This document shows positions 1 through 64,000 of a stretch of DNA of 64,000 bases, piece by piece. The stretch's first letter is position 1; each line of letters begins with the position of its first letter. The position numbers were made by a program, and so were the translations under genes. The notes under the pieces are model-generated. The model was not told the origin of the DNA, did no database searches, and saw only the letters and a list, made by a program, of their open reading frames with translations. The stretch is from Actinomycetota bacterium (lineage in GTDB: Bacteria > Actinomycetota > JAICYB01): the NCBI GenBank assembly GCA_040905525.1, contig JBBDRJ010000016.1:7004-71003 (forward strand). Direction: 5' to 3'.

Positions 1-2
1 TC

Positions 3-269
3 CTGCGCGAGAAAGCCGACGACGGCGCCGCCGTCCTGCTCGTCACGCACGATGTCGAGCTCGTTGCGCGAACGGCCGACCGCGTGCACATGCTGGCGGA
101 AGGCGACGTCGTCGCTTCGGGTCCCGTGCGCGAGGTGCTCGGAGAGTCGCTTCTGTTCTCCTCGCAGACATCCAAGGTGATGGGGGACGCGCGCTTCCTC
201 ACACCGGACGACGTGGTAAAGGGGTTGCCGCCAACGCAGCCTCCCGATCAGAGCGGCGCGCAGCAGTGA
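3..269 (+). CDS. C-terminal fragment of an ABC/ECF transporter ATP-binding subunit (truncated by window edge)
   Basis: The frame from base 3 reads LREKADDGAAVLLVTHDVELVARTADRVHML (H-loop VTHD). The stop overlaps the next gene (GTGA). Confidence 0.8.
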   Translation: MREKADDGAAVLLVTHDVELVARTADRVHMLAEGDVVASGPVREVLGESLLFSSQTSKVMGDARFLTPDDVVKGLPPTQPPDQSGAQQ

Positions 270-1045
270 TCGCTTTCGCGGCGGCGAACGTGCTCGGGCT
301 GGCCGCTCTCGCTTGGCCCCTGCTCCTCGGCGTCGGGAGCCCGGCCGGCGAGAACCAGGCACACGCGACGGACGCCCCGGCCCTCATCGCGCTTTTCGTC
401 CCGCTGCTGATCCTGGTTGCGCTGGACGCGGCGCGCGGAGAGAGGGGCGACGCGCGCCTCATCGCGTTGCTCGGCGTCTTGATCGCCGTCAACACCTTCC
501 TTCGCATACCAAAGGGCCCTTCCGGCGAGGGATTGGTCTTCATCCTGCCGATCTTGTCCGGGTGGTACATCGGCGCGCGCTTCGCCTTCCTTCTCGGTGC
601 GTTCTCGATCCTCACCTCGGCCGTGATCACCGGAGGGATCGGTCCGTGGATGCCGTTCCAGATGTTCGCTCTCGGTTGGGTGGGAGCCGGCTCCGGACTG
701 ATTCGCATCGCCGTGCGCGGCCGGCTGCCGGTCTTGGCGCTCGGCGCGTACGCGTACGCCTCGTCGGTCGCCTACGGCTTCGTGATGACGTTGTGGTTCT
801 GGCCGTTCCTGGGCCAGGGCGGTGACATCTTCTTCTCGGCCGGCCTCGGCCCTCTGGAGACGCTGACGCGATATCTGCGCTTCTACTCGATCACGTCGCT
901 TCCCTGGGACACGGGTCGCGCGATCCTCGCGAACGTCCCACTCGTGGTGATCCTCGCGCGGCCCGTAGGGAACCTGTTCGGGCGGGTGCGCGAACGCTTC
1001 GTCGCACGGATCGAGTTCGCCGAGCCCAGCGGTTCAGCCGCTTAG
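266..1045 (+). CDS. ECF transporter substrate-specific (S) component
   Basis: Multi-TM hydrophobic protein with G..GIGPW.PFQM motif, coupled to the upstream ATPase. Confidence 0.75.
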   Translation: MIAFAAANVLGLAALAWPLLLGVGSPAGENQAHATDAPALIALFVPLLILVALDAARGERGDARLIALLGVLIAVNTFLRIPKGPSGEGLVFILPILSGWYIGARFAFLLGAFSILTSAVITGGIGPWMPFQMFALGWVGAGSGLIRIAVRGRLPVLALGAYAYASSVAYGFVMTLWFWPFLGQGGDIFFSAGLGPLETLTRYLRFYSITSLPWDTGRAILANVPLVVILARPVGNLFGRVRERFVARIEFAEPSGSAA

Positions 1046-1051
1046 CCGCGT

Positions 1052-2155
1052 CTAGCCGGACTCCCGGCGGACAGCCCTGTAAGCCTCGTCCAGATCGTCG
1101 ATCAACCGATCGGGCGAAAAGCACACCTGAAGCCTGTGCCGACCTGCGGCCCCCATATCACTCGCCTTCGAGGGGTCGTCCACCAGCTGCACCAGGTAGT
1201 CCGCTGCGGCATGCGCATCGCCGCCGGGGAAGAGGTAGCCGGTGACATCGTGTTCAACCACGTCTTTCGTGCCGACCACGTCCGAGGCAATGATGGGTCG
1301 CGCAAACCCCATAGCTTCAAGCAGGACGAAGGGCGCGCCCTCCCAGCGCGAAGTCAGGAGCAGCATTGAGCTCCCGGCGATCGCACTCCTTCCCTCCATC
1401 GTGGTGCCCGCCAGGTTGATGCCCGGGTCTAGTTCCCGAACCAGCGATGAGATCTTCTTCTCCAGCACTCCGTCGCCGACGATGATCGCCTCCAGGTTGG
1501 GACGGCGCCGACGAGCCAGGGCCATGGTCCTAACGGTCGTCGCCGGATCCTTCTGGTACACCAACCTGTTCACAGCCACTACCCGTGGGCGCGCGGGCAT
1601 CGCCGGCACCTCGTCCGGAACAGGAATTGCGTTGCTTACGACAGCGATGCGTTCGGGTGGATACATCCGGCCCAAGACTTGCGCCTCGCTTGGTGAGACG
1701 GCGACGACCTTTCCCGTGATGGGTGCCAATAGTCGCTCGATCGCCCATTCCCCGATCCAGGGCAATCCCCGACGTTGATCCGCGAAACGAACGCCATTCG
1801 GCGTATGCACCGACGGGATCCCGAGTCGGCGCGCCACGGGCCTCGCGATGAAGCCGGCGGTCATGCTATGCGAATGGATAAGGTCCGGTGACCATTCACG
1901 GGCGTGCCTAGCAAGCTCGCGCGCCGCCAACGCGTTCCTGCCGTGCAACGGGAGTGTGTGGAACGGGATCCGGTACACGGTTACGCCGGAGCGACGTAGA
2001 GCTGGGATGAGCTGTGGGTCACTCAGGCCCCAAGCACGGCGATCGGGGAGCGCGACGGCCACTTCGTGTCCAGACCGCTGTTGCATCTCCGCGACGATCC
2101 CGACGTGAAGGCTGAGCCCGCCACCGACTGCTTCAATGACATGAAGGATTCTCAC
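1052..2155 (-). CDS. Glycosyltransferase family 4 (GT-B)
   Basis: MRILHVIE N-terminus, HSHS, TSRWEGAPFVLLEAMGF (E-x7-E). Confidence 0.9.
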   Translation of the reverse strand: MRILHVIEAVGGGLSLHVGIVAEMQQRSGHEVAVALPDRRAWGLSDPQLIPALRRSGVTVYRIPFHTLPLHGRNALAARELARHAREWSPDLIHSHSMTAGFIARPVARRLGIPSVHTPNGVRFADQRRGLPWIGEWAIERLLAPITGKVVAVSPSEAQVLGRMYPPERIAVVSNAIPVPDEVPAMPARPRVVAVNRLVYQKDPATTVRTMALARRRRPNLEAIIVGDGVLEKKISSLVRELDPGINLAGTTMEGRSAIAGSSMLLLTSRWEGAPFVLLEAMGFARPIIASDVVGTKDVVEHDVTGYLFPGGDAHAAADYLVQLVDDPSKASDMGAAGRHRLQVCFSPDRLIDDLDEAYRAVRRESG

Positions 2156-2284
2156 GTCGAGGGTTCAAGCGGCCGCGCCGGACACATTGGTCCGAACTCT
2201 TCATCGAGCATCTTTGCTCGACCTTGCTTCAGGACAACGACGGAGATCGTGGGAGCCGCGGAGCCGCGATCCAAGAAGCCTTGC

Positions 2285-3658
2285 TCAATGCTCGTGATGC
2301 TTCTGGATCAGAGCCGGTACTGTCTTGAGGATGATGTAGATATCCAGCAGAAGGCTCCAATTCCGCGTGTACGTCACGTCGAAGCGCAAGAGCTCTTCCG
2401 GGGACGTTTTGCTCTTCCTCTGAATCTGCCAAAGCCCAGTCATGCCAGGCGGCATCAAAAGTCGGCAAGCAAGTACCGGATCTGAAACCATTCCGGTTCC
2501 GAGAAGAGGGCGCGGTCCAACGATGCTCATGTCTCCCCTCAGTACATTCAAGAACTGAGGCAGCTCGTCCAGCGACAAACGCCTCAGCCAACGACCGACT
2601 CTAGTTACACGGGTTCTGTCGGCCGGCTGGAGGACGAATCCTAACTCGTCGTCGTCTCTCATCTCCGCGCCGTCGAGCATGGTCCTGAACTTCCAAACCG
2701 TGAATACTCGTCCGCCGCGACCCACTCTCACTTGCTTGAACAGGGCCGGCCCAGGTGAGTCGATCCGGATCAGAAAGGCGATGGTCAGCAGCGCGGGCAA
2801 GGTGACGAGTAGCGCGGCCGCGGAAAAAAGAAGGTCTATCGTGCGTTTCGCGATCCGCTGATATATGCGAAGAGACGCCGGTTCAAGCAACAGGCCCGGC
2901 TCTTCGCCAACCGGAACTACAGCGAGATTGTGCGCCAGCGTATAGTCGATGCCCGGAAGGACGAGAACCTGCACTGGCAACTGGTCGGCAATGGCTACGA
3001 CGTGGTTCACCTCGTCACGCTCCATATCCGTCGTGACGATGACCACCGCGCTCGCCTGATTCATACGGACGATGTAGTTGAGTTCGCTAAAGTTTCCTTC
3101 GGGAAGGCCATCCCATCCGAAGCCGCACGTCGCCACCGGCTGCAGACCGCGGATAGGGTTCAGGACCAGTTCTTCCAGTACGGCTTTCGCTTCCCGGTGC
3201 CCAACCACGACGACTGGTGTTTGCCACCGACCCTTCACGCGTCTGCGCGAGACGAACCAGTCGAGCGCACGGCGCTCAAGGGCGACTACGGGGATTACCA
3301 GAAGCGTGCTCAAAGCGATCCAGAGACGACTTGGTTCCTGCCGCACAGCGAATGAGAGGCTCACCAACGCGATGGGCGCCGCCAGGCCGGCGGCCACCAG
3401 GCGCCTTGCTTGTTCGACCGGGTTCATGTTGCGCGCCGGTTTGTAGAGGCTGAAAGCGGCAAACGAAGCGATCCACAGAGGAACTGCCAAAATCATGTGG
3501 TCGAGGAGGGGTTCGGAATTCAGACCGGCGCTCGTCAAGTCGAAGCTTCTAAGGGGCCCAAAGCGCAGCAAAGCCGCGCCGCCTAATGCGAGGGCGACGC
3601 TTCCCGTGTCCGCGAACAACGCCACTGTCCGCCACCAACCGTGCCACGCCGGCTTCAT
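2285..3658 (-). CDS. Polyprenyl-phosphate glycosyl-1-phosphate transferase (WcaJ/WbaP-like sugar transferase)
   Basis: N-terminal TM helices; KFRTM, RVGRWLRRLSLDELPQFLNVLRGDMSIVGPRP, PGMTGLWQI. Confidence 0.9.
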   Translation of the reverse strand: MKPAWHGWWRTVALFADTGSVALALGGAALLRFGPLRSFDLTSAGLNSEPLLDHMILAVPLWIASFAAFSLYKPARNMNPVEQARRLVAAGLAAPIALVSLSFAVRQEPSRLWIALSTLLVIPVVALERRALDWFVSRRRVKGRWQTPVVVVGHREAKAVLEELVLNPIRGLQPVATCGFGWDGLPEGNFSELNYIVRMNQASAVVIVTTDMERDEVNHVVAIADQLPVQVLVLPGIDYTLAHNLAVVPVGEEPGLLLEPASLRIYQRIAKRTIDLLFSAAALLVTLPALLTIAFLIRIDSPGPALFKQVRVGRGGRVFTVWKFRTMLDGAEMRDDDELGFVLQPADRTRVTRVGRWLRRLSLDELPQFLNVLRGDMSIVGPRPLLGTGMVSDPVLACRLLMPPGMTGLWQIQRKSKTSPEELLRFDVTYTRNWSLLLDIYIILKTVPALIQKHHEH

Positions 3659-3955
3659 CGTTTTCCCCCAGCCCCACTTAGACGGCTCAATGCCAAGTTG
3701 ACTTCAGAACCCATCGATCGCGGGGGCGAACTGCTCGCGATCGCAATTGAATCGGCCCCGCCCGGAATGCTCGGCCCGAAGCGGAAGCCCATCCCGAGCG
3801 GCGCGAAATCCTATCACTTCGGGAAAACGACGGAGCCGCCAAATTGGTTCGGACTAGCCGGGCAAGAGGCTCTGATCAGGGCTTACACCCTGCCCCGTGG
3901 ACGGCGGCGGTCGGGGTTGCGGCGTTCACAACAGCCGCCACGCTCCGCGATCCCG

Positions 3956-4186
3956 CTAAAGGCGTTCCTTGATCGAAGCCAAGATGGCGGCCTCGTCGTA
4001 GCCCTGAGCTTTGTCGAAGATCTCTTCGCCGTTAACGCGGATCTTGAACACACCCCTGTCACCGGTGACCAGCGCAACGGCGCGCAACTTCTGACCGAAT
4101 TCTGTGAGGATGATGCGCTGAGTGTCGATCGCCTTTTCGAGGTGACCGCATGGAACGCAGTATTCGATCTCGACATCAGTGGGCAT
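3956..4186 (-). CDS. Rdx family (SelT/SelW/SelH-like) redoxin, Cys form
   Basis: IEYCVPCG CxxC motif; GVFKIRVNGEEIFDK. Confidence 0.85.
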   Translation of the reverse strand: MPTDVEIEYCVPCGHLEKAIDTQRIILTEFGQKLRAVALVTGDRGVFKIRVNGEEIFDKAQGYDEAAILASIKERL

Positions 4187-4271
4187 ACCTATAGTTTACT
4201 TTGTCGCACCCCTCTTCCCACAACCGATCAAGCGCGGTAATACTGCGAATTTGTCCGGTCGAGGAGTCCGC

Positions 4272-6524
4272 TTGTCCACGTCTCAGCTCGAGGGAGAACA
4301 AGAGCACGTCGACCGTGCCTATGAACGCCTCGAAGTCCTTCGCTCGGAGGCGCAGTCGTCCTCGGTCCGCATGGCCGCATCGCCCGGCACCGGGAGCGCG
4401 CACGCGCTGTGGGAACGGGATGCGCTCTTCTCGCAGCGGCGCGACCGCGTCGTGGCTCTGACGATCGGTGACGACGAGCCGCTGGTCTTCGGACGCATCG
4501 ATACCAACGACCGCGAGCGTTTCCACGTGGGCCGGGTGGGCGTACTGGACAGCGACCATTCGTCCCTCGTCGTGGACTGGCGTGCGCCGGCGGCCGCGGC
4601 CTTCTATCGGGCCACGCCGGGCGACCCCAAGGGCGTCGTGCGTCGCCGACACCTCCACTGCCGGGGACGACGCGTGCTGGGACTCGACGACGAGCTGCTC
4701 GACAGCCACGACCCGCTGGCTTCCGAGCTTCCGTTGGTCGGCGAGGCTGCTCTTCTGCGCGCGGTCGACCGCGAACGCACCGGACGTATGCGCGACATCG
4801 TCTCGACCATCCAGGTCGAGCAGGATCGCGTGATCCGCGCGCCGATCGACGGGATCCTAGTCGTGGCCGGCGGGCCGGGGACGGGCAAGACCGCCGTGGG
4901 ACTTCACCGCGCGGCCTATCTCCTCTACACACACCGGCATCGCCTCGAGCGGTCGGGTGTTCTCCTCGTTGGTCCCGACCCGATCTTCCTGCGCTACGTC
5001 GAACACGTGCTTCCGTCCCTCGGCGAAGGATCGGTCCGGCTGGCCACCGCGGCCGAGCTCGTCGAAGGAGTGACGACATCGGGTCGCGATTCCGTCGCTG
5101 CCGAGGCGGTCAAAGGCGACCTGCGGATGACCAAGGTTGTGCGCGCCGCGGTTCGCGATCGCGAGCGCGCCATCCCGGAAACGGTGCGCGTCCTGCACGA
5201 CGGCGAGATGCTCGAGCTCGAGCCCGCGGCCACGCAGCGCATAATCGAGCGCGTCGCCAAGATGCGCGGGACGCACAACGAACGACGGCAGCAGGTCGAG
5301 ATGGCCCTCCTGCTTCATCTCCTCGATCTGTATCGCGCGGAGACCAAGCGTTCGGCGGCGGCGGGACGACGCGGACCGGCGCCGTGGGGGACGAAGGTTC
5401 CCAAAGCCGAGCAGATCGAGTTCTTCGAGGCGATGCTCGAGAGCCCGCGCGTCACCGAGGCCATCGATGCGATGTGGCCGATGCTGTCGCCGCAGCGTTT
5501 GCTGCGCGAGCTCTATGTGGACGCGAGCGCTTTGCAGCGGGTGACGAAAGGAGCGCTGACCGAAGACGAGAGCGACGCTTTGGGCCGGCCTCCGGAAGCC
5601 GCATGGACTCCCGCCGATGTCGCGTTGCTGGACGAAGCGCGCGTCCTTCTCGGCCCCCAGCGCGGACGCCGGCCCGAGTCGACCGAGCCACAGATGGACG
5701 AGGAAGAGCGCTGGATCATCGAGCGCATGCTCGACGACATATCCGAGTTCGAACCGATCGTCTCCGTGGAGCGCGGATGGATGGCCGAGCGCTACCTCGA
5801 TCAGAGGGCCGACCTCGATCGCACGCGCGGCAAGCCTCCCGAGCGTTCGACCTTCGGACACGTCATCGTCGACGAGGCCCAGGACCTGTCGCCTATGCAG
5901 TGGCGGATGATCGCGCGCCGCTGTCCGTCGCGTTCGATGACGATCCTCGGCGATCTCGCGCAGGCCTCCGGTGCATGGGTACCCACGGAATGGACGGAGG
6001 TTCTCGAAGCGCTCCGGTCGCGCCGGGAGCCGAGCGTGGCCGAGCTGACCATCAACTACCGCACCCCGGCGGCGATCATGGACGTGGCCGACCGCGTGAT
6101 CCGCGACGTGGCGCCCGGCCTGAGGCGACCGACGTCGGTGCGAGCGGGCGACGGACCTCCGCGGTTCCATCGTGTTCCGGTTTTGGACCTTGTGACGGAA
6201 GCGGCCCGCCACGCGCTGGCCGAGCGCGAAGACCTAACGGAAGGAACGTTAGCTCTGATCGTTCCCAGCGAGATCGTGCGCGACGCTTACGCACGCGTCG
6301 GCGAGAAGGCGGGGGCCGGACCCGGCGACCTCGACGCACCGATCGTCGTGATCGATCCTCGCCGCGCGAAAGGGTTGGAGTTCGACGTGGTCGTGGTGGC
6401 CGAGCCGCGAAAGATCCAGGACGAAGCGGGAGCGCGCGGGCTGTACGTCACGCTGACGCGTCCGACGCAACGCCTGGTCGTCGTGCACGCCAACGAACTA
6501 CCGAAGGCGCTTCAGGGCGAGTAG
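4272..6524 (+). CDS. helD: HelD/HelR-family SF1 helicase-like RNA polymerase-associated ATPase
   Basis: FGRID...VDWRAPAAAAFYRAT, Walker A GGPGTGKT, VDEAQD, INYRTP, AKGLEFD. Start placed at TTG 4272 after GAGGAG. Confidence 0.8.
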   Translation: MSTSQLEGEQEHVDRAYERLEVLRSEAQSSSVRMAASPGTGSAHALWERDALFSQRRDRVVALTIGDDEPLVFGRIDTNDRERFHVGRVGVLDSDHSSLVVDWRAPAAAAFYRATPGDPKGVVRRRHLHCRGRRVLGLDDELLDSHDPLASELPLVGEAALLRAVDRERTGRMRDIVSTIQVEQDRVIRAPIDGILVVAGGPGTGKTAVGLHRAAYLLYTHRHRLERSGVLLVGPDPIFLRYVEHVLPSLGEGSVRLATAAELVEGVTTSGRDSVAAEAVKGDLRMTKVVRAAVRDRERAIPETVRVLHDGEMLELEPAATQRIIERVAKMRGTHNERRQQVEMALLLHLLDLYRAETKRSAAAGRRGPAPWGTKVPKAEQIEFFEAMLESPRVTEAIDAMWPMLSPQRLLRELYVDASALQRVTKGALTEDESDALGRPPEAAWTPADVALLDEARVLLGPQRGRRPESTEPQMDEEERWIIERMLDDISEFEPIVSVERGWMAERYLDQRADLDRTRGKPPERSTFGHVIVDEAQDLSPMQWRMIARRCPSRSMTILGDLAQASGAWVPTEWTEVLEALRSRREPSVAELTINYRTPAAIMDVADRVIRDVAPGLRRPTSVRAGDGPPRFHRVPVLDLVTEAARHALAEREDLTEGTLALIVPSEIVRDAYARVGEKAGAGPGDLDAPIVVIDPRRAKGLEFDVVVVAEPRKIQDEAGARGLYVTLTRPTQRLVVVHANELPKALQGE

Positions 6525-6910
6525 ATCCGAAGTTCGGAGTGCCGGGCGATGGCGTCGAAGTCGGAATCGTTATGCAAGAGCTCGGCCCCCGCCCGAATGA
6601 CGGGAACCGCTATCAGGCAATCGATCTGACTTTTGAGCGTATGCCCCCAAGATCGGCAGGTCCTGTAGATCTGAGCCGCTTCTTTGAAGTCCGGTGGTCC
6701 GTTCAAACGCAGCGTCGGAAACGACGAGAACGTCTCCCTTAGTTCGATGGCGTCCTTCTCGGACTTTGCGCCGGCCAGGACTTCCATCAAAACGCACTCC
6801 GTTAGGAGCACGTCGGCTTGCTCTTCCAACAGCGCCTTGATCGCGTGCGTGGACGTATGGTCAGTGCTTCGGAGGAACTCGATCCAGGCCGATGTGTCCG
6901 GAACGATCAA
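6512..6910 (-). CDS. vapC: VapC PIN-domain toxin
   Basis: MIVPDTSAWI, EVLAG, IDCLIA, LLHNDSDFD (acidic PIN residues). Confidence 0.9.
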   Translation of the reverse strand: MIVPDTSAWIEFLRSTDHTSTHAIKALLEEQADVLLTECVLMEVLAGAKSEKDAIELRETFSSFPTLRLNGPPDFKEAAQIYRTCRSWGHTLKSQIDCLIAVPVIRAGAELLHNDSDFDAIARHSELRIYSP

Positions 6911-7113
6911 TCGAACGTTCTGGTCCGCCGCATCTCCTCAAGATCACCTTCCCAGCCGATCCCTTGGAGCTTGAGCACGTCGCGATGCCGTTGCGGTTTG
7001 TTGGCCGCAGCGCGGAGCGCAAAATCGATGGCTTCTCGCTTGCTCTTCAAGCCGTAGAGCTTCATCACCTGCTCGATGAGCTCGTCATCAACGACCACGT
7101 TCGTCCGTCCCAT
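6907..7113 (-). CDS. vapB: VapB antitoxin (RHH type)
   Basis: MGRTNVVVDDELIEQVMKLYGLKSKREAIDFAL...WEGDLEEMR; ATGA overlap with vapC. Confidence 0.85.
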   Translation of the reverse strand: MGRTNVVVDDELIEQVMKLYGLKSKREAIDFALRAAANKPQRHRDVLKLQGIGWEGDLEEMRRTRTFD

Positions 7114-7133
7114 AATTCGAGAATACCGCTTCA

Positions 7134-7149
7134 TACACATCAGTGTGTA
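7134..7149. promoter_or_regulatory. Palindromic operator, probably for VapBC autoregulation
   Basis: TACACA-TCAG-TGTGTA perfect 6-bp arms, about 20 bp upstream of vapB. Confidence 0.5.
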
Positions 7150-7175
7150 GAGAGCCTCCACAGCTTGACAATAGA

Positions 7176-7190
7176 CGAACACATGTTCGA
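7176..7190 (+). promoter_or_regulatory. LexA SOS box upstream of imuA
   Basis: CGAAC-ACAT-GTTCGA matches actinobacterial TCGAAC-N4-GTTCGA and lies just downstream of TTGACA (7165-7170). Confidence 0.85.
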
Positions 7191-7205
7191 TTGTAGTTGG
7201 TCCGG

Positions 7206-7910
7206 ATGACGGATCGACTCGGAGCCCTCCTGGCCGAAAACCCCGGTCTGGAGCGCGCCTCGCACCTGGCCCCCACCGTCCTGCCCGTCCTTCAGGCCTT
7301 CGAAGCACTGCTCCCCGAAGCCGGACTTCGCCCGGGAACGACGACGTGCGTGACCGGCGTCGGCGCGACATCGCTCGGCCTTTCTCTGGTATCGCGCGCC
7401 TCTCGCGACGCATGGACGGCGGCCGTCGGCATGCCAACGCTCGGCCTTCATGCCGCGGCCGAGCTCGGCATCGATCTCGATCGTCTCGTCGTCATCGAAG
7501 ACCCCGGTAAGCAGTGGACGGACGTGCTCGCCGCCCTCGTCGACTCCTTCGACGTTGTGCTCGTAAACGCAACCATCGGGGCGGGGGGTTCGGGGGGCGC
7601 TGCGCCCCCCATAAGAAAGGTCAACGCAAGGGTCCGGGAACAAGGCAGCGTGCTGGTCGCCATCGGGCCCTGGCCGGAAAGCGACGTTCGATTCGTCGGA
7701 ACGACGTCGGTGTGGCATGGGATCGGCCACGGTCACGGACACCTCACCGCACGCGCGCTCGGCGTAACCACGTCCGGACGACGCGCTGCGGCGCGTCCTC
7801 GCAACGCAACGCTGTGGCTCCCGGACGCCGACGGCAACATCACGACCTTCGAGCGCGACAACGTGGTGCCAATCGGGGGACACCCCCCAACCCCCGGGCT
7901 GGCGACATGA
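7206..7910 (+). CDS. imuA: ImuA-like RecA-fold mutasome accessory protein
   Basis: LPVLQAFEALLPEAGLRPG, GLHAAAELGIDLDRLVVI, ARVREQGSVLV; SOS box upstream; ATGA overlap with imuB. Confidence 0.75.
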   Translation: MTDRLGALLAENPGLERASHLAPTVLPVLQAFEALLPEAGLRPGTTTCVTGVGATSLGLSLVSRASRDAWTAAVGMPTLGLHAAAELGIDLDRLVVIEDPGKQWTDVLAALVDSFDVVLVNATIGAGGSGGAAPPIRKVNARVREQGSVLVAIGPWPESDVRFVGTTSVWHGIGHGHGHLTARALGVTTSGRRAAARPRNATLWLPDADGNITTFERDNVVPIGGHPPTPGLAT

Positions 7911-9493
7911 CGCGCACGCTGGCCGTCGGATGCCCGCGGTGGCCGATCGTGGCGGCCGATCTCGATCCGTACGCGCCGGCCGCCGTCTTCTTCGACAACC
8001 GCGTCGCGTCTTCGTCCCCGGAAGCAGTTGGCTTCGGCATCCGCAAAGGCATGAGGCGCCGCGAAGCACAGGCCCGGTGTCCCGAGGTCAAGGTGCTCGT
8101 CCACGATCCCGCACGAGACATGCGTGCCTTCGAGGCCGTGGTATCAGTTGTCGAATCGTTCTCGCCGCGCGTGGAGATCGTGCGTCCGGGTTTGTGCGTT
8201 GTCTCCTCGCGCGGACCGGCGCGTTACTTCGGCGGTGAGGAGCATCTGCGCGAACGCGTGGCGAACGCCGTCGACGAAGCGATCGCCACGGTTCGGTCCC
8301 AGCCTTTGCATCCGGACGACCGGACGCGCACGGGCATAGCCGACGGACCGTTCGCCGCCGAGCTCGCCGCCATGCGCGGACGCGTTATCGCGCCGCTCGG
8401 GAGCCCGACTTTCCTTGCACCGTTCCCCATCGACCTCTTGGATCAACCAGATTTGTGCGACCTCCTGCATCGTCTCGGCATCCACACCCTCGGCGACCTC
8501 TCCGCTCTTCCCCGCGAACGCGTCGTCGCGCGTTTCGGAGCCGGAGGCGAGATCGCGCACCGTCTGGCCTCGGGCGACGACGACCGGCTGCTCGAGCCCC
8601 GACAGATCCCGCCCGACCTCGGCGTCGTGCGTGAGCTCGAGCATCCCGCCCGCCGCGTCGACGTGGCGATGTTCGCAGGCAAGGGAGCGGCCGACGAGCT
8701 CGCAGAGAAGTTGGGAGAGCTGGGGCTGGCCTGCGCGAAGCTCGCGATCAGTGTTGAGACCGAGCACGGCGAGGAACGAACACGAGTGTGGCGTTACTCG
8801 TCTGCCTTCACTCCCGTTGCGATCGCCGAACGCATCCGCTGGCAGCTCGAAGGATGGCTGCACGAAAACGATCGTCCGACCGGAGGCATCGCGTTCATCC
8901 GGCTGCTGCCCGAAGACGTCGGTCCCGCCACGGGAACCAAGGTCGGGTTCTGGAGCCGGCGCGGCGAGGTGAGCGATCGCGTGCGCCGCTCGATCGCGCG
9001 CGTGCAGGGTTTGCTCGGACAACGCGGAGCCCAGCAAGCCACGCTTTCCGGAGGACGGCATCCGAGCGAGCAGGCCCATCTGGTTCCGTGGGGCGATCCC
9101 GTCGAGGCAGCCAGGCCGGGACTCCCCGGGACGAAAACCGTGGCCGGTCCTGTCACCGTCGAGCTCCCGCCGTGGCCGGGCCGGCTGCCCACACCGGCGC
9201 CGGCGATCGTCTACGACGAGGCCCTGGGGGCCGAAGTTGTCGACGAAGAGAACCGCGCCGTTGGCGTGTCCGGGCGCTTCGCCGCGACATCGAAGCCGTC
9301 ACGCGTTCGCTTCGCCGGACGCAGCTGGACGGACATCACGGCGTGGGCCGGTCCGTGGCCGGTGGACGAGAAGTGGTGGGACTCCGACGCGCACCGTCGC
9401 CGCGCGCGGTTCCAGATCGCGCTTTCGGACGGAACCGCACATCTCCTCGTCGTCGAAAAGGGACGCTGGTTCGTAGAGGCGACCTACGACTAA
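7907..9493 (+). CDS. imuB: ImuB, Y-family polymerase-like protein (catalytic acidic residues not evident)
   Basis: GIRKGMRRREAQARCP, LLHRLGIHTLGDL, C-terminal WAGPWPVDEKWWD...W.VEATYD. Start at ATG 7907. Confidence 0.85.
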   Translation: MTRTLAVGCPRWPIVAADLDPYAPAAVFFDNRVASSSPEAVGFGIRKGMRRREAQARCPEVKVLVHDPARDMRAFEAVVSVVESFSPRVEIVRPGLCVVSSRGPARYFGGEEHLRERVANAVDEAIATVRSQPLHPDDRTRTGIADGPFAAELAAMRGRVIAPLGSPTFLAPFPIDLLDQPDLCDLLHRLGIHTLGDLSALPRERVVARFGAGGEIAHRLASGDDDRLLEPRQIPPDLGVVRELEHPARRVDVAMFAGKGAADELAEKLGELGLACAKLAISVETEHGEERTRVWRYSSAFTPVAIAERIRWQLEGWLHENDRPTGGIAFIRLLPEDVGPATGTKVGFWSRRGEVSDRVRRSIARVQGLLGQRGAQQATLSGGRHPSEQAHLVPWGDPVEAARPGLPGTKTVAGPVTVELPPWPGRLPTPAPAIVYDEALGAEVVDEENRAVGVSGRFAATSKPSRVRFAGRSWTDITAWAGPWPVDEKWWDSDAHRRRARFQIALSDGTAHLLVVEKGRWFVEATYD

Positions 9494-9810
9494 AGCCGAC
9501 GGATGGCCATCAGGAGACCGAGAAGCTCCGGGTCGTCGGATTGATCCGAGTCGTCGGCGACGCGATTGACGCGCTCGACGCAGCACCGCTCGCACTTGTG
9601 GACGATCTGCAGTCCCTTCCGGGACCTCTTCACTGCAACGGCAATCATCACGCCGTCGCACGTTTCCATCCGATCGCCCGGCATCACGTCCACGTGACGC
9701 GACGACAAACAGAACGGACAGTGATTGCGATAGCTGCCGTTGGTAAGCGGCCTCACGTCGCGCTCACATACGGCGCAACGAAAGCCCGTGTTCTCAAATC
9801 TGCGACCCAC
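9490..9810 (-). CDS. RNHCP domain protein (Cys/His-rich, probable zinc binding)
   Basis: FRCAVCE...YRNHCPFCLSSRHVDVMPGDR...HKCERC. GTG 9810 follows AAGGAG (TTG 9816 is the alternative). Confidence 0.85.
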   Translation of the reverse strand: MGRRFENTGFRCAVCERDVRPLTNGSYRNHCPFCLSSRHVDVMPGDRMETCDGVMIAVAVKRSRKGLQIVHKCERCCVERVNRVADDSDQSDDPELLGLLMAIRRL

Positions 9811-9816
9811 GCCCAA

Positions 9817-9851
9817 CTCCTTGGTTTCGCGTTCTGCGAGAACTCAAGGAG
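9817..9851 (-). promoter_or_regulatory. Hairpin sequestering the RBS of the RNHCP gene
   Basis: Minus strand CTCCTTG...CAAGGAG arms enclose an inner GTTCT-CGC-AGAAC stem; the 3' arm is the Shine-Dalgarno. Confidence 0.45.
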
Positions 9852-10207
9852 CTGGGTTCCGTTTCCTCTTGGCTCGTGGGCTTCCAGGCTTGCTCTCACC
9901 AGGGGCCTATTCACCCGGTTTCCCGGATTACTTCCGGTTCCTCCTTCACCGAGAAGGCACCTCTCGGATCCGAACCACGACCCGCTTGGACCGGGCCACT
10001 GTCGCGCGGCGCTAGCCACCCGCCACCGGTAGGCGTATGTGAAAGCTCACTGGCATCGGCGTCGTCCCCAGATCAGGACGGGGTCGCGAGCATCGATACC
10101 TTCCTCAATCTCACCTCCCTCGATTCGACGTCTAAGCGTAGCCGTGCGGATTGGCCCTCGACTGACATGCACCGCGACCATTGGTCCCAACGGGACAGGG
10201 AGGAAAC

Positions 10208-10936
10208 ATGTCACTTCAGGAGTTCACGCGGTCAGTGGGAAAGCGCATCGGGTCCACCGGCGGGGCTTACATGCTTCATCCGGAGACCGGGAAGCGCGGC
10301 GAGGAGGCCGGCCTTGACTTCTTCGGCTACTACGCGCTCGGCCGGGGTGGCGTGCTGGGGAATGTCGCGGGAGACGTGGTGGCTGCGGCCTTTTTCTTCT
10401 TCGAGCCCGAGCTCGTTTGCGGGATATGGAACGCGGCCCGAGAGAAGGTGGATCCGAAAGAGTGCGCCTCCCACTACTTCGAATCGTGCGCGAAGTGGGC
10501 AAGATCTCGTTTGGCGGATGTTGACGGGCTCGATGACTTCTGCAAGTCGGCCCAGCGCGTGTGCGAAGCCGCCGATGTTCGCGGACTGTCGCTATTCGCC
10601 GGCTGGCGATGCATGCCTCGGGTCGACGACGCCCCGGGCCGTGCACTGCAGCTGATCCACGTCTTGCGAGAATTCCGCGGAGGCGCGAACGGCATCGCGA
10701 CGCGGGCGCTCGGACTGACCGCGCCGGAAGCGGTGGCCACGAACTCCCCGGGGATGTTCCAGATGTTCGGCTGGCAGGGCGACCCGCCGGACGCCGAGGC
10801 ACTTCGCGACCGCGTAGCACAGGCCGAGGACCTCACCGATGAGATCGTTGGCCAGGCCTTCGGTGTGCTGAGCGAAAGCGAGCGAGAGCAGTTCGCGAAG
10901 GTCGTAGAGGACTGCGCGAAAGCTGCCGGCGTCTAA
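10208..10936 (+). CDS. SCO6745-family hypothetical protein
   Basis: YALGRGGVLG.V...VVAAAFFFFEP, LFAGW, LREFRGG; GGAGG RBS before ATG 10208. Confidence 0.6.
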   Translation: MSLQEFTRSVGKRIGSTGGAYMLHPETGKRGEEAGLDFFGYYALGRGGVLGNVAGDVVAAAFFFFEPELVCGIWNAAREKVDPKECASHYFESCAKWARSRLADVDGLDDFCKSAQRVCEAADVRGLSLFAGWRCMPRVDDAPGRALQLIHVLREFRGGANGIATRALGLTAPEAVATNSPGMFQMFGWQGDPPDAEALRDRVAQAEDLTDEIVGQAFGVLSESEREQFAKVVEDCAKAAGV

Positions 10937-11033
10937 TCCTGTTCCGTTGTGAGCCTATTTCCTAAGTCTGGGGCGGGAATAAAGATGTACTTTCGCCCAG
11001 AGATAGAATTCATCTACTAAGTTGGAAGGAGAT

Positions 11034-11198
11034 ATGCCACGTAGACACAGATTCAGATATCGCCGCCGACGGAAGAAACGCTCCGTCACCAAGTTCGTAC
11101 TCGTGGATTGGTGGGCTAAGCCGCTGATTTACGTCACCAAAGCCACAGTTCTCACGACGGGAGCAATGGCCAAGGGAACCATCAAACCGTGGAAGTAG
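11034..11198 (+). CDS. Small, very basic hypothetical protein (54 aa), below the ORF-track cutoff
   Basis: GGAAGGAGAT-ATG; MPRRHRFRYRRRRKKRSVTKFVLVDWWAKPLIYVTKATVLTTGAMAKGTIKPWK-TAG fills an otherwise empty gap. Confidence 0.5.
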   Translation: MPRRHRFRYRRRRKKRSVTKFVLVDWWAKPLIYVTKATVLTTGAMAKGTIKPWK

Positions 11199-11242
11199 CG
11201 TGGAGCCTCGTTCGTGGAGAACAGTTAGGTCTGATTGCTATG

Positions 11243-11256
11243 CGAACAGGTGTTCG
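11243..11256 (+). promoter_or_regulatory. LexA SOS box upstream of dnaE2
   Basis: CGAAC-AGGT-GTTCG, followed by TAGCAT (-10-like) and the ATG at 11274. Confidence 0.85.
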
Positions 11257-11273
11257 TATAGCATAACCGGCCC

Positions 11274-14200
11274 ATGGGTTGGAGCAACGGGCCGCTTTCG
11301 TGGAAAGAGTTCCACCGGCGGCTGTCCGATGGGCGGCCAAGGCCCATTCCAGATTGGCCGCCGGGGGCCGAAGGCGACTCCCCGGCCTGGTCACGAAAGC
11401 GGCAGCCCTACGAGCCGCCTCCGAGATTCCGCAGCGGCAGTGGACTGCAGATCCCCTACGCCGAACTCCACTGCCATTCGGCCTTCTCGTTCCTAGACGG
11501 CGCTTCGCACCCCGAGGCTCTCGCCGAAGAAGCCGCCAGATTGGGACTGGAAGCCCTGGCTCTCACCGATCACGACGGCATGTACGGCGTCGTCCGTTTC
11601 GCCGAAGCCGCTCGCGCTGTCGGTCTGCCGACGATCTTCGGCGCCGAGCTAACGGTTGACGCACCGCGCATACCGGGCGGCATCGCCGACCCGGACGGAA
11701 ACCACCTCGTCGCGATCGCGCGCGACCCGTTCGGCTACGCGCGCCTGTGCCGCGCCGTCTCGCTCGCGCAGCTGCGTGGTGAGAAGGGACGTCCCGTGCA
11801 CGACCTCGCCGAGCTCTCGACGCTTCACGGCGATCGATGGCTCGTCCTCACCGGTTGCCGCAAAGGCGCGGTCCCCCGGGCACTGGTCGAACGCGGACCG
11901 AGCGCCGCCCGCATCGAGCTCGAGCGACTTATCGACGCTTTCGGAAGATCCAACGTCGTCGTCGAGCTGTGGGATCACGGCGATCCGCTCGACTCCCATC
12001 GCAACGATACCCTCGCCGAGATCGCAACCGACGTGGGCGTCGAGCTCGTCGCGACGAACAACGTCCACTATGCGACCCCGCGCTCCTACGGCCTATACAC
12101 CGCACTCGCGGCCGTACGGGCGCGGCGGTCGCTGGACGAGATCGACGGATGGTTGCCGCCGGCCGGCACCGCCCACCTGCGCTCGGGGGCCGAGCAGCTC
12201 CGGCGTTTCGCGCGCTATCCCGGCGTCGTACAACGTGCCGCACAGCTGGGGAAGGAATGCGCGTTCGATCTCCGACTGATCGCGCCCAACCTGCCGCCGT
12301 TCCCCGTCCCGGTGGACGAAACGGAAGCGACCTGGCTGCGCCGTCTCACCTATGAAGGAGCGCTTCGGCGCTACGGCGCCCGCGAGTCGGAGCGCGTCGT
12401 CGGCGCGTGGGCACAGATCGACCGCGAGCTCCACGTGATCGAGCAGCTCGGCTTCCCGGGATACTTCCTGATCGTCTGGGACATCGTCGAGTTCTGCCGG
12501 CGAAACGACATCCTCTGTCAGGGACGCGGATCGGCCGCCAACTCCGCCGTCTGCTACGCGCTGGGTATCACCAACGCCGACGCTGTATCGCTCGGACTTC
12601 TCTTCGAGCGCTTCCTATCGCCGGCCCGCGACGGTCCTCCCGACATCGACGTCGACATCGAGGCCGGACGACGCGAAGAGGCCATCCAGTACGTCTACGA
12701 ACGCTTCGGACGTCACAACGCCGCCCAGGTAGCCAACGTCATCACCTACCGGATGCGCGCGGCTGTGCGCGACGCAGGAAAAGCGCTAGGTCATTCGCAG
12801 GGACAGCTCGACGCGTGGTCAAAGCTCGTTGACGGCCACGGCGGAGGCGTAGCCGGAGCCGAGGGCCACGGCGGAGGCGTAGCCGGAGCCGAGGATGGGC
12901 TGGCCGAAGAAACAGGCATACCGCAAGCAGTGCTCCGTTTGGCCGCGGACATCGAGGACCTTCCGCGCCACCTCGGCATCCACTCGGGCGGGATGGTGCT
13001 GTGCTCACGTCCCGTGGTCGAGGTGTGTCCGGTGGAGTGGGGACGGATGGAGAACCGCTCCGTCCTGCAATGGGACAAGGACGACTGCGCCGCCGCCGGT
13101 CTCGTAAAGTTCGACCTGCTCGGCCTGGGGATGCTCACTGCGATCCACGAAGCCCTCGACATCGTCCGCGAAGCGCATGGAGTCGACATCGACATCGCGA
13201 CGCTGCCGCAAGACCCGAAGGTGTACGACATGCTCTGCGAAGCCGACACCGTCGGCGTTTTCCAGATCGAGAGCCGCGCGCAGATGGCGACGCTTCCGCG
13301 GCTGAAGCCCCGCACCTTCTACGACATCGTGGTCGAGGTGGCGCTGATACGTCCCGGGCCGATCCAGGGCGGTTCGGTGCATCCCTACATCAGGCGGCGC
13401 AACGGAGCCGAGCCGATCACCTATCTGCATCCGTTGCTCGAGCCGGCCCTGCGCAAGACGCTCGGCGTTCCGCTGTTCCAGGAGCAGCTCATGCAGATCG
13501 CCATCGACGTTGCCGGGTTCTCGGCTGCCGACGCCGACGAGCTCCGACAGGCCATGGGATCCAAGCGCTCGCGCGAACGGATGAACCGTTTGAAGGACCG
13601 CTTCTACGACGGCATGGCCAAGCGCCGGGTCACCGGAGACATAGCCGACCAGATCTGGGACAAGCTCGAGGCCTTCGCGAACTTCGGGTTCCCGGAGAGC
13701 CACTCCGTATCGTTCGCCTATCTCGTTTACATCTCGGCCTGGCTCAAGTACCACTACCCGGCCGCCTTCTGCGCGGCGCTGCTGAACGCGCAGCCGATGG
13801 GCTTCTGGTCGCCGCACACGCTCGTGGCCGACGCGCGTCGTCACGGCGTGAAAGTTCTAGGCGTCGACGTCAACGCTTCCAAGGCCAAGGCGACGATCGA
13901 GGACGAGAAGCTGCGGCTCGGCATCGAATATGTGCGCACGATCGGCGAGGACCTGGCGAAGAAGATCGAGGCCGGACGTCCCTACGAATCTGTAGAGGAC
14001 GTTGCCATCCGCTGTGAGCTCACTCACCCACAGGCCGAAGCCCTGGCGACGTCCGGAGCGTTCGGATGCTTCGACGTTTCCCGGCGAAAGACGTTGTGGA
14101 CGGCCGGGGCGGCGGCGCAGGTGCGTCAGGGACAGTTGCCGGGACTCACCCCGGGGGCCGATCCGCCCGAGCTCGAGGAGATGACCGAGATCGAGGAGGC

Positions 14201-14594
14201 GGGAGCCGACCTGTGGTCGATGTCGATGATGCCCAACGGCTCACCGCTTCAGTTCGTCCGCGACCGATTGAGCGACCGAGGCATCCTCACGTCCGAAGCT
14301 CTGAAGACATGGGAGCACGGACGCAACGTCAAGGTCGCGGGAGTGGTGACGCACCGTCAGCGTCCTTCGACCGCGGACGGCATCACGTTCCTGAACCTGG
14401 AGGACGAGACGGGCCTGGTCAACGTGATCTGCTCGCGCGGTGTGTGGCGTCGCTATAGAAGAGTCGCGCGGGGCGCCAACGCGATGGTCGTCACCGGAAG
14501 GCTCGAGCGGATCGAAGGCGTTACCAACCTAGTGGCCTACCGGCTGGAGCAGCTGGACCTAGGTGTGACGACGACGTCACGCGACTTCCGCTAG
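11274..14594 (+). CDS. dnaE2: Error-prone DNA polymerase III alpha subunit DnaE2 (ImuC)
   Basis: PHP domain (ELHCHSAFSFLDGAS, TDHDG), PDIDVD, KFDLLGLG, C-terminal SRDFR. Confidence 0.95.
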   Translation: MGWSNGPLSWKEFHRRLSDGRPRPIPDWPPGAEGDSPAWSRKRQPYEPPPRFRSGSGLQIPYAELHCHSAFSFLDGASHPEALAEEAARLGLEALALTDHDGMYGVVRFAEAARAVGLPTIFGAELTVDAPRIPGGIADPDGNHLVAIARDPFGYARLCRAVSLAQLRGEKGRPVHDLAELSTLHGDRWLVLTGCRKGAVPRALVERGPSAARIELERLIDAFGRSNVVVELWDHGDPLDSHRNDTLAEIATDVGVELVATNNVHYATPRSYGLYTALAAVRARRSLDEIDGWLPPAGTAHLRSGAEQLRRFARYPGVVQRAAQLGKECAFDLRLIAPNLPPFPVPVDETEATWLRRLTYEGALRRYGARESERVVGAWAQIDRELHVIEQLGFPGYFLIVWDIVEFCRRNDILCQGRGSAANSAVCYALGITNADAVSLGLLFERFLSPARDGPPDIDVDIEAGRREEAIQYVYERFGRHNAAQVANVITYRMRAAVRDAGKALGHSQGQLDAWSKLVDGHGGGVAGAEGHGGGVAGAEDGLAEETGIPQAVLRLAADIEDLPRHLGIHSGGMVLCSRPVVEVCPVEWGRMENRSVLQWDKDDCAAAGLVKFDLLGLGMLTAIHEALDIVREAHGVDIDIATLPQDPKVYDMLCEADTVGVFQIESRAQMATLPRLKPRTFYDIVVEVALIRPGPIQGGSVHPYIRRRNGAEPITYLHPLLEPALRKTLGVPLFQEQLMQIAIDVAGFSAADADELRQAMGSKRSRERMNRLKDRFYDGMAKRRVTGDIADQIWDKLEAFANFGFPESHSVSFAYLVYISAWLKYHYPAAFCAALLNAQPMGFWSPHTLVADARRHGVKVLGVDVNASKAKATIEDEKLRLGIEYVRTIGEDLAKKIEAGRPYESVEDVAIRCELTHPQAEALATSGAFGCFDVSRRKTLWTAGAAAQVRQGQLPGLTPGADPPELEEMTEIEEAGADLWSMSMMPNGSPLQFVRDRLSDRGILTSEALKTWEHGRNVKVAGVVTHRQRPSTADGITFLNLEDETGLVNVICSRGVWRRYRRVARGANAMVVTGRLERIEGVTNLVAYRLEQLDLGVTTTSRDFR
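12834..12893 (+). repeat. Exact 30-bp tandem duplication within dnaE2
   Basis: GGCCACGGCGGAGGCGTAGCCGGAGCCGAG x2, encoding GHGGGVAGAE twice. Confidence 0.95.
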
Positions 14595-14854
14595 CCGATG
14601 AATAGCTTGACGAGGCCCGCGGCAACCGCACTCCACAGCGGAAGAGCGAACAAGAGAAGGAAACGACGCTCGAATGATGACATCCGCCGTTCCAGTCTCA
14701 TCTCGAACTCAGCGAATCGCGCTTCTAGACCCGAGAAATCAGTCTTAGTTGTCAGATCCCCAGCCGCTGGCACGATCTCGGCGATCATCCGCGCTGACTC
14801 CTCACTTACGTCCTTCTTCAACGCCTCGTACAACTCGATATTCGTCACAGCCAT
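14591..14854 (-). CDS. Small coiled-coil protein with C-terminal TM helix (DUF1640/CCDC90-like)
   Basis: LYEALKK.VSEESAR...LTTKTDF..LE...then a hydrophobic tail; GGAGG RBS. Confidence 0.55.
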   Translation of the reverse strand: MAVTNIELYEALKKDVSEESARMIAEIVPAAGDLTTKTDFSGLEARFAEFEMRLERRMSSFERRFLLLFALPLWSAVAAGLVKLFIG

Positions 14855-14925
14855 TGTGCCTCCAACGGCAATCAGAGGGAAGGCGGCGCGGGAAGGACCC
14901 AGAACTTAGCCGAGGCTACTGACGC

Positions 14926-15720
14926 TCAGAGATCGAGTACCCCGTCCACTACCGCACGGTCGTCCTCGATGTACTTGCGCGGATGGCGTCCGTCGACATT
15001 TCCGAGCAGTCCGTGCACGGAGTAGCCGAGCAGCTCTTGGAGCTTCGGATCGAGATCCTTCACGATCTGCTTGGGCACGCCGAGGATGTGGTTCTCCTGC
15101 GGACGAACCCAGGCCGCGCAGTACTCGAGGATCACGCCGAGTCGCGACTTGTCCGTCTTGTTCGCTCCGCCTCCGTGGAACACGCTCCCCACGAAGATAA
15201 GGACCGAGCCCGCGGGCATGACGGCGCGGACAAAGGATGTGTCCTTGTTCGGTCGCTCCTCGATCCACTTGTGACTACCTGGAACGATGACCGTCGCGCC
15301 GTTCTCCTCGGTGAAATCATCCAGGGCCCACATCGTGTTCACGACGAGATGCTTGTGCGGTCGCGGGATCGGATAAACGCCGTCGTCGGTGTGGACGGGC
15401 TGCGCCTTCTCACCCGGCCCGATCGAGATCCCCACGGGAGCACTGAGCTGGAAACCGGGGCCGAGGACCTGCTCGAGAACGCCGAGGATCAGCGGATCGG
15501 TCGCCTGCGCGTCGAAGGTTCGCGTCTTGGCGAACAACGCGTAGATGCGCTGGGTCGAGTAACCCTCGAAGTCGTTTCGTCCGGTCGGGTTCTTCGCGAG
15601 GACGCGCGCGAGATCCGCCCGCTTGGCGGCAACGTCGTCAGCGCTCAGGTAGCTCTCGAGGACGGCAAAGCCGTCGCGCTCGATCGAGTCGCAGACAGAA
15701 TCGACGGTCGGTTCGCTCAT
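14926..15720 (-). CDS. Phytanoyl-CoA dioxygenase (PhyH) family Fe(II)/2OG dioxygenase
   Basis: HTDDG (HxD), WALDDFTEENGAT, HGGGAN. The start could be 15720, 15732 or 15744 because of a repeat. Confidence 0.85.
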   Translation of the reverse strand: MSEPTVDSVCDSIERDGFAVLESYLSADDVAAKRADLARVLAKNPTGRNDFEGYSTQRIYALFAKTRTFDAQATDPLILGVLEQVLGPGFQLSAPVGISIGPGEKAQPVHTDDGVYPIPRPHKHLVVNTMWALDDFTEENGATVIVPGSHKWIEERPNKDTSFVRAVMPAGSVLIFVGSVFHGGGANKTDKSRLGVILEYCAAWVRPQENHILGVPKQIVKDLDPKLQELLGYSVHGLLGNVDGRHPRKYIEDDRAVVDGVLDL

Positions 15721-15749
15721 CGGATCACTCATCGGATCACTCATCGGAT
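15716..15749. repeat. 12-bp tandem repeat (about 2.8 copies) at the PhyH start
   Basis: CTCATCGGATCA x2 plus CTCATCGGAT, giving MSDP-MSDP-MSEP. Confidence 0.9.
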
Positions 15750-15754
15750 AACTT

Positions 15755-16903
15755 ATGGGTTCCCAAGGCTACGCTGAGCACGTGGACGAACGCATAGCCT
15801 TCGACGCGCTTTCAGAGGCCGTCCTGGCCATCGCTTCCGAAACGGAGCTCGAGCCCGTGCTGCTCAAGCTCGTCAACGCCGCGCGCGAGCTCGTCGGCGC
15901 ACGTTACGCCGCGCTCGGCATGCCGGACGGCGAAGGCGGGTTCGAGCGCTTCCTCACCTCGGGCATGTCGGAGGAGTTGATCTCCGAGATCGGCCCCCTT
16001 CCGCGCACACACGGCCTTCTCGGAGCGATGCTCCAGGACACCGCGTCCTACCGCACGGACGACATCCGCGACGACCCGCGTTTCGAGTGGTGGCCAACGG
16101 CGCACCCGGAGATGACGTCGTTCCTCGGCGTGCCGATCGTGGCCAAGGGCTCGATCCTCGGCGCGATCTACCTGACCGACAAGGAGGGGACCGAAGAGTT
16201 CTCCGATGCCGACCAGCATTTGATCGAGCTCTTCGCTGCGCATGCCGCGATCGCGATCGAGAACGCAACACTGTTCGAGCGGAGCCGGGAGCTGACCGTG
16301 GTCGAGGAGCGCAACCGGCTCGCGCGCGACCTTCACGATTCGGTGGCACAGACCCTGTTCAGCCTGTCCTTGACTTCCGAAGCCGCGCTGACCCTCGCGC
16401 AGGATGGCGTCGAAAAGGCCACCGACGAGATCCGCAAGGTCAGTCGGCTCGCGCGCGACGCGTTGGCCGAGATGCGCTCGATCGTGTTCGAGCTGCGCCC
16501 GGCCGACCTTGCCGCCGACGGGTTGGTCCCCACGATCGTGAAGCACGCAGAGGTCTTGAGCCGAGTGTTCGGTCAACAGATAGAAGTCGACGTGCGGTCC
16601 GAAGGCCGGCTCACACCCGACGTCGAGCTCGAGCTTTTCCGGATCGCGCAGGAGGCGCTGTCCAACGCCTTGAAGCATGCGCAGGCTTCGAAGATCGAGA
16701 TCCGCGCCGACTTGGCCAACCATCCCGCGCGTCTCGAGATCGCCGACGACGGCGTTGGGTTCGACACGGCGTCACCGTCCGTGCGGGCTCGGCACCTCGG
16801 GCTGACCACGATGGAGGAACGCGCGCACGGCATCGGAGCCCGGTTCGCTCTCGACTCGGCCCCCGGACGCGGAACAGCGGTAAAGGTGGAGATCGATGGC
16901 TGA
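15755..16903 (+). CDS. Cytoplasmic GAF-domain sensor histidine kinase (HisKA_3 type)
   Basis: GAF (FLGVPI...GAIYLTDK), [31 protein letters not shown]; no TM segment. Confidence 0.9.
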
Positions 16904-17543
16904 TGTGATCCGTCTGCTCATCGCCGACGACCACCCCGTCGTCCGCGGCGGCCTGCGAACGTTCTTCGACACGGTGGAAGGCATCGAAGTCGTAGCCGAA
17001 GCCTCGGACGGGGTCGAGGCGATCGCACTTGTCGCCGAACATTCGCCCGACATCGTCCTGATGGACTTGGCCATGCCCAACGTCGACGGCATCGAGGCCA
17101 CGCGCCGGATCGTCGAATCCACTCCGTCCACCAAGGTCATCGCCCTCACGTCCTTCGCCACCGACGACAAGGTCTTCCCGGCGATCCGGGCCGGCGCAGC
17201 CGGTTACCTCCTCAAAGAGACGGAGCCGGCGGAGCTCGCCGAAGCGATCAAGAAGGTTCATCGTGGCGAGTCGATCCTTCATCCCAACGTGGCGGCGCGC
17301 CTCATGCAGGACGTTGCCGCCGCCACGCCCCGCGCGCACCGCACCGACCTGACGCGGCGGGAGCTCGAGGTGCTGCGACTCATCGCGCGTGGTATGTCGA
17401 ACCGGGAGATCGCCTCGGAGCTGTCGGTGGCCGAGAAGACCGTGAAGACGCACGTCTCCAACGTGCTTGCCAAGCTCGGCGTGTCCGACCGGACGCAAGC
17501 CGCCCTCTACGCGGTCCAGCACGGTCTGGCCAGCCCTTCGTAG
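16896..17543 (+). CDS. NarL/LuxR-family response regulator
   Basis: [31 protein letters not shown]...[13 protein letters not shown]. Confidence 0.95.
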
Positions 17544-17639
17544 CCGGGCCCTAGGCCCAAAGACCTAGATTCACGCGCCGCCTTACGCCTGATGTGCATG
17601 CGCGGCTTCGCTCCTAACGTGAGCGAAAGGGAGACATCG

Positions 17640-18359
17640 ATGAACAAGACCGCACTCATCACCGGAGCGAGCAAAGGACTCGGCGAGGTCGTCGCTACCT
17701 ACCTGGCTCGCAGCGGCTACGCACTAGTACTCACCGCGCGGAACGAGGAACCCCTCGCGTCCGTTGCCGAGCGCTTGTCCAACCAAGGAGGTCGCATCGT
17801 CGCGATCGCCGGAGACGTCGCCGATCCCGCCCACCGAGCGAAGCTGGCCGGCGCGGCCGCGGAGCTGGGCGGGGCGGACGTCCTCGTCAACAACGCCTCG
17901 GATCTCGGCCCGTCACCGATGCCCGCACTCATCGACTACCCGACCGACGCACTCGAACGAGTCCTCGATGTGAATCTCATCGCGCCCATCAGGCTGACCG
18001 CGGAGCTGCTGCCTCAGCTGCGCGAGCACCGCGGCCTCGTCGTGAACATCACCTCCGACGCTGCCGTCGGCGCGTACGAGAACTGGGGCGGCTACGGCTC
18101 GAGCAAGGCGGCACTGGAGCTGGCGTCGAGAACGCTGGCGGCCGAGCTCAAAGAAGAAGGTGTCGGCGTCGTCATCGTCGACCCCGGCGACATGCGCACG
18201 GACATGCACCAAGCAGCGTTCCCCGGTGAGGACATCTCTGACCGCCCACTGCCGGACGTCACGGTTCCGTTCTGGGCTTGGCTCTTCTCGTGCAACCCCG
18301 CAGCGATAAGCGGACAGCGCTTCCAGGCGCAAGGCGAGCGCTGGGAAGTGGCGTCGTGA
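17640..18359 (+). CDS. SDR family oxidoreductase
   Basis: TGASKGLG, NNAS, YGSSK; ATG 17640 after AGGGAG. Confidence 0.9.
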   Translation: MNKTALITGASKGLGEVVATYLARSGYALVLTARNEEPLASVAERLSNQGGRIVAIAGDVADPAHRAKLAGAAAELGGADVLVNNASDLGPSPMPALIDYPTDALERVLDVNLIAPIRLTAELLPQLREHRGLVVNITSDAAVGAYENWGGYGSSKAALELASRTLAAELKEEGVGVVIVDPGDMRTDMHQAAFPGEDISDRPLPDVTVPFWAWLFSCNPAAISGQRFQAQGERWEVAS

Positions 18360-19390
18360 GGTCGGCCGAGCTGCAGTTCACTCGTCCGGACGGACTCGAC
18401 GCCACCGAGCCCCCGGAGGCTCGCGGCGAGCGTCGCGACGACGTCCGTCTCTTGGTCAGTACTCCGAAGTCGCACACACACGCGCGGTTTCGCGACTTCC
18501 CGAAGTTCCTCGATCCCGGCGACCTGATCGTCGTCAACGACAGCGCGACGATGCCGGCGAGCCTTTCCGCTCACGGCGATGTCGGCCGTTTCGTCTTGAA
18601 CGTCTCCACGAGGTTCGGACCGAGGCTGTGGCTGGCCGAGCCGCGCTGGGCCACGAACCTTCCCGGCCCCCTTCCGTTGCGCCCCGGCGACCACGTCCGG
18701 GCCTGCGACCAGAACGTACGGGTGATCGCGCCTTACCCGGGGGCCGAGCGGTTGTGGTTCGTGGAAGGCGATCTCGCACACGCGATGGCCCGGTGCGGGG
18801 AGCCGATCCGCTACGGATACGTCGAGCACCCCCAACCGCTAACGGCGTACCAGACGATGTTCGCGCGGGCCCCCGGATCGGCCGAGATGCCGAACGCGGC
18901 CCGGCCCTTCACGCCGGCGGTTGTCCAGGCCGTCACCGATCGGGGCATCGAGGTCGCGACGATCAGGTTGCACACCGGCGTGTCGTCGATCGAGGTCGAG
19001 ACGGAGGTCGTCGAGGACCACACCCTTCCGCCCGAGCCGTTCCGTGTTCCGTCCGAGACGGCGAAGGCCGTCAACGCCGCGCGCGAACGTGGGAGCCGAG
19101 TCGTGGCTATCGGGACGACGGTGGTGCGTGCGCTCGAGTCGGCCTGGTCCGCAGAGGAAGGAAACGTCGTGCCGCGGACGGGCTACACGCGACTGCTCGT
19201 CTCGCCGGAGCGCGGAGTTTTCGCGGTGGACGGGATGCTCACGGGTCTGCACGATCCGGGAGCCAGTCACTTGGCGATGCTCTACGCGGTGGCCGGTAAG
19301 GATCTGGTTCGCGATGGATACGAGCAAGCGATCCGAGAGAGCTACCGCTGGCACGAGTTCGGCGACAGTCACCTCCTGCTGCCGAGCTGA
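18356..19390 (+). CDS. QueA-like (SAM:tRNA ribosyltransferase-isomerase family) protein
   Basis: GDLIVVNDSAT, YQTMFA, TLH-like RLHTGVSS, AIGTTVVRALES, TGLH, YRWHEFGDSHL; GTGA overlap with the SDR. Confidence 0.8.
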   Translation: MRSAELQFTRPDGLDATEPPEARGERRDDVRLLVSTPKSHTHARFRDFPKFLDPGDLIVVNDSATMPASLSAHGDVGRFVLNVSTRFGPRLWLAEPRWATNLPGPLPLRPGDHVRACDQNVRVIAPYPGAERLWFVEGDLAHAMARCGEPIRYGYVEHPQPLTAYQTMFARAPGSAEMPNAARPFTPAVVQAVTDRGIEVATIRLHTGVSSIEVETEVVEDHTLPPEPFRVPSETAKAVNAARERGSRVVAIGTTVVRALESAWSAEEGNVVPRTGYTRLLVSPERGVFAVDGMLTGLHDPGASHLAMLYAVAGKDLVRDGYEQAIRESYRWHEFGDSHLLLPS

Positions 19391-21112
19391 TCAGGCTTCG
19401 CCTATGAAGCCTTCGCGTTCGAGGTACAGGATGATCTCCTGCGCCGATTCCTCGGGGGACAGGTCCGCGGTGTCGATCACGATCTCCGCGTCCTCGGGAG
19501 CCTCGTAGGGGTCCGAGATCCCGGTGAACTCCTTGAGCACACCGGCCCTCGCCTTCGCGTACAAACCTTTACGATCACGCTCTTCGCACAGCTCGAGCGA
19601 CGTCGCAACGTGGACGAGGACGAACCCTCCGGCCGGCTCGATCGTCGCCCGCACGTCCTTGCGCACGGAGTCGTACGGCGCGATCGGCGCGCACAACGCG
19701 ATCCCGCCGTTCTTCGTTATCTCCGACGCCACCCAGCCGATCCGCCGGATGTTGATGTCGCGGTGCTCCTTCGAGAACCCGAGCTCGCTCGACAGGTGCT
19801 TCCGCACGAGATCGCCGTCCAGAAGCGTCACCGGGCGGCCGCCCATCTCGAGAAGCTTCACCAGCAAGGCGTTGGCGATCGTCGACTTGCCCGAGCCCGA
19901 GAGTCCGGTGAAGAAGACCGTGAACCCCTGATTGGCGCGCGGCGGATACGAACGTCGCAGCTCCTCCGCGACCTCAGGGAAGGTGAACCAACTGGGGATC
20001 TCCCGGCCCTGCGCCAGGCGCTGCCGCAGCTCGGTTCCCGAGATGTTGAGCGTTCGAGCACCCTCTGGAACCTGATCCACCGGGAAGTACGCATCGCGGT
20101 CCTCGACGAAGACCATCATCTGGAACGGGACCATCCGGACGCCGAGCTCTTCCTCATGCGAACGAAGCAGCTCCTGCGCCTCGTACGGTCCGTAGAACTC
20201 CTTACCGGACGAATCGGAACCCGGTCCGGCGTGATCGCGTCCGACGATGAAGTGTGTGCAGCCGTGATTCTTGCGGATGATCGCGTGCCAGACGGCCTCC
20301 CGCGGACCGCCCATCCGCATCGCCAGCGGCAGCAACGAGAGCGTCGCCGTCCCCTTCGGGTAGTGCCGGCGCAATGCTTCGTAGCAGCGCACGCGCGTGT
20401 AGTGATCGACGTCTCCCGGCTTGGTCATGCCAACAACCGGATGCACGAGCAGGTTGGCACCCGAATCCGTTGCCGCTCGCACGGTCAGCTCGAAATGCGC
20501 GCGGTGCATCGGGTTGCGCGTCTGGAACGCAACGATCTTCCGCCAGCCGAGCCGCGTGAACTCGGCCCGAAGCTCGGCCGGCCTGAGCCGGAGCTCGCGG
20601 TAGTCGTAGTGGGTCGGCGCTTCGGCGCCTTCGAGACGGCCGGAGACGTAAACGGGATTGGTGCGCTGGAGCACGTGAGAAACGCCCGGGTGCTCGGGCG
20701 AACCCGTGCCGTACACCGCCTCGGCCTCGGCTGCACGATCGGGAGTCCAAACGTCCTCGACGTGAAGAGCGGCGAGCATCGTCCCCTCCGGGTCGCGCAA
20801 CGCGACCGACGCACCAGATCCCAAACCGGACGCGAACTCTTCGGTGACGTCGAGCACGACGGGGATCGGCCACAGCGTGCCATCGGCCAGACGCATGTTG
20901 TCCCGGACCGATTCGTAATCGGCTTGGCCCAGGAAACCGTCCAGCGGAGAGAACCCGCCGGACAAAAGAAGCTCGAGGTCGCAGATCTGGCGCTCGCTCA
21001 GGTCCCAGGACGCCCAGTCGCGGGACGCCTTACGGAGCTCGCCGCGACGGTCTTCGTCGACGATCAGGTTTCTCAGGACGCCGCCGTGCGGCGCAATCAG
21101 ATGGTCGGTCAC
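19391..21112 (-). CDS. sat-cysC: Bifunctional sulfate adenylyltransferase (Sat type)/adenylylsulfate kinase
   Basis: FQTRNPMHRAH, VGRDHAG, GLSGSGKST, RDRKGLYAKARAG..FTGISDPYE. Confidence 0.92.
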   Translation of the reverse strand: MTDHLIAPHGGVLRNLIVDEDRRGELRKASRDWASWDLSERQICDLELLLSGGFSPLDGFLGQADYESVRDNMRLADGTLWPIPVVLDVTEEFASGLGSGASVALRDPEGTMLAALHVEDVWTPDRAAEAEAVYGTGSPEHPGVSHVLQRTNPVYVSGRLEGAEAPTHYDYRELRLRPAELRAEFTRLGWRKIVAFQTRNPMHRAHFELTVRAATDSGANLLVHPVVGMTKPGDVDHYTRVRCYEALRRHYPKGTATLSLLPLAMRMGGPREAVWHAIIRKNHGCTHFIVGRDHAGPGSDSSGKEFYGPYEAQELLRSHEEELGVRMVPFQMMVFVEDRDAYFPVDQVPEGARTLNISGTELRQRLAQGREIPSWFTFPEVAEELRRSYPPRANQGFTVFFTGLSGSGKSTIANALLVKLLEMGGRPVTLLDGDLVRKHLSSELGFSKEHRDINIRRIGWVASEITKNGGIALCAPIAPYDSVRKDVRATIEPAGGFVLVHVATSLELCEERDRKGLYAKARAGVLKEFTGISDPYEAPEDAEIVIDTADLSPEESAQEIILYLEREGFIGEA

Positions 21113-21278
21113 GACTCAGATCCCTTTCGATTGAGTGCCTGATTATCGCAAGAGGGGCCCCGGTGGCGCTTCCGAGCCCGATAGACAACGGAGTCGGCCC
21201 CCCGTGAATGTAGTCGCCCCATTAACATTCTGGCTGTGTATGCTAATGGCCAAACAGGAAACATAGCAGGAGGCTGAT

Positions 21279-22790
21279 GTGGCTAATTGGGAGCCCACCG
21301 ACGAGGACGTCATCCGGGTCCTGACGGACCAAAATCCGTGGCAGTCGACCGGTCGGGTGCCAGCCACGTTCGCCCCTCCAATCGAAAGAGAATTGGCTCG
21401 CGGACTCTACCAGCGCGTCCTGGATGCTGATCTGAGCCGCTTCCAGGTCGTCGTCGGCCCAAGGCGCGTTGGCAAAACCACCGCGATGTACCAGACAGTG
21501 AAGCGACTCTTGGGGCAGGGCGTTCCACGCAGGAGTCTCTGGTTCTTCCGGCTAGACCACCCCTTGCTTCTCGACTCGAGTCTGGATCAGTTGGTGCGAG
21601 CGGCAATCGATTTGGCCGGAGCAAGCGAGTCGGAGCCTGCACACCTCTTCTTCGACGAACTTGTGTATGCGAAGGATTGGGATCTCTGGCTGAAAACGTT
21701 TCACGACCAGAACTACCCAATACGCGTGATCGCGACATCCAGCGCAACCGCAGCCTTGGGGCGACGGCGCTTAGAGAGTGGTCTCGGTCGATGGGACGAG
21801 CACATCCTCATGCCGTACCTGTTTACCGAGTTCCTAGACCTTCTGAAAATCGAACCCCACGTGCATTTCGGCAAATCGCTCGCACGCACAATCGAATACA
21901 CCTTTCAGGATCGCCTGGATCTCGGTGACTTGGAAGGGCAAAGGCAGGCCTACCTCTTGACTGGGGGGTTCCCAGAACTGCTGCTCCGTCTCAATAAGGA
22001 CATCGGACCAGACGACTTGGAAACGCGCCTGCTTGAGTCTCAACGTGTACTACGCGGCGACGCGATCGAACGAGCAGTTTACAAGGACATCCCGCAGTCA
22101 TACGCAATTGATGATCCAATGGCCCTTGAACGACTCCTCTATTCACTCGCAGGACAGGTCACGGGAATCATCTCCCCAAGCCGTATGTGCGGCGAGCTTA
22201 GGATTTCACAGCCAACGCTCGATCGCTATATCTCGTACCTCGAACGAGCATTCCTTGTCTTCACGCTTCCCAATTACTCAGGACGTGAAGCAAGTGTGCA
22301 GAAGCGAGGTCGACGGATTTACTTCGTCGACACGGCGCTCCGCAATGCCGCCCTGCAGAGAGGGCTGGCTCCGCTTCGTCGTCCGGAAGAGATGGGTCTG
22401 CTTCTCGAAAACCTTGTTGCTTCTCAGTTACACGTGATGACCCTGAACACGAATCAACGACTGTTCCACTGGCGTGACGGCAGAGATGAGGTCGACCTAG
22501 TTCTTGATGATCCGGAGAGCCCTCTGGCGATCGAGGTGTCGTCGTCTAGTGATCACTCTCGCCATGGCCTCCGCGCTCTGATGGAGCGCCATCCACGTTT
22601 CGCCGGTCATTCCTACTTGGTGTCGCCGGACGTTCCCCTTATGGATCCATCTAGGGGCGGCGGCGTTGGCACTATTCCGCTCGACCTATTCCTCGTACTT
22701 GTGGGACGTCAAGCCCAAGCGGCGATACGACTGCGTTTGGGTGGAATCGACGATTCAAGCGCCCAAGGTGAACTAGATCTTCGCCCTTAG
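21279..22790 (+). CDS. AAA_14-type ATPase with C-terminal DUF4143-like domain
   Basis: Walker A GPRRVGKTT, Walker B LFFDE, LSQPTLDRYISYLE, EVDLVL..AIEV; AGGAGG RBS before GTG. Confidence 0.8.
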   Translation: MANWEPTDEDVIRVLTDQNPWQSTGRVPATFAPPIERELARGLYQRVLDADLSRFQVVVGPRRVGKTTAMYQTVKRLLGQGVPRRSLWFFRLDHPLLLDSSLDQLVRAAIDLAGASESEPAHLFFDELVYAKDWDLWLKTFHDQNYPIRVIATSSATAALGRRRLESGLGRWDEHILMPYLFTEFLDLLKIEPHVHFGKSLARTIEYTFQDRLDLGDLEGQRQAYLLTGGFPELLLRLNKDIGPDDLETRLLESQRVLRGDAIERAVYKDIPQSYAIDDPMALERLLYSLAGQVTGIISPSRMCGELRISQPTLDRYISYLERAFLVFTLPNYSGREASVQKRGRRIYFVDTALRNAALQRGLAPLRRPEEMGLLLENLVASQLHVMTLNTNQRLFHWRDGRDEVDLVLDDPESPLAIEVSSSSDHSRHGLRALMERHPRFAGHSYLVSPDVPLMDPSRGGGVGTIPLDLFLVLVGRQAQAAIRLRLGGIDDSSAQGELDLRP

Positions 22791-23600
22791 CGCCGTCGCG
22801 GAACCGTCGGCACTACTAGCATCGACGCCGTTGCCGTTCCCAATCGAGTGGATGCCGCACTCGGCCTTGTCGAATCCGTCCCAGCGTCCCGAGCGTTCGT
22901 CCTCGCCGTTGGCCACGGGCTTGGTGCACGGCGCGCAACCGATGGACAGGTAGCCCTCGTCGTAGAGCGGGTGACGCGGCAGATCGTGCTGCTTCGAGTA
23001 CTCCTCTACCTGCGCGCGCGTCCAGAAGGCCTGAGGGTTGACCTTCCAGATCTTGCGTCCCGACGTGAGCTCTTGGATCTCGAAGATCTCCGTGTTCGTC
23101 CTCGACGGTGACTGGTCGCGGCGCACACCGGTGACCCACCCGCCGAGCTCGTCGAGTGCCGCTTCCATCGGCAGCACCTTGTTGAGCTGGCAGCACTGGT
23201 CGGGGTCGACGCGGTACAGCTCGGGATGGATCTCGCGCGCCTGACGCTCCGGGCCGAGTGTGGGGGTCGTCTGGAGAAGCTCGAGCTTCCAGTCCTCAAC
23301 GAGCCGGTCGCGGAACGCGAGTGTCTCAGGGAAATGGAAGCCGGTCTCGAGGAACAGCACGCGCACGGGATCCACGACATCGCGCGCGATGTGGATGTTG
23401 ATCAGGCCGCCGAGCTGGAAGCTCGTGCCGATCGCCAGGTTCGGGATGTACTCGAACGCCCACGCGAGGATCTCCTCGGGATGCGCGTCGCGGAACCGCG
23501 TGCTCAGCTCGTGAAGGTCACCCGGATCCGGGTGAAGCTCAGCGAGCGGTAGTAGCGATTCTTTGGTGGAATCGCTCACGTTCCTCGTCACGATCGTCAT
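22773..23600 (-). CDS. cysH: APS/PAPS reductase with 4Fe-4S motifs (APS reductase type)
   Basis: ETGFHFPET, CCQLNK, TGVRRDQ, SIGCAPCT, ECGIH. Confidence 0.9.
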   Translation of the reverse strand: MTIVTRNVSDSTKESLLPLAELHPDPGDLHELSTRFRDAHPEEILAWAFEYIPNLAIGTSFQLGGLINIHIARDVVDPVRVLFLETGFHFPETLAFRDRLVEDWKLELLQTTPTLGPERQAREIHPELYRVDPDQCCQLNKVLPMEAALDELGGWVTGVRRDQSPSRTNTEIFEIQELTSGRKIWKVNPQAFWTRAQVEEYSKQHDLPRHPLYDEGYLSIGCAPCTKPVANGEDERSGRWDGFDKAECGIHSIGNGNGVDASSADGSATALRAKI

Positions 23601-25338
23601 TGGGACGGATGTCCTCCTCTGCGACGGGCTTGGGCCCGACGCGCTCGAGTCCTTTAGCTGCTTCTTGCGCCAATGCGTTGACCTTCTTGGGGTCGAGTGA
23701 GGTGATCCACTCACCGAAGCTTCGATGCCCGTTGCGTTGCGATTGGTACAGACGGATCACGCGCTCGGCGAACGACGAAAGCTCGTCGGCGCGCAAACGC
23801 AGACCCCGGACCTTCTGACCGAAGGCGCGCGGCTCTCCGAGGTGACCACCGAGGTGCACGTTGAACCCCTCGAGGCGGTCGACCTCGCCGTTGCCGTTCA
23901 CCTTCTCGGTGACCAAGACGCCCATGAACCCGAGGTCCGCGAGCTGGTAGCGCGCGCATGAGTTCGGGCAACCATTCACGTTGATGCGGATCGGCTCGTC
24001 GAAATCTGGAAGGCGCTTCTCGAGGTCGCCGTACAGCCACTCGGCCCGGGCTTTGGTCTCGACGATCGACAGCTTGCAGAACTCGATGCCCGTGCAGGCC
24101 ATCATCCCGTTGCGGAAAGCCGATGCGAACACGGGGAAGCCGAGGTCGTCGAGGGAGTCCATGGTCGCCGCGAGGCGCTCGTCGGGGATGTCGAGCAGCA
24201 CCATCTTCTGTAGCGGCGTGGCGCGAAGACGTCCCTGACCTTCGGCGTCGGCGAGGTCGGCGAGTGCGTTGAGCTCCGTACCGGTGATGCGGCCGTTGCG
24301 CAACGCGAATCCGAGGTAGTTCTGTCCGTCCTTCTGACGGCCCACGCCGGTGTGGTCGCGGTGAACGTTGGACGAGGGCTTGGCCATCGGTCCGTCGGCG
24401 AGCTGGTAGCCGAGGTATTTCTCCTCGAGCACCCGGCGGAACAGGTCGGGTCCCCACTCGGCCATCAGGAACTTGAGCCGGGCCTTGTTGCGTGAACGTC
24501 GGTACCCGTAGTCGCGGAAGATCGAAGTCACTCCGACGAAGGTCTCGACGACCTGTTCGGGCTTGACGAAAACGCCGAGACGCTGGGCGAAGTGCGGCGT
24601 CGAGGACAAACCGCCGCCGACCCACAGATCGAAGCCCTTAGTTCCGTCGTCCAGCTCGTTGCCCACGTACGAGACATCGTTGGCCTCGTGCACGGCGCAT
24701 TGGTGACGGCAACCCGTGATGGACGGCTTGTACTTGCGTGGGAGGTTCGAGAACTCGGGATCGCCGACGATCCGCTCGTTGCACTCGAGGACGAGCTCTG
24801 TGCCGTCGATGATCTCGTCGGCGTCCACACCGGCCAGCGGGCAACCGAGGATGTTGCGTGGCGTGTCCCCGCATGCTTCCGTCGTTTGAAGTCCGACGGC
24901 TTCCAGCCGCTCCCAGATCTCGGGGACGTCGGTCAGCCGGATCCAATGGAGCTGGATGTTCTGGCGGTCGGTGATGTCGGCGACGTCGCGACCGAACTCC
25001 TTCGAGATGTTGCCGATGGCTCGCGTCTGGTCCGAAGTAAGGACGCCGCCCGGGATACGGATGCGCCACATGAAGTAGCCGTCCTCCTCGGGACGCTGCG
25101 TGTACAGGCCGTACCAACGGAAGCGGGAACGCAAGTCGGCGACGAAGATGTTGTCGACGCTCGAGATCTCTCCGCGCTTCCACTGCTCGGCGTAGGAGAA
25201 GATGCGGTCCTTGACGTTCAGCGGGTTGTCGTCCCGCTTCATCTGCTCGGCAGCGTTCAGAGGCTCGCGGTAGCCCATACCCCATTGGCCTTCGCTGCCG
25301 CGCTTGGGACGCGGGATGTTGAGCGGTTCGCCGTTCAT
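23539..25338 (-). CDS. sir: Ferredoxin-dependent sulfite (or nitrite) reductase, siroheme/4Fe-4S
   Basis: RWYGLYTQR, TDRQNIQ, CGDTPRN, ACTGIEFCK, NGCPNSCA; cys gene context. Confidence 0.88.
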   Translation of the reverse strand: MNGEPLNIPRPKRGSEGQWGMGYREPLNAAEQMKRDDNPLNVKDRIFSYAEQWKRGEISSVDNIFVADLRSRFRWYGLYTQRPEEDGYFMWRIRIPGGVLTSDQTRAIGNISKEFGRDVADITDRQNIQLHWIRLTDVPEIWERLEAVGLQTTEACGDTPRNILGCPLAGVDADEIIDGTELVLECNERIVGDPEFSNLPRKYKPSITGCRHQCAVHEANDVSYVGNELDDGTKGFDLWVGGGLSSTPHFAQRLGVFVKPEQVVETFVGVTSIFRDYGYRRSRNKARLKFLMAEWGPDLFRRVLEEKYLGYQLADGPMAKPSSNVHRDHTGVGRQKDGQNYLGFALRNGRITGTELNALADLADAEGQGRLRATPLQKMVLLDIPDERLAATMDSLDDLGFPVFASAFRNGMMACTGIEFCKLSIVETKARAEWLYGDLEKRLPDFDEPIRINVNGCPNSCARYQLADLGFMGVLVTEKVNGNGEVDRLEGFNVHLGGHLGEPRAFGQKVRGLRLRADELSSFAERVIRLYQSQRNGHRSFGEWITSLDPKKVNALAQEAAKGLERVGPKPVAEEDIRPNDDRDEERERFHQRIATTAR

Positions 25339-25348
25339 GAGATTGGCA

Positions 25349-25810
25349 TCAGATCTGGAAGACGAGGTAGGAGGTTCGGTCGAGCTCGTCTTGGCGCTTG
25401 ATGAGGTCGGCGAGCGTGACGCTCGCGAGGCGGTCGCGGATGGTGATCTGGACGTCCAGCCACAGCTCCTGGATGGCGGAGTGCGCCTGGGCCCGGGCGG
25501 CGTCGTCGAAGGGGTCGAGGCAGGCCTGGGTCACGACCGGGCCCTCGGCCACGTCGACGACCTCGCTCACGGTGAGCGTGGCTGGGTCCCGCACCAGCCG
25601 AACACCGCCGCAGGCGCCGCGCTGGCTGGAGATGAATCCGGCGCGGCGCAGGTCGGCCAGGATCTGCTCGCAGAAGCGCTCGGGGATGCGCTGAGCGGCA
25701 GCTATCTCCCGATTGGGCACGGGTGCCGGCTCGCCGTCGGCCTCGCCGGCCCGGCGGCCGAGCTCCAGCAGGGCCCGCAGGGCGTACTCCGTGCGCTGGG
25801 AAAACTTCAT
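25349..25810 (-). CDS. Rrf2 family transcriptional regulator (CymR-like by context)
   Basis: MKFSQRTEYALRALLEL, LRRAGFISSQRGA.GG; lacks the full IscR three-Cys set. Confidence 0.88.
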   Translation of the reverse strand: MKFSQRTEYALRALLELGRRAGEADGEPAPVPNREIAAAQRIPERFCEQILADLRRAGFISSQRGACGGVRLVRDPATLTVSEVVDVAEGPVVTQACLDPFDDAARAQAHSAIQELWLDVQITIRDRLASVTLADLIKRQDELDRTSYLVFQI

Positions 25811-25826
25811 CTTCACTCCAGTCCTG

Positions 25827-25882
25827 GGTAGGGATATAATTACCCATAGCTTACTGGGATTTCAACTGGACAAATCCCTACC
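25827..25882. promoter_or_regulatory. Nested inverted repeats in the divergent Rrf2/DsrE promoter region (candidate Rrf2 operators)
   Basis: GGTAGGGAT(25827-35)/ATCCCTACC(25874-82) and GGGATTT(25856-62)/AAATCCC(25872-78) in an AT-rich spacer. Confidence 0.45.
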
Positions 25883-25920
25883 GGTTTCCTAGGATATCGG
25901 TCCAGTCAGGAGAAGGTGTA

Positions 25921-26460
25921 ATGAGCGACCAGATCAGCGCGCCGAACGGCCCGAACGGGCACCACGCCGAAGCCAACGGCGGAGGCGCAAAGAAGATGAC
26001 GATCATCGCCTGGTCGGGCGAGCTCGACAAGGTTTGGCCAACGCTGATCCTGGCCACCACCGCTGCCGCCTCAGGCATGGAGGTGGCCGTCTTCTTCACC
26101 TTCTGGGGCCTGCGGATCCTTCAAAAGAACGACAAGCGTGTCACGGGCAAGGGCTTCAAACAGAAGATGCTCTCGATCTTCAACCGCGGCGGCACCGAGC
26201 ACCTCGGTCTGTCCAAGCTGAACATGGGCGGGATGGGGCCGATGATGATGCGCCAGCTCGCCAAGGAATACAAGGTCGCCGAGCCTCAGGAGCTGCTCGA
26301 GATGGCCCAGCAGCTCGGTGTGAAGCTCTGGCCGTGCCAGATGACTATGGATCTGATGGGCCTGAAGCGCGAGGACATGATCGACGGCCTGGACGAGACG
26401 GTGGGAGCCGCGACCGCGCTTCAGCGGATGTCGGAGTCGGACATCCAGCTCTTCATTTAA
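25921..26460 (+). CDS. DsrE/DsrF/DrsH-like (DrsE_2) sulfur-relay family protein
   Basis: AAASGMEVAVFFTFWGL, LSKLNMGGMG, WPCQMTMDLMG. Confidence 0.85.
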   Translation: MSDQISAPNGPNGHHAEANGGGAKKMTIIAWSGELDKVWPTLILATTAAASGMEVAVFFTFWGLRILQKNDKRVTGKGFKQKMLSIFNRGGTEHLGLSKLNMGGMGPMMMRQLAKEYKVAEPQELLEMAQQLGVKLWPCQMTMDLMGLKREDMIDGLDETVGAATALQRMSESDIQLFI

Positions 26461-26512
26461 TTACAGGGGGCGCGCTACGCGCGATTAATTACAGGGGCGC
26501 GCTACGCGCGAT
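26457..26512. repeat. Two near-identical 28-29 bp direct repeats, each with a CGCGC-TAC-GCGCG palindrome
   Basis: TTAATTACAGGGG(G)CGCGCTACGCGCGAT x2, differing by one G. Confidence 0.85.
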
Positions 26513-26544
26513 CCTGAGAAACAGAACTCTCGGGGGAGAGAAGT

Positions 26545-26572
26545 AGAAGGGGCCGGCGAACCGGCCCCTTCT
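26545..26572. terminator. Hairpin terminator between the convergent DsrE and GYD genes
   Basis: AGAAGGGGCCGG-CGAA-CCGGCCCCTTCT perfect 12-bp stem. Confidence 0.8.
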
Positions 26573-26594
26573 GCATTTCTACAGCGCCCCCGAA

Positions 26595-26921
26595 CTACGT
26601 GCCCGGCGGTTTGTAGCCAACCTTCTCGGACTTCTTCGCGGCGTCGTCCATCTCCTCCGGAGTGAGGAGGACGACCGTACGCGAACTTACCCCCCCGCTC
26701 GCCGAGACGACGAGACTTGCCGCGGCCGCTGACGCGTGGTCGGGCACGTCGATGATGACGTACACATCGTCGCTACCGAACCCGAAATAGAAGGACTCGA
26801 CCTTTCCTCCCAAGTCCTTGGCCATCATCTCGACCGTCTTACGCCGCTTGGATCCTCCGTCCTCGAGGAGCCCCTTGGCCCCCTGGGCGGTGTAACTGGC
26901 GATCAGCAGGTACTTCGGCAT
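26595..26921 (-). CDS. GYD domain protein
   Basis: MPKYLLIASYT..G, LGGKVESFYFGFGSDD, TVVLLTPEEMD. Confidence 0.85.
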   Translation of the reverse strand: MPKYLLIASYTAQGAKGLLEDGGSKRRKTVEMMAKDLGGKVESFYFGFGSDDVYVIIDVPDHASAAAASLVVSASGGVSSRTVVLLTPEEMDDAAKKSEKVGYKPPGT

Positions 26922-27005
26922 CAATCACCTCCTACGACGAGAAGACATCAAGATTCGGATGCGCCAACTATCCAACACCCCGGCGCAAGGGGGGAGAGGC
27001 CGTGA

Positions 27006-27281
27006 CTATCCGCCGGCTACCGCGGGAATGATCGACACCTGTTCCCCTTCGGGGATCTCGGTGTCCAACCCTTTCAGGAAGCGGATGTCTTCTTCGCCTA
27101 CGTACACGTTCACGAATCGACGTAGCTCGCCGGCGTCGTCGCACATCCGCTCCTTGAACCCGGGAAATTGCTTCTCCAGGTCGTCGACGACGGCGCGGAT
27201 GGTCGACCCCGCGGCATCGACCTCGGCCTGCTCCTTGGTCAGCTTGCGCAGTGGAGTCGGGATCCGGACCTTGACGCTCAA
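27006..27281 (-). CDS. MoaD/ThiS/CysO-like ubiquitin-fold sulfur carrier
   Basis: VRIPTPLR, RRFVNVYV..EDIRFL.GLDT, C-terminal PAVAGG. Confidence 0.92.
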   Translation of the reverse strand: MSVKVRIPTPLRKLTKEQAEVDAAGSTIRAVVDDLEKQFPGFKERMCDDAGELRRFVNVYVGEEDIRFLKGLDTEIPEGEQVSIIPAVAGG

Positions 27282-28552
27282 TCCTTCTCCTTTCGGGCTG
27301 AACCTCGGCCGTTCGGGATGAGTCCCAGCTCGACCTTGTCCTCGAACTCATCGAGGGACGGTGTGATCGTAACCGCCGGGCCGGCGCGATCGGCTACGGC
27401 CTCGATGGTCTTCAATCCCATCCCCGTGATCAGCGCGACAACACGCTCACCGGGCGAGAACACGCCGGCTTGCGCCAGCTTCGCCAGCACACCGACGGTT
27501 ACTCCACCGGCCGTCTCGGTGAAGATCCCTTCCGTGCGCGCGAGAAGCAGGATCGACTGGACGATCTCCTCCTCGGTGACCGTGTCTGCCCGGCCCCCGG
27601 TCTCGCGGATCGCCTGCAATGCGTAAGGACCGTCGGCCGGGTTCCCGATGGCGATCGACTTCGCGATCGTGTCCGGCTTCTGCGGACGGACGTGGTCCAC
27701 GCCCTCTGCGAAGGCCTGCGCCACCGGAGAGCATCCGAGCGCCTGTGCGCCGTGCACCTTGGTGTGCGGCGCGGCGGGCATCAGTCTCACCTTGTCGAGC
27801 TCGTCCAGACCCTTGCGTACCTTCACGAGCTGCGAGCCGGAACCGATCGGAACGACGATGTGGTCGGGATACTTCCATCCCAGTTGCTCTACAACCTCGA
27901 AGGCCAAGGTCTTCGAGCCTTCTGAATAGAAGGGCCGGATGTTGGTATTTACGAAGGCCCAGGGATAGGAGTCGGCCACCTCGGCGCAGAGTCGATTCAC
28001 TTCATCGTAGTTGCCCTTGATCGCCACGATCGTCGCGCCGTACACCGAAGTCGTGATGATCTTTCCGGCCTCGAGGTCGGCGGGCATGAACACAACCGCA
28101 GGCATCCCGGCCTTGGCGGCATGTGCAGCCACGGAGTTCCCGAGATTGCCCGTAGTGCCGGCCGCGGCCACGCGAAGCCCGAACTCGCGAGCCTTCGTCA
28201 ACCCGACCGACACCACGCGGTCCTTGAAGGAGTAGGTCGGATTGACGGTGTCGTTCTTCAGCCACAGGTCGCTGATACCGAGCTCGGCTCCCAGGCGCGG
28301 GGCGGGCACAAGCGGTGTGAACCCAGCCCCGAGATCGACGCGCGGCGTCGACTCGGCGACGGGCAGGAGATCCACGTAGCGCCAGATCGAGCGCGGACCC
28401 GCCGCGATCTGCTCGCGGCTGATCGCTGCGTCGATGGCGGCGTAGTCGTAGTCGGCCTCCAGGGGGCCGAAACAGAATTCGCAGACGTGTATGGGCGCGA
28501 CGTCGTAGGTCCGACCGCACTCCCTGCACTTGAGCTTGTCGATCTGCGCCAA
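27278..28552 (-). CDS. thrC: Threonine synthase-like PLP enzyme with N-terminal zinc ribbon
   Basis: CRECG...CEFCFGP, NPTYSFKDR (PLP Lys), TIAKSIAIGNPADG, EGIFTETAGG; TTGA overlap with the carrier gene. Confidence 0.8.
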   Translation of the reverse strand: MAQIDKLKCRECGRTYDVAPIHVCEFCFGPLEADYDYAAIDAAISREQIAAGPRSIWRYVDLLPVAESTPRVDLGAGFTPLVPAPRLGAELGISDLWLKNDTVNPTYSFKDRVVSVGLTKAREFGLRVAAAGTTGNLGNSVAAHAAKAGMPAVVFMPADLEAGKIITTSVYGATIVAIKGNYDEVNRLCAEVADSYPWAFVNTNIRPFYSEGSKTLAFEVVEQLGWKYPDHIVVPIGSGSQLVKVRKGLDELDKVRLMPAAPHTKVHGAQALGCSPVAQAFAEGVDHVRPQKPDTIAKSIAIGNPADGPYALQAIRETGGRADTVTEEEIVQSILLLARTEGIFTETAGGVTVGVLAKLAQAGVFSPGERVVALITGMGLKTIEAVADRAGPAVTITPSLDEFEDKVELGLIPNGRGSARKEKD

Positions 28553-28602
28553 CTAATTCCTCCTAACGCCTCCGGCTTCGCCTTCGGCGCGGCACGGAGC
28601 CG

Positions 28603-28637
28603 AAAAACAAAAACCCCCGCCGACTAAGCGACGGGGG
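28603..28637 (-). terminator. Intrinsic terminator (riboswitch expression platform)
   Basis: Minus strand CCCCCGTCG-CTTAGT-CGGCGGGGG-TTTTTGTTTTT. Confidence 0.85.
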
Positions 28638-28654
28638 CGCTCTTCGCGCTCCTA

Positions 28655-28766
28655 GCTCATCGCCCCCGCGCTCGGGTCGGCGTTAGCACCTCGCTCGGCT
28701 GGCTGGCCAGCCTCACCGGTTGCCGGGGCTTCACAGGGCCGGTCCCTCCACCCCTCTTGATGAACC
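28655..28766 (-). promoter_or_regulatory. SAM-I (S-box) riboswitch
   Basis: Minus strand TTCATCAAGAG-GGGTGGAGGGACCGGCCCTGTGAAGCCCCGGCAACC...GGTGCTAACGCC...GATGAG matches the S-box core. Confidence 0.9.
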
Positions 28767-28820
28767 GCTACCCATGATTCCAGAAACACACAGTGTGGGC
28801 AATCGATGGGGCTTGTGCGC

Positions 28821-30044
28821 CTAAGTAACTGGGTCCGAGCCGCTCTGGGGCTTCGATCCACTCCCGTACGTGGATTCGGCAACGGTCTTGGCTTGTTCGC
28901 CGGCGCTCTTCGCCTCCACTTCGGAGGGAGTCGCCTGTACGTCCGGAACGAGCTCGGACTCTTCTTCGTCGGAGAAGACTTCGTGGCCCCACGGGACCCT
29001 GGTGCGCCAGAAGTGGCTCGCGATCATCTTGGCCGACGCAACCACCGGCACGGCCAGCAACATCCCGAAGAATCCGGCAAGAGTCGCGCCGGCGATCAGC
29101 GAGATCATGATCGTCACCGGATGCAATCGCACCGCCCAGCGCATGACGTTGGGCGAGATGAAATGGTTGTCGATCTGCTGGACGCCCGTCAGCGCCAAGG
29201 CCACCCAAAGGATGGTTATCGGCGGTGAAAGCGCTGCTGCGATGAGCATGGCCGGGACGGCACCGACGAAGGGCCCGATCATCGGAACGAGATTGAAGAA
29301 GCCCGCGATCATGCCCACCACTGCCCAGTACGGAAGGCCAATCAGCCACAGGGCGAGCGAAGACATGATTCCGACGACCAGCGCGACGAGGAGCTGCCCA
29401 CGGAAGAATCCGCCCATCGCCGTCCCGACCTCGGAAGCGACCTCCTTCGCCTCGTCTCTGCGGTCCGGCGGTATGAGTCGCAAGGTCGCGCGACGCAGGC
29501 GCGGCAGATCGACCAGGAGGTAGAAGCCGAGGACGACACCGATCAGGATCAATCCGGCCGTCGTTGCCGCGCCCTGAAGGAACCGACCCACGCGGCCGAG
29601 GTTGTCGGTGATCAGGTCGGTTCGGCTTCCGATCCATTCGCGCACGTTCACCGTCACGCCGAAGCGATCGTCGAGCCACACCGAAAGGTTGTGCGACACG
29701 TCGGCGAACCGGTCCCACGTTTTCGGGAAGTCCTCGGCGAACTCTTGACCTTGATCGATGAGGACAGGGATGAGCAGCACGATCCCGACAGCGACGATCG
29801 TCATGAGGGCGAGGTAGGACAGACAGCTGCCGGCCAGGCGTGGCACTCCTCGTTTCTCGAGTCGAGAAACGACCGGATTGAGGATGTAGATCGTGATCAG
29901 CGCAACCACGAGCGAAGGGAAGATCTCTTGCACCCGAGTGAGGGCCCACAGCAGCCCGCCGGCGAGGATCACCACGCCGATCGTCGACCACGCGATGATC
30001 CCCCAGCGCCGGAAGCGCTCTTCTGTCGGCGGGTGTGTGCTCAT
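28821..30044 (-). CDS. AI-2E (PerM/YhhT) family transporter
   Basis: YILNPVV, FNLVPMIGPFVG, QQIDNHFISPNVM...LHPV. Confidence 0.9.
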   Translation of the reverse strand: MSTHPPTEERFRRWGIIAWSTIGVVILAGGLLWALTRVQEIFPSLVVALITIYILNPVVSRLEKRGVPRLAGSCLSYLALMTIVAVGIVLLIPVLIDQGQEFAEDFPKTWDRFADVSHNLSVWLDDRFGVTVNVREWIGSRTDLITDNLGRVGRFLQGAATTAGLILIGVVLGFYLLVDLPRLRRATLRLIPPDRRDEAKEVASEVGTAMGGFFRGQLLVALVVGIMSSLALWLIGLPYWAVVGMIAGFFNLVPMIGPFVGAVPAMLIAAALSPPITILWVALALTGVQQIDNHFISPNVMRWAVRLHPVTIMISLIAGATLAGFFGMLLAVPVVASAKMIASHFWRTRVPWGHEVFSDEEESELVPDVQATPSEVEAKSAGEQAKTVAESTYGSGSKPQSGSDPVT

Positions 30045-30171
30045 TTGCGCCTGGCCGACTCATCGTAGTTGACTCATCCGCTGTTGACCTAGTACCCGAA
30101 ACGACGCGCAACGTTGCAGGCAGGTATAGATAGAGTCCGCATCGCCTAGACCAGGGAGTTGGAAACCGAAG

Positions 30172-31422
30172 ATGCGCATAGTCCCCGTGTGGCCGAGCCC
30201 GATCGACAACTTTCGCTCGATCGTGGCCAACGAGGTCATAAACGACCTCCAGCGCAAAGCGCTCCAGCTCGGAGGCAAGAGGGTCCTGCACATCAACTCC
30301 ACCGAATACGGGGGCGGCGTCGCCGAGGTGCTGCTCGCCCAGATCCCACTACTGGAAGACCTGGGCCTGAACGCCAATTGGGGCGTCATCGATGGCGACG
30401 AGCGCTTCTTCGAGATCACAAAGGGCATCCACAACGGTTTCCAGGGAAACAAGCAGGCGCCCTGGGACCGCGACATGCAGGAGCACTACCTCGAGACCGT
30501 CCGGTCCAACCTGGAATCGCTCCCCGGCGGCTACGACATCGCCGTCGTCCACGATCCGCAGCCCATGGCCATACCCGCGCTGCTCGGCGACAGAAGGTTC
30601 GACATCGCCAAGCATTGGATCTGGCGCTGCCACATCGACTGCGCGGATCCCCATCCGGAGATCTGGAGCTTCGTCCGGCAGTTCCTCGAGCCGTATGAAG
30701 CGATGGTCTTCACCATGAAGGAGTTCGTCCAGCCGGATGTCCCGGGAGACCGCGTTGTTGTTTCGCCCCCATCGATCGACCCCACGTCACCCAAGAACTC
30801 GCATCTCGAGCAGGTCACGGTGGCCGACATCTGCCGTCAGTACGGCATCGACCTCAAGCGTCCGGTCATCACACAGGTCTCGCGCTTCGATCCGTGGAAG
30901 GACCCACGCGGCGTGATCCGCGCCTACCAGACCGTCAAGGAGAAGATCCCCGATGTGCAGCTTCTGCTCGCCGGCTCCCTCGCTCACGATGACCCCGAAG
31001 GGCTGGTCCTTTACGACGAGCTCCTCCGCGAGAGGGGTGACGATCGGGACTTGCTGATCCTGTCCAACTTCCAGCAGGTCGGGAACACGACCATCAACTG
31101 CTTCCAGCGCGCAGCGAACGTGGTGATCCAAAAGTCGATCCGCGAAGGATTCGGCCTGACCGTGTCGGAGGCGGCTTGGAAAGGCAAGCCCGTGCTCGGA
31201 GGACGCGCCGGCGGCATCACCCTGCAGGTCGAGGACGGGCGAACCGGGTATCTGATCGATTCCGTCGAGGAGTGCGCGAGCCGCACGATCGAGCTGCTCG
31301 AAAACCCGGAGCTCGCCGAATCCATGGGGGAGGCCGGGCGCGAGCTCGTCCGAGAGAAGTTCCTCACAACGCGAGAGCTCGGCGATTGGCTGAAGCTATT
31401 TGGTGATCTGGATCAGGCTTGA
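30172..31422 (+). CDS. treT: TreT-like GT4 glycosyltransferase (trehalose synthase family)
   Basis: HINSTEYGGGVAE, VHDPQP, WRCHID, SRFDPWKD, REGFGLTVSEA. Confidence 0.75.
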   Translation: MRIVPVWPSPIDNFRSIVANEVINDLQRKALQLGGKRVLHINSTEYGGGVAEVLLAQIPLLEDLGLNANWGVIDGDERFFEITKGIHNGFQGNKQAPWDRDMQEHYLETVRSNLESLPGGYDIAVVHDPQPMAIPALLGDRRFDIAKHWIWRCHIDCADPHPEIWSFVRQFLEPYEAMVFTMKEFVQPDVPGDRVVVSPPSIDPTSPKNSHLEQVTVADICRQYGIDLKRPVITQVSRFDPWKDPRGVIRAYQTVKEKIPDVQLLLAGSLAHDDPEGLVLYDELLRERGDDRDLLILSNFQQVGNTTINCFQRAANVVIQKSIREGFGLTVSEAAWKGKPVLGGRAGGITLQVEDGRTGYLIDSVEECASRTIELLENPELAESMGEAGRELVREKFLTTRELGDWLKLFGDLDQA

Positions 31423-31452
31423 TCGCAAGGGGCATGTACGGCGCTGCCTGAG

Positions 31453-32844
31453 TTGATCGTCTGCTCGAATCGTGGTCCTTTCGCATACGAGCGCTCGGAC
31501 GGGGCCCTCGTCTCCAGACGCGGAGGCGGAGGGCTCATAGCGGCCATCTATCCCGTGCTGGAAGCCGCGGGGGGAACGTGGATCGCAGCCGCGCTCAGCG
31601 ACACCGACCGCGAGGTCGCGCGCATGGCGCCCGAGGGACGCGAAGAGCAGCACTTCCGGGCGCTCCTCCTCGACCTGCCTCAGGAAGTCCACGCCGCGCA
31701 CTACGAGATCGTTTCGAACGAGTACCTGTGGTTCCTGTTCCATTACCTGTTCGAGGAGACGGGCGAACCGGCATTCGACTCCACCTTCGCGCGGGCCTGG
31801 GAAGCCTACGCAGAGGTCAATCGACGCTTCGCCGTTGCCGCTGCGCAGACGCGGGCCGACGCCGTGCTGATCGACGACTACCACCTTCTGCTCGCCGGAC
31901 GCATGCTCCGCGACGAGAAGGATGAGCGGCCGCTCAGCTACTTCCACCACACCCCGTGGTGTGACGCCGACTACTTCTCGCACTTCCCGGAGCCACTCAC
32001 GGTCGAGATCCTCAGCTCGATGCTCGCCTACGACGCCGTTGGTTTTCACGCGCAGCGCTGGGCGGACGCTTTTCTCGCGAGCTGCCGGCGGTGGATACCC
32101 GGCACCCGAGTCACGCAAGATCGCGTCGAGCACGACGGCCGGTCGATCTCCATCTTCGTCGCACCGGTGCCCCTTGACGTTGCCAGGCTGGAAACCGACC
32201 TGGCGGATCCCCGGACCAAGTCTTGGGTCGAGGAGCACGAACGCGTCCGCGGCGATCGCAGCCTGGTCGTCCGAGTGGATCGGACGGACCTCTCGAAGAA
32301 TCCGCTCCGAGGGTTCCTCGCCTACGAGCAGTTGCTCGAACGACGTGACGACCTCGCTTCGAAGGTGCATTTCCTGGCGCAGATGTACCCGTCGCGCCAA
32401 AGCGTCGCCGTCTATAGGCAGTACTTCGAGGAATGCCGCGTGGTGGCGGACAGGATCGCCGAGAGGTTCCCGGACACCATCGAGCTTCACACCGAGGACG
32501 ACTTCTACAAATCGCTGGCCGCGCTCGAGCTGTTCGACGTCCTCTTGGTGAACCCGGTGATCGACGGACTGAACCTCGTGGCCAAGGAAGGTGCGGTGGC
32601 AAATCGCCGGGCCGGATCGATCGTCCTGTCCCGCAATGCGGGCGTGTACGAACAGATGGGCCCGGCCACGATCGGGATCGACCCCTTCGACGTCGCCGGC
32701 ACTTCGGAAGCCATCGAGCAGGCGCTGGAGTTGCCGGACGCCGAGCGCTTCCAGATAAGAGACTTGCTGCGCCACTTGGCCACGCAGTCGTCCCCAAGAG
32801 AATGGGTGGCCAAACGGCTGGCGGCCGCGGGGTTAGCGACTTAG
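31453..32844 (+). CDS. otsA: Trehalose-6-phosphate synthase
   Basis: SNRGP, GGGGL, DYHL, HHTPW, DRTDLSKN, DGLNLVAKE. The true start may be CTG 31444. Confidence 0.88.
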   Translation: MIVCSNRGPFAYERSDGALVSRRGGGGLIAAIYPVLEAAGGTWIAAALSDTDREVARMAPEGREEQHFRALLLDLPQEVHAAHYEIVSNEYLWFLFHYLFEETGEPAFDSTFARAWEAYAEVNRRFAVAAAQTRADAVLIDDYHLLLAGRMLRDEKDERPLSYFHHTPWCDADYFSHFPEPLTVEILSSMLAYDAVGFHAQRWADAFLASCRRWIPGTRVTQDRVEHDGRSISIFVAPVPLDVARLETDLADPRTKSWVEEHERVRGDRSLVVRVDRTDLSKNPLRGFLAYEQLLERRDDLASKVHFLAQMYPSRQSVAVYRQYFEECRVVADRIAERFPDTIELHTEDDFYKSLAALELFDVLLVNPVIDGLNLVAKEGAVANRRAGSIVLSRNAGVYEQMGPATIGIDPFDVAGTSEAIEQALELPDAERFQIRDLLRHLATQSSPREWVAKRLAAAGLAT

Positions 32845-34104
32845 AGCGTCGAACGCTGCGGCGGCAGCCTTCACGGTCAGATCGATCTCCCGTTCGCCGT
32901 GGGCGAGGGACGGGAACCACGCCTCGAACGGTGAAGGTGCGATGAGCACTCCGGCGTCGCGCATGCGGCGATGGAAATCGGCGAAGGCGTCCCGGTCCGA
33001 AGAATGCGATCCCTCGAAGTCCCGTGGAGCTTCAGCGGAGAAGAACACCGAAAGGAAAGTCCCGGCCCGCACGATGCTCGCCGCGGCTCCGGCGTTCTTG
33101 GCCGCCGAGCTCAGCCCGTCGGCCAGCCTCGCCGCGGTGCCTTCGAGAGTGGCGTAGTCGTCGGCGGTCAGGGCATCGAGCACCGCGACCCCGGCGGCCA
33201 TGGCGTGCGGATGAGCCGCGTATGTTCCCGCTTGATAAACGGGTCCAACGGGTGCGAGAAGATCCATCAGTTCGGCACGGCCGGCGACGGCGCCCACCGG
33301 CAACCCGCCGCCGAGCACCTTGCCGAGCATGGTCAGGTCGGGCCGGAGGGCGAACACCTCCTGAGCGCCACCCTGGGCGAGTCGGAAACCGGTAACGACC
33401 TCGTCGAAGACGCTCACGGCGCCGTGCACACCACAGGTATTGAGGATGGTGTCGAGGAATCCCGGTTCGGGAGTGATGACTCCCATGTTGGCCGCGACCG
33501 GTTCGACGAAGACCGCCGCGATCTCATCGCCTCGTTCTTCGAAAAACTTCTCAATCTGTGCAGTGTCGTTGAACGGCAGGACTACGGTGTCCTCGATGCT
33601 CGCGTGTGGGACACCGGCGGCCATCGGGATCGAGAGGGTTGCGACTCCCGAGCCGGCTCTGGCGAGGAACGCGTCGGAGTGGCCGTGGTAGCAGCCCTCG
33701 AACTTCACGATCAGGTTGCGTGACGTGGCCGCTCGCGCGATGCGCGCGGCCGTCATCGACGCCTCGGTTCCCGATGTCACGAAGCGAACCCGTTCCGCGG
33801 TCGGAACGCGCTCCACGACCAGCTCGGCCAGTCGGATCTCGGCTTCCGTGCTCAAGCCCACCGCGCCGCCACGTGTGGCCGCCGTAGCGACCGCTTCGGC
33901 TACGCGGGGATCGGCGTGTCCGAGGATCACCGCGCCGAATCCCTGGATGTAGTCGATGTAACGCTTCTCGTCGGCGTCGACGAGATAGGCGCCTTCGCCG
34001 TGGTCGGCGAACATCGGATCCCCGCCGACGGCGCCGAAAGCCCGGGCGGGCGAGGAAACACCGCCGGGGATCAGGGATCGAGCTCGCTGGTGCCGGTCGC
34101 TCAT
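32833..34104 (-). CDS. hemL: Glutamate-1-semialdehyde 2,1-aminomutase
   Basis: [45 protein letters not shown]; start at ATG 34104. Confidence 0.95.
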
Positions 34105-35078
34105 CCGGCCAGGCGCTCGGCGAGCTCCTTCGCAAAGTACGTGATCACGAGATCGGCCCCCGCGCGACGTATGGCGGTCAGGTGCTCGGTCGCAACGCGC
34201 TCGCCGTCGATCCATCCCCGCTCGGCCGCCGCTTTCACCATCGCGTACTCGCCGGACACGTTGTAGGCGGCTACAGGGACCGGCGAGATCTCGGAGACGG
34301 CGCGGATCACGTCGAGGTAGGCCAGCGCCGGCTTCACCATCACCACGTCGGCGCCTTCATCGATGTCGAGCACGGCTTCGCGCTGCGCTTCTCGAACGTT
34401 GGACGAGTCCATCTGGTATCCGGCTCGATCGCCGGATTGCGGCGCGCACTCGGCCGCTTCGCGGAAAGGTCCGTAGTGGGCCGACGCGTACTTCGCGGCG
34501 TAGGCCATGATCGCCGTGTCTTGATGTCCGGCGGCGTCGAGGGCGTCACGGATGGCGGCAACCTGTCCGTCCATCATTCCGGACGGTGCCACCAGATCGA
34601 TGCCGGCCTCGGCCTGCGCGACCGCGGTGCGCGCGTAGAGCTCGAGCGTTGCGTCGTTGCGAACCGATCCATCCTCCAGTACGCCGCAATGTCCGTGGTC
34701 TGTGTACTCGCACAGACAGAGATCGCCGATGAGGACGGCTTCGTCGCCGAGCTCGTCGCGAAGGGCACGAAGACCGACCTGAGAGATGCCGCCGGCGTCG
34801 TAGGCGGCCGAGCCAACCGCATCCTTCTTGGCCGGGATCCCGAAGAGCAGGAAGGCCCGCACGCCGCGCGAGGAGATCTCCCTCGCCTCCTTTACCAACG
34901 ACTCGATCGTGTGCTGGGCGTGGCCGGGCATCGAAGAGATCGGCTCGGGGTCGCTTAGCCCCTCCTTGACGAAGAGCGGTGCGATCAAGTGCCGGGGCAA
35001 TACGTCGGTTTCGCGCGCAAGCTCGCGCAGCGCAGGAGTGCGTCGCAACCGCCGGGGGCGCTGGATGGGAAACGGCAT
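34101..35078 (-). CDS. hemB: Porphobilinogen synthase
   Basis: [45 protein letters not shown]. Confidence 0.97.
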
Positions 35079-35085
35079 CGGGTGT

Positions 35086-36645
35086 CTAGCGTCCCACAGC
35101 AGAGATGAGCGCGTTGACCAGACCGTCGATCGTGTGCTCATCGGCCGTTGCGTCGACGTGGACGCCCGCTTCACGGGCGGCCTGCTCGGTGCGGGGGCCG
35201 ATGCAGCAAACGATCGTGGACGCCGGGGGCTGACCCCAGAGCTCTACGAAATTGCTCGCGGTGCTGGCCGAGGTGAAGACAACGGCATCGACGCCGGCGT
35301 CCAGGGCTTCGCGTCCGGTCGACACGCTCGAGTCGTCGACCTCGGTTCGGTAGGCCGGCACGACGATGCAGCCCCAACCTTGCGCGCCCAATCGCGCGTG
35401 CAGATCGTCGGGTGCGTTCTCCGCCTGCGGCAACAGAACAACCGAGCTGCCGGTCGCATCGCCCATGGCTTGGGCTAGAGCCTCGGAGGTGAACGTCTCC
35501 GGGACGAGGTTCGCCTCGATGCCGTGGGCACGCAACGCATCGGCCGTCGACGGACCGACGGCCGCGATCCTGTTGGGGGCCAGAGCGCGAGCATCCTTTC
35601 GTTGCCTATCCAAACGCGCGAAGACCGCGTCGACGGTGTTCGTGCTCGTAAAGATGATCCATCCGAAGCTGGACAGACCGGCCAGCGCCGTGTCGAGGGG
35701 CTCGAAGCTGGAGGGCTCGACGATCTTGATCGCCGGGAACTCGAGGGCGTCGGCTCCCAGCTCGCGAAGGCGTGCGGACAAGTGTCCGGCCTGAGATCGC
35801 GTTCGCGTTACGAACACGCGCTTACCGAACAAGGGCTTCCGGCTGATCCAATCGATCCGGTCGTTGAGCGTGACGACGTCGCCAACGATCAGCACGGCCG
35901 GTGGTCCGATCTCGGCGCTCTCCACCGCGTCGGCGATCTTCTCGAGCGTCGAGCGCACAACGCGTTGCTGCGGCCACGTGGCCCACGACACGACCGCCGC
36001 TGGTGTGTCCGGCGAGCGTCCGGCCGTTTGTAGCTCGCCGGCGATCTCGCCCAGACGCTGGGTCCCCATCAGGAACACGGCCGTGGGAGCGCGCGCGAGC
36101 GCTTCCCAGTCGAGGGCCGATGAATCCTTGGTGGGATCCCCGGATCCGCCGTCAGGCGGCCCCTCAGATAGGTGACCGGTGGCGATCGCCGCCCACGACG
36201 CGTGATCGCGGTGGGTCAGCGGGATGCCGGCGTAAGCCGGCCCGGCTACGGCCGAGGTCACTCCGGGGACGATCTCGAACGGGACACCGGCGCCGGCTAG
36301 AAGCTCCGCCTCTTCACCACCGCGCCCGAAAACGAAGGGATCGCCGCCCTTGAGACGCACAACGATCTTCCCCGCGCGCGCTTCGTCGATGAGCAACTGG
36401 TTGATGCGCGCCTGACCCTCGGCGCTGGATCCCGGCTGCTTGCCGACATCGACGAGCTCAGCGTTCGCCGCGAGCTTCAGGAGATCGGGATGGACGAGCC
36501 GGTCGTAGGCGACGAGGTCGGCCCGCGCGAGCAACTCGGCTCCCCGGAGCGTGATGAGCCCAGGGTCCCCGGGTCCGGCGCCCACCAGGTAAACGATTCC
36601 CCGGCTCTCAGGATGGCGCGTAGCGCCCCCCTCTAAGGAACCCAA
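35086..36645 (-). CDS. cobA-hemD: Fused uroporphyrinogen-III C-methyltransferase/uroporphyrinogen-III synthase
   Basis: [27 protein letters not shown], then VTRTRSQA...FTSAST...CIGPRT. Start approximate. Confidence 0.92.
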
Positions 36646-37823
36646 GCGAGCCCGCAGCCGACGACGTTGGTGCGTACCTGACTAACGCGGCCGCCGCTGG
36701 CTTCGGCGGCGTACAGGAGTCCGTCGCCAACAGCTACGTAGACCCACCTTCCGTTCTCGTCCCACGTGGGCACCGGCGGGCAATCGTGATAACGGGCGTC
36801 CAGCGGTTTCAGCGCGACGTTGCCGCGAAGGTTCGATATGGCGAGCGTGAGCTCGCCGTCGGAGCGAAGCACCATCGCCACGCGAGCGCCGGAGGGCTCG
36901 TAGCTCGCGCCGACGACGTCGGTGGAGTCCACGTGAACGCGTTCGAGAGAACGCCCGTTCCAGAACGCCGGTCCGTCGTTGTCGACGAAGGCTTGCTTGC
37001 CGTCGGGTGACACAGAGAGCACGCGTCCCGACGGCGGATGTCTGAGCCCGCGGCCCCGGAGGGCTTGTGATCCGTTGCGGATGAGTCCGTCGCTCATCAC
37101 GACGGCTCCGTCCGGCGTCTGCCACAGCCGGTCGGCTCGACCCGCGGCCTCCGAGCGCAAAGAGTCCCCGTCGATGATCCATCTCGTCAACGAACGATCG
37201 CGATGGCGGACCAAGAGCTCGTTGGACGAGACCCACGCCGCCTCCGAGCCCGAGACCCAACCGTGCGGCGCCGCGCCTTGAGCAGCGAAGGCGACGTGGG
37301 AATCGCGCTCGTCTCCCGCTATGAGCGCGACGTTGCGGCCGAGCGTGACCATCTTGGTCTGGACCTCACCCAGCGAAACGGGAGCCGAAAGCCGGAGCCG
37401 CGGAACGACATCGCCGTTGGCGAGATCCTGCGCGGCCACCGTGGCCAGCGCATCCCGCGACCACAAGGCGTAGACGGCCGAGCCTTCGACGCCCGGCAGA
37501 GCCAACGGCTCCACGTTGGGCAGCGCGCGGACCGTGGGCCCGGCCGGCGGATCGACGGTAGCGAGTCTCCCGAGCAGGAATCCGACCGCGAACACCAGCA
37601 TGAAGACGGCAAGACCCAGGACCCGAGGCGAGGGTCCCGTCGGTCCGGACAAACGCTGGAGCGCGCGCCGGTAGCGGCGCGAGACCTTCAGACCTCGCAA
37701 CGCGGGGACCGTCTCGATCGTGTCGGCCATGCTCTCCGTCTCGCGCTGGACCAGGCGAGCGCTGCAACGCGGACACGCGGGCCCCTCGGGGAAGGTCTCA
37801 TCACACCGGGGGCACCAGGGCAT
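36633..37823 (-). CDS. Hypothetical membrane protein: N-terminal CxxC/CxxC zinc ribbon, single TM helix, beta-propeller-like C-terminus
   Basis: MPWCPRCDE...ACPRCS; hydrophobic LGLAVFMLVFAVGFLLG; repeats such as SVSPDGKQA, SYEPSGARVA, TWDENGRWVY. Confidence 0.6.
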   Translation of the reverse strand: MPWCPRCDETFPEGPACPRCSARLVQRETESMADTIETVPALRGLKVSRRYRRALQRLSGPTGPSPRVLGLAVFMLVFAVGFLLGRLATVDPPAGPTVRALPNVEPLALPGVEGSAVYALWSRDALATVAAQDLANGDVVPRLRLSAPVSLGEVQTKMVTLGRNVALIAGDERDSHVAFAAQGAAPHGWVSGSEAAWVSSNELLVRHRDRSLTRWIIDGDSLRSEAAGRADRLWQTPDGAVVMSDGLIRNGSQALRGRGLRHPPSGRVLSVSPDGKQAFVDNDGPAFWNGRSLERVHVDSTDVVGASYEPSGARVAMVLRSDGELTLAISNLRGNVALKPLDARYHDCPPVPTWDENGRWVYVAVGDGLLYAAEASGGRVSQVRTNVVGCGLAWVP

Positions 37824-37869
37824 GGGGCACCAGCGTACCGCCCGCCCGCCGCGATAAAGCCGGCTCGAT

Positions 37870-38799
37870 TCAGCGCCGGGCCGTGAGCTCGCCGGCGCCC
37901 GCTTCGAGGAAGCGGCGGGCGAGATCGGTTCCGACCAGTTGAGGGTTGCGGCCACGGGCCGCGTCGCGGATGTGCTTGGTCCCGTCCGACGACGACAAGA
38001 ACCCCTCGCAAACCACCTCGTCTCCGTCGATGCGCGCCCACGCTCCGAGCGGAACCTCGCATCCGCCTTCTACGCCGCGCATGAACGCGCGCTCGGCATC
38101 GATACAGATGCGCGTTGGTGAGTGGTCGGTTTCACCGACCCAGGCCAGGTCATCGGCCGCGCGATCCGTGCGCGCCTCGATCGCGAGCGTCCCTTGTCCC
38201 GGTGCAGGAACGAACTGCATGGGGTCGAGCCATTCCGTGATCTCGTCGGTTCTCGACAGTCGAACCAGACCAGCTCCCGCGAGCACACCGGCATCCATCT
38301 CGCCGTTGCGGATCTTCTCCAGTCGCGTATCGACGTTGCCTCGCAGCGGCACCGTTCGCAGGTCGGGACGCGCGATCCCCAGGAGAGCGCGACGGCGCGA
38401 GGACGACGTCCCGATCACCGCATCCGGTGCGAGGTCGGCAAGCAACGCACCACGGCGCGAGACGAGAACATCGCGGGCGTCTTCGCGTTCCAGGACGGCG
38501 GCGATCACCAGGCCCTCGGGTTCGTCGGACGGAAGGTCCTTCAAGGAGTGCACGGCCACGTCGATCTCGTCGTCGAGCAACGCGCGCTCGATCTCCTTGG
38601 CGAAAACGCCCTTGGGGCCGATGGCCTCGAACGGACGGTCGGTGATCTCGTCGCCGCGCGTCGTGATGCGGACTACCTCGACTTCGAGCTCGATCCCGCG
38701 ATCGCGCGCAGCGCTGCGCAGGGCTTCAGCCGCGAGTCCGGTCTGCGTCAGCGCAAGTGCGCTCCCTCGGGTGCCGACCCGGAGGACGCTACTTGGCAT
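37870..38799 (-). CDS. hemC: Hydroxymethylbilane synthase
   Basis: GTRGSALALTQ, AVHSLKDLP, GTSSSRR, LRGNVDTRL, EGGCEVPLG. Confidence 0.97.
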   Translation of the reverse strand: MPSSVLRVGTRGSALALTQTGLAAEALRSAARDRGIELEVEVVRITTRGDEITDRPFEAIGPKGVFAKEIERALLDDEIDVAVHSLKDLPSDEPEGLVIAAVLEREDARDVLVSRRGALLADLAPDAVIGTSSSRRRALLGIARPDLRTVPLRGNVDTRLEKIRNGEMDAGVLAGAGLVRLSRTDEITEWLDPMQFVPAPGQGTLAIEARTDRAADDLAWVGETDHSPTRICIDAERAFMRGVEGGCEVPLGAWARIDGDEVVCEGFLSSSDGTKHIRDAARGRNPQLVGTDLARRFLEAGAGELTARR

Positions 38800-40036
38800 C
38801 TAGATCGAAGATCTCCTGGAAGGCTTCGAGATAGACCTGGCCGTCCTTGCCGCGCACGAGGTCGCGCATCTGCGTCATCGGGCGGTGAAGAAGCTTGTTC
38901 ACCAACGCCTTCGTAACCCGCTCGAGCTCTTCTACGTCCATGCCCGCCTTGCGCGCCAGCTTCGCTACCTCGTCGGTTCTGATGCGTTCCGCCCATTCCC
39001 GCAACTCGGTGATGGCCGGACCGAGGGCGAGCGAACGCTCCCAGGCGCAGAAGTCCTCGACCTCTTCGTCCACGATCGCGGAGACCTTGGGGAGCTCGGC
39101 CTTACGCGCCTCGGCCCCCGCGTCGACGAACGATCGGAGGTCGTCCAGGTCGCGCAGCTCGACGCCTTCCAGCTCACGGGCCGACGGGTCGATGTCGCGC
39201 GGCACAGCAACGTCAACGACAACCAGGCGCCGGCCGTTCGTCGCGTCGGCGATAGTCTGCGCGTCGACGACCGGACCGGCCGACGACGTTCCGGAGATCA
39301 GAACGTCGGTCGAGGCGAGAAGCTCGGCCAGCGCATCCAGGGACGCGCCGCTGCCGCCGAGCTCCGCGGCCAGACGCTCGGCCTTCTCCGGAGTCCGGTT
39401 GGCGATCGTGATGTTCGTGCATCCGCCGTCGAGCGAAGCGCGCGCGGCGAGCTCGCCCATACGCCCGGCTCCGATGACAAGTACACGCTTGCCTTCGAGT
39501 CCGCTGGCCAGGTCGGCGGCCACGCGGGCCGCGGCTTGAGGCAGCGACACGACGTGGCGCGAGATAGCCGTCTCACTTCGCGCGCGCTTCCCAACACGCA
39601 GCGCTCGCTGGAAAAGTGCGCCGAGCATCCGGCGCGCCGTGCCTTCCTCGGAGGCGATGCGGAAGGCTTCGCGCACCTGTCCGAGGATCTGTGGCTCGCC
39701 GACGACCATGGAATCGGTTCCGGACGCAACGTTGAACAGGTGCCGCACGGCCGCCGTGTCGTAGTAGGTGTACAGGCCGTCGGACACCCGGTCTTGCGCC
39801 ACGCCGCTGATGTCGGAGACGAATCGGCGGACGGCTTGAACGGCCGGATGGAAGCGATGCACCGTCGCGTATATCTCGGTTCGGTTGCACGTCGACAGGA
39901 TCACGGCTTCGTGGATCGGCTCGTGATCGACCAGGTGCGTCAACGCCTTCGGCAACGCCTCGGGCGTGAACGCAACCTGCTCGAGTATCGGAAGCGGAAC
40001 GGTCTTGTGGCTCAGTCCGCAGACGACGATGGCCAT
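38789..40036 (-). CDS. hemA: Glutamyl-tRNA reductase
   Basis: ILSTCNRTE, SMVVGEPQILGQ, IGAGRMG, ANRT, DVAVPRD. Confidence 0.97.
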   Translation of the reverse strand: MAIVVCGLSHKTVPLPILEQVAFTPEALPKALTHLVDHEPIHEAVILSTCNRTEIYATVHRFHPAVQAVRRFVSDISGVAQDRVSDGLYTYYDTAAVRHLFNVASGTDSMVVGEPQILGQVREAFRIASEEGTARRMLGALFQRALRVGKRARSETAISRHVVSLPQAAARVAADLASGLEGKRVLVIGAGRMGELAARASLDGGCTNITIANRTPEKAERLAAELGGSGASLDALAELLASTDVLISGTSSAGPVVDAQTIADATNGRRLVVVDVAVPRDIDPSARELEGVELRDLDDLRSFVDAGAEARKAELPKVSAIVDEEVEDFCAWERSLALGPAITELREWAERIRTDEVAKLARKAGMDVEELERVTKALVNKLLHRPMTQMRDLVRGKDGQVYLEAFQEIFDLDAK

Positions 40037-40064
40037 ATCGGGGTCAGTCTAGCTGCCCGAGGCT

Positions 40065-40757
40065 TCAGGCTTTCGGGGCCTTGCGCGTGGACCCACGCTG
40101 CTCGTAGAAGGCGAGGATCTGCAGCTCTACGGACAGGTCGACCTGTCTCAAGTGGATCTTGTCCGGGACGGTCAGAACCGTCGGTGCGAAGTTCAGGACC
40201 GACCTCACACCGGCCGCGACGAGACGTTCGGCCGTCTCCTGGGCGGCCGGCGCCGGAGTAGCGATGATCGCGATGGAGATGTCCTTCTCCTTGAGGGAGC
40301 GTTCGAGGTCGTCGATGTGCTCGATGGGAAGATCGCCGACCTTGTGTCCGATGCGGCCTTCGTCCTTGTCGAAGAGGGCAGAGATGCGGAAACCGCGCTC
40401 CGGGAAGCCTTTGTAACCGGCGAGCGCCTGCCCCAAGTTGCCCATGCCCACGATCGCGACCGGCCAGTCCTGGGTGAGACCGAGCTCGCGCGAGATCTGG
40501 TACACGAGGTAGGAGACGTCGTAGCCCACACCGCGCGTGCCGTAGCTGCCGAGGTACGAAAGATCTTTCCGAACCTTCGGCGGGTTCACGCCGGCGGCTT
40601 CGGCCAGGCGCTCGGAGGACACCGTCTGGATCTGCTGGACCCCGAGCTCGCCGAGGACCCTGAGATATACAGGGAGCCGGGCGACTGTTGCCTCGGGGAT
40701 CGGCTTCGTCCGGACCCGAGCCCCCGTGCGCGTCCGGTCGGCTGGCGGATTGCTCAT
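40065..40757 (-). CDS. rex: Redox-sensing repressor Rex
   Basis: IPEATVARLPVYL, VRKDLSYLGSYGTRGVGY, VGMGNLG, LNFAP. Confidence 0.97.
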   Translation of the reverse strand: MSNPPADRTRTGARVRTKPIPEATVARLPVYLRVLGELGVQQIQTVSSERLAEAAGVNPPKVRKDLSYLGSYGTRGVGYDVSYLVYQISRELGLTQDWPVAIVGMGNLGQALAGYKGFPERGFRISALFDKDEGRIGHKVGDLPIEHIDDLERSLKEKDISIAIIATPAPAAQETAERLVAAGVRSVLNFAPTVLTVPDKIHLRQVDLSVELQILAFYEQRGSTRKAPKA

Positions 40758-40787
40758 TTGGTGGCGGATGCTAGCCGGGGCAAGCGC

Positions 40788-40805
40788 TCGTACACAAGTT
40801 CACAA
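40788..40805 (-). promoter_or_regulatory. Candidate Rex operator (autoregulation of rex-hem)
   Basis: Minus strand TTGTGAA-CTTG-TGTACGA versus consensus TTGTGAA-N4-TTCACAA (one perfect half), 30 bp upstream of rex. Confidence 0.5.
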
Positions 40806-40810
40806 ACTTT

Positions 40811-41515
40811 CTAGAAGTTCCAGAAGTCCAGGCCCACGTCACCCATCACGCGCTGCGCCCAGATCGTGATGTCGGTGAGCCTTCCGGTGATCATCAAGAC
40901 TCCGACGCCGACGAGCAGCACACCCCCTACGAGCTGGATGGTCGCGCCGTGACGTTTGAGACGGCCGCCGAACGTCACCAGTCCCAGCCCGGCTGCGATG
41001 AATGGAAGGCCGATGCCGAGTGAGTAGGCGAAGAGCAGACCGATGCCGTCGACCAAGCCGTCCGACGTCGCCGCGAGATTGAGCGCCGCACCCAGAGTGG
41101 GACCGATGCACGGCGTCCACGCGAAAGCGAAGGCCGCACCGAGGGCGAACGTGCGACCCACTCCCCCTCCGGGCCGTAAGTAGAACCGGCGCTCCCGCAG
41201 GAACGGCGACCGGGGGCCGAGCACCATCAGTGTTCCGAGAACTATGACGAAGCTCCCGCTCACGATCTCGATGCCGCGTTTGTGATCGAGAAGGAAGGAC
41301 GAAAGCACCGACGCCGTCGCGCCGAGCGAGACGAAGACGACCGTCAGTCCGGCAACGAAGGCCAGAGTGCCGGGCAGCGCCTTGCGCATGGGCACACGCT
41401 CCCCGACGGCCGAGCCGGTAATGAACCCGACGTAACCGGGGAGCAAGGGAAGGACGCACGGCGAGAGGAATCCGACCAGCCCGGCGCCGAACGTGATCAG
41501 CGAATCGACGAACAC
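40811..41515 (-). CDS. ccdA: Cytochrome c biogenesis/thiol-disulfide membrane protein CcdA
   Basis: GFLSPCVLPLLP and FAWTPCIGP. Confidence 0.92.
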   Translation of the reverse strand: MFVDSLITFGAGLVGFLSPCVLPLLPGYVGFITGSAVGERVPMRKALPGTLAFVAGLTVVFVSLGATASVLSSFLLDHKRGIEIVSGSFVIVLGTLMVLGPRSPFLRERRFYLRPGGGVGRTFALGAAFAFAWTPCIGPTLGAALNLAATSDGLVDGIGLLFAYSLGIGLPFIAAGLGLVTFGGRLKRHGATIQLVGGVLLVGVGVLMITGRLTDITIWAQRVMGDVGLDFWNF

Positions 41516-41528
41516 GCGTTCACCGTAC

Positions 41529-42170
41529 TCACGTCCTGGTCCTGACGAAGCCCCCGTACATCAGACCGATCCCAACCGCCAGGCCGATCGCGAAGACCGC
41601 GACGTAACCGGCCCGGGCGAACTCGCTCGCCACACCGGCCACCACGACGCCGGAGGCCAGGAGCGCCAGACCGAGGCTGTTGCGCCCTTGGGCGAGCGAC
41701 ATCCCCAACCCGGCAAGAACAACCACGGATCCGGTGATCGAGAACCAGCGAGACAGATTCCTGACGAGCACGGGCATCACGTCGCGCGCAGCCGGGAGCT
41801 CGTCGGTAACGAAGGCTGCCGCAGCGCCGGGGATGAAGTCGGTGGTGAAGACGACGCCGAGCGCCCACGCACTCAAACCCACCAGGACCATAGTCATCGC
41901 GATGGCCGCCGAACGTTCCCAGACCAGCCACAGGGTGCCGAGGCCGAGCCAACCAACGTTGAGCACCGCACCGAAACCGTAGAAAACGCGATACGTCGTC
42001 GGTGTCCAACCCGATAGCGTCCCCCACACAACCGCCCCAGATCCGATCGCGAACTGAGCGAGCGCCACCGACCACATACGCAGTGCCATACCGCGTCCTT
42101 TCGCAGCGCGCCACGTCGCGAGGCTGAACGCTGCGGCGACAATCGTCGCCGCGATCGAAAAAAAGACCAC
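41529..42170 (-). CDS. Hypothetical polytopic membrane protein
   Basis: Several hydrophobic helices; YRVFYGFGAVLNVGWLGLGT; coupled to fadD. Confidence 0.65.
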   Translation of the reverse strand: MVFFSIAATIVAAAFSLATWRAAKGRGMALRMWSVALAQFAIGSGAVVWGTLSGWTPTTYRVFYGFGAVLNVGWLGLGTLWLVWERSAAIAMTMVLVGLSAWALGVVFTTDFIPGAAAAFVTDELPAARDVMPVLVRNLSRWFSITGSVVVLAGLGMSLAQGRNSLGLALLASGVVVAGVASEFARAGYVAVFAIGLAVGIGLMYGGFVRTRT

Positions 42171-43702
42171 TAGTTGTGACGCAATTCGCGGCGCAGGACC
42201 TTGCCGGCGGCGTTCCGCGGGATCTGGCCGACGATGTCGACGACGCGCGGGAGCTTGTAGTGGGCGAGGCTGTGCTCGCAGAAGGCCACGATCTCTTCAG
42301 CGGTAACCGTTTGATCCGGCTCGGGAACGACAACAGCGCGGACGTGCTCACCCGTGGTCGGATCGGTGTCTCCGACGACCGCAACTTCGCGGACCTTGGG
42401 GTGTCTGCCGATCACGTCCTCGACCTCGCGTGGGTAAACGTTGAAGCCCGACACCAGGATCAGGTCACGGCGACGGTCGACAATGTAGAGGTCGCCGTCG
42501 TCGTCGGCTACGCCTACGTCTCCGGTGCGGAACCATCCGTCGACCAACGACCGTTCGGTGTACTCGGGGTCGTTCCAATAGCCGCGGAAGACGTTCGGCC
42601 CCCGGACGACGATCTCGCCCGGATCTCCCTCCTCGACCTCCTCGCCCGCCTCGTCGACCAGTCGGATCTCGACGCCGTCCAGAGGCCGGCCGATCGAGCC
42701 CGGCTTCGCCACTCCGCCGATGCCGGTGAACGTCAGAGCCGGCGCGGTCTCGGTGAGCCCGTAACCCTCCCAGATCGTCACATCGAAGCGTTCGCGGAAG
42801 GCCTCGAGTACATGCTTGGACAACGGTGCGGCGCCGGACACCGCGACGCGGACGTTGGCGAAGGCGTCGGGCTTCTTATCGGCCAGCCCGAGCCACGCGA
42901 TGTAGACGGGCGGCGCTCCGGCGATCACGGTTACGGCCTCCTTCGAAATGGCGTCGATCGAGGCCGCGGGATCGAAGCGCTCCATCAAGACGATCTTGGC
43001 TCCCACCATCACCGCCAGGTTCAGCACGACGTTCAGCCCAAAGATGTGGAACAACGGCAACACGCAGAGCACGGCGTCTTCTGGACCGACGGCGATGGGC
43101 GAAGATCTCATCTGCTCGAGGTTCGCGCGCAGGTTCGCGTGCGTGAGCATCGCGCCCTTCGGGAGCCCGGACGTTCCCGAGGTGTAGGCGATCAGCGCGA
43201 GGTCGTCTGGATCGACGGCGGCGATCGGCGGCACATCGTCCGGCTCGGGAGCCGAGTCGGCATCCGCACCGTCCGGAGCGTCCTTCGGAAGGAGCACGCC
43301 GGGGATTCCGAGCTCGCTCACCAGCTCCCGGCCGCCGGCGTCCGCCTGATCTTGTCCGAGGAAGACGGCCTTGACTCCGGCGTCGGTCAGGATGTGCTGC
43401 GCTTCCGGCTTGGTCAGCGCCGCGTGCACCGGCACCACGACGGCCCCGAGACGCAGCACGGCATACATCGCCGAAGCGAAGGCCGGATGATTGGGCAGCC
43501 ACAAAGCGACGCGGTCGCCCTTCTCGATCCCGAGGTCGGCCAGGTTCGCCGCGGCGCGCCGGGCTTGCAGGGCCAGACCGGTGTACGTCGTAGTCGAGCC
43601 CTTCCTCGCCTCCGGCTTCACCTCCGTCGGGGCAAAGACGATCGCGGGGGCGTCGGGAGTGCGCTCGGCTGTTGCCTCGAGGTTGTTCGCGAGGTTCGTC
43701 AT
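42170..43702 (-). CDS. fadD: Long-chain acyl-CoA ligase (AMP-binding)
   Basis: YTSGTSGLPKG, EGYGLTET, WFRTGD, GFNVYPREVE, NAAGKV. Confidence 0.88.
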   Translation of the reverse strand: MTNLANNLEATAERTPDAPAIVFAPTEVKPEARKGSTTTYTGLALQARRAAANLADLGIEKGDRVALWLPNHPAFASAMYAVLRLGAVVVPVHAALTKPEAQHILTDAGVKAVFLGQDQADAGGRELVSELGIPGVLLPKDAPDGADADSAPEPDDVPPIAAVDPDDLALIAYTSGTSGLPKGAMLTHANLRANLEQMRSSPIAVGPEDAVLCVLPLFHIFGLNVVLNLAVMVGAKIVLMERFDPAASIDAISKEAVTVIAGAPPVYIAWLGLADKKPDAFANVRVAVSGAAPLSKHVLEAFRERFDVTIWEGYGLTETAPALTFTGIGGVAKPGSIGRPLDGVEIRLVDEAGEEVEEGDPGEIVVRGPNVFRGYWNDPEYTERSLVDGWFRTGDVGVADDDGDLYIVDRRRDLILVSGFNVYPREVEDVIGRHPKVREVAVVGDTDPTTGEHVRAVVVPEPDQTVTAEEIVAFCEHSLAHYKLPRVVDIVGQIPRNAAGKVLRRELRHN

Positions 43703-45030
43703 GGTCCGGACAAGGCCCCGCCGGCCACCAGTTCGGCCCGCAACTTCTCACCGTCGATCTCACGCGGCATGCGCTGCTCGGCGATGCACATCGCAGCCGC
43801 CGACCCGGCCGCCTCGCCGATCGCCATGCACGTTCCGGTGACGCGGGACGATGCCAGCGCCTCGTGCGTAGCGGACATGCACCGGCCGGCCACGAGGACG
43901 TTCGAAACGTCGCGGGCGATCAGGCTGCGCAGCGGGATCTCGAACCAGTCACCGTCCGGCAGGAACTCCCAGCGTGTCTCGGCCCCTTGCGTGTGGAACT
44001 CGAAGGGCCACGCGCTCGCCGCGACGCCGTCGGAAAACTTCGTGCAGTTCATCGCCTCGTCGAAGCTCAGGACGTGGTCGCCGATCGCGTGCCGCGTCTC
44101 CCTGATGCCGACGGTCACGGCCGTGTCCTGCAAGTAAGCCGACGCGAATCCCGGCATCTCGTCGACGAGGAACCGGGCCGACTCTTCGGCGATGGCCCGA
44201 CCCTTCATCTCGGCCTCGGTCAGCTCGAAGACGTCGGTGCCGTCCGGCGGGGCGCCGGATGCTTTGGCGACTCGCGTCATCGCGCCGACGATCTCGCCTT
44301 CGCGCATGGTAGGGATCACCGCGCCGGCGGCTCGCGTGAGATCGTGCGATCTGCTTTCGTACGCAGTTCGGATCTTCTCGGCCAGCAGGCCCAAGCCGGC
44401 CTTCATCGCCTCGGCGAGGTCAACGTTCTGCATATAAAACTGCATCGACGGATATTGCAGGCGTCCCGGCTCGCCCATCTCCCACGGACATCCGGCGTGA
44501 TAGACGATGTCGGCATCCCCCGTGGCGTCCACGAACACTTTTCCGCGAACGGCTTTCGGTCCCTGCTTGGTCGCCACAACGACGGCCTCGATCGCGTCGC
44601 CGGATCTAACTACGCCGGAGATGAAAGCGTGCAGCAGCGGGGTGATCCGTTCCTCTTCGGATATGAGCCGATCGGCCAGACGCTTGTAACCCCAGGGGAC
44701 ATAGGGCATCACCGCGGTTTCCTTGTATGGGATCGGCCCGAGCCCCCAGCCCGACGCAGCGAGGCCCTGAGCCCACTCGCGCGCGATGCCGTTGCTGAGA
44801 TGGTCGAAGGTGTCGTTCGTGCGGACGTAGAGCCCGCAGATCGAGCCGAGGCTCGCTGCCGTAGCGTTTCCGCCGAAGAACGGCCAGCGTTCCACGAGTG
44901 CGACCTTGGCCCCGCGTCGTGCCGCGGCGAGTGCGGCACCCAATCCGGCCGACCCCGCGCCGCAGACGACGACGTCGGCTTCGAGCACAACGGGTGCGTC
45001 GAGCGAAGGAAGATTCACGTGTTCACTCAC
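43699..45030 (-). CDS. FAD-dependent oxidoreductase (uncharacterised family)
   Basis: DVVVCGAGSAG...ERWPFFGG, VDATGDAD, GIRETR, VAGRCMSA..EA..SSRVTGTCMAIGEAAG. Confidence 0.85.
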   Translation of the reverse strand: MSEHVNLPSLDAPVVLEADVVVCGAGSAGLGAALAAARRGAKVALVERWPFFGGNATAASLGSICGLYVRTNDTFDHLSNGIAREWAQGLAASGWGLGPIPYKETAVMPYVPWGYKRLADRLISEEERITPLLHAFISGVVRSGDAIEAVVVATKQGPKAVRGKVFVDATGDADIVYHAGCPWEMGEPGRLQYPSMQFYMQNVDLAEAMKAGLGLLAEKIRTAYESRSHDLTRAAGAVIPTMREGEIVGAMTRVAKASGAPPDGTDVFELTEAEMKGRAIAEESARFLVDEMPGFASAYLQDTAVTVGIRETRHAIGDHVLSFDEAMNCTKFSDGVAASAWPFEFHTQGAETRWEFLPDGDWFEIPLRSLIARDVSNVLVAGRCMSATHEALASSRVTGTCMAIGEAAGSAAAMCIAEQRMPREIDGEKLRAELVAGGALSGP

Positions 45031-45791
45031 TCGGGGCTCCCTTCCCCGACCATGAGCTCTACCTCGGCGCCCTGGACTTCCACGACGACGACACCCTCGC
45101 CGAGGCGGGCCACGGCGGACAACCCCTCCGGGATCTGTGGAAGCTCGATCAGGTTCCTGATGCGCTCGGCTTCGGCTCTGAACCTCCGGTCGATCTGAGA
45201 CACGCTGGTTGGGACAAGCACGATGCGTCCGGCCTCGACCTTGGGTAGGTAGCGTGCCGGCTTCGAGATCTCCTCTTCCGAAGGCTCGTCATCGTCGGAC
45301 AGGCTGGCGCCCTCTGTGAGGAAGTGGACCTCGATGCCCGATGCCCTCACCTGGAGCGAACCGATCAGGGGAACCGAGCGCTGCACGAAGTCCTCGAGGT
45401 CGTCCTCGGCGATCTCAATCGATCCCAGAGGCTGTGACGCCTCAACCTTCGTCCGCGCGGCGAAGCTCGATCGCGCCAGCGCGAACATTCGCCCCGGAGA
45501 GAAGTGGACGTCGCGGAGCGTCGTCGTGACGGACTGGACGCGCAGACCACCCGGGGCCGACGCGCCCCGGACCTTCACCTCGGCCCGGCCCAAGCGCCCG
45601 GTGATAAAGCCCGGGAGGAACGGAACGTTGCCGAGGTCGAGCGTTGCGCTCTCGGCGGCCATCGTTCGAGCGATCTGATCGGCTCCGCGCGACTCCAGAT
45701 ATTGAAGCGACACGACATCGACGACGAAGTACAGACCAACGGCAACGAGCAGGCCGACGGCCACCCATCGCAATCCCCGCCGACGTCGCAT
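45027..45791 (-). CDS. DUF2993/LmeA-like membrane-anchored protein
   Basis: Basic N-terminus plus TM helix, then PFLPGFITG; GTGA overlap with the next gene. Confidence 0.55.
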   Translation of the reverse strand: MRRRRGLRWVAVGLLVAVGLYFVVDVVSLQYLESRGADQIARTMAAESATLDLGNVPFLPGFITGRLGRAEVKVRGASAPGGLRVQSVTTTLRDVHFSPGRMFALARSSFAARTKVEASQPLGSIEIAEDDLEDFVQRSVPLIGSLQVRASGIEVHFLTEGASLSDDDEPSEEEISKPARYLPKVEAGRIVLVPTSVSQIDRRFRAEAERIRNLIELPQIPEGLSAVARLGEGVVVVEVQGAEVELMVGEGSPE

Positions 45792-45819
45792 TCCTCAGAG
45801 GCTAATCTGGAACCTCTCC

Positions 45820-46638
45820 ATGGTTCCCAACCCAAAGCTCGCCATTTCCACAGGTCCCCTTTGGCGCCTGGATCTCGATGTCGCGTTCTCGGCTTTGAAG
45901 GGCGCGGGGGCCGAGGGCGTGGAGATCATGGTCACCCAGAGCCCCGAGACCCAGTCGGCCAACGAGCTCGAGCGGCTGGCCGAGCGCCACGACCTTCCCA
46001 TCATCGCCGTGCATGCGCCCCAGCTGCTCCTGACGCGCGGCGTCTTTTCGACCAACCCTTTGGAGAAGATCAGACGGACGGCCGAGCTGTGCAAAGCGCT
46101 GGACGTCCAGACGATCGTTCTTCATCCGCCGTACTTCTGGCAGCCGCGCTATGCCTTGTGGCTTCTGCACGAGCTCGAGGACGTACTGCAGGAAGACGGC
46201 CCGGCGATCACCATGGAGAACATGTTCCCGGTGCACGTCGGGCGCCGGCGCATGTCCTTTCACCGCTTCCGGGGCCTCGAGGGGCTCCGCCGTTTCCGTT
46301 ACGTCACGCTGGACACGTCGCACTTGGCCGTGGCCGAGCAAGACCTGGTGTCGTCCTACCGCGAGCTGGCCGATCGCATCGTCCACATCCACCTGTCCGA
46401 CAATCGCGGAAAGGGCCGGGACAGCCACGCGCCCATCGGCCAAGGCATGTTGCCCATCGAGGATTTCGTGCGCGCCCTCGACGGAGAAGCCCTTCGATCT
46501 ATCGCGCTCGAGATCGAGCCCGGGCCCAACGTCCAGGATCCGCACACCCTCGAGCAACTGTTCGGTGAGTCCCTGGACCTCGTCCGCCGAAACCTTCAGG
46601 TCCGCCAGCGGCCGGAACAGCCCCGAACGCCCGGCTGA
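45820..46638 (+). CDS. Sugar phosphate isomerase/epimerase (xylose-isomerase-like TIM barrel)
   Basis: ENM, LDTSH, HIHLSD, LEI metal ligands. Confidence 0.85.
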   Translation: MVPNPKLAISTGPLWRLDLDVAFSALKGAGAEGVEIMVTQSPETQSANELERLAERHDLPIIAVHAPQLLLTRGVFSTNPLEKIRRTAELCKALDVQTIVLHPPYFWQPRYALWLLHELEDVLQEDGPAITMENMFPVHVGRRRMSFHRFRGLEGLRRFRYVTLDTSHLAVAEQDLVSSYRELADRIVHIHLSDNRGKGRDSHAPIGQGMLPIEDFVRALDGEALRSIALEIEPGPNVQDPHTLEQLFGESLDLVRRNLQVRQRPEQPRTPG

Positions 46639-46666
46639 AGTCCCCGCGCATAACCTAGGCGGACAC

Positions 46667-47347
46667 ATGGATGCCATGGAAGCTTTGCGATCCAGCGTGC
46701 TGTTCGGCGGTCTGGACGAGCGAGCGCAAGCGCGCATCGCCGAGATCGCCATTCATCGCCGGTACCGCAAGGGAAGCGTGCTGTTCGTCCAGGGCGAGCA
46801 AGCCGAACGATGCTTCGCGATCGTTTCCGGAGCCGTGAAGATCAGCGCCTACCACCCAGACGGCCGCGAAGCCGTTCTGGCCGTCCTCGGCCCGGGTGAC
46901 GTTTTCGGCGAGCTCGCGTTGTTCGACCAGGCGCCGCGGTCGGCCGACGCGACGGCGCTCGAAGACTCCGAGCTGCTGTCCATCGACGCTCAGGGATTGA
47001 ACGAAGCGATCTCGACCAACCCCAAGCTCGGCCTGGCCATGTTGCGCGTGCTCGGCGAGCGTCTGCGCCAATCGAACGAGGCTTTCCAGGACATCGCCTT
47101 CTTCGACGTGCCGGGCCGCGTGGCTCGCCGCCTGGCCGATCTCGCCGATGCCCATGGGAGGGAGGCCGCCGAAGGGATAATCATCGACATCTTCCTTTCG
47201 CAAGAGAGCCTTGCTCAGATGGTCGGCGCGACGCGGGAAAGCGTTAACAAGGCCCTGGCTCTGTTGAAGAGACGAGGACTGGTCGCCCGTATCGGCAAGC
47301 GCTACCTCGTCAGCGACGTCGTCCGGCTGCGCGAACGCGCACGGTAG
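46667..47347 (+). CDS. crp: Crp/Fnr family regulator (cAMP-binding type)
   Basis: FGELALFDQAPRSA, LSQESLAQMVGATRESVNKAL. Confidence 0.85.
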   Translation: MDAMEALRSSVLFGGLDERAQARIAEIAIHRRYRKGSVLFVQGEQAERCFAIVSGAVKISAYHPDGREAVLAVLGPGDVFGELALFDQAPRSADATALEDSELLSIDAQGLNEAISTNPKLGLAMLRVLGERLRQSNEAFQDIAFFDVPGRVARRLADLADAHGREAAEGIIIDIFLSQESLAQMVGATRESVNKALALLKRRGLVARIGKRYLVSDVVRLRERAR

Positions 47348-47350
47348 AGA

Positions 47351-48181
47351 TCAGCTCGGGGCGAGTTTTTCGAGGATCTCGCGCGACGGCGGCGAATAGA
47401 AGGACAGCACCACGTGATGGACGCCCGCCTCTTCCAAGGCATCGAGCTGCCCCGGAAGCGCAGCGAGGGTCGCGTCGTCGTTGGTGAAGATGAACTGCTG
47501 GACCGATCTGCGGATCTCGGCGGGGTCGCGGCCGACGTCTGAGCAATGCTCCTCGAGGATGCCGGACAGCCTCCGGTACTCGTCGGCCGAAGCCGCCGGA
47601 GCATTCCATTCGTCGGCGTGCTTGGCCACAACGCGCAGCGTCTTGCGCGGCCCCGAGCCCCCGATGACGATCGGGATCTTCGCTTGGACGGGCTTCGGCT
47701 CGCAGATGGCGTCGTGAAGCGTCCAGAACCGTCCGGCGTGATCGACCTTGTCCTCGGTCCACAACCGGCGGATGATCTCGCACGCCTCGTCGAGCATCGC
47801 GATACGGGTACCGGCCGACGGAAACGGGATCCCATACGTCAGATGCTCGGGCTCGTGCCAGGCCGCCCCGATCCCGAAATCCAGCCGCCCGCCCGAGATG
47901 TGGTCCACCGACACCGCCATGTTCGCGAGGATAGCGGGATGGCGGTAGGTGACACCGGTGACCATGCATCCGATGCGAGCACGCTTGGTGACCTTGCCCA
48001 TGGCGGCGAGCGTCGTCCAGCCCTCGAGGGTCGGCAGCTCGAGGGGCTGCCCGGCCAGGTACAAACCGTAGAAGTGGTCGTAGTTCCAGACCGCGTGGTA
48101 ACCGAGGTCGTCTGCGTCGCCCCAGAACCGCTCCAGAACGTCGTAGGAGAACACGGGCGCGATCTTGGCCGAGCGGAGCAC
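47351..48181 (-). CDS. LLM-class, probably F420-dependent, oxidoreductase
   Basis: WNYDHFYG, LEGWTTLAA, YRHPAILA, GGRLDFGIGAAW. Confidence 0.85.
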   Translation of the reverse strand: MLRSAKIAPVFSYDVLERFWGDADDLGYHAVWNYDHFYGLYLAGQPLELPTLEGWTTLAAMGKVTKRARIGCMVTGVTYRHPAILANMAVSVDHISGGRLDFGIGAAWHEPEHLTYGIPFPSAGTRIAMLDEACEIIRRLWTEDKVDHAGRFWTLHDAICEPKPVQAKIPIVIGGSGPRKTLRVVAKHADEWNAPAASADEYRRLSGILEEHCSDVGRDPAEIRRSVQQFIFTNDDATLAALPGQLDALEEAGVHHVVLSFYSPPSREILEKLAPS

Positions 48182-48207
48182 GCCGCCGATGCTATAGAAC
48201 CTGCCTC

Positions 48208-48648
48208 GTGACGGTTCGGGCGTGGTTCACCATCTCGGTCCTCGTGCTCGTTGCGCTGAGCGCGGCGGTCGTCGTGCGTTTCCTGGCTCCCGTCGATCCC
48301 CCGCCGATCTTCGTGAGGTCGGGCCAGACACGCCTGGTCGGCGTGCTCGACAAAGGCTGTTGGCCGCAGCGCGGTGGGGACCTGCGCTGCCAAGACGGCC
48401 CGGACGAAAGGCCGCGCGCAGGAACCCTCGCGCGCGAGGGGAAGCTCCGTGTCGTCGTCGCCTATCCGGCACAGCCCGATGACGGAACGATCCGCATCGA
48501 GCGCGAGCCCGGAAAAGAGATCTTGGACGAGGAGTGGGATGAGTCCTTCGACTACGAGCTCAAGGCCGGCAGCTACGTGCTGACGGCCGACGCGAGGTAT
48601 CCGGAGAAGGCTTACACCCGGTACGTGTTCAGGTTCCGCGTGCGCTGA
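48208..48648 (+). CDS. Hypothetical N-terminally anchored/secreted protein
   Basis: Hydrophobic N-terminus; GCW...RCQD Cys pair; beta-rich C-terminus. Confidence 0.6.
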   Translation: MTVRAWFTISVLVLVALSAAVVVRFLAPVDPPPIFVRSGQTRLVGVLDKGCWPQRGGDLRCQDGPDERPRAGTLAREGKLRVVVAYPAQPDDGTIRIEREPGKEILDEEWDESFDYELKAGSYVLTADARYPEKAYTRYVFRFRVR

Positions 48649-48653
48649 CCCGG

Positions 48654-49442
48654 CTAGGACGTGATGGTCACCGCGGCGGGATCGCCGAGCAGCTCGCGCG
48701 CGCTAGAACCGTTGCAGGCAACGGCGACGTGGCCGCCCGAGTCGATGTAGACCACAAGGGCGCCGGGCTCGCCGTCCGCGAACGTCCGACCGAGGCGAGC
48801 GTCGAAGCTTTCTGCGCCGTTGGAGACCGAGAGTTCGTCCCCAAAGTCGGCGGTGGCTAGATCAACATCGGTGGCGGCGAGCTGTAGGTTCCCGTACCAA
48901 TCGACGCGCAGGACATCGGCGGTCAGCTTCCCCGTTGATACGTCGACGTGCGCCGGCCGAAGACGAACGAGGTCGCCGATGTCGACGGCCGGACCGAACG
49001 CCTCCGGGGTGACACCGAGCGCAAGGTGCGCCGCGGCCGGCGCGAAGACGTCACGCCCGTGAAAGGTGGATGAAAGAGGCGCAAGCTGGTAGCGCTCCTC
49101 GGTCAGCTCGTGAGCCGCGACCGCTCCGCCCAGGGCGTCGGCCGCCGGCGGAAGGAGCCCGTTGTCGGGGCCGACCAGAAGCGCACCGGCGTTCGTCTGG
49201 ATCACAACGGCGCGGCGCTGTGTTCCCACGCCCGGATCCACGACGGCGAGGTGTACGGCCGTCGTCGGGGCGAAGGGCAGGCTCTGGCGAAGCAGAGTCG
49301 CGCCGGCACGAACGCCTCGGATCCCGTGGACGAGATCGACGATCCGCACCTCCGGAGCGATCCCGGCGATGACGAGACGGCACACGCCGACGTATTCGTC
49401 GGTGGGGCCGTAGTCGCTGGAGAAAGTGACGAGCTTCGTGAT
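48654..49442 (-). CDS. SAM hydrolase/halogenase (DUF62) family protein; probable ATC start
   Basis: LVTFSSDYG, VVDPGVGTQRR, GPDNG, TFHGRDVFAP, DWYGNL. The N-terminal motif lies upstream of the first canonical start. Confidence 0.85.
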   Translation of the reverse strand: MTKLVTFSSDYGPTDEYVGVCRLVIAGIAPEVRIVDLVHGIRGVRAGATLLRQSLPFAPTTAVHLAVVDPGVGTQRRAVVIQTNAGALLVGPDNGLLPPAADALGGAVAAHELTEERYQLAPLSSTFHGRDVFAPAAAHLALGVTPEAFGPAVDIGDLVRLRPAHVDVSTGKLTADVLRVDWYGNLQLAATDVDLATADFGDELSVSNGAESFDARLGRTFADGEPGALVVYIDSGGHVAVACNGSSARELLGDPAAVTITS

Positions 49443-49540
49443 TACTTCTTGTGGAGACGTTCCCAGCGCGTCTTCTTGAGGAGCTTCTTGTGCTTCTTCT
49501 TCCGCATCTTCTTGCGGCGCTTCTTCAGTACCGAGCCCAA
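49442..49540 (-). CDS. 30S ribosomal protein bS22 (AURKAIP1/COX24 family), 32 aa
   Basis: MGSVLKKRRKKMRKKKHKKLLKKTRWERLHKK; TTG start after AGGAG; actinobacterial synteny with HTH and proC. Confidence 0.92.
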   Translation of the reverse strand: MGSVLKKRRKKMRKKKHKKLLKKTRWERLHKK

Positions 49541-49586
49541 ACAGTTTCTCCTATTCTCGCTTCGGCAAAAAGCGCCTCAGCGATGG

Positions 49587-50480
49587 TTAGTCGGTCCCGA
49601 GCACCGAGCGCAGATCCACACGCTCGGTGATCTTTCCGTCTTGCGTCACGCGGACCGATCCAAGACGGAGCGCGCGAACACCCTCGGATACCGGCGTCAA
49701 AAGACGCAAGGCATCCTCGCGGTACTCAAGGATACCCAACCCCAGGCAGTCGCCCTCTCCGTTGTCCACGCCCACTAGTAGGCCGTCCAGATCCGACTGG
49801 TCGAAGATCGGAGGCAGGACGGGCATGAAGACCGTGGGCTTCACCCGCCACCGGTAGACCTGGGGGCCCAGGAAGGCCTTCAGGCGCTCCTCCCGGTACG
49901 CCGCCCTCTCGTCGACCGAGCGCATCCCGATCCCCGGGTGGACGCCGAGCTTGAGCACCTCGGCTCCCAGGAAGCGCTCCAGAACCCCCACGATCGGATC
50001 GAGCTCACCTCCCCGGGCCAGGGCCACGACGTGGCGGGGACGGCACAGCTCGGCCTTGGCCAGCTTGAGGAGCTGCCCCGACACCCCGTCGATCAGGCCT
50101 GAGGTGTCCACGATGATCAGTCGGGCCCCCATCTCGATGGCCCGCATGACGAGCTTGGCCGTTCCCGTCACCAAGGGGAGGTGGAAACCGCGGGGAGACA
50201 CCGCTCCAACGAAGGCCAGGGCGTCCGGTGGGGCATCTTCGGCCAGGTCGGCGCCTTCGCGGACGAGCTTCAGGCCGACGGTTCCCGGTGGGCCGATCGT
50301 GGACTGCGCAAGGTCGGCGTCGATGAGGGCTACTCCGTGTCCGGCATCCAGACCCGCGCGAGCCAGCGTCCGAGAGAAGGTCGTCTTCCCCGAATCGACT
50401 GCGCCCAGGACGAAAACGCGTCCCGGCTGCGCCGCAAGTGTCGCGATCGCGTCGGCGTGCGACTTTTCGATGTCTTCCAT
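49587..50480 (-). CDS. Clp1/Grc3-type polynucleotide 5'-kinase
   Basis: Walker A GAVDSGKTT, DADLAQSTIGPPG, IVDTSG, lid RAAYREERL. Confidence 0.75.
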   Translation of the reverse strand: MEDIEKSHADAIATLAAQPGRVFVLGAVDSGKTTFSRTLARAGLDAGHGVALIDADLAQSTIGPPGTVGLKLVREGADLAEDAPPDALAFVGAVSPRGFHLPLVTGTAKLVMRAIEMGARLIIVDTSGLIDGVSGQLLKLAKAELCRPRHVVALARGGELDPIVGVLERFLGAEVLKLGVHPGIGMRSVDERAAYREERLKAFLGPQVYRWRVKPTVFMPVLPPIFDQSDLDGLLVGVDNGEGDCLGLGILEYREDALRLLTPVSEGVRALRLGSVRVTQDGKITERVDLRSVLGTD

Positions 50481-50535
50481 GCGCCCTTCCAAGTTTCGGA
50501 GGAGCGCGGACGTCGACTACAGCTCTAAGGAAGGA

Positions 50536-50718
50536 TCAGAGACCGGTTACGGCTTGCGACTCCAGATACTCGTTCAGGTCGTATTCCCGAACTCTGTAGT
50601 TCCTGCCGACCCTGATGGCCTTGAGCTGTCCTCGCCGGATCAATCGGTAAACGGTCATCCTCGAAACACGCATCGCCAATGCAACTTCGGCGACGGTGAG
50701 TAGCCGAGCGACCATCAT
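50536..50718 (-). CDS. Excisionase-like HTH DNA-binding protein (Rv0500A/BdtA-like)
   Basis: LLTVAEVALAMRVSRMTVYRLI..G.L.AIRVGRNYRV. Confidence 0.88.
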   Translation of the reverse strand: MMVARLLTVAEVALAMRVSRMTVYRLIRRGQLKAIRVGRNYRVREYDLNEYLESQAVTGL

Positions 50719-50824
50719 TCGGGGATTTTCCCCGAACCCCCGGGGTTCGTCCGCCTCATCCTCAGCTTTCCTGTGAGTGAAGCGCTAAGGGTACTTCCCG
50801 CACCCCGGGGAGCGCCAAGGGAAT

Positions 50825-51580
50825 CTAGAGGCGTTCGATCACGAAACGTGCTAACGCTTCGTATGACGCCGCCGGACGGTTGTCGTCGCACAGGATCGGT
50901 GTCACTTTCAGCCCTCGGGCCCACGCGAGCACCAGTGCGGGGTCGTTCGTGTCGACAACGGCGACGGCATCGAGGCCTTGGGCAAGGGCGGCGCCGGTGA
51001 ATCCGTGATCACCGACGACGAGATCGGCGCGCAATCCGTTCGACAGAAGGAATTCCATCGCCCGCGGTGAGTGTGTGTGCACAAGGTCACCGCTCATCGA
51101 CACGCACGCCACGTCGCACACGTAACGGATCTGCGCACCGTTGATATATCCCTCGTAGGACTCACCTTCTGCAAAGCGCACGATCTCGGCTCCGCGATCG
51201 TTCATGGCTTGCGCTACGCGTGCATACATCTCCAGAGGACCGGTGGGATGACCGGTACCGAAGAAGACGCGCTCGCCCCGCGCGCACGCTTCGCTGAGTC
51301 GCGGTATGGCGAGCTCGATCTGTGCGACCGTCGCCGCCGGTGTTACCCACGACTTCCCGCCCGAGCCGTTGGTCCCCAAGAAGTCCCAATCGGCGAGCCG
51401 ATTGAGGGCCTCCACGATCTCCTCGGTGGTGGCCGGGAGCAGGTCGCCCAGACCGAAGGTCGTTCCGGGATCGCCGCCGACCAGCATCCGGATCTTGCGA
51501 TGGACGTCGTGCACCGGGGTGTCGATCCACCCGACCACCCGGTTGCTCTCCAGCGTTTCCGCCAGGCGTTGGGGGCTCAG
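50825..51580 (-). CDS. Actinobacterial 'phosphatase'-family protein; probable CTG start
   Basis: FFGTGHP, HTHSPRAM, DLVVGDHG.TG, DTNDPAL; AAGGAG 8 nt before CTG 51580, which overlaps the proC stop. Confidence 0.65.
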   Translation of the reverse strand: MSPQRLAETLESNRVVGWIDTPVHDVHRKIRMLVGGDPGTTFGLGDLLPATTEEIVEALNRLADWDFLGTNGSGGKSWVTPAATVAQIELAIPRLSEACARGERVFFGTGHPTGPLEMYARVAQAMNDRGAEIVRFAEGESYEGYINGAQIRYVCDVACVSMSGDLVHTHSPRAMEFLLSNGLRADLVVGDHGFTGAALAQGLDAVAVVDTNDPALVLAWARGLKVTPILCDDNRPAASYEALARFVIERL

Positions 51581-52377
51581 GACCCCAACTCCTTGCTGCG
51601 CCGGTGGGCTGCGCGCAGAGCCTCCCCGAAGGCCGCGCGAACGGCCATCGCCTCGAGCACGCTAAGGGCAGCGGCCGTCGTGCCGCCGGGTGATGTGACC
51701 TGTGCGCGCAAGATCGCCGGTGGATCCCCCGTCGTGCGCAGCATGGTCCCCGATCCTTCTATCGTCGCGAACGTCAGAGTCTCGGCTACGTCCCTCGGCA
51801 GGCCGAGAGCAACGGCGGCCTCGACCATCGCCTCGGCGACCAGGAAGATGTACGCCGGACCCGAGCCCGAAAGGGCGGTAACGGCGTCGAGCTTGTCTTC
51901 GTCGAGCCACACGACGGGACCGACCGCGCGGAAGATGTCGTCGGCCAAGGTCTTGGTCTCATCGGTTGCGTAGCGCCCGGCGGCCAGCGCGGTCACGCCG
52001 CGTCCGACGCGCGCCGGCGTGTTCGGCATCGCACGAACGACGGAGGCGCCCTTGCCGAGCTGGTCCTCGATAGCCGACGTCTTCAGGCCGGCGACGATCG
52101 ACACGATCCCGGCCGCGTCGGCAGATCCGCCGATCGTGTCCAGAGCCGCCGCCGCGTCCTGCGGCTTCACGGCCAGCAGAACGCCGGTGGCGTCGATGGC
52201 GGCCTCGGCCGGACTGGTCGTTGTTCGTACGCCGAGAGCCTTGCCCACCTGCTCGAGGCGATCCGCTGCGATGTCGGCAAGGATCATCTCGTCGGCCGAC
52301 CATCCCGCGTCGAGCAGCCCGCGGGCGAGGGCTTCCCCCATCATCCCCGCACCGATGAACGCTACGCGTCGTGTCAT
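51577..52377 (-). CDS. proC: Pyrroline-5-carboxylate reductase
   Basis: FIGAGMMG, AVKPQ, RAMPNTP, ALSGSGPAY, VTSPGGTT. Confidence 0.97.
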   Translation of the reverse strand: MTRRVAFIGAGMMGEALARGLLDAGWSADEMILADIAADRLEQVGKALGVRTTTSPAEAAIDATGVLLAVKPQDAAAALDTIGGSADAAGIVSIVAGLKTSAIEDQLGKGASVVRAMPNTPARVGRGVTALAAGRYATDETKTLADDIFRAVGPVVWLDEDKLDAVTALSGSGPAYIFLVAEAMVEAAVALGLPRDVAETLTFATIEGSGTMLRTTGDPPAILRAQVTSPGGTTAAALSVLEAMAVRAAFGEALRAAHRRSKELGS

Positions 52378-53588
52378 AGCTGCCTCCCGATGCGTTCTAT
52401 CTCCGCACCCTCTAGACAAGAGCTCACGAGTGCGTCGATGTCGAGTGAAGCTTCTGCTGCCACGCACGCTTCGACGGTGGCTCGGGTTGCGGGAGCCCTG
52501 GGGACGAAAAGCGAGCAGCAGTCTTCGTACGGAAGGATCGATGTCTCGTAGGTGCCGATCCGCTTGGCCTGCTCGACGATCTCTTGCTTGTCATCGCCGA
52601 TCAACGGACGCAACAGCGGCACCGGCGCGACATCGTCCACGCACCCGATGTTTTCCAGGGTCTGGGACGCGACCTGCCCGAGGCTGTCACCCGTCACCAG
52701 GGCCCGGGCTCCCTGGCTCCGCGCGATCTCGGCCCCCACTCTGACCATCAGGCGGCGATACAGGACGACGCGAAGGTCGGGCGAGGCGGTCAGCACGATC
52801 TGCTGCTGGGCGTCGCCGAGCGGGACGAGATACAGGGTCGTGTCGCCCTGCCAGTTCGCGATCATGCCGGCGAGCTCCGTGGCCTTCCGCACGCTCGAGC
52901 GGTCGGTGAAGGGGGCCGAATGGAAGTGGCAAAGGATCGCCTTCGCGCCGCGCTTGAGGATGCGGTAGGTGGCAACCGGAGAGTCGATGCCTCCGGACAG
53001 AAGGGATACGACCTTCCCGGACACGCCGACGGGAAGGCCACCCGGACCCTCGCGGCGGTCGACGTAGACGAACGCGCGAGCGCCGACCACTTCGACGTAA
53101 ACCGTCGCGTCCGGGGAGCCGAGGTTGACCGCTGCTCCCGTCGCGCCCTGGATCGCCGCACCGAGCTCAACGTTGATCTGTCTGGACGTGATCGGCAGCT
53201 CCTTCGTGGCGCGTCGAGCAGCCACGGCGAAGGTGGAGAACTCGCGGGGCTCCAGTCGCGCGAGTGCGGCATCGATCATCGCGCCGATCGCGACTTCGGT
53301 CACGGTGCACGGCGCAAACGCCGCAACACCGAACGTCGTGCCGATCCGGTCCAAGACTCCCTCGCTCGGTTCGGCCGATGTATGCAGAACCAGACGGCCG
53401 GTAAGAGCCTCGACCGTGGCCTCACCTCCGATGACGGACTCGAGGTTTCGCACGAGCCGGCGTTCGAAGAATCCACGGTTGCGGCCTTTCAGGCCGATCT
53501 CGTTGTAATGAACGACGACGCCAAGGTCACCGGACGTCCGGACGACGTGTCCGAAAGGCTGATCGAGTGCGGCGTTCTCCATGTCCAT
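52374..53588 (-). CDS. thiI: tRNA 4-thiouridine synthase ThiI (no C-terminal rhodanese)
   Basis: HYNEIGLKGRNR, THUMP region, SLLSGGIDSPVA, TGDSLGQVASQT, EDCC. Confidence 0.92.
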   Translation of the reverse strand: MDMENAALDQPFGHVVRTSGDLGVVVHYNEIGLKGRNRGFFERRLVRNLESVIGGEATVEALTGRLVLHTSAEPSEGVLDRIGTTFGVAAFAPCTVTEVAIGAMIDAALARLEPREFSTFAVAARRATKELPITSRQINVELGAAIQGATGAAVNLGSPDATVYVEVVGARAFVYVDRREGPGGLPVGVSGKVVSLLSGGIDSPVATYRILKRGAKAILCHFHSAPFTDRSSVRKATELAGMIANWQGDTTLYLVPLGDAQQQIVLTASPDLRVVLYRRLMVRVGAEIARSQGARALVTGDSLGQVASQTLENIGCVDDVAPVPLLRPLIGDDKQEIVEQAKRIGTYETSILPYEDCCSLFVPRAPATRATVEACVAAEASLDIDALVSSCLEGAEIERIGRQL

Positions 53589-53651
53589 AGGCTACGGCTC
53601 CGAACGGGCTCCCATCCCTTTACACTGTCTGGCACCCGGGGAGGGGAAAGC

Positions 53652-54263
53652 TTGCCAGACCGGATACCGCTCTTTCCGCTCCATACGCTGTTACTCCCGC
53701 ATACAGATCTCGGTGTTCACGTCTTCGAGGACAGGTACCGGTCCCTCGTTGCGGACTGCCTGAGCAACGGGCAGACGTTCGGTGTCTCGCTCATACGAAA
53801 CGGTCGCGAGGTGGGCGGTCCGGCCGACCCTCATACGATCGGCACCCTCGCGACGATCAGCGGTTACGCACGGCTGCCCGACGGACGTTACCTGCTCGAG
53901 GTCGAGGGCACGCGCAGGTTCCAGATCGAGTCGTCGGTGCGCAACGGGTCCTATCCCGCCGCAAAGGTCAGCTGGTTGCCCGAGCCCATAGGAAACTTCG
54001 CGAGGGCCCGGGTCGCCTCGAGCGAGGTCGCTCGCTTATTCCGGCTCTACCGCGCGCACAACGGCGACGGCGACCTGCCCGTGCACCTGCCTGTCGACCC
54101 GGTGGTCCGCTCCTACGTGATCGCGTCGCTGCTCCGCATCGAGCAGCCGGCCAAGCAGCGGCTGCTCGAGGCGGAGTCGGCCGCCGAGCGCCTGGGGGCC
54201 GAGGTGGAGATCCTGCGCCGTGAGATCGCGCTCCTGGATCACCTGCGTTTGCGGCGCGGCTAG
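53652..54263 (+). CDS. LON peptidase N-terminal (substrate-binding) domain protein
   Basis: IPLFPL..LLLP...HVFEDRYRSLV, GTLATI, EGTRRF, KQRLLE; TTG start. Confidence 0.85.
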   Translation: MPDRIPLFPLHTLLLPHTDLGVHVFEDRYRSLVADCLSNGQTFGVSLIRNGREVGGPADPHTIGTLATISGYARLPDGRYLLEVEGTRRFQIESSVRNGSYPAAKVSWLPEPIGNFARARVASSEVARLFRLYRAHNGDGDLPVHLPVDPVVRSYVIASLLRIEQPAKQRLLEAESAAERLGAEVEILRREIALLDHLRLRRG

Positions 54264-54287
54264 CTCTTCGCCCGCGCTCGCCGCCGC

Positions 54288-54788
54288 TTAACTGCGCGCC
54301 CGCTTACGCAGAACATCGGCGATACCGTCGGCCAGCTCGTCTGAGGACAGCTCGCCGTTGTGCTCCAGGGCCAGGTCGCCCTCAGCGTCGTAGAACTGCG
54401 TGACCGGCAGACCCAACAGGCCCTCCTTTCTGCGGATCTCACCCCGCTGGTCGGACAGGCTCGGGAACGGCATCCGGTAGCGCCGGACGAAGTCGACCGC
54501 CGCGTCCGGGTCGTCCTGCACGTCGATGCCGAGGAAGTGGATCCGTCCCTCGTAGCGCTTCGCGGCCGCCACCAGGCGCGGCATCTCCTCCTTGCATGGT
54601 TCGCACCACGTTGCCCAGAAGTTCACGACGACCGGCCTGCCACGTAAGGCAAGCAGGGTCGACTCGAACTTGGCCGGCGATCCGGCTTCGATCTTGCCGC
54701 CGACGAAGTCGTCGTCGACCGGCGGCTCGCCCCCGCCGCACGACACGGCCAGGACGGCGACGACCGTCGCTACAACTGCTCGACGCAC
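54288..54788 (-). CDS. TlpA-family thioredoxin-like lipoprotein
   Basis: Lipobox LAVSC; VNFWATWCEPC; GLPVT. Confidence 0.88.
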   Translation of the reverse strand: MRRAVVATVVAVLAVSCGGGEPPVDDDFVGGKIEAGSPAKFESTLLALRGRPVVVNFWATWCEPCKEEMPRLVAAAKRYEGRIHFLGIDVQDDPDAAVDFVRRYRMPFPSLSDQRGEIRRKEGLLGLPVTQFYDAEGDLALEHNGELSSDELADGIADVLRKRARS

Positions 54789-54802
54789 CCCGGTCCGGAC
54801 CC

Positions 54803-55693
54803 TCAGCTCGTGCCGAGCTCCTCCGAGATCCGCTCCAGCTGGTCGAGACGGCGCTCGAGTGACGGGTGACTGGAGAAGATCTCCTTGATGCTTGTTGGGA
54901 CGATGAAGAACGCGTTCATCGATTCAACCTGACGTTTCGCCTCCGGAGCGGTGTGTGCCATGTCGCCGGAGATCTTGACCAGCGCCGAGGCCAGATCCTT
55001 GGGCTTGCGTGTCAGATGCGCTCCACCGCGGTCGGCGGCGAGCTCGCGGTAACGGCCGAGCGCAAGGATCAGGATCTGCGACACGAAGTAAACGAGCATC
55101 GACACGAGGTAGACCATCCAGATCGATCCGCCGCCCTGGTCGTTGCTTCGCCGTCCACCGCCGAAGAGTCCGGTGAAGAAGAACATCCGCATCATGAAGA
55201 AGGCGATCATCGCGAAGAAGGATGCGAGGGTCATGACCGCTACGTCGCGGTTCACGACGTGGAAGATCTCGTGGCCGATGACGGCTTCCACCTCGTGTGG
55301 TTCCAGCCGCTGCAGGAGGCCCTCCGTTACAGCGACCACCGAGTGCTTGGGACTGCGCCCGGTGGCGAACGCGTTGGGGATCGGCATCTTCGATATCGCG
55401 ACCTTCGGCTTCGGGATCCCGGCGTCTCTTGCGAGCCGCTCGACCATGGCGTGTAGCTCCGGTGCCTCCTCAGGCGTCACTTCCTTGGCGCGCATGCCCC
55501 ACATCGCGAGCTTGTGCGAGAAGAAGTACTGCAGGCCGAGCATGAGCGCGGCGATGGCGATCAGCGGGCCGAAGGAAACCCCGCGGGACGAGAGGTAGGA
55601 CAGGAAGCCTAGGTAGAGCGCAGCGAGCAGGGCCATCGTGAACAACATCCGAAACCGAAGGCCCCAGTCCGCCTGAGTGACCCGACGTGCCAT
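54803..55693 (-). CDS. htpX: Zinc metalloprotease HtpX
   Basis: PNAFATG, GHEIFH (HExxH), RYRELAAD, FSSHP. Confidence 0.92.
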   Translation of the reverse strand: MARRVTQADWGLRFRMLFTMALLAALYLGFLSYLSSRGVSFGPLIAIAALMLGLQYFFSHKLAMWGMRAKEVTPEEAPELHAMVERLARDAGIPKPKVAISKMPIPNAFATGRSPKHSVVAVTEGLLQRLEPHEVEAVIGHEIFHVVNRDVAVMTLASFFAMIAFFMMRMFFFTGLFGGGRRSNDQGGGSIWMVYLVSMLVYFVSQILILALGRYRELAADRGGAHLTRKPKDLASALVKISGDMAHTAPEAKRQVESMNAFFIVPTSIKEIFSSHPSLERRLDQLERISEELGTS

Positions 55694-55755
55694 CTTTCGT
55701 CCTCCGTTCTTTGGTCGGCCATTGTCGCACCTACTTGCCTGTACCCTCGCTCCGC

Positions 55756-56598
55756 ATGAGTTTCCAGATGAGTAACGATCCCCAGCCCCCCGCGGGTCCA
55801 CACCGCTTGCGCCTCGGCTCTGGGGCGCACGTCTGGGTAGCCGGCGACGACGGCTCCGAGGACCGGCCGCGCGTGATGCTCCTGCACGGCTGGGGATTGC
55901 GTCCGCAGGTTTTCCTCCCCAGCGTCAGGCATCTGGCGCAGCGAGGCTTCGAGGTGGCCGCGCCGACCCTCGCCGTCGTCGGACGCACCTGGGACATGGA
56001 TCGGGCTATGCACCGGACGAAGAAGACGATGGACGAGCTCGGCTGGGACAAGGCGATCGTCGTCGGGTACTCGCTCGGCGGTGCCATCTCGACGTCGCTC
56101 GCAGCGGCTCATCCCGAGCGAGTGCGGTTGCTCGTGCTCGTGAACTCCGTGGGTCTGCGCATCCAGCGAGGGATGCTCGGCTGGGCAACGCCCTTCACGC
56201 GCTACGCGCGGACTGGAAACCTCAAAGCCTTGCGTGCCTTCGGTCTCAACGCTTTGCAGATCGGAGGACTCCAGAACTTGGCCGCCGCGGGCCGCTACGC
56301 ACGCGTGGCCACGCTGGACGACGAGCTGGCACGGGTGAAGGAGCACAAGGTCCCGTCGGTTGTTCTGTGGGGCGCCAACGACCGTCTGCTTCCGGCCGAG
56401 ATGGGTCGCGCCATGGCGGACGCGCTCGGCGCTCCCTTACACCTGATCCCGAATGCCGACCACGACTGGCCGGTGATCGATCCCGCGCTGTTCGCTCGCG
56501 AGCTGGATCACCTTCTGCGCTCGGCGCTCCTGGACGAACGGAAGCCCGGGCTCAGCGCGCGGCGGCCAAAGCGCGCCGCACGTCGGGGCATGCGGTAA
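55756..56598 (+). CDS. Alpha/beta hydrolase
   Basis: LLHGWG, GYSLGG nucleophile elbow, WGANDR, ADHDW. Confidence 0.85.
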   Translation: MSFQMSNDPQPPAGPHRLRLGSGAHVWVAGDDGSEDRPRVMLLHGWGLRPQVFLPSVRHLAQRGFEVAAPTLAVVGRTWDMDRAMHRTKKTMDELGWDKAIVVGYSLGGAISTSLAAAHPERVRLLVLVNSVGLRIQRGMLGWATPFTRYARTGNLKALRAFGLNALQIGGLQNLAAAGRYARVATLDDELARVKEHKVPSVVLWGANDRLLPAEMGRAMADALGAPLHLIPNADHDWPVIDPALFARELDHLLRSALLDERKPGLSARRPKRAARRGMR

Positions 56599-57823
56599 CG
56601 GACGCGAATGCGTCCAGGATCCCATCGGCCGTACGGGTCCACGGAAACTTGTGAGCGAGACGAACCGCGTTGGCTCCCAATCTGGAGCGGGCGGATGGGT
56701 CGGTGAGGATGCGCGACAGCGCCGCGGCGAAGGCCTGCGGGTCACGTCTATCGACGAGGTAGCCCGTCTCCGAATCGCGCACGGTAAGCCGCAGCCCACC
56801 CACCGCCGTAGCAACTACCGGAGTCCCGCACGCCTCTGCCTCGAGCGCGACCAAGCCGAAGGACTCCGACGCCGACGGTACGACTACGACGTCGGCCGCT
56901 CGATACAGGTCCGGTAGCTCGTCGTGTGTGACCGGTTCGAGGAAACGCAAGCGGTCACTCACGCCAAGTCTCCGCGCTTGGAGCCGCAACCTAACGCGTT
57001 CCCCCCGGCTCCCGCGCGGCGAGTCGCCACCGACTATCGCGAGCTGCGCGTCGGGGACCATGCGGCGCAGACGGGCCAGAGCATCAACGGCCACATCCGT
57101 TCCCTTGAACGGCTGAAGTCGTCCCACGAAGACGACGAGTGGGTCGTCGGTGAATCCGAACCGGCGCCGAGCCGCCTCGCGATCACCCGGACGGAACCGC
57201 TCGAGGTCGACGCCGGGCGGAGCCACGAAGATGTTGGCCGCGTCGGCACCGTAGAGCTCGAGGAGCTGTCCGCGCTCGATCTCGGTCGGCGCGATGATGC
57301 GATCGGCCGCACGGATCACGCGCGCCTCACCGCGCTTCCGGAACAAAGGCTCTGGTTGGTCGCCGGTGCTCGCCCCATCCTTCACGCGCGCCAGCGTGTG
57401 GAAGGAAACCACCAAAGGCACGTCCCACTCTTGCTTCAGCAACGATCCGGCGACGCCGGACAACCAGTAGTGAGCGTGGATCACGTCGTACGGCCCGTAG
57501 GAGGCAACACCGTCGGCGAAGCGCCGGACGAGACGCGGCAACAGGTCCTTGGGCAACGGTCTGGGAAGTCCGGCCCGGATCTGGATGACGCGAACACCCG
57601 GCGCCACCTGGAGGACCTCGGGGGCATCGGGATCGGTCCGCCGCGTGAAGATGTCGGAAGCCACACCGCGCCGGGCCATCTCCGCCGCCACTTCGCGGAT
57701 GTAGACGTTCATCCCGCCGGCGTCCCCCGAACCCGGGGCCTCGAGCGGCGAGGTGTGCAGGGATAGAACGGCTACTCGGCAGGACGTCGCCGACTCTGGG
57801 TAGTCCTCGATATCCAGCGTCAT
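56552..57823 (-). CDS. mshA: D-inositol-3-phosphate glycosyltransferase (mycothiol biosynthesis)
   Basis: SLHTSPL..PGSGDAGGMNVY, HAHYWLSG, GRLQPFKG, ESFGLVALEA. Confidence 0.85.
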   Translation of the reverse strand: MTLDIEDYPESATSCRVAVLSLHTSPLEAPGSGDAGGMNVYIREVAAEMARRGVASDIFTRRTDPDAPEVLQVAPGVRVIQIRAGLPRPLPKDLLPRLVRRFADGVASYGPYDVIHAHYWLSGVAGSLLKQEWDVPLVVSFHTLARVKDGASTGDQPEPLFRKRGEARVIRAADRIIAPTEIERGQLLELYGADAANIFVAPPGVDLERFRPGDREAARRRFGFTDDPLVVFVGRLQPFKGTDVAVDALARLRRMVPDAQLAIVGGDSPRGSRGERVRLRLQARRLGVSDRLRFLEPVTHDELPDLYRAADVVVVPSASESFGLVALEAEACGTPVVATAVGGLRLTVRDSETGYLVDRRDPQAFAAALSRILTDPSARSRLGANAVRLAHKFPWTRTADGILDAFASVTACPDVRRALAAAR

Positions 57824-57856
57824 CGCGGAGTCAATCGTGGCACGCGGCCGCAGGTG

Positions 57857-58852
57857 CTACAAACCCTTGCCCAGAACCACCTCGTAGACGGGACGGGGCA
57901 CGGGGCCGAATCGACGCTTGTAGGGCTCGTCTCCTCGAAGGAAGTCGAAGGTGCGCTGGCCCTCCTCGATGGCCTGCTCGATGAGCGATCCGACCAGAAC
58001 CATCCCGGGTGCCTGCTTGGCGAGGTCCGGACGGAACGATGAGTTGTAAAGGGCGAGGGTGTCGCGGAAGTCGTAGGAGAACGTGCACGCCACCGGTTCG
58101 CCCTCGAGATCGAGAACGTCCAACCGGGCCAGCCCGAACAAGAAGAGGTCTGCCGCCAAGCGCCGGAAGAACCTCTCGCGCTCGGGTGTGAAGAAGCCGG
58201 CCTTCTCGCCTGGTGCTTGACGGTGGAACTCGAAGAACGCGGCGAGGTCGCTCTCCCAGCCGATCTCGTCCGCGCGCCGGATACGCCACTCTCCGACCTC
58301 GCCGAGACGCCGTCGCTTTCGCCTCAACTCGTGGCGATCGTGGCCGGAGAGACCTTGCAAGTACTCATCGAAGGACTTCGGCAAGGTGATGGCCGGGGCG
58401 ATGTCCACCTGTTGCTGCGTGAAGGAAAGATCGGTCTTCTTGGCGATCTCCTCGACGACGCCGAGCCATCGCGTCCCTTCCAGCACCGAGTGGAAGCGCA
58501 CGCGCTCGAAGCCACCGTCGCTGAATGCCCACTCGAGGAAGAAGCGCAATGCGTCTGCTTCCCGGCCGGGCACGGCCGTCGGCACCTGCTCGTCGGTGAC
58601 GTCCTGGGAGCCGAGGAAGCTCAGCAGGCCCGCTTCGTCGACGCAGTTACACGTCGGGAAGACGCCGATCGGCTCGTCGTCGTCCCAAACCAGGGCCAGG
58701 AGCAGATCTCCCGTGCCCAGCGACTCCCACCACGCGCGCAGCCAGGCCGGGTGACAGAAGACGCCGGCCTCCAGGTCCTGTTCGATGATGCGTTCCCACG
58801 GCCGGACCACGTCCGGCGAGAAGGCGTCGAAAAGACCGATGCGTAGCCCCAT
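57857..58852 (-). CDS. GNAT-family (CelD/BcsL-like) acyltransferase
   Basis: HPAWLRAWW, ELRRKRRRL, SPG-like APGMVL, FDFLRGDEPYKRRF. Confidence 0.8.
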   Translation of the reverse strand: MGLRIGLFDAFSPDVVRPWERIIEQDLEAGVFCHPAWLRAWWESLGTGDLLLALVWDDDEPIGVFPTCNCVDEAGLLSFLGSQDVTDEQVPTAVPGREADALRFFLEWAFSDGGFERVRFHSVLEGTRWLGVVEEIAKKTDLSFTQQQVDIAPAITLPKSFDEYLQGLSGHDRHELRRKRRRLGEVGEWRIRRADEIGWESDLAAFFEFHRQAPGEKAGFFTPERERFFRRLAADLFLFGLARLDVLDLEGEPVACTFSYDFRDTLALYNSSFRPDLAKQAPGMVLVGSLIEQAIEEGQRTFDFLRGDEPYKRRFGPVPRPVYEVVLGKGL

Positions 58853-59015
58853 GCTTCCTCTTCTCCCGCTCCCTCAGCGTCGAGCGTAACGACTCCCTGT
58901 AGTTCCGAACGTATGGGCACCCGGCATCGTCCTACTACCCAGACGCTGCGGGGAGGGCTCGGGAGGGGCACCGACGAAGCCCACGTGGGTGCGCCCACCC
59001 CTCCCGATAGAAAGA

Positions 59016-59074
59016 GAAGAGGGCCCCCCGGGGGGGGGGGGGGGGGTGGGGGGGGGGGGGGGGGGCCCCTCTTC
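59016..59074 (-). terminator. Probable intrinsic terminator of the hbhA-like operon, with an anomalous homopolymer loop
   Basis: GAAGAGGGCCCCCC / GGGGGGCCCCTCTTC near-perfect arms; TCTCTTTCT tail on the minus strand; G17-T-G18 run between. Confidence 0.55.
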
Positions 59075-59093
59075 GGGGGTGCGGGGAGGGGTT

Positions 59094-59561
59094 CTAGGAA
59101 GCCTCGGTTTGCGACTTGGCGGCAGCCGCCGCCTTCGAGACTGAGGACTTGCGAGCAGGCGCCTTACCGTTGTCGCGTCCGATGGCCTTCTCGATGCGGC
59201 CGCGGATCTCGGTTACCTGCTTGCGGGCGTCGGTCCGGATGGATTCGACCTGCTTGCGCGCATTGCCCGGTAGCTCCTGGATCTGCTTGCGGGCTTCGCT
59301 CGGGAGCTCGCGGATCTTCTCACGACGCTCCTTGGCCTCGCTGCGAATCCGCTTCACAACGGTCTCGCCGCGGGCCTGAAGCTCGGATGCCTGCTTGCGG
59401 AACCTCGGCTCGATCTCGCGAGCCTGGTCGATCAATGACGTCTCGCGAAGCTTCGACGTCCGCTCGACTACTACCTTCACCGCCGGCAGCTCGCGCACCT
59501 TCTCGGCCGCAAGGTCGGCAGCACCAACTGCTACGTACAAACCACGCTCGATAGCGCTCAT
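59094..59561 (-). CDS. hbhA: HBHA-like coiled-coil protein
   Basis: LYVAVGAADLA motif, coiled coil, K/A-rich tail; directly downstream of an Rv0474-like regulator. Confidence 0.6.
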   Translation of the reverse strand: MSAIERGLYVAVGAADLAAEKVRELPAVKVVVERTSKLRETSLIDQAREIEPRFRKQASELQARGETVVKRIRSEAKERREKIRELPSEARKQIQELPGNARKQVESIRTDARKQVTEIRGRIEKAIGRDNGKAPARKSSVSKAAAAAKSQTEAS

Positions 59562-59977
59562 GCGTCACCTCCTGTGACTTCTGCTGTTGTCTGCCGCCGC
59601 GCCCGCCGTTCGACGGTTTCCGTGCGGAACCGCTCGTAGGTCACGGCGAGCTCGCGACGCTGTCCTTCCGTCAATTCGGGGTCCCGGAAGATGGCCCGAA
59701 GGACGCCGGTCTCGCGGGCGTCCTCGGGTTCAACATCGAGGATCCCGGCCTGAGCGAAGATCGTCTCCGCCGACACCTGCAGCGCGGTCGCGATCCCCTT
59801 GAGGATCTTCGCGCTCGGCTGCCGGAGCCCTCGCTCTATCTGGCTGAGATAGGGATTCGACACCCCGGCGCGTTCGGCCAGCTTGCGCAACGAGAGCTGA
59901 GCGTTGCGCCGGTGCTCACGGATGTAGGTACCAACGTCCGGGAGCCGCTGGGGCCGGGAGCCGTTGTCGCTCGTCAT
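59558..59977 (-). CDS. XRE-family HTH regulator (Rv0474-like)
   Basis: GTYIREHRRNAQLSLRKLAERAGVSNPYLSQIERGLRQPSA. Confidence 0.9.
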   Translation of the reverse strand: MTSDNGSRPQRLPDVGTYIREHRRNAQLSLRKLAERAGVSNPYLSQIERGLRQPSAKILKGIATALQVSAETIFAQAGILDVEPEDARETGVLRAIFRDPELTEGQRRELAVTYERFRTETVERRARRQTTAEVTGGDA

Positions 59978-60143
59978 GCCTCCAACCCTAGCAAGGTCGA
60001 TAGCCTTTTGCAAGCGCTCGTGAACACAAGCACAAGGTTGTGGGATTGTTCGAGGAGGCAAAACCCCAGGTCAGATGGTCTCGACGACCAAGTTAGCCTC
60101 TCAGGGAACGATGCGATAGGTGCGCTTGCTGCTCGGAAGGTTG

Positions 60144-60683
60144 CTAGCGCGCGGGCGTGGGCGGCTCGAGGCCTTCCTTGTACCGGCGTGCGAGCTCGTC
60201 CTCCAGGGCGTCGATCACGCCGTGCAGCCGTCCGCGCATCGACGAGAGCTCCTTCTCGGCTTCGTCGACCCTGCTGAGCAGCGATTCGATCTGCTCTTCG
60301 GAGAGCTCGGGCAGCTGCGTGAGGTCGGCCTCGGATAACACCTTTTCGGCGTCGCGTCGGCCCGCAACGGCCGAAGCACGCAAGGCGATACCCTGCCGGG
60401 CGCCGCGCGTCCGGAGACCGTTGGAGCCGAGAACGGCGGCGAGCGCCTCCACGCTGTGGCCGGTACCCCGGCCCCCACGCCGGGCGTCGAGCTCGTCGGC
60501 GAGGACGGCGAACTTCCCGTGCAGGTTCCGGCGGACGTAGGAGACCGCGTCCTCTTCCTCCCGAGCGTCGCGGAGCTTCGAGCGCAGCTCGACCGGGTTC
60601 ACGTGATCGAGCGCCTCCACATATGTCGGGTCGAGGACTTTGTCGATCCGGCGACGGATTGGGTTGGCCATCGACTTGCTCAT
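60144..60683 (-). CDS. RsiG/AmfC-like c-di-GMP-binding anti-sigma factor homolog
   Basis: RRRIDKVLDP.YV, EDAVSYVRRNLHGK and EKELSSMRGRLHGVID..ELARRYKEG. Confidence 0.7.
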   Translation of the reverse strand: MSKSMANPIRRRIDKVLDPTYVEALDHVNPVELRSKLRDAREEEDAVSYVRRNLHGKFAVLADELDARRGGRGTGHSVEALAAVLGSNGLRTRGARQGIALRASAVAGRRDAEKVLSEADLTQLPELSEEQIESLLSRVDEAEKELSSMRGRLHGVIDALEDELARRYKEGLEPPTPAR

Positions 60684-60768
60684 CGTAACGCGGCGGTCAC
60701 GCCTGCAGCCCCCGTAAGGACTTCCACGCGTCGGCCGAAGGTAGGACGGACCATCGACGCCGTGAGGC

Positions 60769-61815
60769 TCAACAAACGCGGCTGAGGCTCGGGTAGGGAT
60801 CGATGGCCCGGCCACCGCCGGGGTGGATCTCGAAGTGCACATGAGGGGGACCCCCACTGGCATTACCCGTGTTGCCGTTGGAACCGAGCCTCTGCCCCGC
60901 CGATACCGACTGGCCGGCGCCCACCGACAGGTTCGAAAGGTGCGCGTAGTAGAACTCCGTTCCGCCGCCAAACAGGTAGAGCGCGATCCCTCCGAGACCA
61001 CCTCTGCCCGTCCTCGTCACACGCCCGGAAACCGTAGCTACGACCGGCGCGCCCATGGGGGCCATGATGTCGTTGCCCTGATGCCGCCGCGTACCGCCAC
61101 CACGCGGCGCTCCGAAGCTGTTCGTCACTGTGTGCGGACCGCTCACCGGACAGGCATCGAGGGGGATCGTGATCCCGCGCACACCACTTCCTCCCACGCG
61201 GAACAACGCGTTGATCTGTTCCCGGCTCAGCTGGCCTTGAAGGTCTCGGACGAGTGAGTTCGCTTGCTCGAGACTGATACGGAGCTGCCGTCCCTGTGAT
61301 GCGTAACCCTCCTTCTGGGATGCGAAGATCCCGCGCTGTCGATCCAACTCGCGCTGGCGCAGGTCGAGCTCGGCGCGCTTCTTCCTGAGTTGCAAGATCA
61401 AGTCTTCGTCGGTGAGTGTCTGCTGTTGCAGCGTCACGAGTCGCAGGCTGAAATCCCGGAATGACTCGGCTTCGAGGAGGAACTGGAAGAAGCCGACGCC
61501 GCGCATGCGGTAGGCCTGGCGAACGCGATCCTTGAGACTTTCCTGAAGCTTCCCCAGATCGTCTTCGGCCCGGGAGATCTCGCCCTGAGTGCGCGTGATC
61601 CGTCCCTGAGTCTCTTGAAGGTCCTGCTCGGCCTGCGCGTACGCCTGAGCGATGCGTTGGTACGCGGCCTTCGCACGACCCGCCTGTTGCCGCGCGGAGT
61701 CGAGCCGGGACTGCGTCGACTGCGCGCCGGTCGGAGCCGTCCCCACTAGGAGACCGAGTGCGCACACGATCGCAACGAACCAAAGACGGTGAGCACGCCG
61801 TGGTCTTGACCTCAT
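60769..61815 (-). CDS. Secreted coiled-coil M23 peptidase (EnvC-like)
   Basis: Signal peptide, long coiled coil, HQGNDIMAP (HxxxD), YAHL, HVHFEIH; start at ATG 61815. Confidence 0.88.
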   Translation of the reverse strand: MRSRPRRAHRLWFVAIVCALGLLVGTAPTGAQSTQSRLDSARQQAGRAKAAYQRIAQAYAQAEQDLQETQGRITRTQGEISRAEDDLGKLQESLKDRVRQAYRMRGVGFFQFLLEAESFRDFSLRLVTLQQQTLTDEDLILQLRKKRAELDLRQRELDRQRGIFASQKEGYASQGRQLRISLEQANSLVRDLQGQLSREQINALFRVGGSGVRGITIPLDACPVSGPHTVTNSFGAPRGGGTRRHQGNDIMAPMGAPVVATVSGRVTRTGRGGLGGIALYLFGGGTEFYYAHLSNLSVGAGQSVSAGQRLGSNGNTGNASGGPPHVHFEIHPGGGRAIDPYPSLSRVC

Positions 61816-61823
61816 CCGCGGCG

Positions 61824-62849
61824 CTAGATCGTTCGGACGATCGCTGAGATCGCGAGCCCGACGATGAATAGCGCTCCGGCGCGCCGCGAGTGCACGAAGG
61901 CGACCGGCGCGTACCACAGCGGCCACACCGGATAGCCCTTGGGGGGCTCGGCTGGTTTCGGTTGCATGTAGGCACGCCACACCTGCACCAGACGCGGAAG
62001 GGCGAGGAAGGAAAGAAGCGACCACAGCGGAAGGGCGCCGGCGGCGACGAGCGCCCCGACCGCAACGTAGAACCCCAGCATCATGCCGAGCGTCGCCGCG
62101 CGCGCGGTGTGTTCGCCGAGAAGGACGGGGAGCGTCCCGATCTTGGCCGGACCATCCCACGGGAGCTTGTCGATGTGCTTGCCCATAAGGACGGTGGTCG
62201 CAAGAAGGGCAAAGGGAACGGAGGCGGCGATGATCTCCGCGGGGATGGATCCCGTCGACGCGTAGTAGGTGCCTCCGACCATCAGCGGGCCCCAGACGAT
62301 GAAGACGCCGGGTTCCCCGAGGCCGCGCTTCTTGAGCCGGAAGGGCGGAGCTGCGTAACCGGCGCTGACGAAGAACCCACCGAGGGCGAACGCCGGTACC
62401 GCCCATCCGCGCTCGATGGTGAGCACGACGAGAACACCGAGAGAGGACAGGTTCGCCACGAGCGAGGCCACAACGAGCCCGCGCTTGGAGATGAGTCCGG
62501 ACAGCACAGGATGGGGTGCGTACAAAGCCCGTGGATAGCTCTGGGTATCGATAGCCGACTCGAGGTCGAACAGGTCGTTCATCAAATTGTTCGCTGCATG
62601 CGCGAGCAGCAATCCGGCTCCGGCCAATCCGAAGAGCCAGGGATCGAAGCCGGGCTGTCCGACGGCGAGCAGTCCTCCGATGGCCGCGGACGTCACGGTC
62701 AGTGGGAAAACGCACGCGCGAACCAGAACCAGCCACTTCGAAACAACATCCACACGACCGGGTGGTGGGTTGCACGTCCTGAGAACGAAACCCCATCGCC
62801 AGAACACGCTGCGGTCTGCGACAGGCGTGCGCGGTTGCGTCTTCGCCAT
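61824..62849 (-). CDS. menA: UbiA/MenA-family prenyltransferase
   Basis: ANNLMNDLFD, GLGEPGVFIVWGP, TLPVLLG; multiple TM helices. Confidence 0.65.
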   Translation of the reverse strand: MAKTQPRTPVADRSVFWRWGFVLRTCNPPPGRVDVVSKWLVLVRACVFPLTVTSAAIGGLLAVGQPGFDPWLFGLAGAGLLLAHAANNLMNDLFDLESAIDTQSYPRALYAPHPVLSGLISKRGLVVASLVANLSSLGVLVVLTIERGWAVPAFALGGFFVSAGYAAPPFRLKKRGLGEPGVFIVWGPLMVGGTYYASTGSIPAEIIAASVPFALLATTVLMGKHIDKLPWDGPAKIGTLPVLLGEHTARAATLGMMLGFYVAVGALVAAGALPLWSLLSFLALPRLVQVWRAYMQPKPAEPPKGYPVWPLWYAPVAFVHSRRAGALFIVGLAISAIVRTI

Positions 62850-62860
62850 GGGCGCTAAGA

Positions 62861-63706
62861 CTACAGAGCTATGGTCCGGAAGGCCCAGTAGAAGGCGGGA
62901 GCCGCAAACAGCACGCTGTCGACGGTGTCGAGGGCACCGCCGAGGGGGCCGAGGTAACGGCCGGAGCTGCGCACGCCGGCGCTGCGCTTGATCACGGAGA
63001 ACACCAGATCGCCCACCGGCGCCAGCACTCCCATGCCCACACCGAACGCGGCCCCCGAGACCACGTCGAACGGAGGGTCAAGGACCAGACCCAACACGAT
63101 CCCCGCGCCGACGCTGGCGGCAAACCCGGCAGCCAGCCCCTCCCAAGTCTTGTTGGGAGAGACGGCCGTGGCCATCGGCCGCCGGCCGCGCCATCGGCCG
63201 ACGAAGAAGGCAAAGGCGTCGTTCAGGATCACCATCAGGCCGAACGCCAACAGTCCACGCAATCCCACACGTGGAATCGAGCGGATGAGCAGCACGTGGG
63301 CGCCCAGAACGCCAACGACACCGGCGGCACCGAGCGTCGCTGCGACGTCCGTCGTAACGCCGTCGGCTCTCCCGCTCGCTTCGTGCAATGCGATGCGGCT
63401 TAGCAGGAGAGAGAGGATCAGCACGGCGGCCGTCGCTGGAAGCAGGTCGAGGCGTCCGGCGTATCCCGACCACAAGAAAGCCAGGACGCCTGCCCCTCCT
63501 AGGGCGAAAGTGATGATGTGTCCCCACGTGGCGAGTAAGCGGCGAAGGTCGCTGTAGGCAACTACGCACAGCGCGGCGACGAAGATCGACACGGCGAGAC
63601 GGCCCGCGAGGAAGGAGCCGAGGGCCGCGGCGCCGAGCGCGAGACCGACGATCACCTGCGCCCCGGCGCTCGGGGGCGCAAGCATCGGCTCGTGTCTCGC
63701 ACTCAT
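62861..63706 (-). CDS. CdsA-like (CTP_transf_1) membrane protein with degenerate signature
   Basis: NDAFAFFVG, SPNKTWEG, GDLVFSVIKR..GVRSSG...GGALDTVDS. Confidence 0.7.
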   Translation of the reverse strand: MSARHEPMLAPPSAGAQVIVGLALGAAALGSFLAGRLAVSIFVAALCVVAYSDLRRLLATWGHIITFALGGAGVLAFLWSGYAGRLDLLPATAAVLILSLLLSRIALHEASGRADGVTTDVAATLGAAGVVGVLGAHVLLIRSIPRVGLRGLLAFGLMVILNDAFAFFVGRWRGRRPMATAVSPNKTWEGLAAGFAASVGAGIVLGLVLDPPFDVVSGAAFGVGMGVLAPVGDLVFSVIKRSAGVRSSGRYLGPLGGALDTVDSVLFAAPAFYWAFRTIAL

Positions 63707-63734
63707 GCCGCCTCCACTACGCTCCGGCGTGGGG

Positions 63735-63807
63735 TGGGCCGCCAGGGAATCGAACCCCGGACACCCGGGTTAAAAGCCCGGTGCTCTGCCAACTGAGCTA
63801 GCGGCCC
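63735..63807 (-). tRNA. tRNA-Lys(UUU); CCA not encoded
   Basis: GGGCCGC acceptor stem, AGCTCAGTTGGCAGAGC D-arm, CT-TTT-AA loop, GGTTCGATTCC T-arm. Confidence 0.95.
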
Positions 63808-63907
63808 TAATCGCTTCGGCAACAAGCACTGCAGCGACCACACAAATCTAGCTGCCTGCAACCCGCACCGGTTCGAGGAGTTGGCCGGTGATACCCTGAA
63901 TCGCTCC

Positions 63908-63982
63908 GGGGGCGTGGAGCAGCGTGGAGTGCTCGCCACCCTGTCAAGGTGGAGGTCGCGGGTTCAAGTCCCGTCGCCCCCG
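63908..63982 (+). tRNA. tRNA-Asp(GUC); CCA not encoded
   Basis: GGGGGCG/CGCCCCC acceptor stem, CCACC-CTGTCAA-GGTGG anticodon arm, GGGTTCAAGTCCC T-arm. Confidence 0.95.
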
Positions 63983-64000
63983 CAAACCCTCGCGAGGAGT

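Follow-up and report, generated by a model that had tools for sequence, protein, structure and literature searches.

The 64-kb stretch of DNA analyzed in this study (hereafter, the window) contains on its reverse strand a SAM-I riboswitch, an intrinsic terminator, a gene for a PLP enzyme homologous to threonine synthase (ThrC) and a gene for a small sulfur carrier protein, in an arrangement that is conserved in other genomes. Based on homology and gene context, we have high confidence that this locus is a SAM-repressed metM-metO operon with a predicted role in homocysteine synthesis, probably organized as metM-metO-GYD. Three features expected of a MetM locus were found, specifically a ThrC-homologous fold-type-II PLP enzyme with the catalytic lysine, an adjoining MetO gene and an upstream SAM riboswitch.

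The system after which the genes are named here has been characterized experimentally in Streptomyces albulus (Hasebe et al. 2024, AEM 90:e01247-24). According to the accounts given in GapMind 2026 and in a second paper (PMC12172450), MetM and MetO form homocysteine from O-phosphohomoserine and the thiocarboxylate of the carrier, and S. albulus metM has a SAM riboswitch upstream (PMC12172450). The pathway is already included in GapMind 2026 (Appendix 4). A sequence-only reading of the window had predicted γ-replacement of O-phosphohomoserine by the carrier thiocarboxylate, and this prediction is supported by the published MetM/MetO system together with homology and context. The same reading expected the function to be the novelty, which it is not, since the reaction was published in 2024.

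SAM-I riboswitch and expression platform

The leader of metM contains a SAM-I (S-box) riboswitch aptamer at positions 28654–28766 (reverse strand). The Rfam covariance model RF00162 matches it with 71.3 bits (gathering score 44.4; E-value 1.1e-14) over model positions 1–108 out of 108, and the same region was found again with 86.9 bits using a model made from 12 homologous leaders. The intrinsic terminator of the expression platform (28603–28638, reverse strand) consists of a stem-loop followed by a T-tract. The hairpin called by the terminator scan (28638–28613) lies 16 nt past the aptamer; its stem has 10 pairs, eight being G-C, its loop measures 6 nt, and the tail reads TTTTGTTTTT. Both elements had been noticed by the sequence-only reading.

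When the leader is folded to minimum energy (z-score -2.99), the 3′ part of the aptamer (GCGGGGGCGAUG) pairs with the 5′ arm of the terminator (CGCCCCCGUCGC). This pairing would be the anti-terminator, and terminator and alternative pairing together would provide the platform that couples the predicted SAM binding to expression, presumably with the logic of an OFF switch. The start codon of metM is a TTG at 28552, preceded at a distance of 6 nt by a ribosome-binding site (AGGAGG; 28559–28564, reverse strand) that was read from the sequence.

The ThrC-like enzyme

The metM-like gene (27278–28552, reverse strand) encodes an enzyme of 424 aa that is matched by PF00291 (PALP; E-value 6e-73). Its N-terminus carries a CxxC…CxxC ribbon formed by C9, C12, C24 and C27, which was picked up as a NinF match over residues 8–32, in line with the Zn-ribbon ThrC-like PLP enzyme described by the sequence-only reading. 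These four cysteines and K110, which is part of the SFKDR motif, are invariant across the carrier-linked clade. The top solved structures are threonine synthases (2zsj; E-value 1e-59, 36% identity), which have no such ribbon and align only from residue ~53–57 of the enzyme on. Identity to the crystallized ThrCs is 36%, versus 52–67% to carrier-linked homologs, and the ThrC motif NPYRxEG is altered to N(I/L)RP(F/Y)YxEG.

The profile models class the enzyme as a threonine synthase, which we count against its assignment to MetM: it passes the NCBIfam cut-offs of both NF006050 (305.6 bits; cut-off 303) and TIGR00260 (279.5 bits; cut-off 167.1), and its relatives are named threonine synthase in public sources. 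As stated in GapMind 2026, members of the MetM family are often mis-annotated as threonine synthase, and the threonine synthase models also capture MetM. A second point that we count against MetM comes from a Microcystis homolog with 51.6% identity to MetM, whose neighbor is 47% identical to MetO (PMC12172450). In vitro, this homolog is reported to form threonine from O-phosphohomoserine and to have threonine synthase and threonine deaminase activity, whereas no clear MetM function in vivo is reported (PMC12172450). The enzyme of the window might accordingly be a genuine or bifunctional threonine synthase with a carrier gene that merely adjoins. The low identity to crystallized ThrCs, the added ribbon and the altered motif argue against this, as does the control of the gene by SAM instead of threonine; further evidence on this point comes from the carrier gene and from the distribution of the pair (see below).

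Membership in the other families tried was rejected, as their cut-offs were missed, i.e., TIGR01136 (cysKM subfamily; 49.3 bits, cut-off 344) and TIGR01139 (44.8 bits, cut-off 351) for CysM/CysK and TIGR03844 (64.1 bits, cut-off 324.9) for cysteate synthase. The sequence-only reading had also pointed to the segment AAAGTTGN at the site where ThrC has ACASTGN. The segment is indeed present at residues 129–136, where TTGN replaces the STGN of the loop that follows the PLP lysine, but it is no family signature: most other members of the carrier-linked clade, including a relative with 82% identity, retain (A)C(A/G)STGN like ThrC, and the family consensus is ACASTGN. We therefore rejected AAAGTTGN as a functional signature; it is a quirk of this lineage.

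The sulfur carrier

The metO-like gene (27006–27281, reverse strand) encodes a carrier of the ThiS/MoaD/CysO type with a length of 91 aa. It is matched by PF02597 (ThiS; E-value 9e-16, 58.7 bits) and ends in …IIPAVAGG, a free Gly-Gly without extension. The carrier is 52% identical to Mycobacterium tuberculosis CysO (3dwg_C) over the full length (E-value 3e-23) and 60% identical to a Nonomuraea protein encoded at the same position. The stop codon of the enzyme gene (TGA) and the start codon of the carrier gene (TTG) share the letters TTGA, a 4-nt overlap, and we count the two genes as translationally coupled. The AGG end and the overlap, both of which the sequence-only reading had reported for a MoaD/CysO-like protein, were thus found again. 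A stop/start overlap with the gene of a GG-ending carrier speaks against a threonine synthase that is only incidentally placed beside it.

ThiS/MoaD carriers are common to several actinomycete pathways, and one of these shared carriers, 4n6e_B, ranks second among the structural matches of MetO. Alternatively, the protein could be the carrier for a different thio-cofactor or for a natural product (molybdopterin, thiamin, a thiosugar), or the enzyme could be of the cysteate synthase type. We regard this as extremely improbable: the Pfam scan of the window ORFs found no moaE, thiG or biosynthetic cluster adjoining metM-metO, the cysteate synthase model stays far below its cut-off, and the SAM riboswitch indicates a role in methionine/SAM supply.

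Distribution of the metM-metO pair

Our GTDB survey covered the best 80 loci, which share 55–67% identity with the enzyme and include no Streptomyces locus. A MetO homolog is encoded directly 3′ of the enzyme gene in 73 of these 80 loci, which come from several phyla, bearing out the remark of the sequence-only reading that thrC-moaD pairs occur in other genomes. A SAM-I riboswitch lies directly upstream in all 25 Actinomycetota loci and in six Chloroflexota loci. The cyanobacterial and Nitrospirota loci among the 80 yielded no riboswitch, with the proviso that divergent or weak riboswitches may escape detection (ten of the negative loci were run against Rfam, the others were searched with a model whose seeds came from Actinomycetota and Chloroflexota). 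SAM-riboswitch control was seen in the sampled loci of Actinomycetota and part of the Chloroflexota only. At a distance of at most two genes from metM-metO, ThiF was found in 13 neighboring ORFs and Prok-JAB in three in other lineages, and in the Nitrospirota loci a separate CysK/M-like PALP gene adjoins the pair.

A Nonomuraea chromosome has the same order as the window, with a riboswitch (68.7 bits), a ThrC-like gene (52% identity) and a gene for a 91-aa carrier ending in AVAGG. When plasmids were searched with tblastn, Nonomuraea alone gave matches above 50% identity, and a search of 50% representatives with cluster look-up returned proteins from Micromonosporaceae as well as unnamed ones. 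The presumed orthology to the characterized S. albulus MetM is indirect, the chain running over the 52% identity to the Nonomuraea homolog in identical context and over cyanobacterial homologs that are 55–59% identical to the enzyme and to whose group the Microcystis homolog with its 51.6% identity to MetM belongs.

The enzyme query matches the Nonomuraea chromosome at three places, which suggests that further ThrC-family paralogs exist beside the riboswitch-linked copy. Together with the carrier gene that immediately follows in 73 of the best 80 loci, this argues against a threonine synthase with an incidental neighbor, and we consider that explanation very unlikely.

Genomic neighborhood

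The preferred assignment to a metM-metO operon probably extends to a third gene. A GYD-domain gene (26595–26924, reverse strand; PF08734, E-value 1.6e-27) lies 81 nt past metO, with no terminator called in between, and is probably the third gene on the metM-metO transcript. It is found near metM-metO in a relative with 82% identity and is absent from a relative with 86% identity. Terminator-like hairpins (26527–26571, reverse strand) are located 3′ of the GYD gene: inspection of the sequence shows a G+C-rich hairpin, GAAGGGGCCGG-TTCG-CCGGCCCCTTC, and the terminator scan also called 26540–26527. They likely represent the end of the operon.

A block of sulfur genes on mixed strands (19391–26460), assigned by Pfam and NCBIfam and with candidate operon membership only, neighbors the locus. 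It comprises a DsrE2-like gene (25921–26460, forward strand), Rrf2 (25349–25816, reverse), sulfite reductase (sir; 23539–25338, reverse), cysH (22773–23714, reverse) and sat/cysC (19391–21112, reverse), with a DUF4143 ATPase gene (21279–22790, forward) inserted. The Pfam and NCBIfam matches correspond to the Rrf2-sir-cysH-sat/cysC cluster as the sequence-only reading had described it. The block also adjoins metM-metO in relatives with 82–86% identity and, among distant loci, in few only. With tblastn, the GYD, DsrE2-like and Rrf2 genes were seen in no locus of the best 80 from GTDB, being confined to relatives with at least 82% identity, and were hence rejected as conserved partners of metM-metO at the family level.

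The Pfam scan of the ~60 ORFs in the 64-kb window found no ThiF/MoeZ, JAB (Mec), thrB, second thrC, cysK/cysM or metX/Y/B. The sequence-only reading had been right in stating that cysK, cysM and metY, as well as a MoeB/ThiF activator and a JAMM protease, are absent from the window; we count the in-window absence of MoeZ/ThiF and Mec/JAB genes against MetM/MetO.

The close relationship of the carrier to CysO allows for the possibility that the pair uses O-phosphoserine to form cysteine or a different thiol in the manner of CysM-CysO, with the ThrC-like enzyme replacing CysM. Some cysteine-related genes of Bacillota are under S-box control. The adjoining sulfate-reduction cluster and a window without cysK or cysM among its ~60 ORFs would also agree with cysteine synthesis. 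However, the enzyme is of the ThrC type and not of the CysK/CysM type, missing the TIGR01136 cut-off by a wide margin, and since the Nitrospirota loci have a separate CysK/M-like PALP gene beside metM-metO, the two enzymes appear to have two different jobs. Moreover, O-phosphohomoserine is given as the substrate of the characterized homolog (GapMind 2026). Cysteine synthesis by this pair is therefore highly improbable.

Proposed mechanism and significance

For the metM-metO operon, the roles of substrate and product as well as those of MoeZ and Mec are predicted from homology. With abundant SAM, the S-box aptamer would fold and free the terminator, halting transcription before metM. When SAM is low, MetM would bind O-phosphohomoserine and eliminate its phosphate like threonine synthase, upon which the MetO thiocarboxylate (Gly-Gly-COSH) would attack C-γ, in place of the addition of water at C-β. 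Homocysteine would be released and converted to methionine by methionine synthase. A MoeZ/ThiF-type enzyme would first have to adenylate MetO and load it with sulfur, and a Mec/JAMM-type hydrolase would probably free or recycle the carrier; both would be encoded outside the window. Because the sulfur block is conserved in this Acidimicrobiia-like lineage, the GYD gene acquired and neither MoeZ nor Mec encoded nearby, the DsrE2-like and/or GYD protein might alternatively feed sulfur to MetO or aid product release, unlike the MoeZ/Mec route of Streptomyces; in this reading, should the genome contain no metX, metY or metB, the operon would also be the sole homocysteine route in these uncultured bacteria. 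We deem this reading unlikely.

We consider the locus an ordinary example of a known system whose members often receive a wrong annotation. It reveals no new principle, as both reaction and regulation were already published in 2024, and its value lies in annotation: the label "threonine synthase" given by pipelines hides a complete homocysteine route. The pair is widespread over Actinomycetota, Chloroflexota, Nitrospirota and cyanobacteria in our survey, and the mislabel leads to false methionine "gaps" in reconstructions of uncultured members of these groups.

Comparison with known systems

The S. albulus MetM/MetO system shares with the window the ThrC-homologous PLP enzyme with an adjoining small carrier gene, the upstream SAM riboswitch, the predicted reaction of O-phosphohomoserine and carrier-COSH to homocysteine, and the location of MoeZ and Mec outside the operon. 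The window differs in originating from another, Acidimicrobiia-like class of Actinomycetota (~52% identity to the Actinomycetes homolog from Nonomuraea), in having TTGN for STGN in the loop past the PLP lysine, and in the GYD gene added to an operon that is set in a sulfate-assimilation block.

The CysO-CysM-Mec system of M. tuberculosis includes a close homolog of the carrier (52% identity) with the same AVAGG C-terminus. CysO is a proven thiocarboxylate carrier, and the logic is alike, the carrier thiocarboxylate attacking a PLP-bound intermediate of a phosphorylated amino acid. The partner in the window is instead of the ThrC type, with a predicted conversion of O-phosphohomoserine to homocysteine, a SAM riboswitch and no adjoining mec or moeZ. 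The HcyS-HcyD-HcyF-MetY system of Wolinella succinogenes likewise uses a protein thiocarboxylate to form homocysteine, but with the fold-type-I enzyme MetY (O-acetylhomoserine sulfhydrylase), which has no counterpart in the window, and with a protease and an E1-like activator in the cluster.

Canonical ThrC (PDB 2zsj, 6cgq, 1uim, 2d1f) resembles the enzyme in its PLP fold, the SFKDR lysine motif, the ThrC profile score and O-phosphohomoserine as (here predicted) substrate. At 36% identity, the enzyme of the window differs from canonical ThrC by an extra ribbon domain of ~55 aa and by N(I/L)RP(F/Y)YxEG in place of NPYRxEG, and its gene is SAM-controlled and paired with that of a GG carrier.

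SAM-I riboswitch and operon structure

All elements of the operon lie on the reverse strand. A full-length SAM-I aptamer (28766-28654; RF00162, 71.3 bits versus a gathering score of 44.4, E 1e-14) is followed by a G+C-rich hairpin (28638-28613, terminator scan) and then TTTTGTTTTT. The ribosome-binding site AGGAGG (28564-28559) is located 6 bases 5' of the TTG start of metM at 28552. The putative metM gene (28552-27278, 424 aa) encodes the ThrC-like PLP enzyme and metO (27281-27006, 91 aa) the sulfur carrier, with the TGA stop of metM and the TTG start of metO overlapping as TTGA. The leader's minimum-energy fold (z-score -2.99), which was matched by none of 200 shuffles, joins the aptamer's 3' part to the terminator's 5' arm; this predicted pairing is the anti-terminator typical of an OFF switch. 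The sequence-only reading had described this S-box aptamer with terminator and the TTGA overlap of the enzyme and carrier genes, and every detail of its observation was confirmed.

A GYD-domain gene (26595-26924, reverse strand) is probably controlled by the same riboswitch, since it lies 81 nt past metO with no terminator called in between, and terminator-like hairpins (26527-26571, reverse strand) come after it.

Putative MetM and MetO proteins

MetM matches PF00291 (PALP, E 6e-73) and carries a Cys4 ribbon (C9/C12/C24/C27), in agreement with the proposed ThrC-like enzyme with an N-terminal ribbon. Its sole relatives with a solved structure are threonine synthases (36% identical), which align to MetM only from residue 53-57 on and thus lack the ribbon. 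The NCBIfam name would be threonine synthase (NF006050, 305.6 bits versus a cut-off of 303), and TIGR00260 scores 279.5 versus 167. MetM fails the models for cysteate synthase (64 versus 325) and CysK/M (49 versus 344).

A departure from the ThrC segment ACASTGN had been pointed out for this enzyme. The segment AAAGTTGN is indeed present at residues 129-136, but the departure is not general: most members of the carrier-linked clade keep ACASTGN, as in ThrC, and the 82% relative reads AACGSTGN. Judged from these alignments, AAAGTTGN is a lineage quirk, and N(I/L)RP(F/Y)Y(A/S)EG(S/A)KT, found in the carrier-linked clade versus NPYRxEGQKT in crystallised ThrCs, is a better clade marker. In the alignment, a tyrosine of MetM stands opposite the ThrC arginine of this motif, and MetM has an arginine three residues before that position.

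MetO belongs to the ThiS/MoaD family and ends in IIPAVAGG, as claimed for a MoaD/CysO-like carrier ending AGG.

Genomic neighborhood

The next genes past GYD are a DsrE2-like gene and a divergent Rrf2 regulator gene, then those for sulfite reductase, cysH and sat/cysC; the part from Rrf2 onward is the sulfate-reduction cluster that had been noted near the pair. The DsrE2-like gene, of a sulfur-carrier family, and the divergent Rrf2 gene (together 25349-26460) stand at the head of this cluster, an arrangement conserved in relatives of 82-86% identity (loci L085, L086, and L087). The 82-86% relatives keep a block of hem genes, otsA, treT, metM-metO, variable genes, DsrE2-like, Rrf2, sir, cysH, and sat; GYD is near the pair in the 82% relative and absent near it in the 86% relative. 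Among the best 80 GTDB loci, only three have a sulfate-assimilation gene nearby and none shows GYD, DsrE2-like or Rrf2 genes (tblastn), which rejects these three genes as general partners. The link of metM-metO to sulfate assimilation is therefore lineage-specific.

Between cysH and sat/cysC, a DUF4143/AAA_14 ATPase gene (21279-22790, forward strand; G+C 57%) looks like a recent insertion, because its GC3 is 0.62 versus 0.83-0.84 for its neighbors and cysH directly precedes sat/cysC in relative L087.

Pfam scans of the approximately 60 window ORFs were negative for ThiF/MoeZ, JAB/Mec, homoserine kinase, a second ThrC, CysK/M and MetX/Y/B, consistent with the stated lack of cysK/cysM/metY and of a MoeB/ThiF activator or JAMM protease. 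Elsewhere, the window encodes a SAM hydroxide adenosyltransferase-family protein (48654-49385, reverse strand) and ThiI (tRNA 4-thiouridine/thiamin sulfur transfer; 52374-53588, reverse strand), and ends with two divergent tRNA genes (63735-63807, reverse; 63908-63982, forward). Its G+C content is 65%. An identical stretch occurs in contig JBBDKJ010000001.1 of MAG GCA_040879475.1, and the closest relatives with a name are MAGs of Acidimicrobiia/Acidimicrobiales and of unclassified Actinomycetota.

Distribution across phyla

A tblastn search of the plasmid collection led us to the Nonomuraea gerenzanensis chromosome, where a SAM-I riboswitch (68.7 bits) lies ahead of the gene for a ThrC-like protein (52% identical at 95% coverage), and the gene after that encodes a 91-aa protein with the C-terminus IIPAVAGG (60% identity). 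This chromosome has three matches to the query (E 1e-40 or better), suggesting further ThrC-family paralogs. The record (NZ_LT559118.1, 11.85 Mb) is as large as an entire actinomycete chromosome but is misfiled as 'plasmid I', and carries only 10 annotated features.

The best 80 loci among the GTDB matches (one genome per species; 55-67% identity) originate from Acidimicrobiia, other Actinomycetota, Chloroflexota, Nitrospirota, cyanobacteria, Acidobacteriota, Aquificaceae, Syntrophaceae, Planctomycetia, and Dormibacteria. In 73 of them, the next gene downstream, in the same orientation, encodes a MetO homolog; in one of the other seven (L026) the contig stops just past metM. Gly-Gly is the exact C-terminus of about three quarters of the carriers; some extend 1-7 residues further and two are fused to a C-terminal NIL domain (PF09383) after Gly-Gly, in a Syntrophaceae MAG (L053:11288-11800, E 6e-14) and a Planctomycetia MAG (L072:6334-6903, E 2.5e-16). 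In an Anaerolineae MAG (L047, 2896-5921), a SAM riboswitch (91 bits) and a MetM homolog are followed by an MttB-family methyltransferase gene in place of MetO, with a marginal internal PYLIS_3 match in Rfam (42.6 bits versus 38).

Within two genes on each side of the pair, Pfam identified ThiF in 13 neighbor ORFs, Prok-JAB in three and a CysK/M-like PALP gene in eight. These are concentrated in Nitrospirota, with the order PALP, ThiF, MetM, MetO, ThiF (L029, 8168-12625; likewise the Nitrospirota loci L032, L038, L056, L061, and L067). This order resembles a joint cluster for cysteine and homocysteine, both carrier-dependent, that includes two E1-like activators. In the Actinomycetota loci, the shared neighbors are instead otsA on the upstream side and groEL on the downstream side.

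Of 20 short loci, 10 have the riboswitch ahead of metM according to Rfam. With a covariance model trained on 12 Actinomycetota and Chloroflexota leaders, it was recovered from every one of the 23 loci L005-L027 as well as from L066 and L079, all of them Actinomycetota, and from six Chloroflexota loci, with a single weak match in L050; none was found at cyanobacterial or Nitrospirota loci, where the absences depend in part on this model seeded from Actinomycetota and Chloroflexota. In many Acidimicrobiia loci the start codon lies only about 7-20 nt past the aptamer end, which suggests translational control. In L008, the aptamer spans 9895-9993 and metM starts at about 10001. Many Acidimicrobiia aptamers of L005-L027 are short and several appear to be devoid of P4.

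Carrier pairing, riboswitches and ThiF/JAB neighbors together link the ThrC-like clade with sulfur-carrier chemistry in several phyla and, within Actinomycetota, with control by SAM. This family context, the riboswitch and the translational coupling disfavor that MetM is a true or bifunctional threonine synthase, even though such activity is reported in vitro for a homolog from Microcystis (51.6% identity to S. albulus MetM, and 47% to MetO for its adjoining gene; PMC12172450). They equally disfavor a cysteine-forming variant of the pair, or a carrier serving another pathway.

Proposed mechanism and comparison with known systems

A SAM-repressed operon for homocysteine synthesis from a carrier thiocarboxylate is, in our view, very probably the mechanism; the anatomy and its conservation are shown here, and the chemistry is taken from the published homolog. 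SAM binding would stabilize the aptamer and allow the terminator to form, while at low SAM the operon would be transcribed. MetM would remove phosphate from PLP-bound O-phosphohomoserine, the MetO thiocarboxylate would add at C-gamma and homocysteine would be released, possibly helped by a Mec-type hydrolase; a MoeZ-type enzyme encoded elsewhere would recharge MetO. The metM-metO feature is real and well described and its first interpretation appears correct. It belongs to an Acidimicrobiia-like MAG, and its chief value is in annotation correction.

The carrier-dependent homocysteine route initially proposed coincides with the published, experimentally supported MetM/MetO pathway of Streptomyces albulus (Hasebe et al. 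2024, Appl Environ Microbiol 90:e01247-24, as cited in PMC12172450), although orthology to its proteins is indirect; the function is hence not novel. PMC12172450 describes methionine auxotrophy of S. albulus upon pathway loss and a SAM riboswitch upstream of S. albulus metM, as in the window. The steps are summarized as sulfur carrier MetO, hydrolase Mec and sulfur ligase MoeZ (GapMind 2026), and a third paper repeats the MetM/MetO assignment. The window operon uses a terminator, whereas in many Acidimicrobiia loci the aptamer lies close to the start codon. The window's MetO resembles CysO of M. tuberculosis (3dwg_C), whose role as thiocarboxylate carrier in the CysM pathway is proven, with 52% identity over its whole length (E 3e-23).

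What the first reader, a model, noticed from the sequence alone, without database searches (positions are those of the whole stretch)
49587..51580. Clp1-type polynucleotide kinase in the conserved proC-HTH-bS22 locus, next to a putative phosphatase
Seen: P-loop GAVDSGKT, D-x-D-x-x-Q (DADLAQ), DTSG and an RxxxR lid, the pattern of the Clp1/Grc3/Nol9 RNA 5'-OH kinases. It is co-oriented with thiI, proC, a 'phosphatase'-family gene, an HTH gene and bS22. Known: Clp1 kinases are mainly eukaryotic/archaeal and sparse in bacteria, and end-healing uses kinase plus phosphatase (T4 Pnkp). Inference: this could be a split RNA end-healing or rRNA/tRNA maturation module tied to a ribosomal protein gene. 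No RNA ligase is in the window.
Basis: partly seen in the sequence, partly recalled or inferred. Interest (0 to 1): 0.65.

Follow-up and report, generated by a model that had tools for sequence, protein, structure and literature searches.

The report
Actinobacterial Clp1-type RNA kinase beside bS22
This is a genuine bacterial member of the Clp1 family of enzymes that phosphorylate the 5' ends of RNA; it sits in a gene cluster next to ribosomal protein bS22 that is conserved across many uncultured Actinomycetota, which makes it a useful lead but not a new kind of system.

Summary
The 297-301 aa product of 49587-50480/50492 (-) matches Pfam CLP1_P (E 1e-29). It has an intact Walker A, Walker B (DADLAQ) and arginine lid. 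Its predicted fold matches C. elegans and human Clp1, Grc3 and NOL9 (Foldseek E 1e-18), not MobB or GTPases.

The neighbourhood is real and deeply conserved. Across 80 species loci the co-oriented order is PF15698 'phosphatase' - HTH - Clp1 - bS22 - SAM hydrolase, and bS22 follows Clp1 within 11-110 nt in 74 of them. The family is common in this phylum (138 of 401 genomes) and pipelines already label it 'GRC3/NOL9 kinase'.

The 'split end-healing module' reading is only partly supported:
- Kinase and PF15698 co-occur, and their genes overlap in one clade.
- PF15698 also occurs without Clp1, still next to HTH-bS22.
- PF15698 has no recognisable phosphatase fold; its nearest PDB fold is ribosomal protein uS2.
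- The genome has no dedicated 5'-P RNA ligase. RtcB lies on another contig.

New details: the clade lacks the Clp1 'clasp' tryptophan, its start site is buried in a hairpin, and the host family lacks RNase J but keeps RNase E/G.

Verdict: a new member of a known kind, of moderate interest.

The parts
49587..50480 (-). Clp1-family polynucleotide 5'-OH kinase homologue (297 aa from ATG 50480; the ORF tool's TTG 50492 gives 301 aa). It has an N-terminal helix, a P-loop kinase domain (res 30-207) and a beta-rich C-terminal domain (about 210-301).
   Evidence: Pfam CLP1_P E 9.5e-30. PDB sequence hits are Clp1, NOL9 and Grc3. The AF2 model has pLDDT 93, and Foldseek matches 4ohv at E 1.5e-18, TM 0.71. 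Invariant residues are G30 D33 G35 K36 D58 D60 D129 K143 K146 R196 R200.
50481..50507 (-). Hairpin GCGCUC-C-UCCGA/AAC/UUGGA-A-GGGCGC that ends directly before ATG 50480 and sequesters the GGAAGGG Shine-Dalgarno sequence.
   Evidence: Fold. Four of five other species of the family have a 7-9 bp stem ending 0-2 nt before the ATG, with compensatory inner pairs. Across 91 orthologues the Clp1 start region folds at -12.4 kcal/mol, against -6.8 for bS22 starts and -7.4 for HTH starts.
49442..49540 (-). Ribosomal protein bS22 gene (32 aa, TTG start, AGGAG 7 nt upstream), 46 nt downstream of the Clp1 stop.
   Evidence: bS22 lies directly downstream of Clp1 in 74 of 80 species loci.
50536..50718 (-). 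60-aa excisionase/MerR-like HTH gene, of the type that sits between proC and bS22 in Mycobacterium as I recall it (Rv0500A; from my own knowledge, not checked here).
   Evidence: Pfam HTH_17 E 2e-17 and TIGR01764. Found upstream of Clp1 in 57 of 80 loci.
50825..51580 (-). PF15698 'Phosphatase'-family gene (237 aa from GTG 51538, or 251 aa from CTG 51580, which overlaps the proC stop). It is a putative metal-dependent hydrolase of unknown substrate.
   Evidence: Pfam E 1e-41 to 3e-43. Invariant residues are H111, H168, H170, D191, H192, D210, D213, D232, D233 and Y240. The AF2 model has pLDDT 96 and its best PDB fold matches are uS2. Found upstream of Clp1 in 68 of 80 loci.
48654..49385 (-). 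SAM hydroxide adenosyltransferase / (R)-SAM hydrolase gene directly after bS22.
   Evidence: Pfam SAM_HAT_N and SAM_HAT_C and NCBIfam. Found downstream in 76 of 80 loci.
51577..53588 (-). thiI and proC, coupled to each other (ATGA overlap at 52374-52377) and to the PF15698 gene. This extension of the cluster was seen only in the window's own family.
   Evidence: The thiI-proC-PF15698 order was seen only in own-family loci L022 and L023.

Best explanation
The gene encodes a catalytically competent prokaryotic Clp1-family polynucleotide kinase. It uses an NTP to phosphorylate 5'-OH ends, most likely of single-stranded RNA, as shown biochemically for Thermus scotoductus Ts-Clp1 and Pyrococcus Clp1.

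It belongs to one orthologous clade that is widespread in mostly uncultured Actinomycetota. In that clade it is an ancestral member of the co-oriented cluster PF15698 - HTH - Clp1 - bS22 - SAM hydrolase.

It is probably transcribed together with the highly expressed bS22 gene, while a hairpin over its own ribosome-binding site keeps its translation low.

The physiological role I think most likely is housekeeping conversion of 5'-OH RNA ends to 5'-monophosphate. Such ends arise from metal-independent cleavage, toxins or processing. Phosphorylation would let 5'-end-dependent enzymes handle the fragments. In this genome that means RNase E/G, since RNase J is absent. The logic is the one Grc3/Nol9 follow in eukaryotic pre-rRNA processing.

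Shown here: family membership, intact catalytic motifs, fold, synteny, phyletic pattern and a structured start region. Inferred: kinase activity, RNA as substrate, co-transcription, the link to RNase E/G and any link to the ribosome.
For: Family membership and fold:
- CLP1_P scores 104 bits.
- PDB sequence hits are only Clp1, NOL9 and Grc3.
- Foldseek top 23 hits are Clp1, Grc3 and NOL9 at E 1e-18 to 1e-10, TM 0.53-0.72. The next class, SRP54/FtsY, is at E 1e-4, TM 0.3.
- Walker A Lys/Thr, Walker B D58/D60 and lid R196/R200 are invariant in 35 sequences.
- Ts-Clp1, a bacterial member without the extra domains, is an active RNA>DNA 5'-kinase (PMC6777427).

Synteny and descent:
- bS22 follows within 11-110 nt, co-oriented, in 74 of 80 species.
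- The linked genes form one clade, with the window's family branching first, so the arrangement is ancestral.

Regulation and downstream enzymes:
- The Clp1 start region is structured while neighbouring starts are open.
- RNase E/G is present in the genome. RNase J is absent from all 10 genomes of the family.

Public pipelines already name close relatives 'polynucleotide 5'-hydroxyl-kinase GRC3/NOL9'.
Against: - No activity data exist for any actinobacterial member.
- The clasp motif [T/S/L]xGW, reported as important for RNA binding, has no tryptophan in any of 93 orthologues (L, F or M instead). Substrate binding may therefore differ.
- Yeast Clp1 shows that family members can be non-catalytic scaffolds.
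- Adjacency to a ribosomal protein gene does not prove a ribosomal role.
- Clp1 presence correlates only weakly with RNase J absence (37 of 74 versus 101 of 327, phylogenetically clustered).
- The same cluster exists without Clp1 in other lineages.
Confidence: 0.6

Rival explanations
1. Split RNA end-healing module. The Clp1 kinase heals 5'-OH ends and the PF15698 protein removes 2',3'-cyclic or 3'-phosphates. Together they prepare broken rRNA, tRNA or mRNA ends for religation or for further processing on or near the ribosome.
For: - The two genes co-occur: 23 genomes have both, 6 have Clp1 only, 5 have PF15698 only and 27 have neither, out of 61.
- PF15698 lies upstream of Clp1 in 68 of 80 loci.
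- In one clade (L016, L093, L094) the PF15698 stop overlaps the Clp1 start with no HTH or bS22 between, so that pair stays together when the other neighbours are gone.
- PF15698 has an invariant His/Asp constellation at strand ends, typical of a metal-dependent hydrolase.
Against: - The phosphatase function is only a Pfam name, with no literature.
- It has no PDB sequence relative and no phosphatase fold. The best fold match is uS2, TM 0.41-0.53.
- PF15698 sits next to HTH-bS22 without Clp1 in the Streptomyces-sized genome examined (all three such genomes carry two copies) and in G032.
- No fusion of PF15698 to a kinase or any other domain appears among the best 150 of 574 representative clusters.
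- The genome has no clear RNA_ligase-family (PF09414) RNA ligase, only a 25.8-bit hit, and most Clp1-positive genomes have none.
- RtcB, present on contig C8, needs no 5' kinase (from my own knowledge of RtcB chemistry).
Confidence: 0.2
2. The kinase is real, but its neighbours are a historical gene-order relic. Clp1 is simply one optional passenger in an old, slowly rearranging actinobacterial block, as adk is in the spc ribosomal operon. It has no functional tie to bS22, PF15698 or the SAM hydrolase.
For: - The block PF15698-HTH-bS22(-SAM hydrolase) exists intact without Clp1 (L102, L105).
- Clp1 is present in only 34% of the phylum.
- Some clades keep Clp1 next to the SAM hydrolase only (L106, L107) or with no conserved neighbours (L003, L004, L015).
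- The neighbours have unrelated biochemistry (proline synthesis, SAM hydrolysis).
Against: - The very short, co-oriented Clp1-bS22 spacing persists across sequences only 45-50% identical.
- PF15698 and Clp1 overlap stop to start in one clade.
- A distinctive structured start region suggests tuned expression within a shared transcript.
Confidence: 0.3
3. It is not an RNA kinase. It is either a non-catalytic NTP-binding scaffold like yeast Clp1, or a kinase for another 5'-OH substrate. Candidates are DNA ends or a nucleoside such as the adenosine released by the neighbouring SAM hydrolase.
For: - The RNA-binding clasp tryptophan is missing in all 93 orthologues.
- The SAM hydrolase gene is the most persistent neighbour (76 of 80 loci, and still adjacent in L106 and L107).
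- Prokaryotic Clp1 enzymes also phosphorylate DNA (PMC6777427).
Against: - The catalytic Asp, Lys and Arg residues are invariant. That argues against a dead scaffold, because yeast Clp1 lost activity through mutations in this domain.
- The whole-protein fold, including the C-terminal domain, superposes on RNA-bound C. elegans Clp1.
- No evidence for a small-molecule substrate exists in this family.
Confidence: 0.12

Closest known systems
Thermus scotoductus Ts-Clp1 and Pyrococcus Ph-/Pf-Clp1 (prokaryotic Clp1 polynucleotide 5'-kinases; Saito et al. 2019, PMC6777427; Jain and Shuman 2009 as cited there)
   Same: - Same Pfam CLP1_P kinase domain placed near the N-terminus.
[quoted passage not shown] - One copy per genome.
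- Previously annotated as GTPase or hypothetical.
   Different: - The actinobacterial clade keeps a roughly 90-aa beta-rich C-terminal domain that superposes on the Clp1 C-terminal domain. Ts-Clp1 is described as lacking N- and C-terminal domains.
- The clasp Trp is replaced.
- It is embedded in a conserved cluster next to bS22.
- It is common in its phylum (34%) rather than sporadic.
- It has no biochemical data.
Eukaryotic Grc3/Nol9 (with Las1 and Rat1/Xrn2) and Clp1 (with TSEN)
   Same: - Fold and catalytic motifs (Foldseek E 1e-18 to 1e-10).
- Proposed logic: phosphorylate a 5'-OH so that a 5'-P-dependent nuclease can act.
- Genomic tie to the ribosome, here through bS22.
   Different: - No Las1/HEPN or TSEN partner was identified.
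- No N-terminal domain.
- No 5'-3' exonuclease (RNase J) in this genome, only RNase E/G.
- The ribosome link rests on gene order alone.
T4 Pnkp and bacterial Pnkp-Hen1 end-healing systems
   Same: The concept of a 5'-kinase plus a 3'-phosphoesterase encoded together.
   Different: - The kinase belongs to the Clp1 branch. No hit to a T4-Pnk-type kinase family appeared in the Pfam or NCBIfam scans.
- The neighbour gave no Pfam hit to a HAD or calcineurin-type phosphatase family even at E up to 10, and no phosphatase was among the PDB fold matches listed.
- No ligase domain or ligase gene is in the cluster.
- Hen1 was not searched for.
Mycobacterium/Streptomyces proC - HTH (Rv0500A type) - bS22 locus
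   Same: The same HTH-bS22 core. PF15698 lies upstream in the Streptomyces-sized genome examined (L102).
   Different: The sampled large-genome actinomycetes lack Clp1 between HTH and bS22. The gene order in Mycobacterium itself is from my own knowledge and was not tested here.

Membership tests
Clp1/Grc3/Nol9 polynucleotide 5'-OH kinase family (Pfam CLP1_P, PF16575) | Profile HMM match above the curated threshold | tested here: met
   104.3 bits against a cut-off of 26.6, E 9.5e-30, residues 30-207 covering profile positions 1-185 of 188. It is the single copy in the genome.
Clp1/Grc3/Nol9 polynucleotide 5'-OH kinase family (Pfam CLP1_P, PF16575) | Walker A GxxxxGK[S/T] | tested here: met
   G30-A-V-D-S-G-K36-T37. 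G30, D33, G35 and K36 are invariant in 35 sequences.
Clp1/Grc3/Nol9 polynucleotide 5'-OH kinase family (Pfam CLP1_P, PF16575) | Walker B [D/E]hhQ with the catalytic Asp | tested here: met
   D58-A-D60-L-A-Q63. D58 and D60 are invariant. The motif aligns to ELDVGQ of C. elegans Clp1. Q is replaced by R in one small clade.
Clp1/Grc3/Nol9 polynucleotide 5'-OH kinase family (Pfam CLP1_P, PF16575) | Clasp motif [T/S/L]xGW (RNA-binding Trp) | tested here: not met
   The window has T130-S-G-L133. At the Trp position 93 orthologues have L 59, F 11, M 8, E 5, Y 4 and others 6, with no W. The motif definition is from PMC6777427. This is a subfamily deviation. The HMM, fold and catalytic residues still place the protein in the family.
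Clp1/Grc3/Nol9 polynucleotide 5'-OH kinase family (Pfam CLP1_P, PF16575) | Lid motif RxxxxR | tested here: met
   The window has R191-SVDE-R196 followed by R200. R196 and R200 are invariant. The first Arg is present in only 40 of 97 orthologues (T in 43).
Clp1/Grc3/Nol9 polynucleotide 5'-OH kinase family (Pfam CLP1_P, PF16575) | Clp1-type three-dimensional fold (P-loop domain plus C-terminal domain) | tested here: met
   The AF2 model has pLDDT 93. Foldseek against the PDB gives 4ohv at E 1.5e-18, TM 0.71 over 312 columns, then human CLP1, yeast Clp1, Grc3 and NOL9. The eukaryotic N-terminal domain is absent, as in other prokaryotic members.
Clp1/Grc3/Nol9 polynucleotide 5'-OH kinase family (Pfam CLP1_P, PF16575) | NTP-dependent phosphorylation of 5'-OH polynucleotide ends | not testable with these tools
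   This needs an enzyme assay. The only bacterial precedent is Ts-Clp1 (PMC6777427).
   There is no MobB hit. Non-Clp1 hits are marginal: CbiA E 1e-3, below its cut-off, and SRP54/FtsY at Foldseek E about 1e-4, TM about 0.3.
Kinase-phosphatase end-healing systems (T4 Pnkp, bacterial Pnkp-Hen1) | A 3'-phosphatase or cyclic phosphodiesterase of a known phosphoesterase fold encoded with the kinase | tested here: not met
   The neighbour matches only PF15698 and has no PDB sequence relative. Its model (pLDDT 96) best matches ribosomal protein uS2 and then an SIS isomerase. A metal-hydrolase active site is plausible from the invariant His/Asp residues but is unproven.
Kinase-phosphatase end-healing systems (T4 Pnkp, bacterial Pnkp-Hen1) | A 5'-P-dependent RNA ligase (and Hen1) partner in the cluster or genome | tested here: not met
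   The window holds no RtcB or RNA_ligase (PF09414) hit. PF09414 gives only a 25.8-bit hit on contig C13 in an open frame of about 500 aa, which I take to be an ATP-dependent DNA ligase (not checked). Most Clp1-positive genomes have none. RtcB is present on contig C8 but does not use 5'-P ends (my own knowledge). Hen1 was not searched for.
PF15698 'Phosphatase' family (the neighbour gene) | Profile HMM match above threshold | tested here: met
   143-148 bits against a cut-off of 28.4. The family is small, with 574 representative clusters at 50% identity, all single-domain among those inspected.
PF15698 'Phosphatase' family (the neighbour gene) | Demonstrated phosphatase activity | not testable with these tools
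   No paper in the searched library cites the family. Source names are 'hypothetical protein' or 'phosphatase'.

The most novel reading that the evidence does not exclude
PF15698 is an enzyme family with no solved relative, a uS2-like fold and an invariant His/Asp site. Together with a tryptophan-less Clp1 kinase it would form an undescribed two-enzyme RNA-end processing unit that acts on the small ribosomal subunit or on 16S rRNA ends. It would be co-expressed with bS22, and it would matter most in actinobacterial lineages that have lost RNase J.
Probability: 0.12. Interest if true: 0.75.

Novelty: new member of a known kind. Interest (0 to 1): 0.42.

Why it matters
Bacterial Clp1 kinases have one biochemical characterisation (Thermus) and no known physiological role. 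They were thought to occur in under 1% of bacteria. Here they turn out to be a regular, vertically inherited feature of about a third of sampled Actinomycetota. They are fixed next to a ribosomal protein gene and an uncharacterised putative hydrolase. That gives a concrete, testable entry point into three things:
- how bacteria deal with 5'-OH RNA ends;
- the function of PF15698;
- RNA decay in actinobacteria that lack RNase J.

It does not reveal a new type of system by itself.

Tried and rejected
- MobB/GTPase identity: rejected.
- PF15698-Clp1 fusion proteins: the long open frames in L016, L017 and L020 are high-GC artefacts. The genes are adjacent in different frames. No fused form appears among the best 150 PF15698 representatives, and the longer members carry no extra Pfam domain.
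- 'Kinase feeds RNase J' mechanism: rejected for this genome, because RNase J is absent from all 10 genomes of the family. Across the phylum the association between Clp1 presence and RNase J absence is weak (50% versus 31%).
- RtcB co-occurrence: 22 of 29 Clp1-positive versus 16 of 32 Clp1-negative genomes. This is not convincing.
- Homology of PF15698 to uS2 by profile comparison: only 14% probability over 39 columns. The likeness is at fold level only.
- Other contexts of PF15698 (second Streptomyces-like copy, G033) gave no functional hint.
- Rfam: no known RNA family in 48000-54000.
- RNAalifold on a MAFFT alignment of the start-region hairpins failed because the stems were misaligned. Per-sequence folds were used instead.
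- A first test of Shine-Dalgarno pairing probability was only modestly above controls (0.70 versus 0.57-0.64). Comparing local folding energy with neighbouring gene starts separated them clearly.
- The first alignment was too divergent for the search for related loci. A narrower one worked.
Full report
**What is there.** On the - strand the window carries a tight run of genes:
- thiI, 52374-53588
- proC, 51577-52377, whose ATG overlaps the thiI stop as ATGA
- a PF15698 'Phosphatase'-family gene, 50825-51538 from GTG or -51580 from a CTG that overlaps the proC stop
- a 60-aa excisionase-type HTH gene, 50536-50718
- the gene in question, 49587-50480/50492
- the 32-aa ribosomal protein bS22 gene, 49442-49540
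- a SAM hydroxide adenosyltransferase / (R)-SAM hydrolase gene, 48654-49385

Pfam and NCBIfam confirm every assignment. The region is 62-69% G+C with no compositional break. Rfam finds no known RNA family. Promoter and terminator scans are uninformative.

- It matches CLP1_P at 104 bits (cut-off 26.6, E 9.5e-30).
- Its only significant PDB sequence matches are C. elegans and human Clp1, NOL9 and Grc3.
- An AlphaFold2 model built on 35 orthologues (pLDDT 93) superposes over its whole length on C. elegans Clp1 (Foldseek E 1.5e-18, TM 0.71), then on human CLP1, yeast Clp1, Grc3 and NOL9.
- The next structural class (SRP54/FtsY) is fourteen orders of magnitude weaker.

The protein has a single N-terminal helix in place of the eukaryotic N-terminal domain. 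It also has a beta-rich C-terminal domain that aligns with the Clp1 C-terminal domain. The public gene call and the orthologues start at ATG 50480, giving 297 aa.

**Membership in detail.** I used the motif definitions in Saito et al. 2019 (PMC6777427).
- Walker A is present and invariant across orthologues.
- Walker B (D60-L-A-Q63) is present, with D58 and D60 invariant.
- The lid (R191...R196, plus R200) is present, with R196 and R200 invariant.
- The clasp motif [T/S/L]xGW is not met. None of 93 orthologues has the tryptophan (L 59, F 11, M 8, E 5, Y 4).

This is a real subfamily peculiarity and leaves some doubt about how the substrate is held.

**It is not rare here, and it is already annotated.**
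- Saito et al. found Clp1 in 0.9% of bacteria and showed that Thermus scotoductus Ts-Clp1 is an RNA>DNA 5'-kinase.
- In this phylum the domain occurs once per genome in 29 of 61 relatives. That includes 8 of 9 genera of the window's family.
- It occurs in 138 of 401 evenly drawn genomes, or 102 of 249 genera.
- A scan of one genome per species found at least 407 loci. The best 80 are all uncultured Actinomycetota MAGs.
- Public sources already call close relatives 'polynucleotide 5'-hydroxyl-kinase GRC3/NOL9', 'polynucleotide 5'-kinase involved in rRNA processing' or 'Clp1/GlmU family protein'.

**Synteny.** I ran jackhmmer profiles of the window's proteins on 80 species loci. The co-oriented order PF15698 - HTH - Clp1 - bS22 - SAM hydrolase is the rule:
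- bS22 follows Clp1 in 74 of 80, with gaps of 11-110 nt in most;
- the SAM hydrolase follows in 76 of 80;
- PF15698 precedes in 68 of 80;
- HTH precedes in 57 of 80.

A maximum-likelihood tree puts all bS22-linked kinases in one clade, with the window's family branching first. The few unlinked forms are either nested within that clade or belong to a distant 33-36% identical outgroup with no conserved neighbours. These 80 loci were chosen by similarity to the query, so they describe the orthologous clade and not all bacterial Clp1.

**Is it a kinase-phosphatase module?** Evidence for:
- The two genes co-occur: 23 genomes with both, 6 with Clp1 only, 5 with PF15698 only and 27 with neither.
- In one clade the PF15698 stop overlaps or abuts the Clp1 start, with neither HTH nor bS22 present (L016, L093, L094).

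Evidence against:
- PF15698 sits beside HTH-bS22 without Clp1 in the Streptomyces-sized genome examined (all three such genomes carry two copies) and in G032.
- 'Phosphatase' is only a database name. No paper in the library cites the family, and sources call the protein hypothetical.
- It has no PDB sequence relative.
- Its very confident model (pLDDT 96) matches no phosphatase. The top 48 PDB fold matches are ribosomal protein uS2 (E 5e-4, TM 0.41-0.53).
- A profile comparison with uS2 gives only 14% probability over one strand-helix-strand segment, although the motifs D-T-N-D-P and D-D sit at equivalent strand ends.
- The invariant residues H111, H168, H170, D191, H192, D210, D213, D232 and D233 do look like a metal-hydrolase site, but the substrate is unknown.
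- No fusion proteins exist among the best 150 of 574 representative clusters.
- The genome has RtcB on another contig. It has no clear RNA_ligase-family (PF09414) RNA ligase.

I rate the end-healing reading at about 0.2.

**Mechanism.** I first expected the 5'-phosphate to license RNase J. That fails here, because RNase J is absent from the window's genome and from all ten genomes of its family. It is also absent from 74 of 401 genomes of the phylum. RNase E/G is present. Clp1 is somewhat commoner where RNase J is missing (37 of 74 versus 101 of 327), but the pattern follows a few families and is not compelling. The best-supported account is therefore a 5'-OH RNA kinase whose products can be recognised by the 5'-monophosphate-dependent RNase E/G. 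This step is an inference.

**Regulation.**
- The Shine-Dalgarno sequence GGAAGGG and the bases up to the ATG lie in a hairpin at 50481-50507.
- Four of five other species of the family have a 7-9 bp stem ending 0-2 nt before the ATG, with compensatory inner pairs.
- Across 91 orthologues the 39 nt ending at the Clp1 start codon fold at -12.4 kcal/mol. That is stronger than typical windows of the same loci.
- The bS22 and HTH start regions are unusually open, at -6.8 and -7.4 kcal/mol. Only 2-4% of them fall in the most structured decile, against 29% for Clp1.
- This fits low translation of an enzyme encoded on the same transcript as an abundant ribosomal protein. It agrees with an earlier agent's note on a homologue in another genome.

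**Verdict.** This is a true Clp1-family kinase homologue in a deeply conserved actinobacterial cluster.
- It is a new member (a distinct, Trp-less, bS22-linked clade) of a known kind.
- The synteny, the enigmatic PF15698 partner and the RNase J-less background make it a reasonable experimental lead. Nothing here shows a new mechanism.

Noticed in passing
whole genome G000 and relatives (no window coordinates): RNase J (TIGR00649) is absent from the window's genome (98% complete) and from all 10 genomes of its family. It is also absent from every sampled genome of family f10, and from 74 of 401 genomes of the phylum. RNase E/G is present in the window's genome and family. Loss of RNase J at family level is unusual for Actinomycetota.
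   Followed up: partly
window 50825-51580 (-): The PF15698 'Phosphatase' protein gives a very confident model (pLDDT 96) whose nearest PDB folds are all ribosomal protein uS2 (top 48 hits, TM 0.41-0.53). Its motifs D(T)NDP and DD parallel uS2's DTNCDP and GNDDA at equivalent strand ends. Profile homology is weak (14%). The family may be an enzymatic relative of the uS2 fold.
   Followed up: partly
window 50481-50507 (-): A hairpin sequesters the Clp1 Shine-Dalgarno sequence up to the ATG at 50480. Structured start regions are typical of the orthologues, while the bS22 and HTH starts are open.
   Followed up: partly
window 51577-51580 (-): The PF15698 gene probably starts at CTG 51580, overlapping the proC stop (CTGA). 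The sister species has a codon at the same position that the alignment tool reads as a canonical start. The extra 14 residues form a confidently predicted helix. The public gene call uses GTG 51538 instead.
   Followed up: partly
window 52374-52377 (-): The thiI stop and the proC start overlap as ATGA. The thiI-proC-PF15698 run is translationally coupled, and this extension was seen only in the window's own family.
   Followed up: no
window 48654-49444 (-); loci L022-L101: A SAM hydroxide adenosyltransferase / (R)-SAM hydrolase gene is the most persistent neighbour of the kinase. It lies downstream in 76 of 80 loci and is still adjacent, divergently, in L106 and L107. Its family N-terminus may begin upstream of the first canonical start at 49385, as another first-stage note says.
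   Followed up: no
G002:C1:2293937-2294393 (same genus): In a sister genome the Clp1 gene is split into two frames (matches to profile positions 27-73 and 94-185). It is either a pseudogene or an assembly error in a 75%-complete MAG.
   Followed up: no
L102 and L103 (G059, 9.2 Mb genome): Streptomyces-sized genomes carry two PF15698 copies and no Clp1. In the one examined, one copy lies in deacetylase - PF15698 - HTH - bS22 - epimerase, and the other lies near arginase and acyl-CoA dehydrogenase genes.
   Followed up: partly
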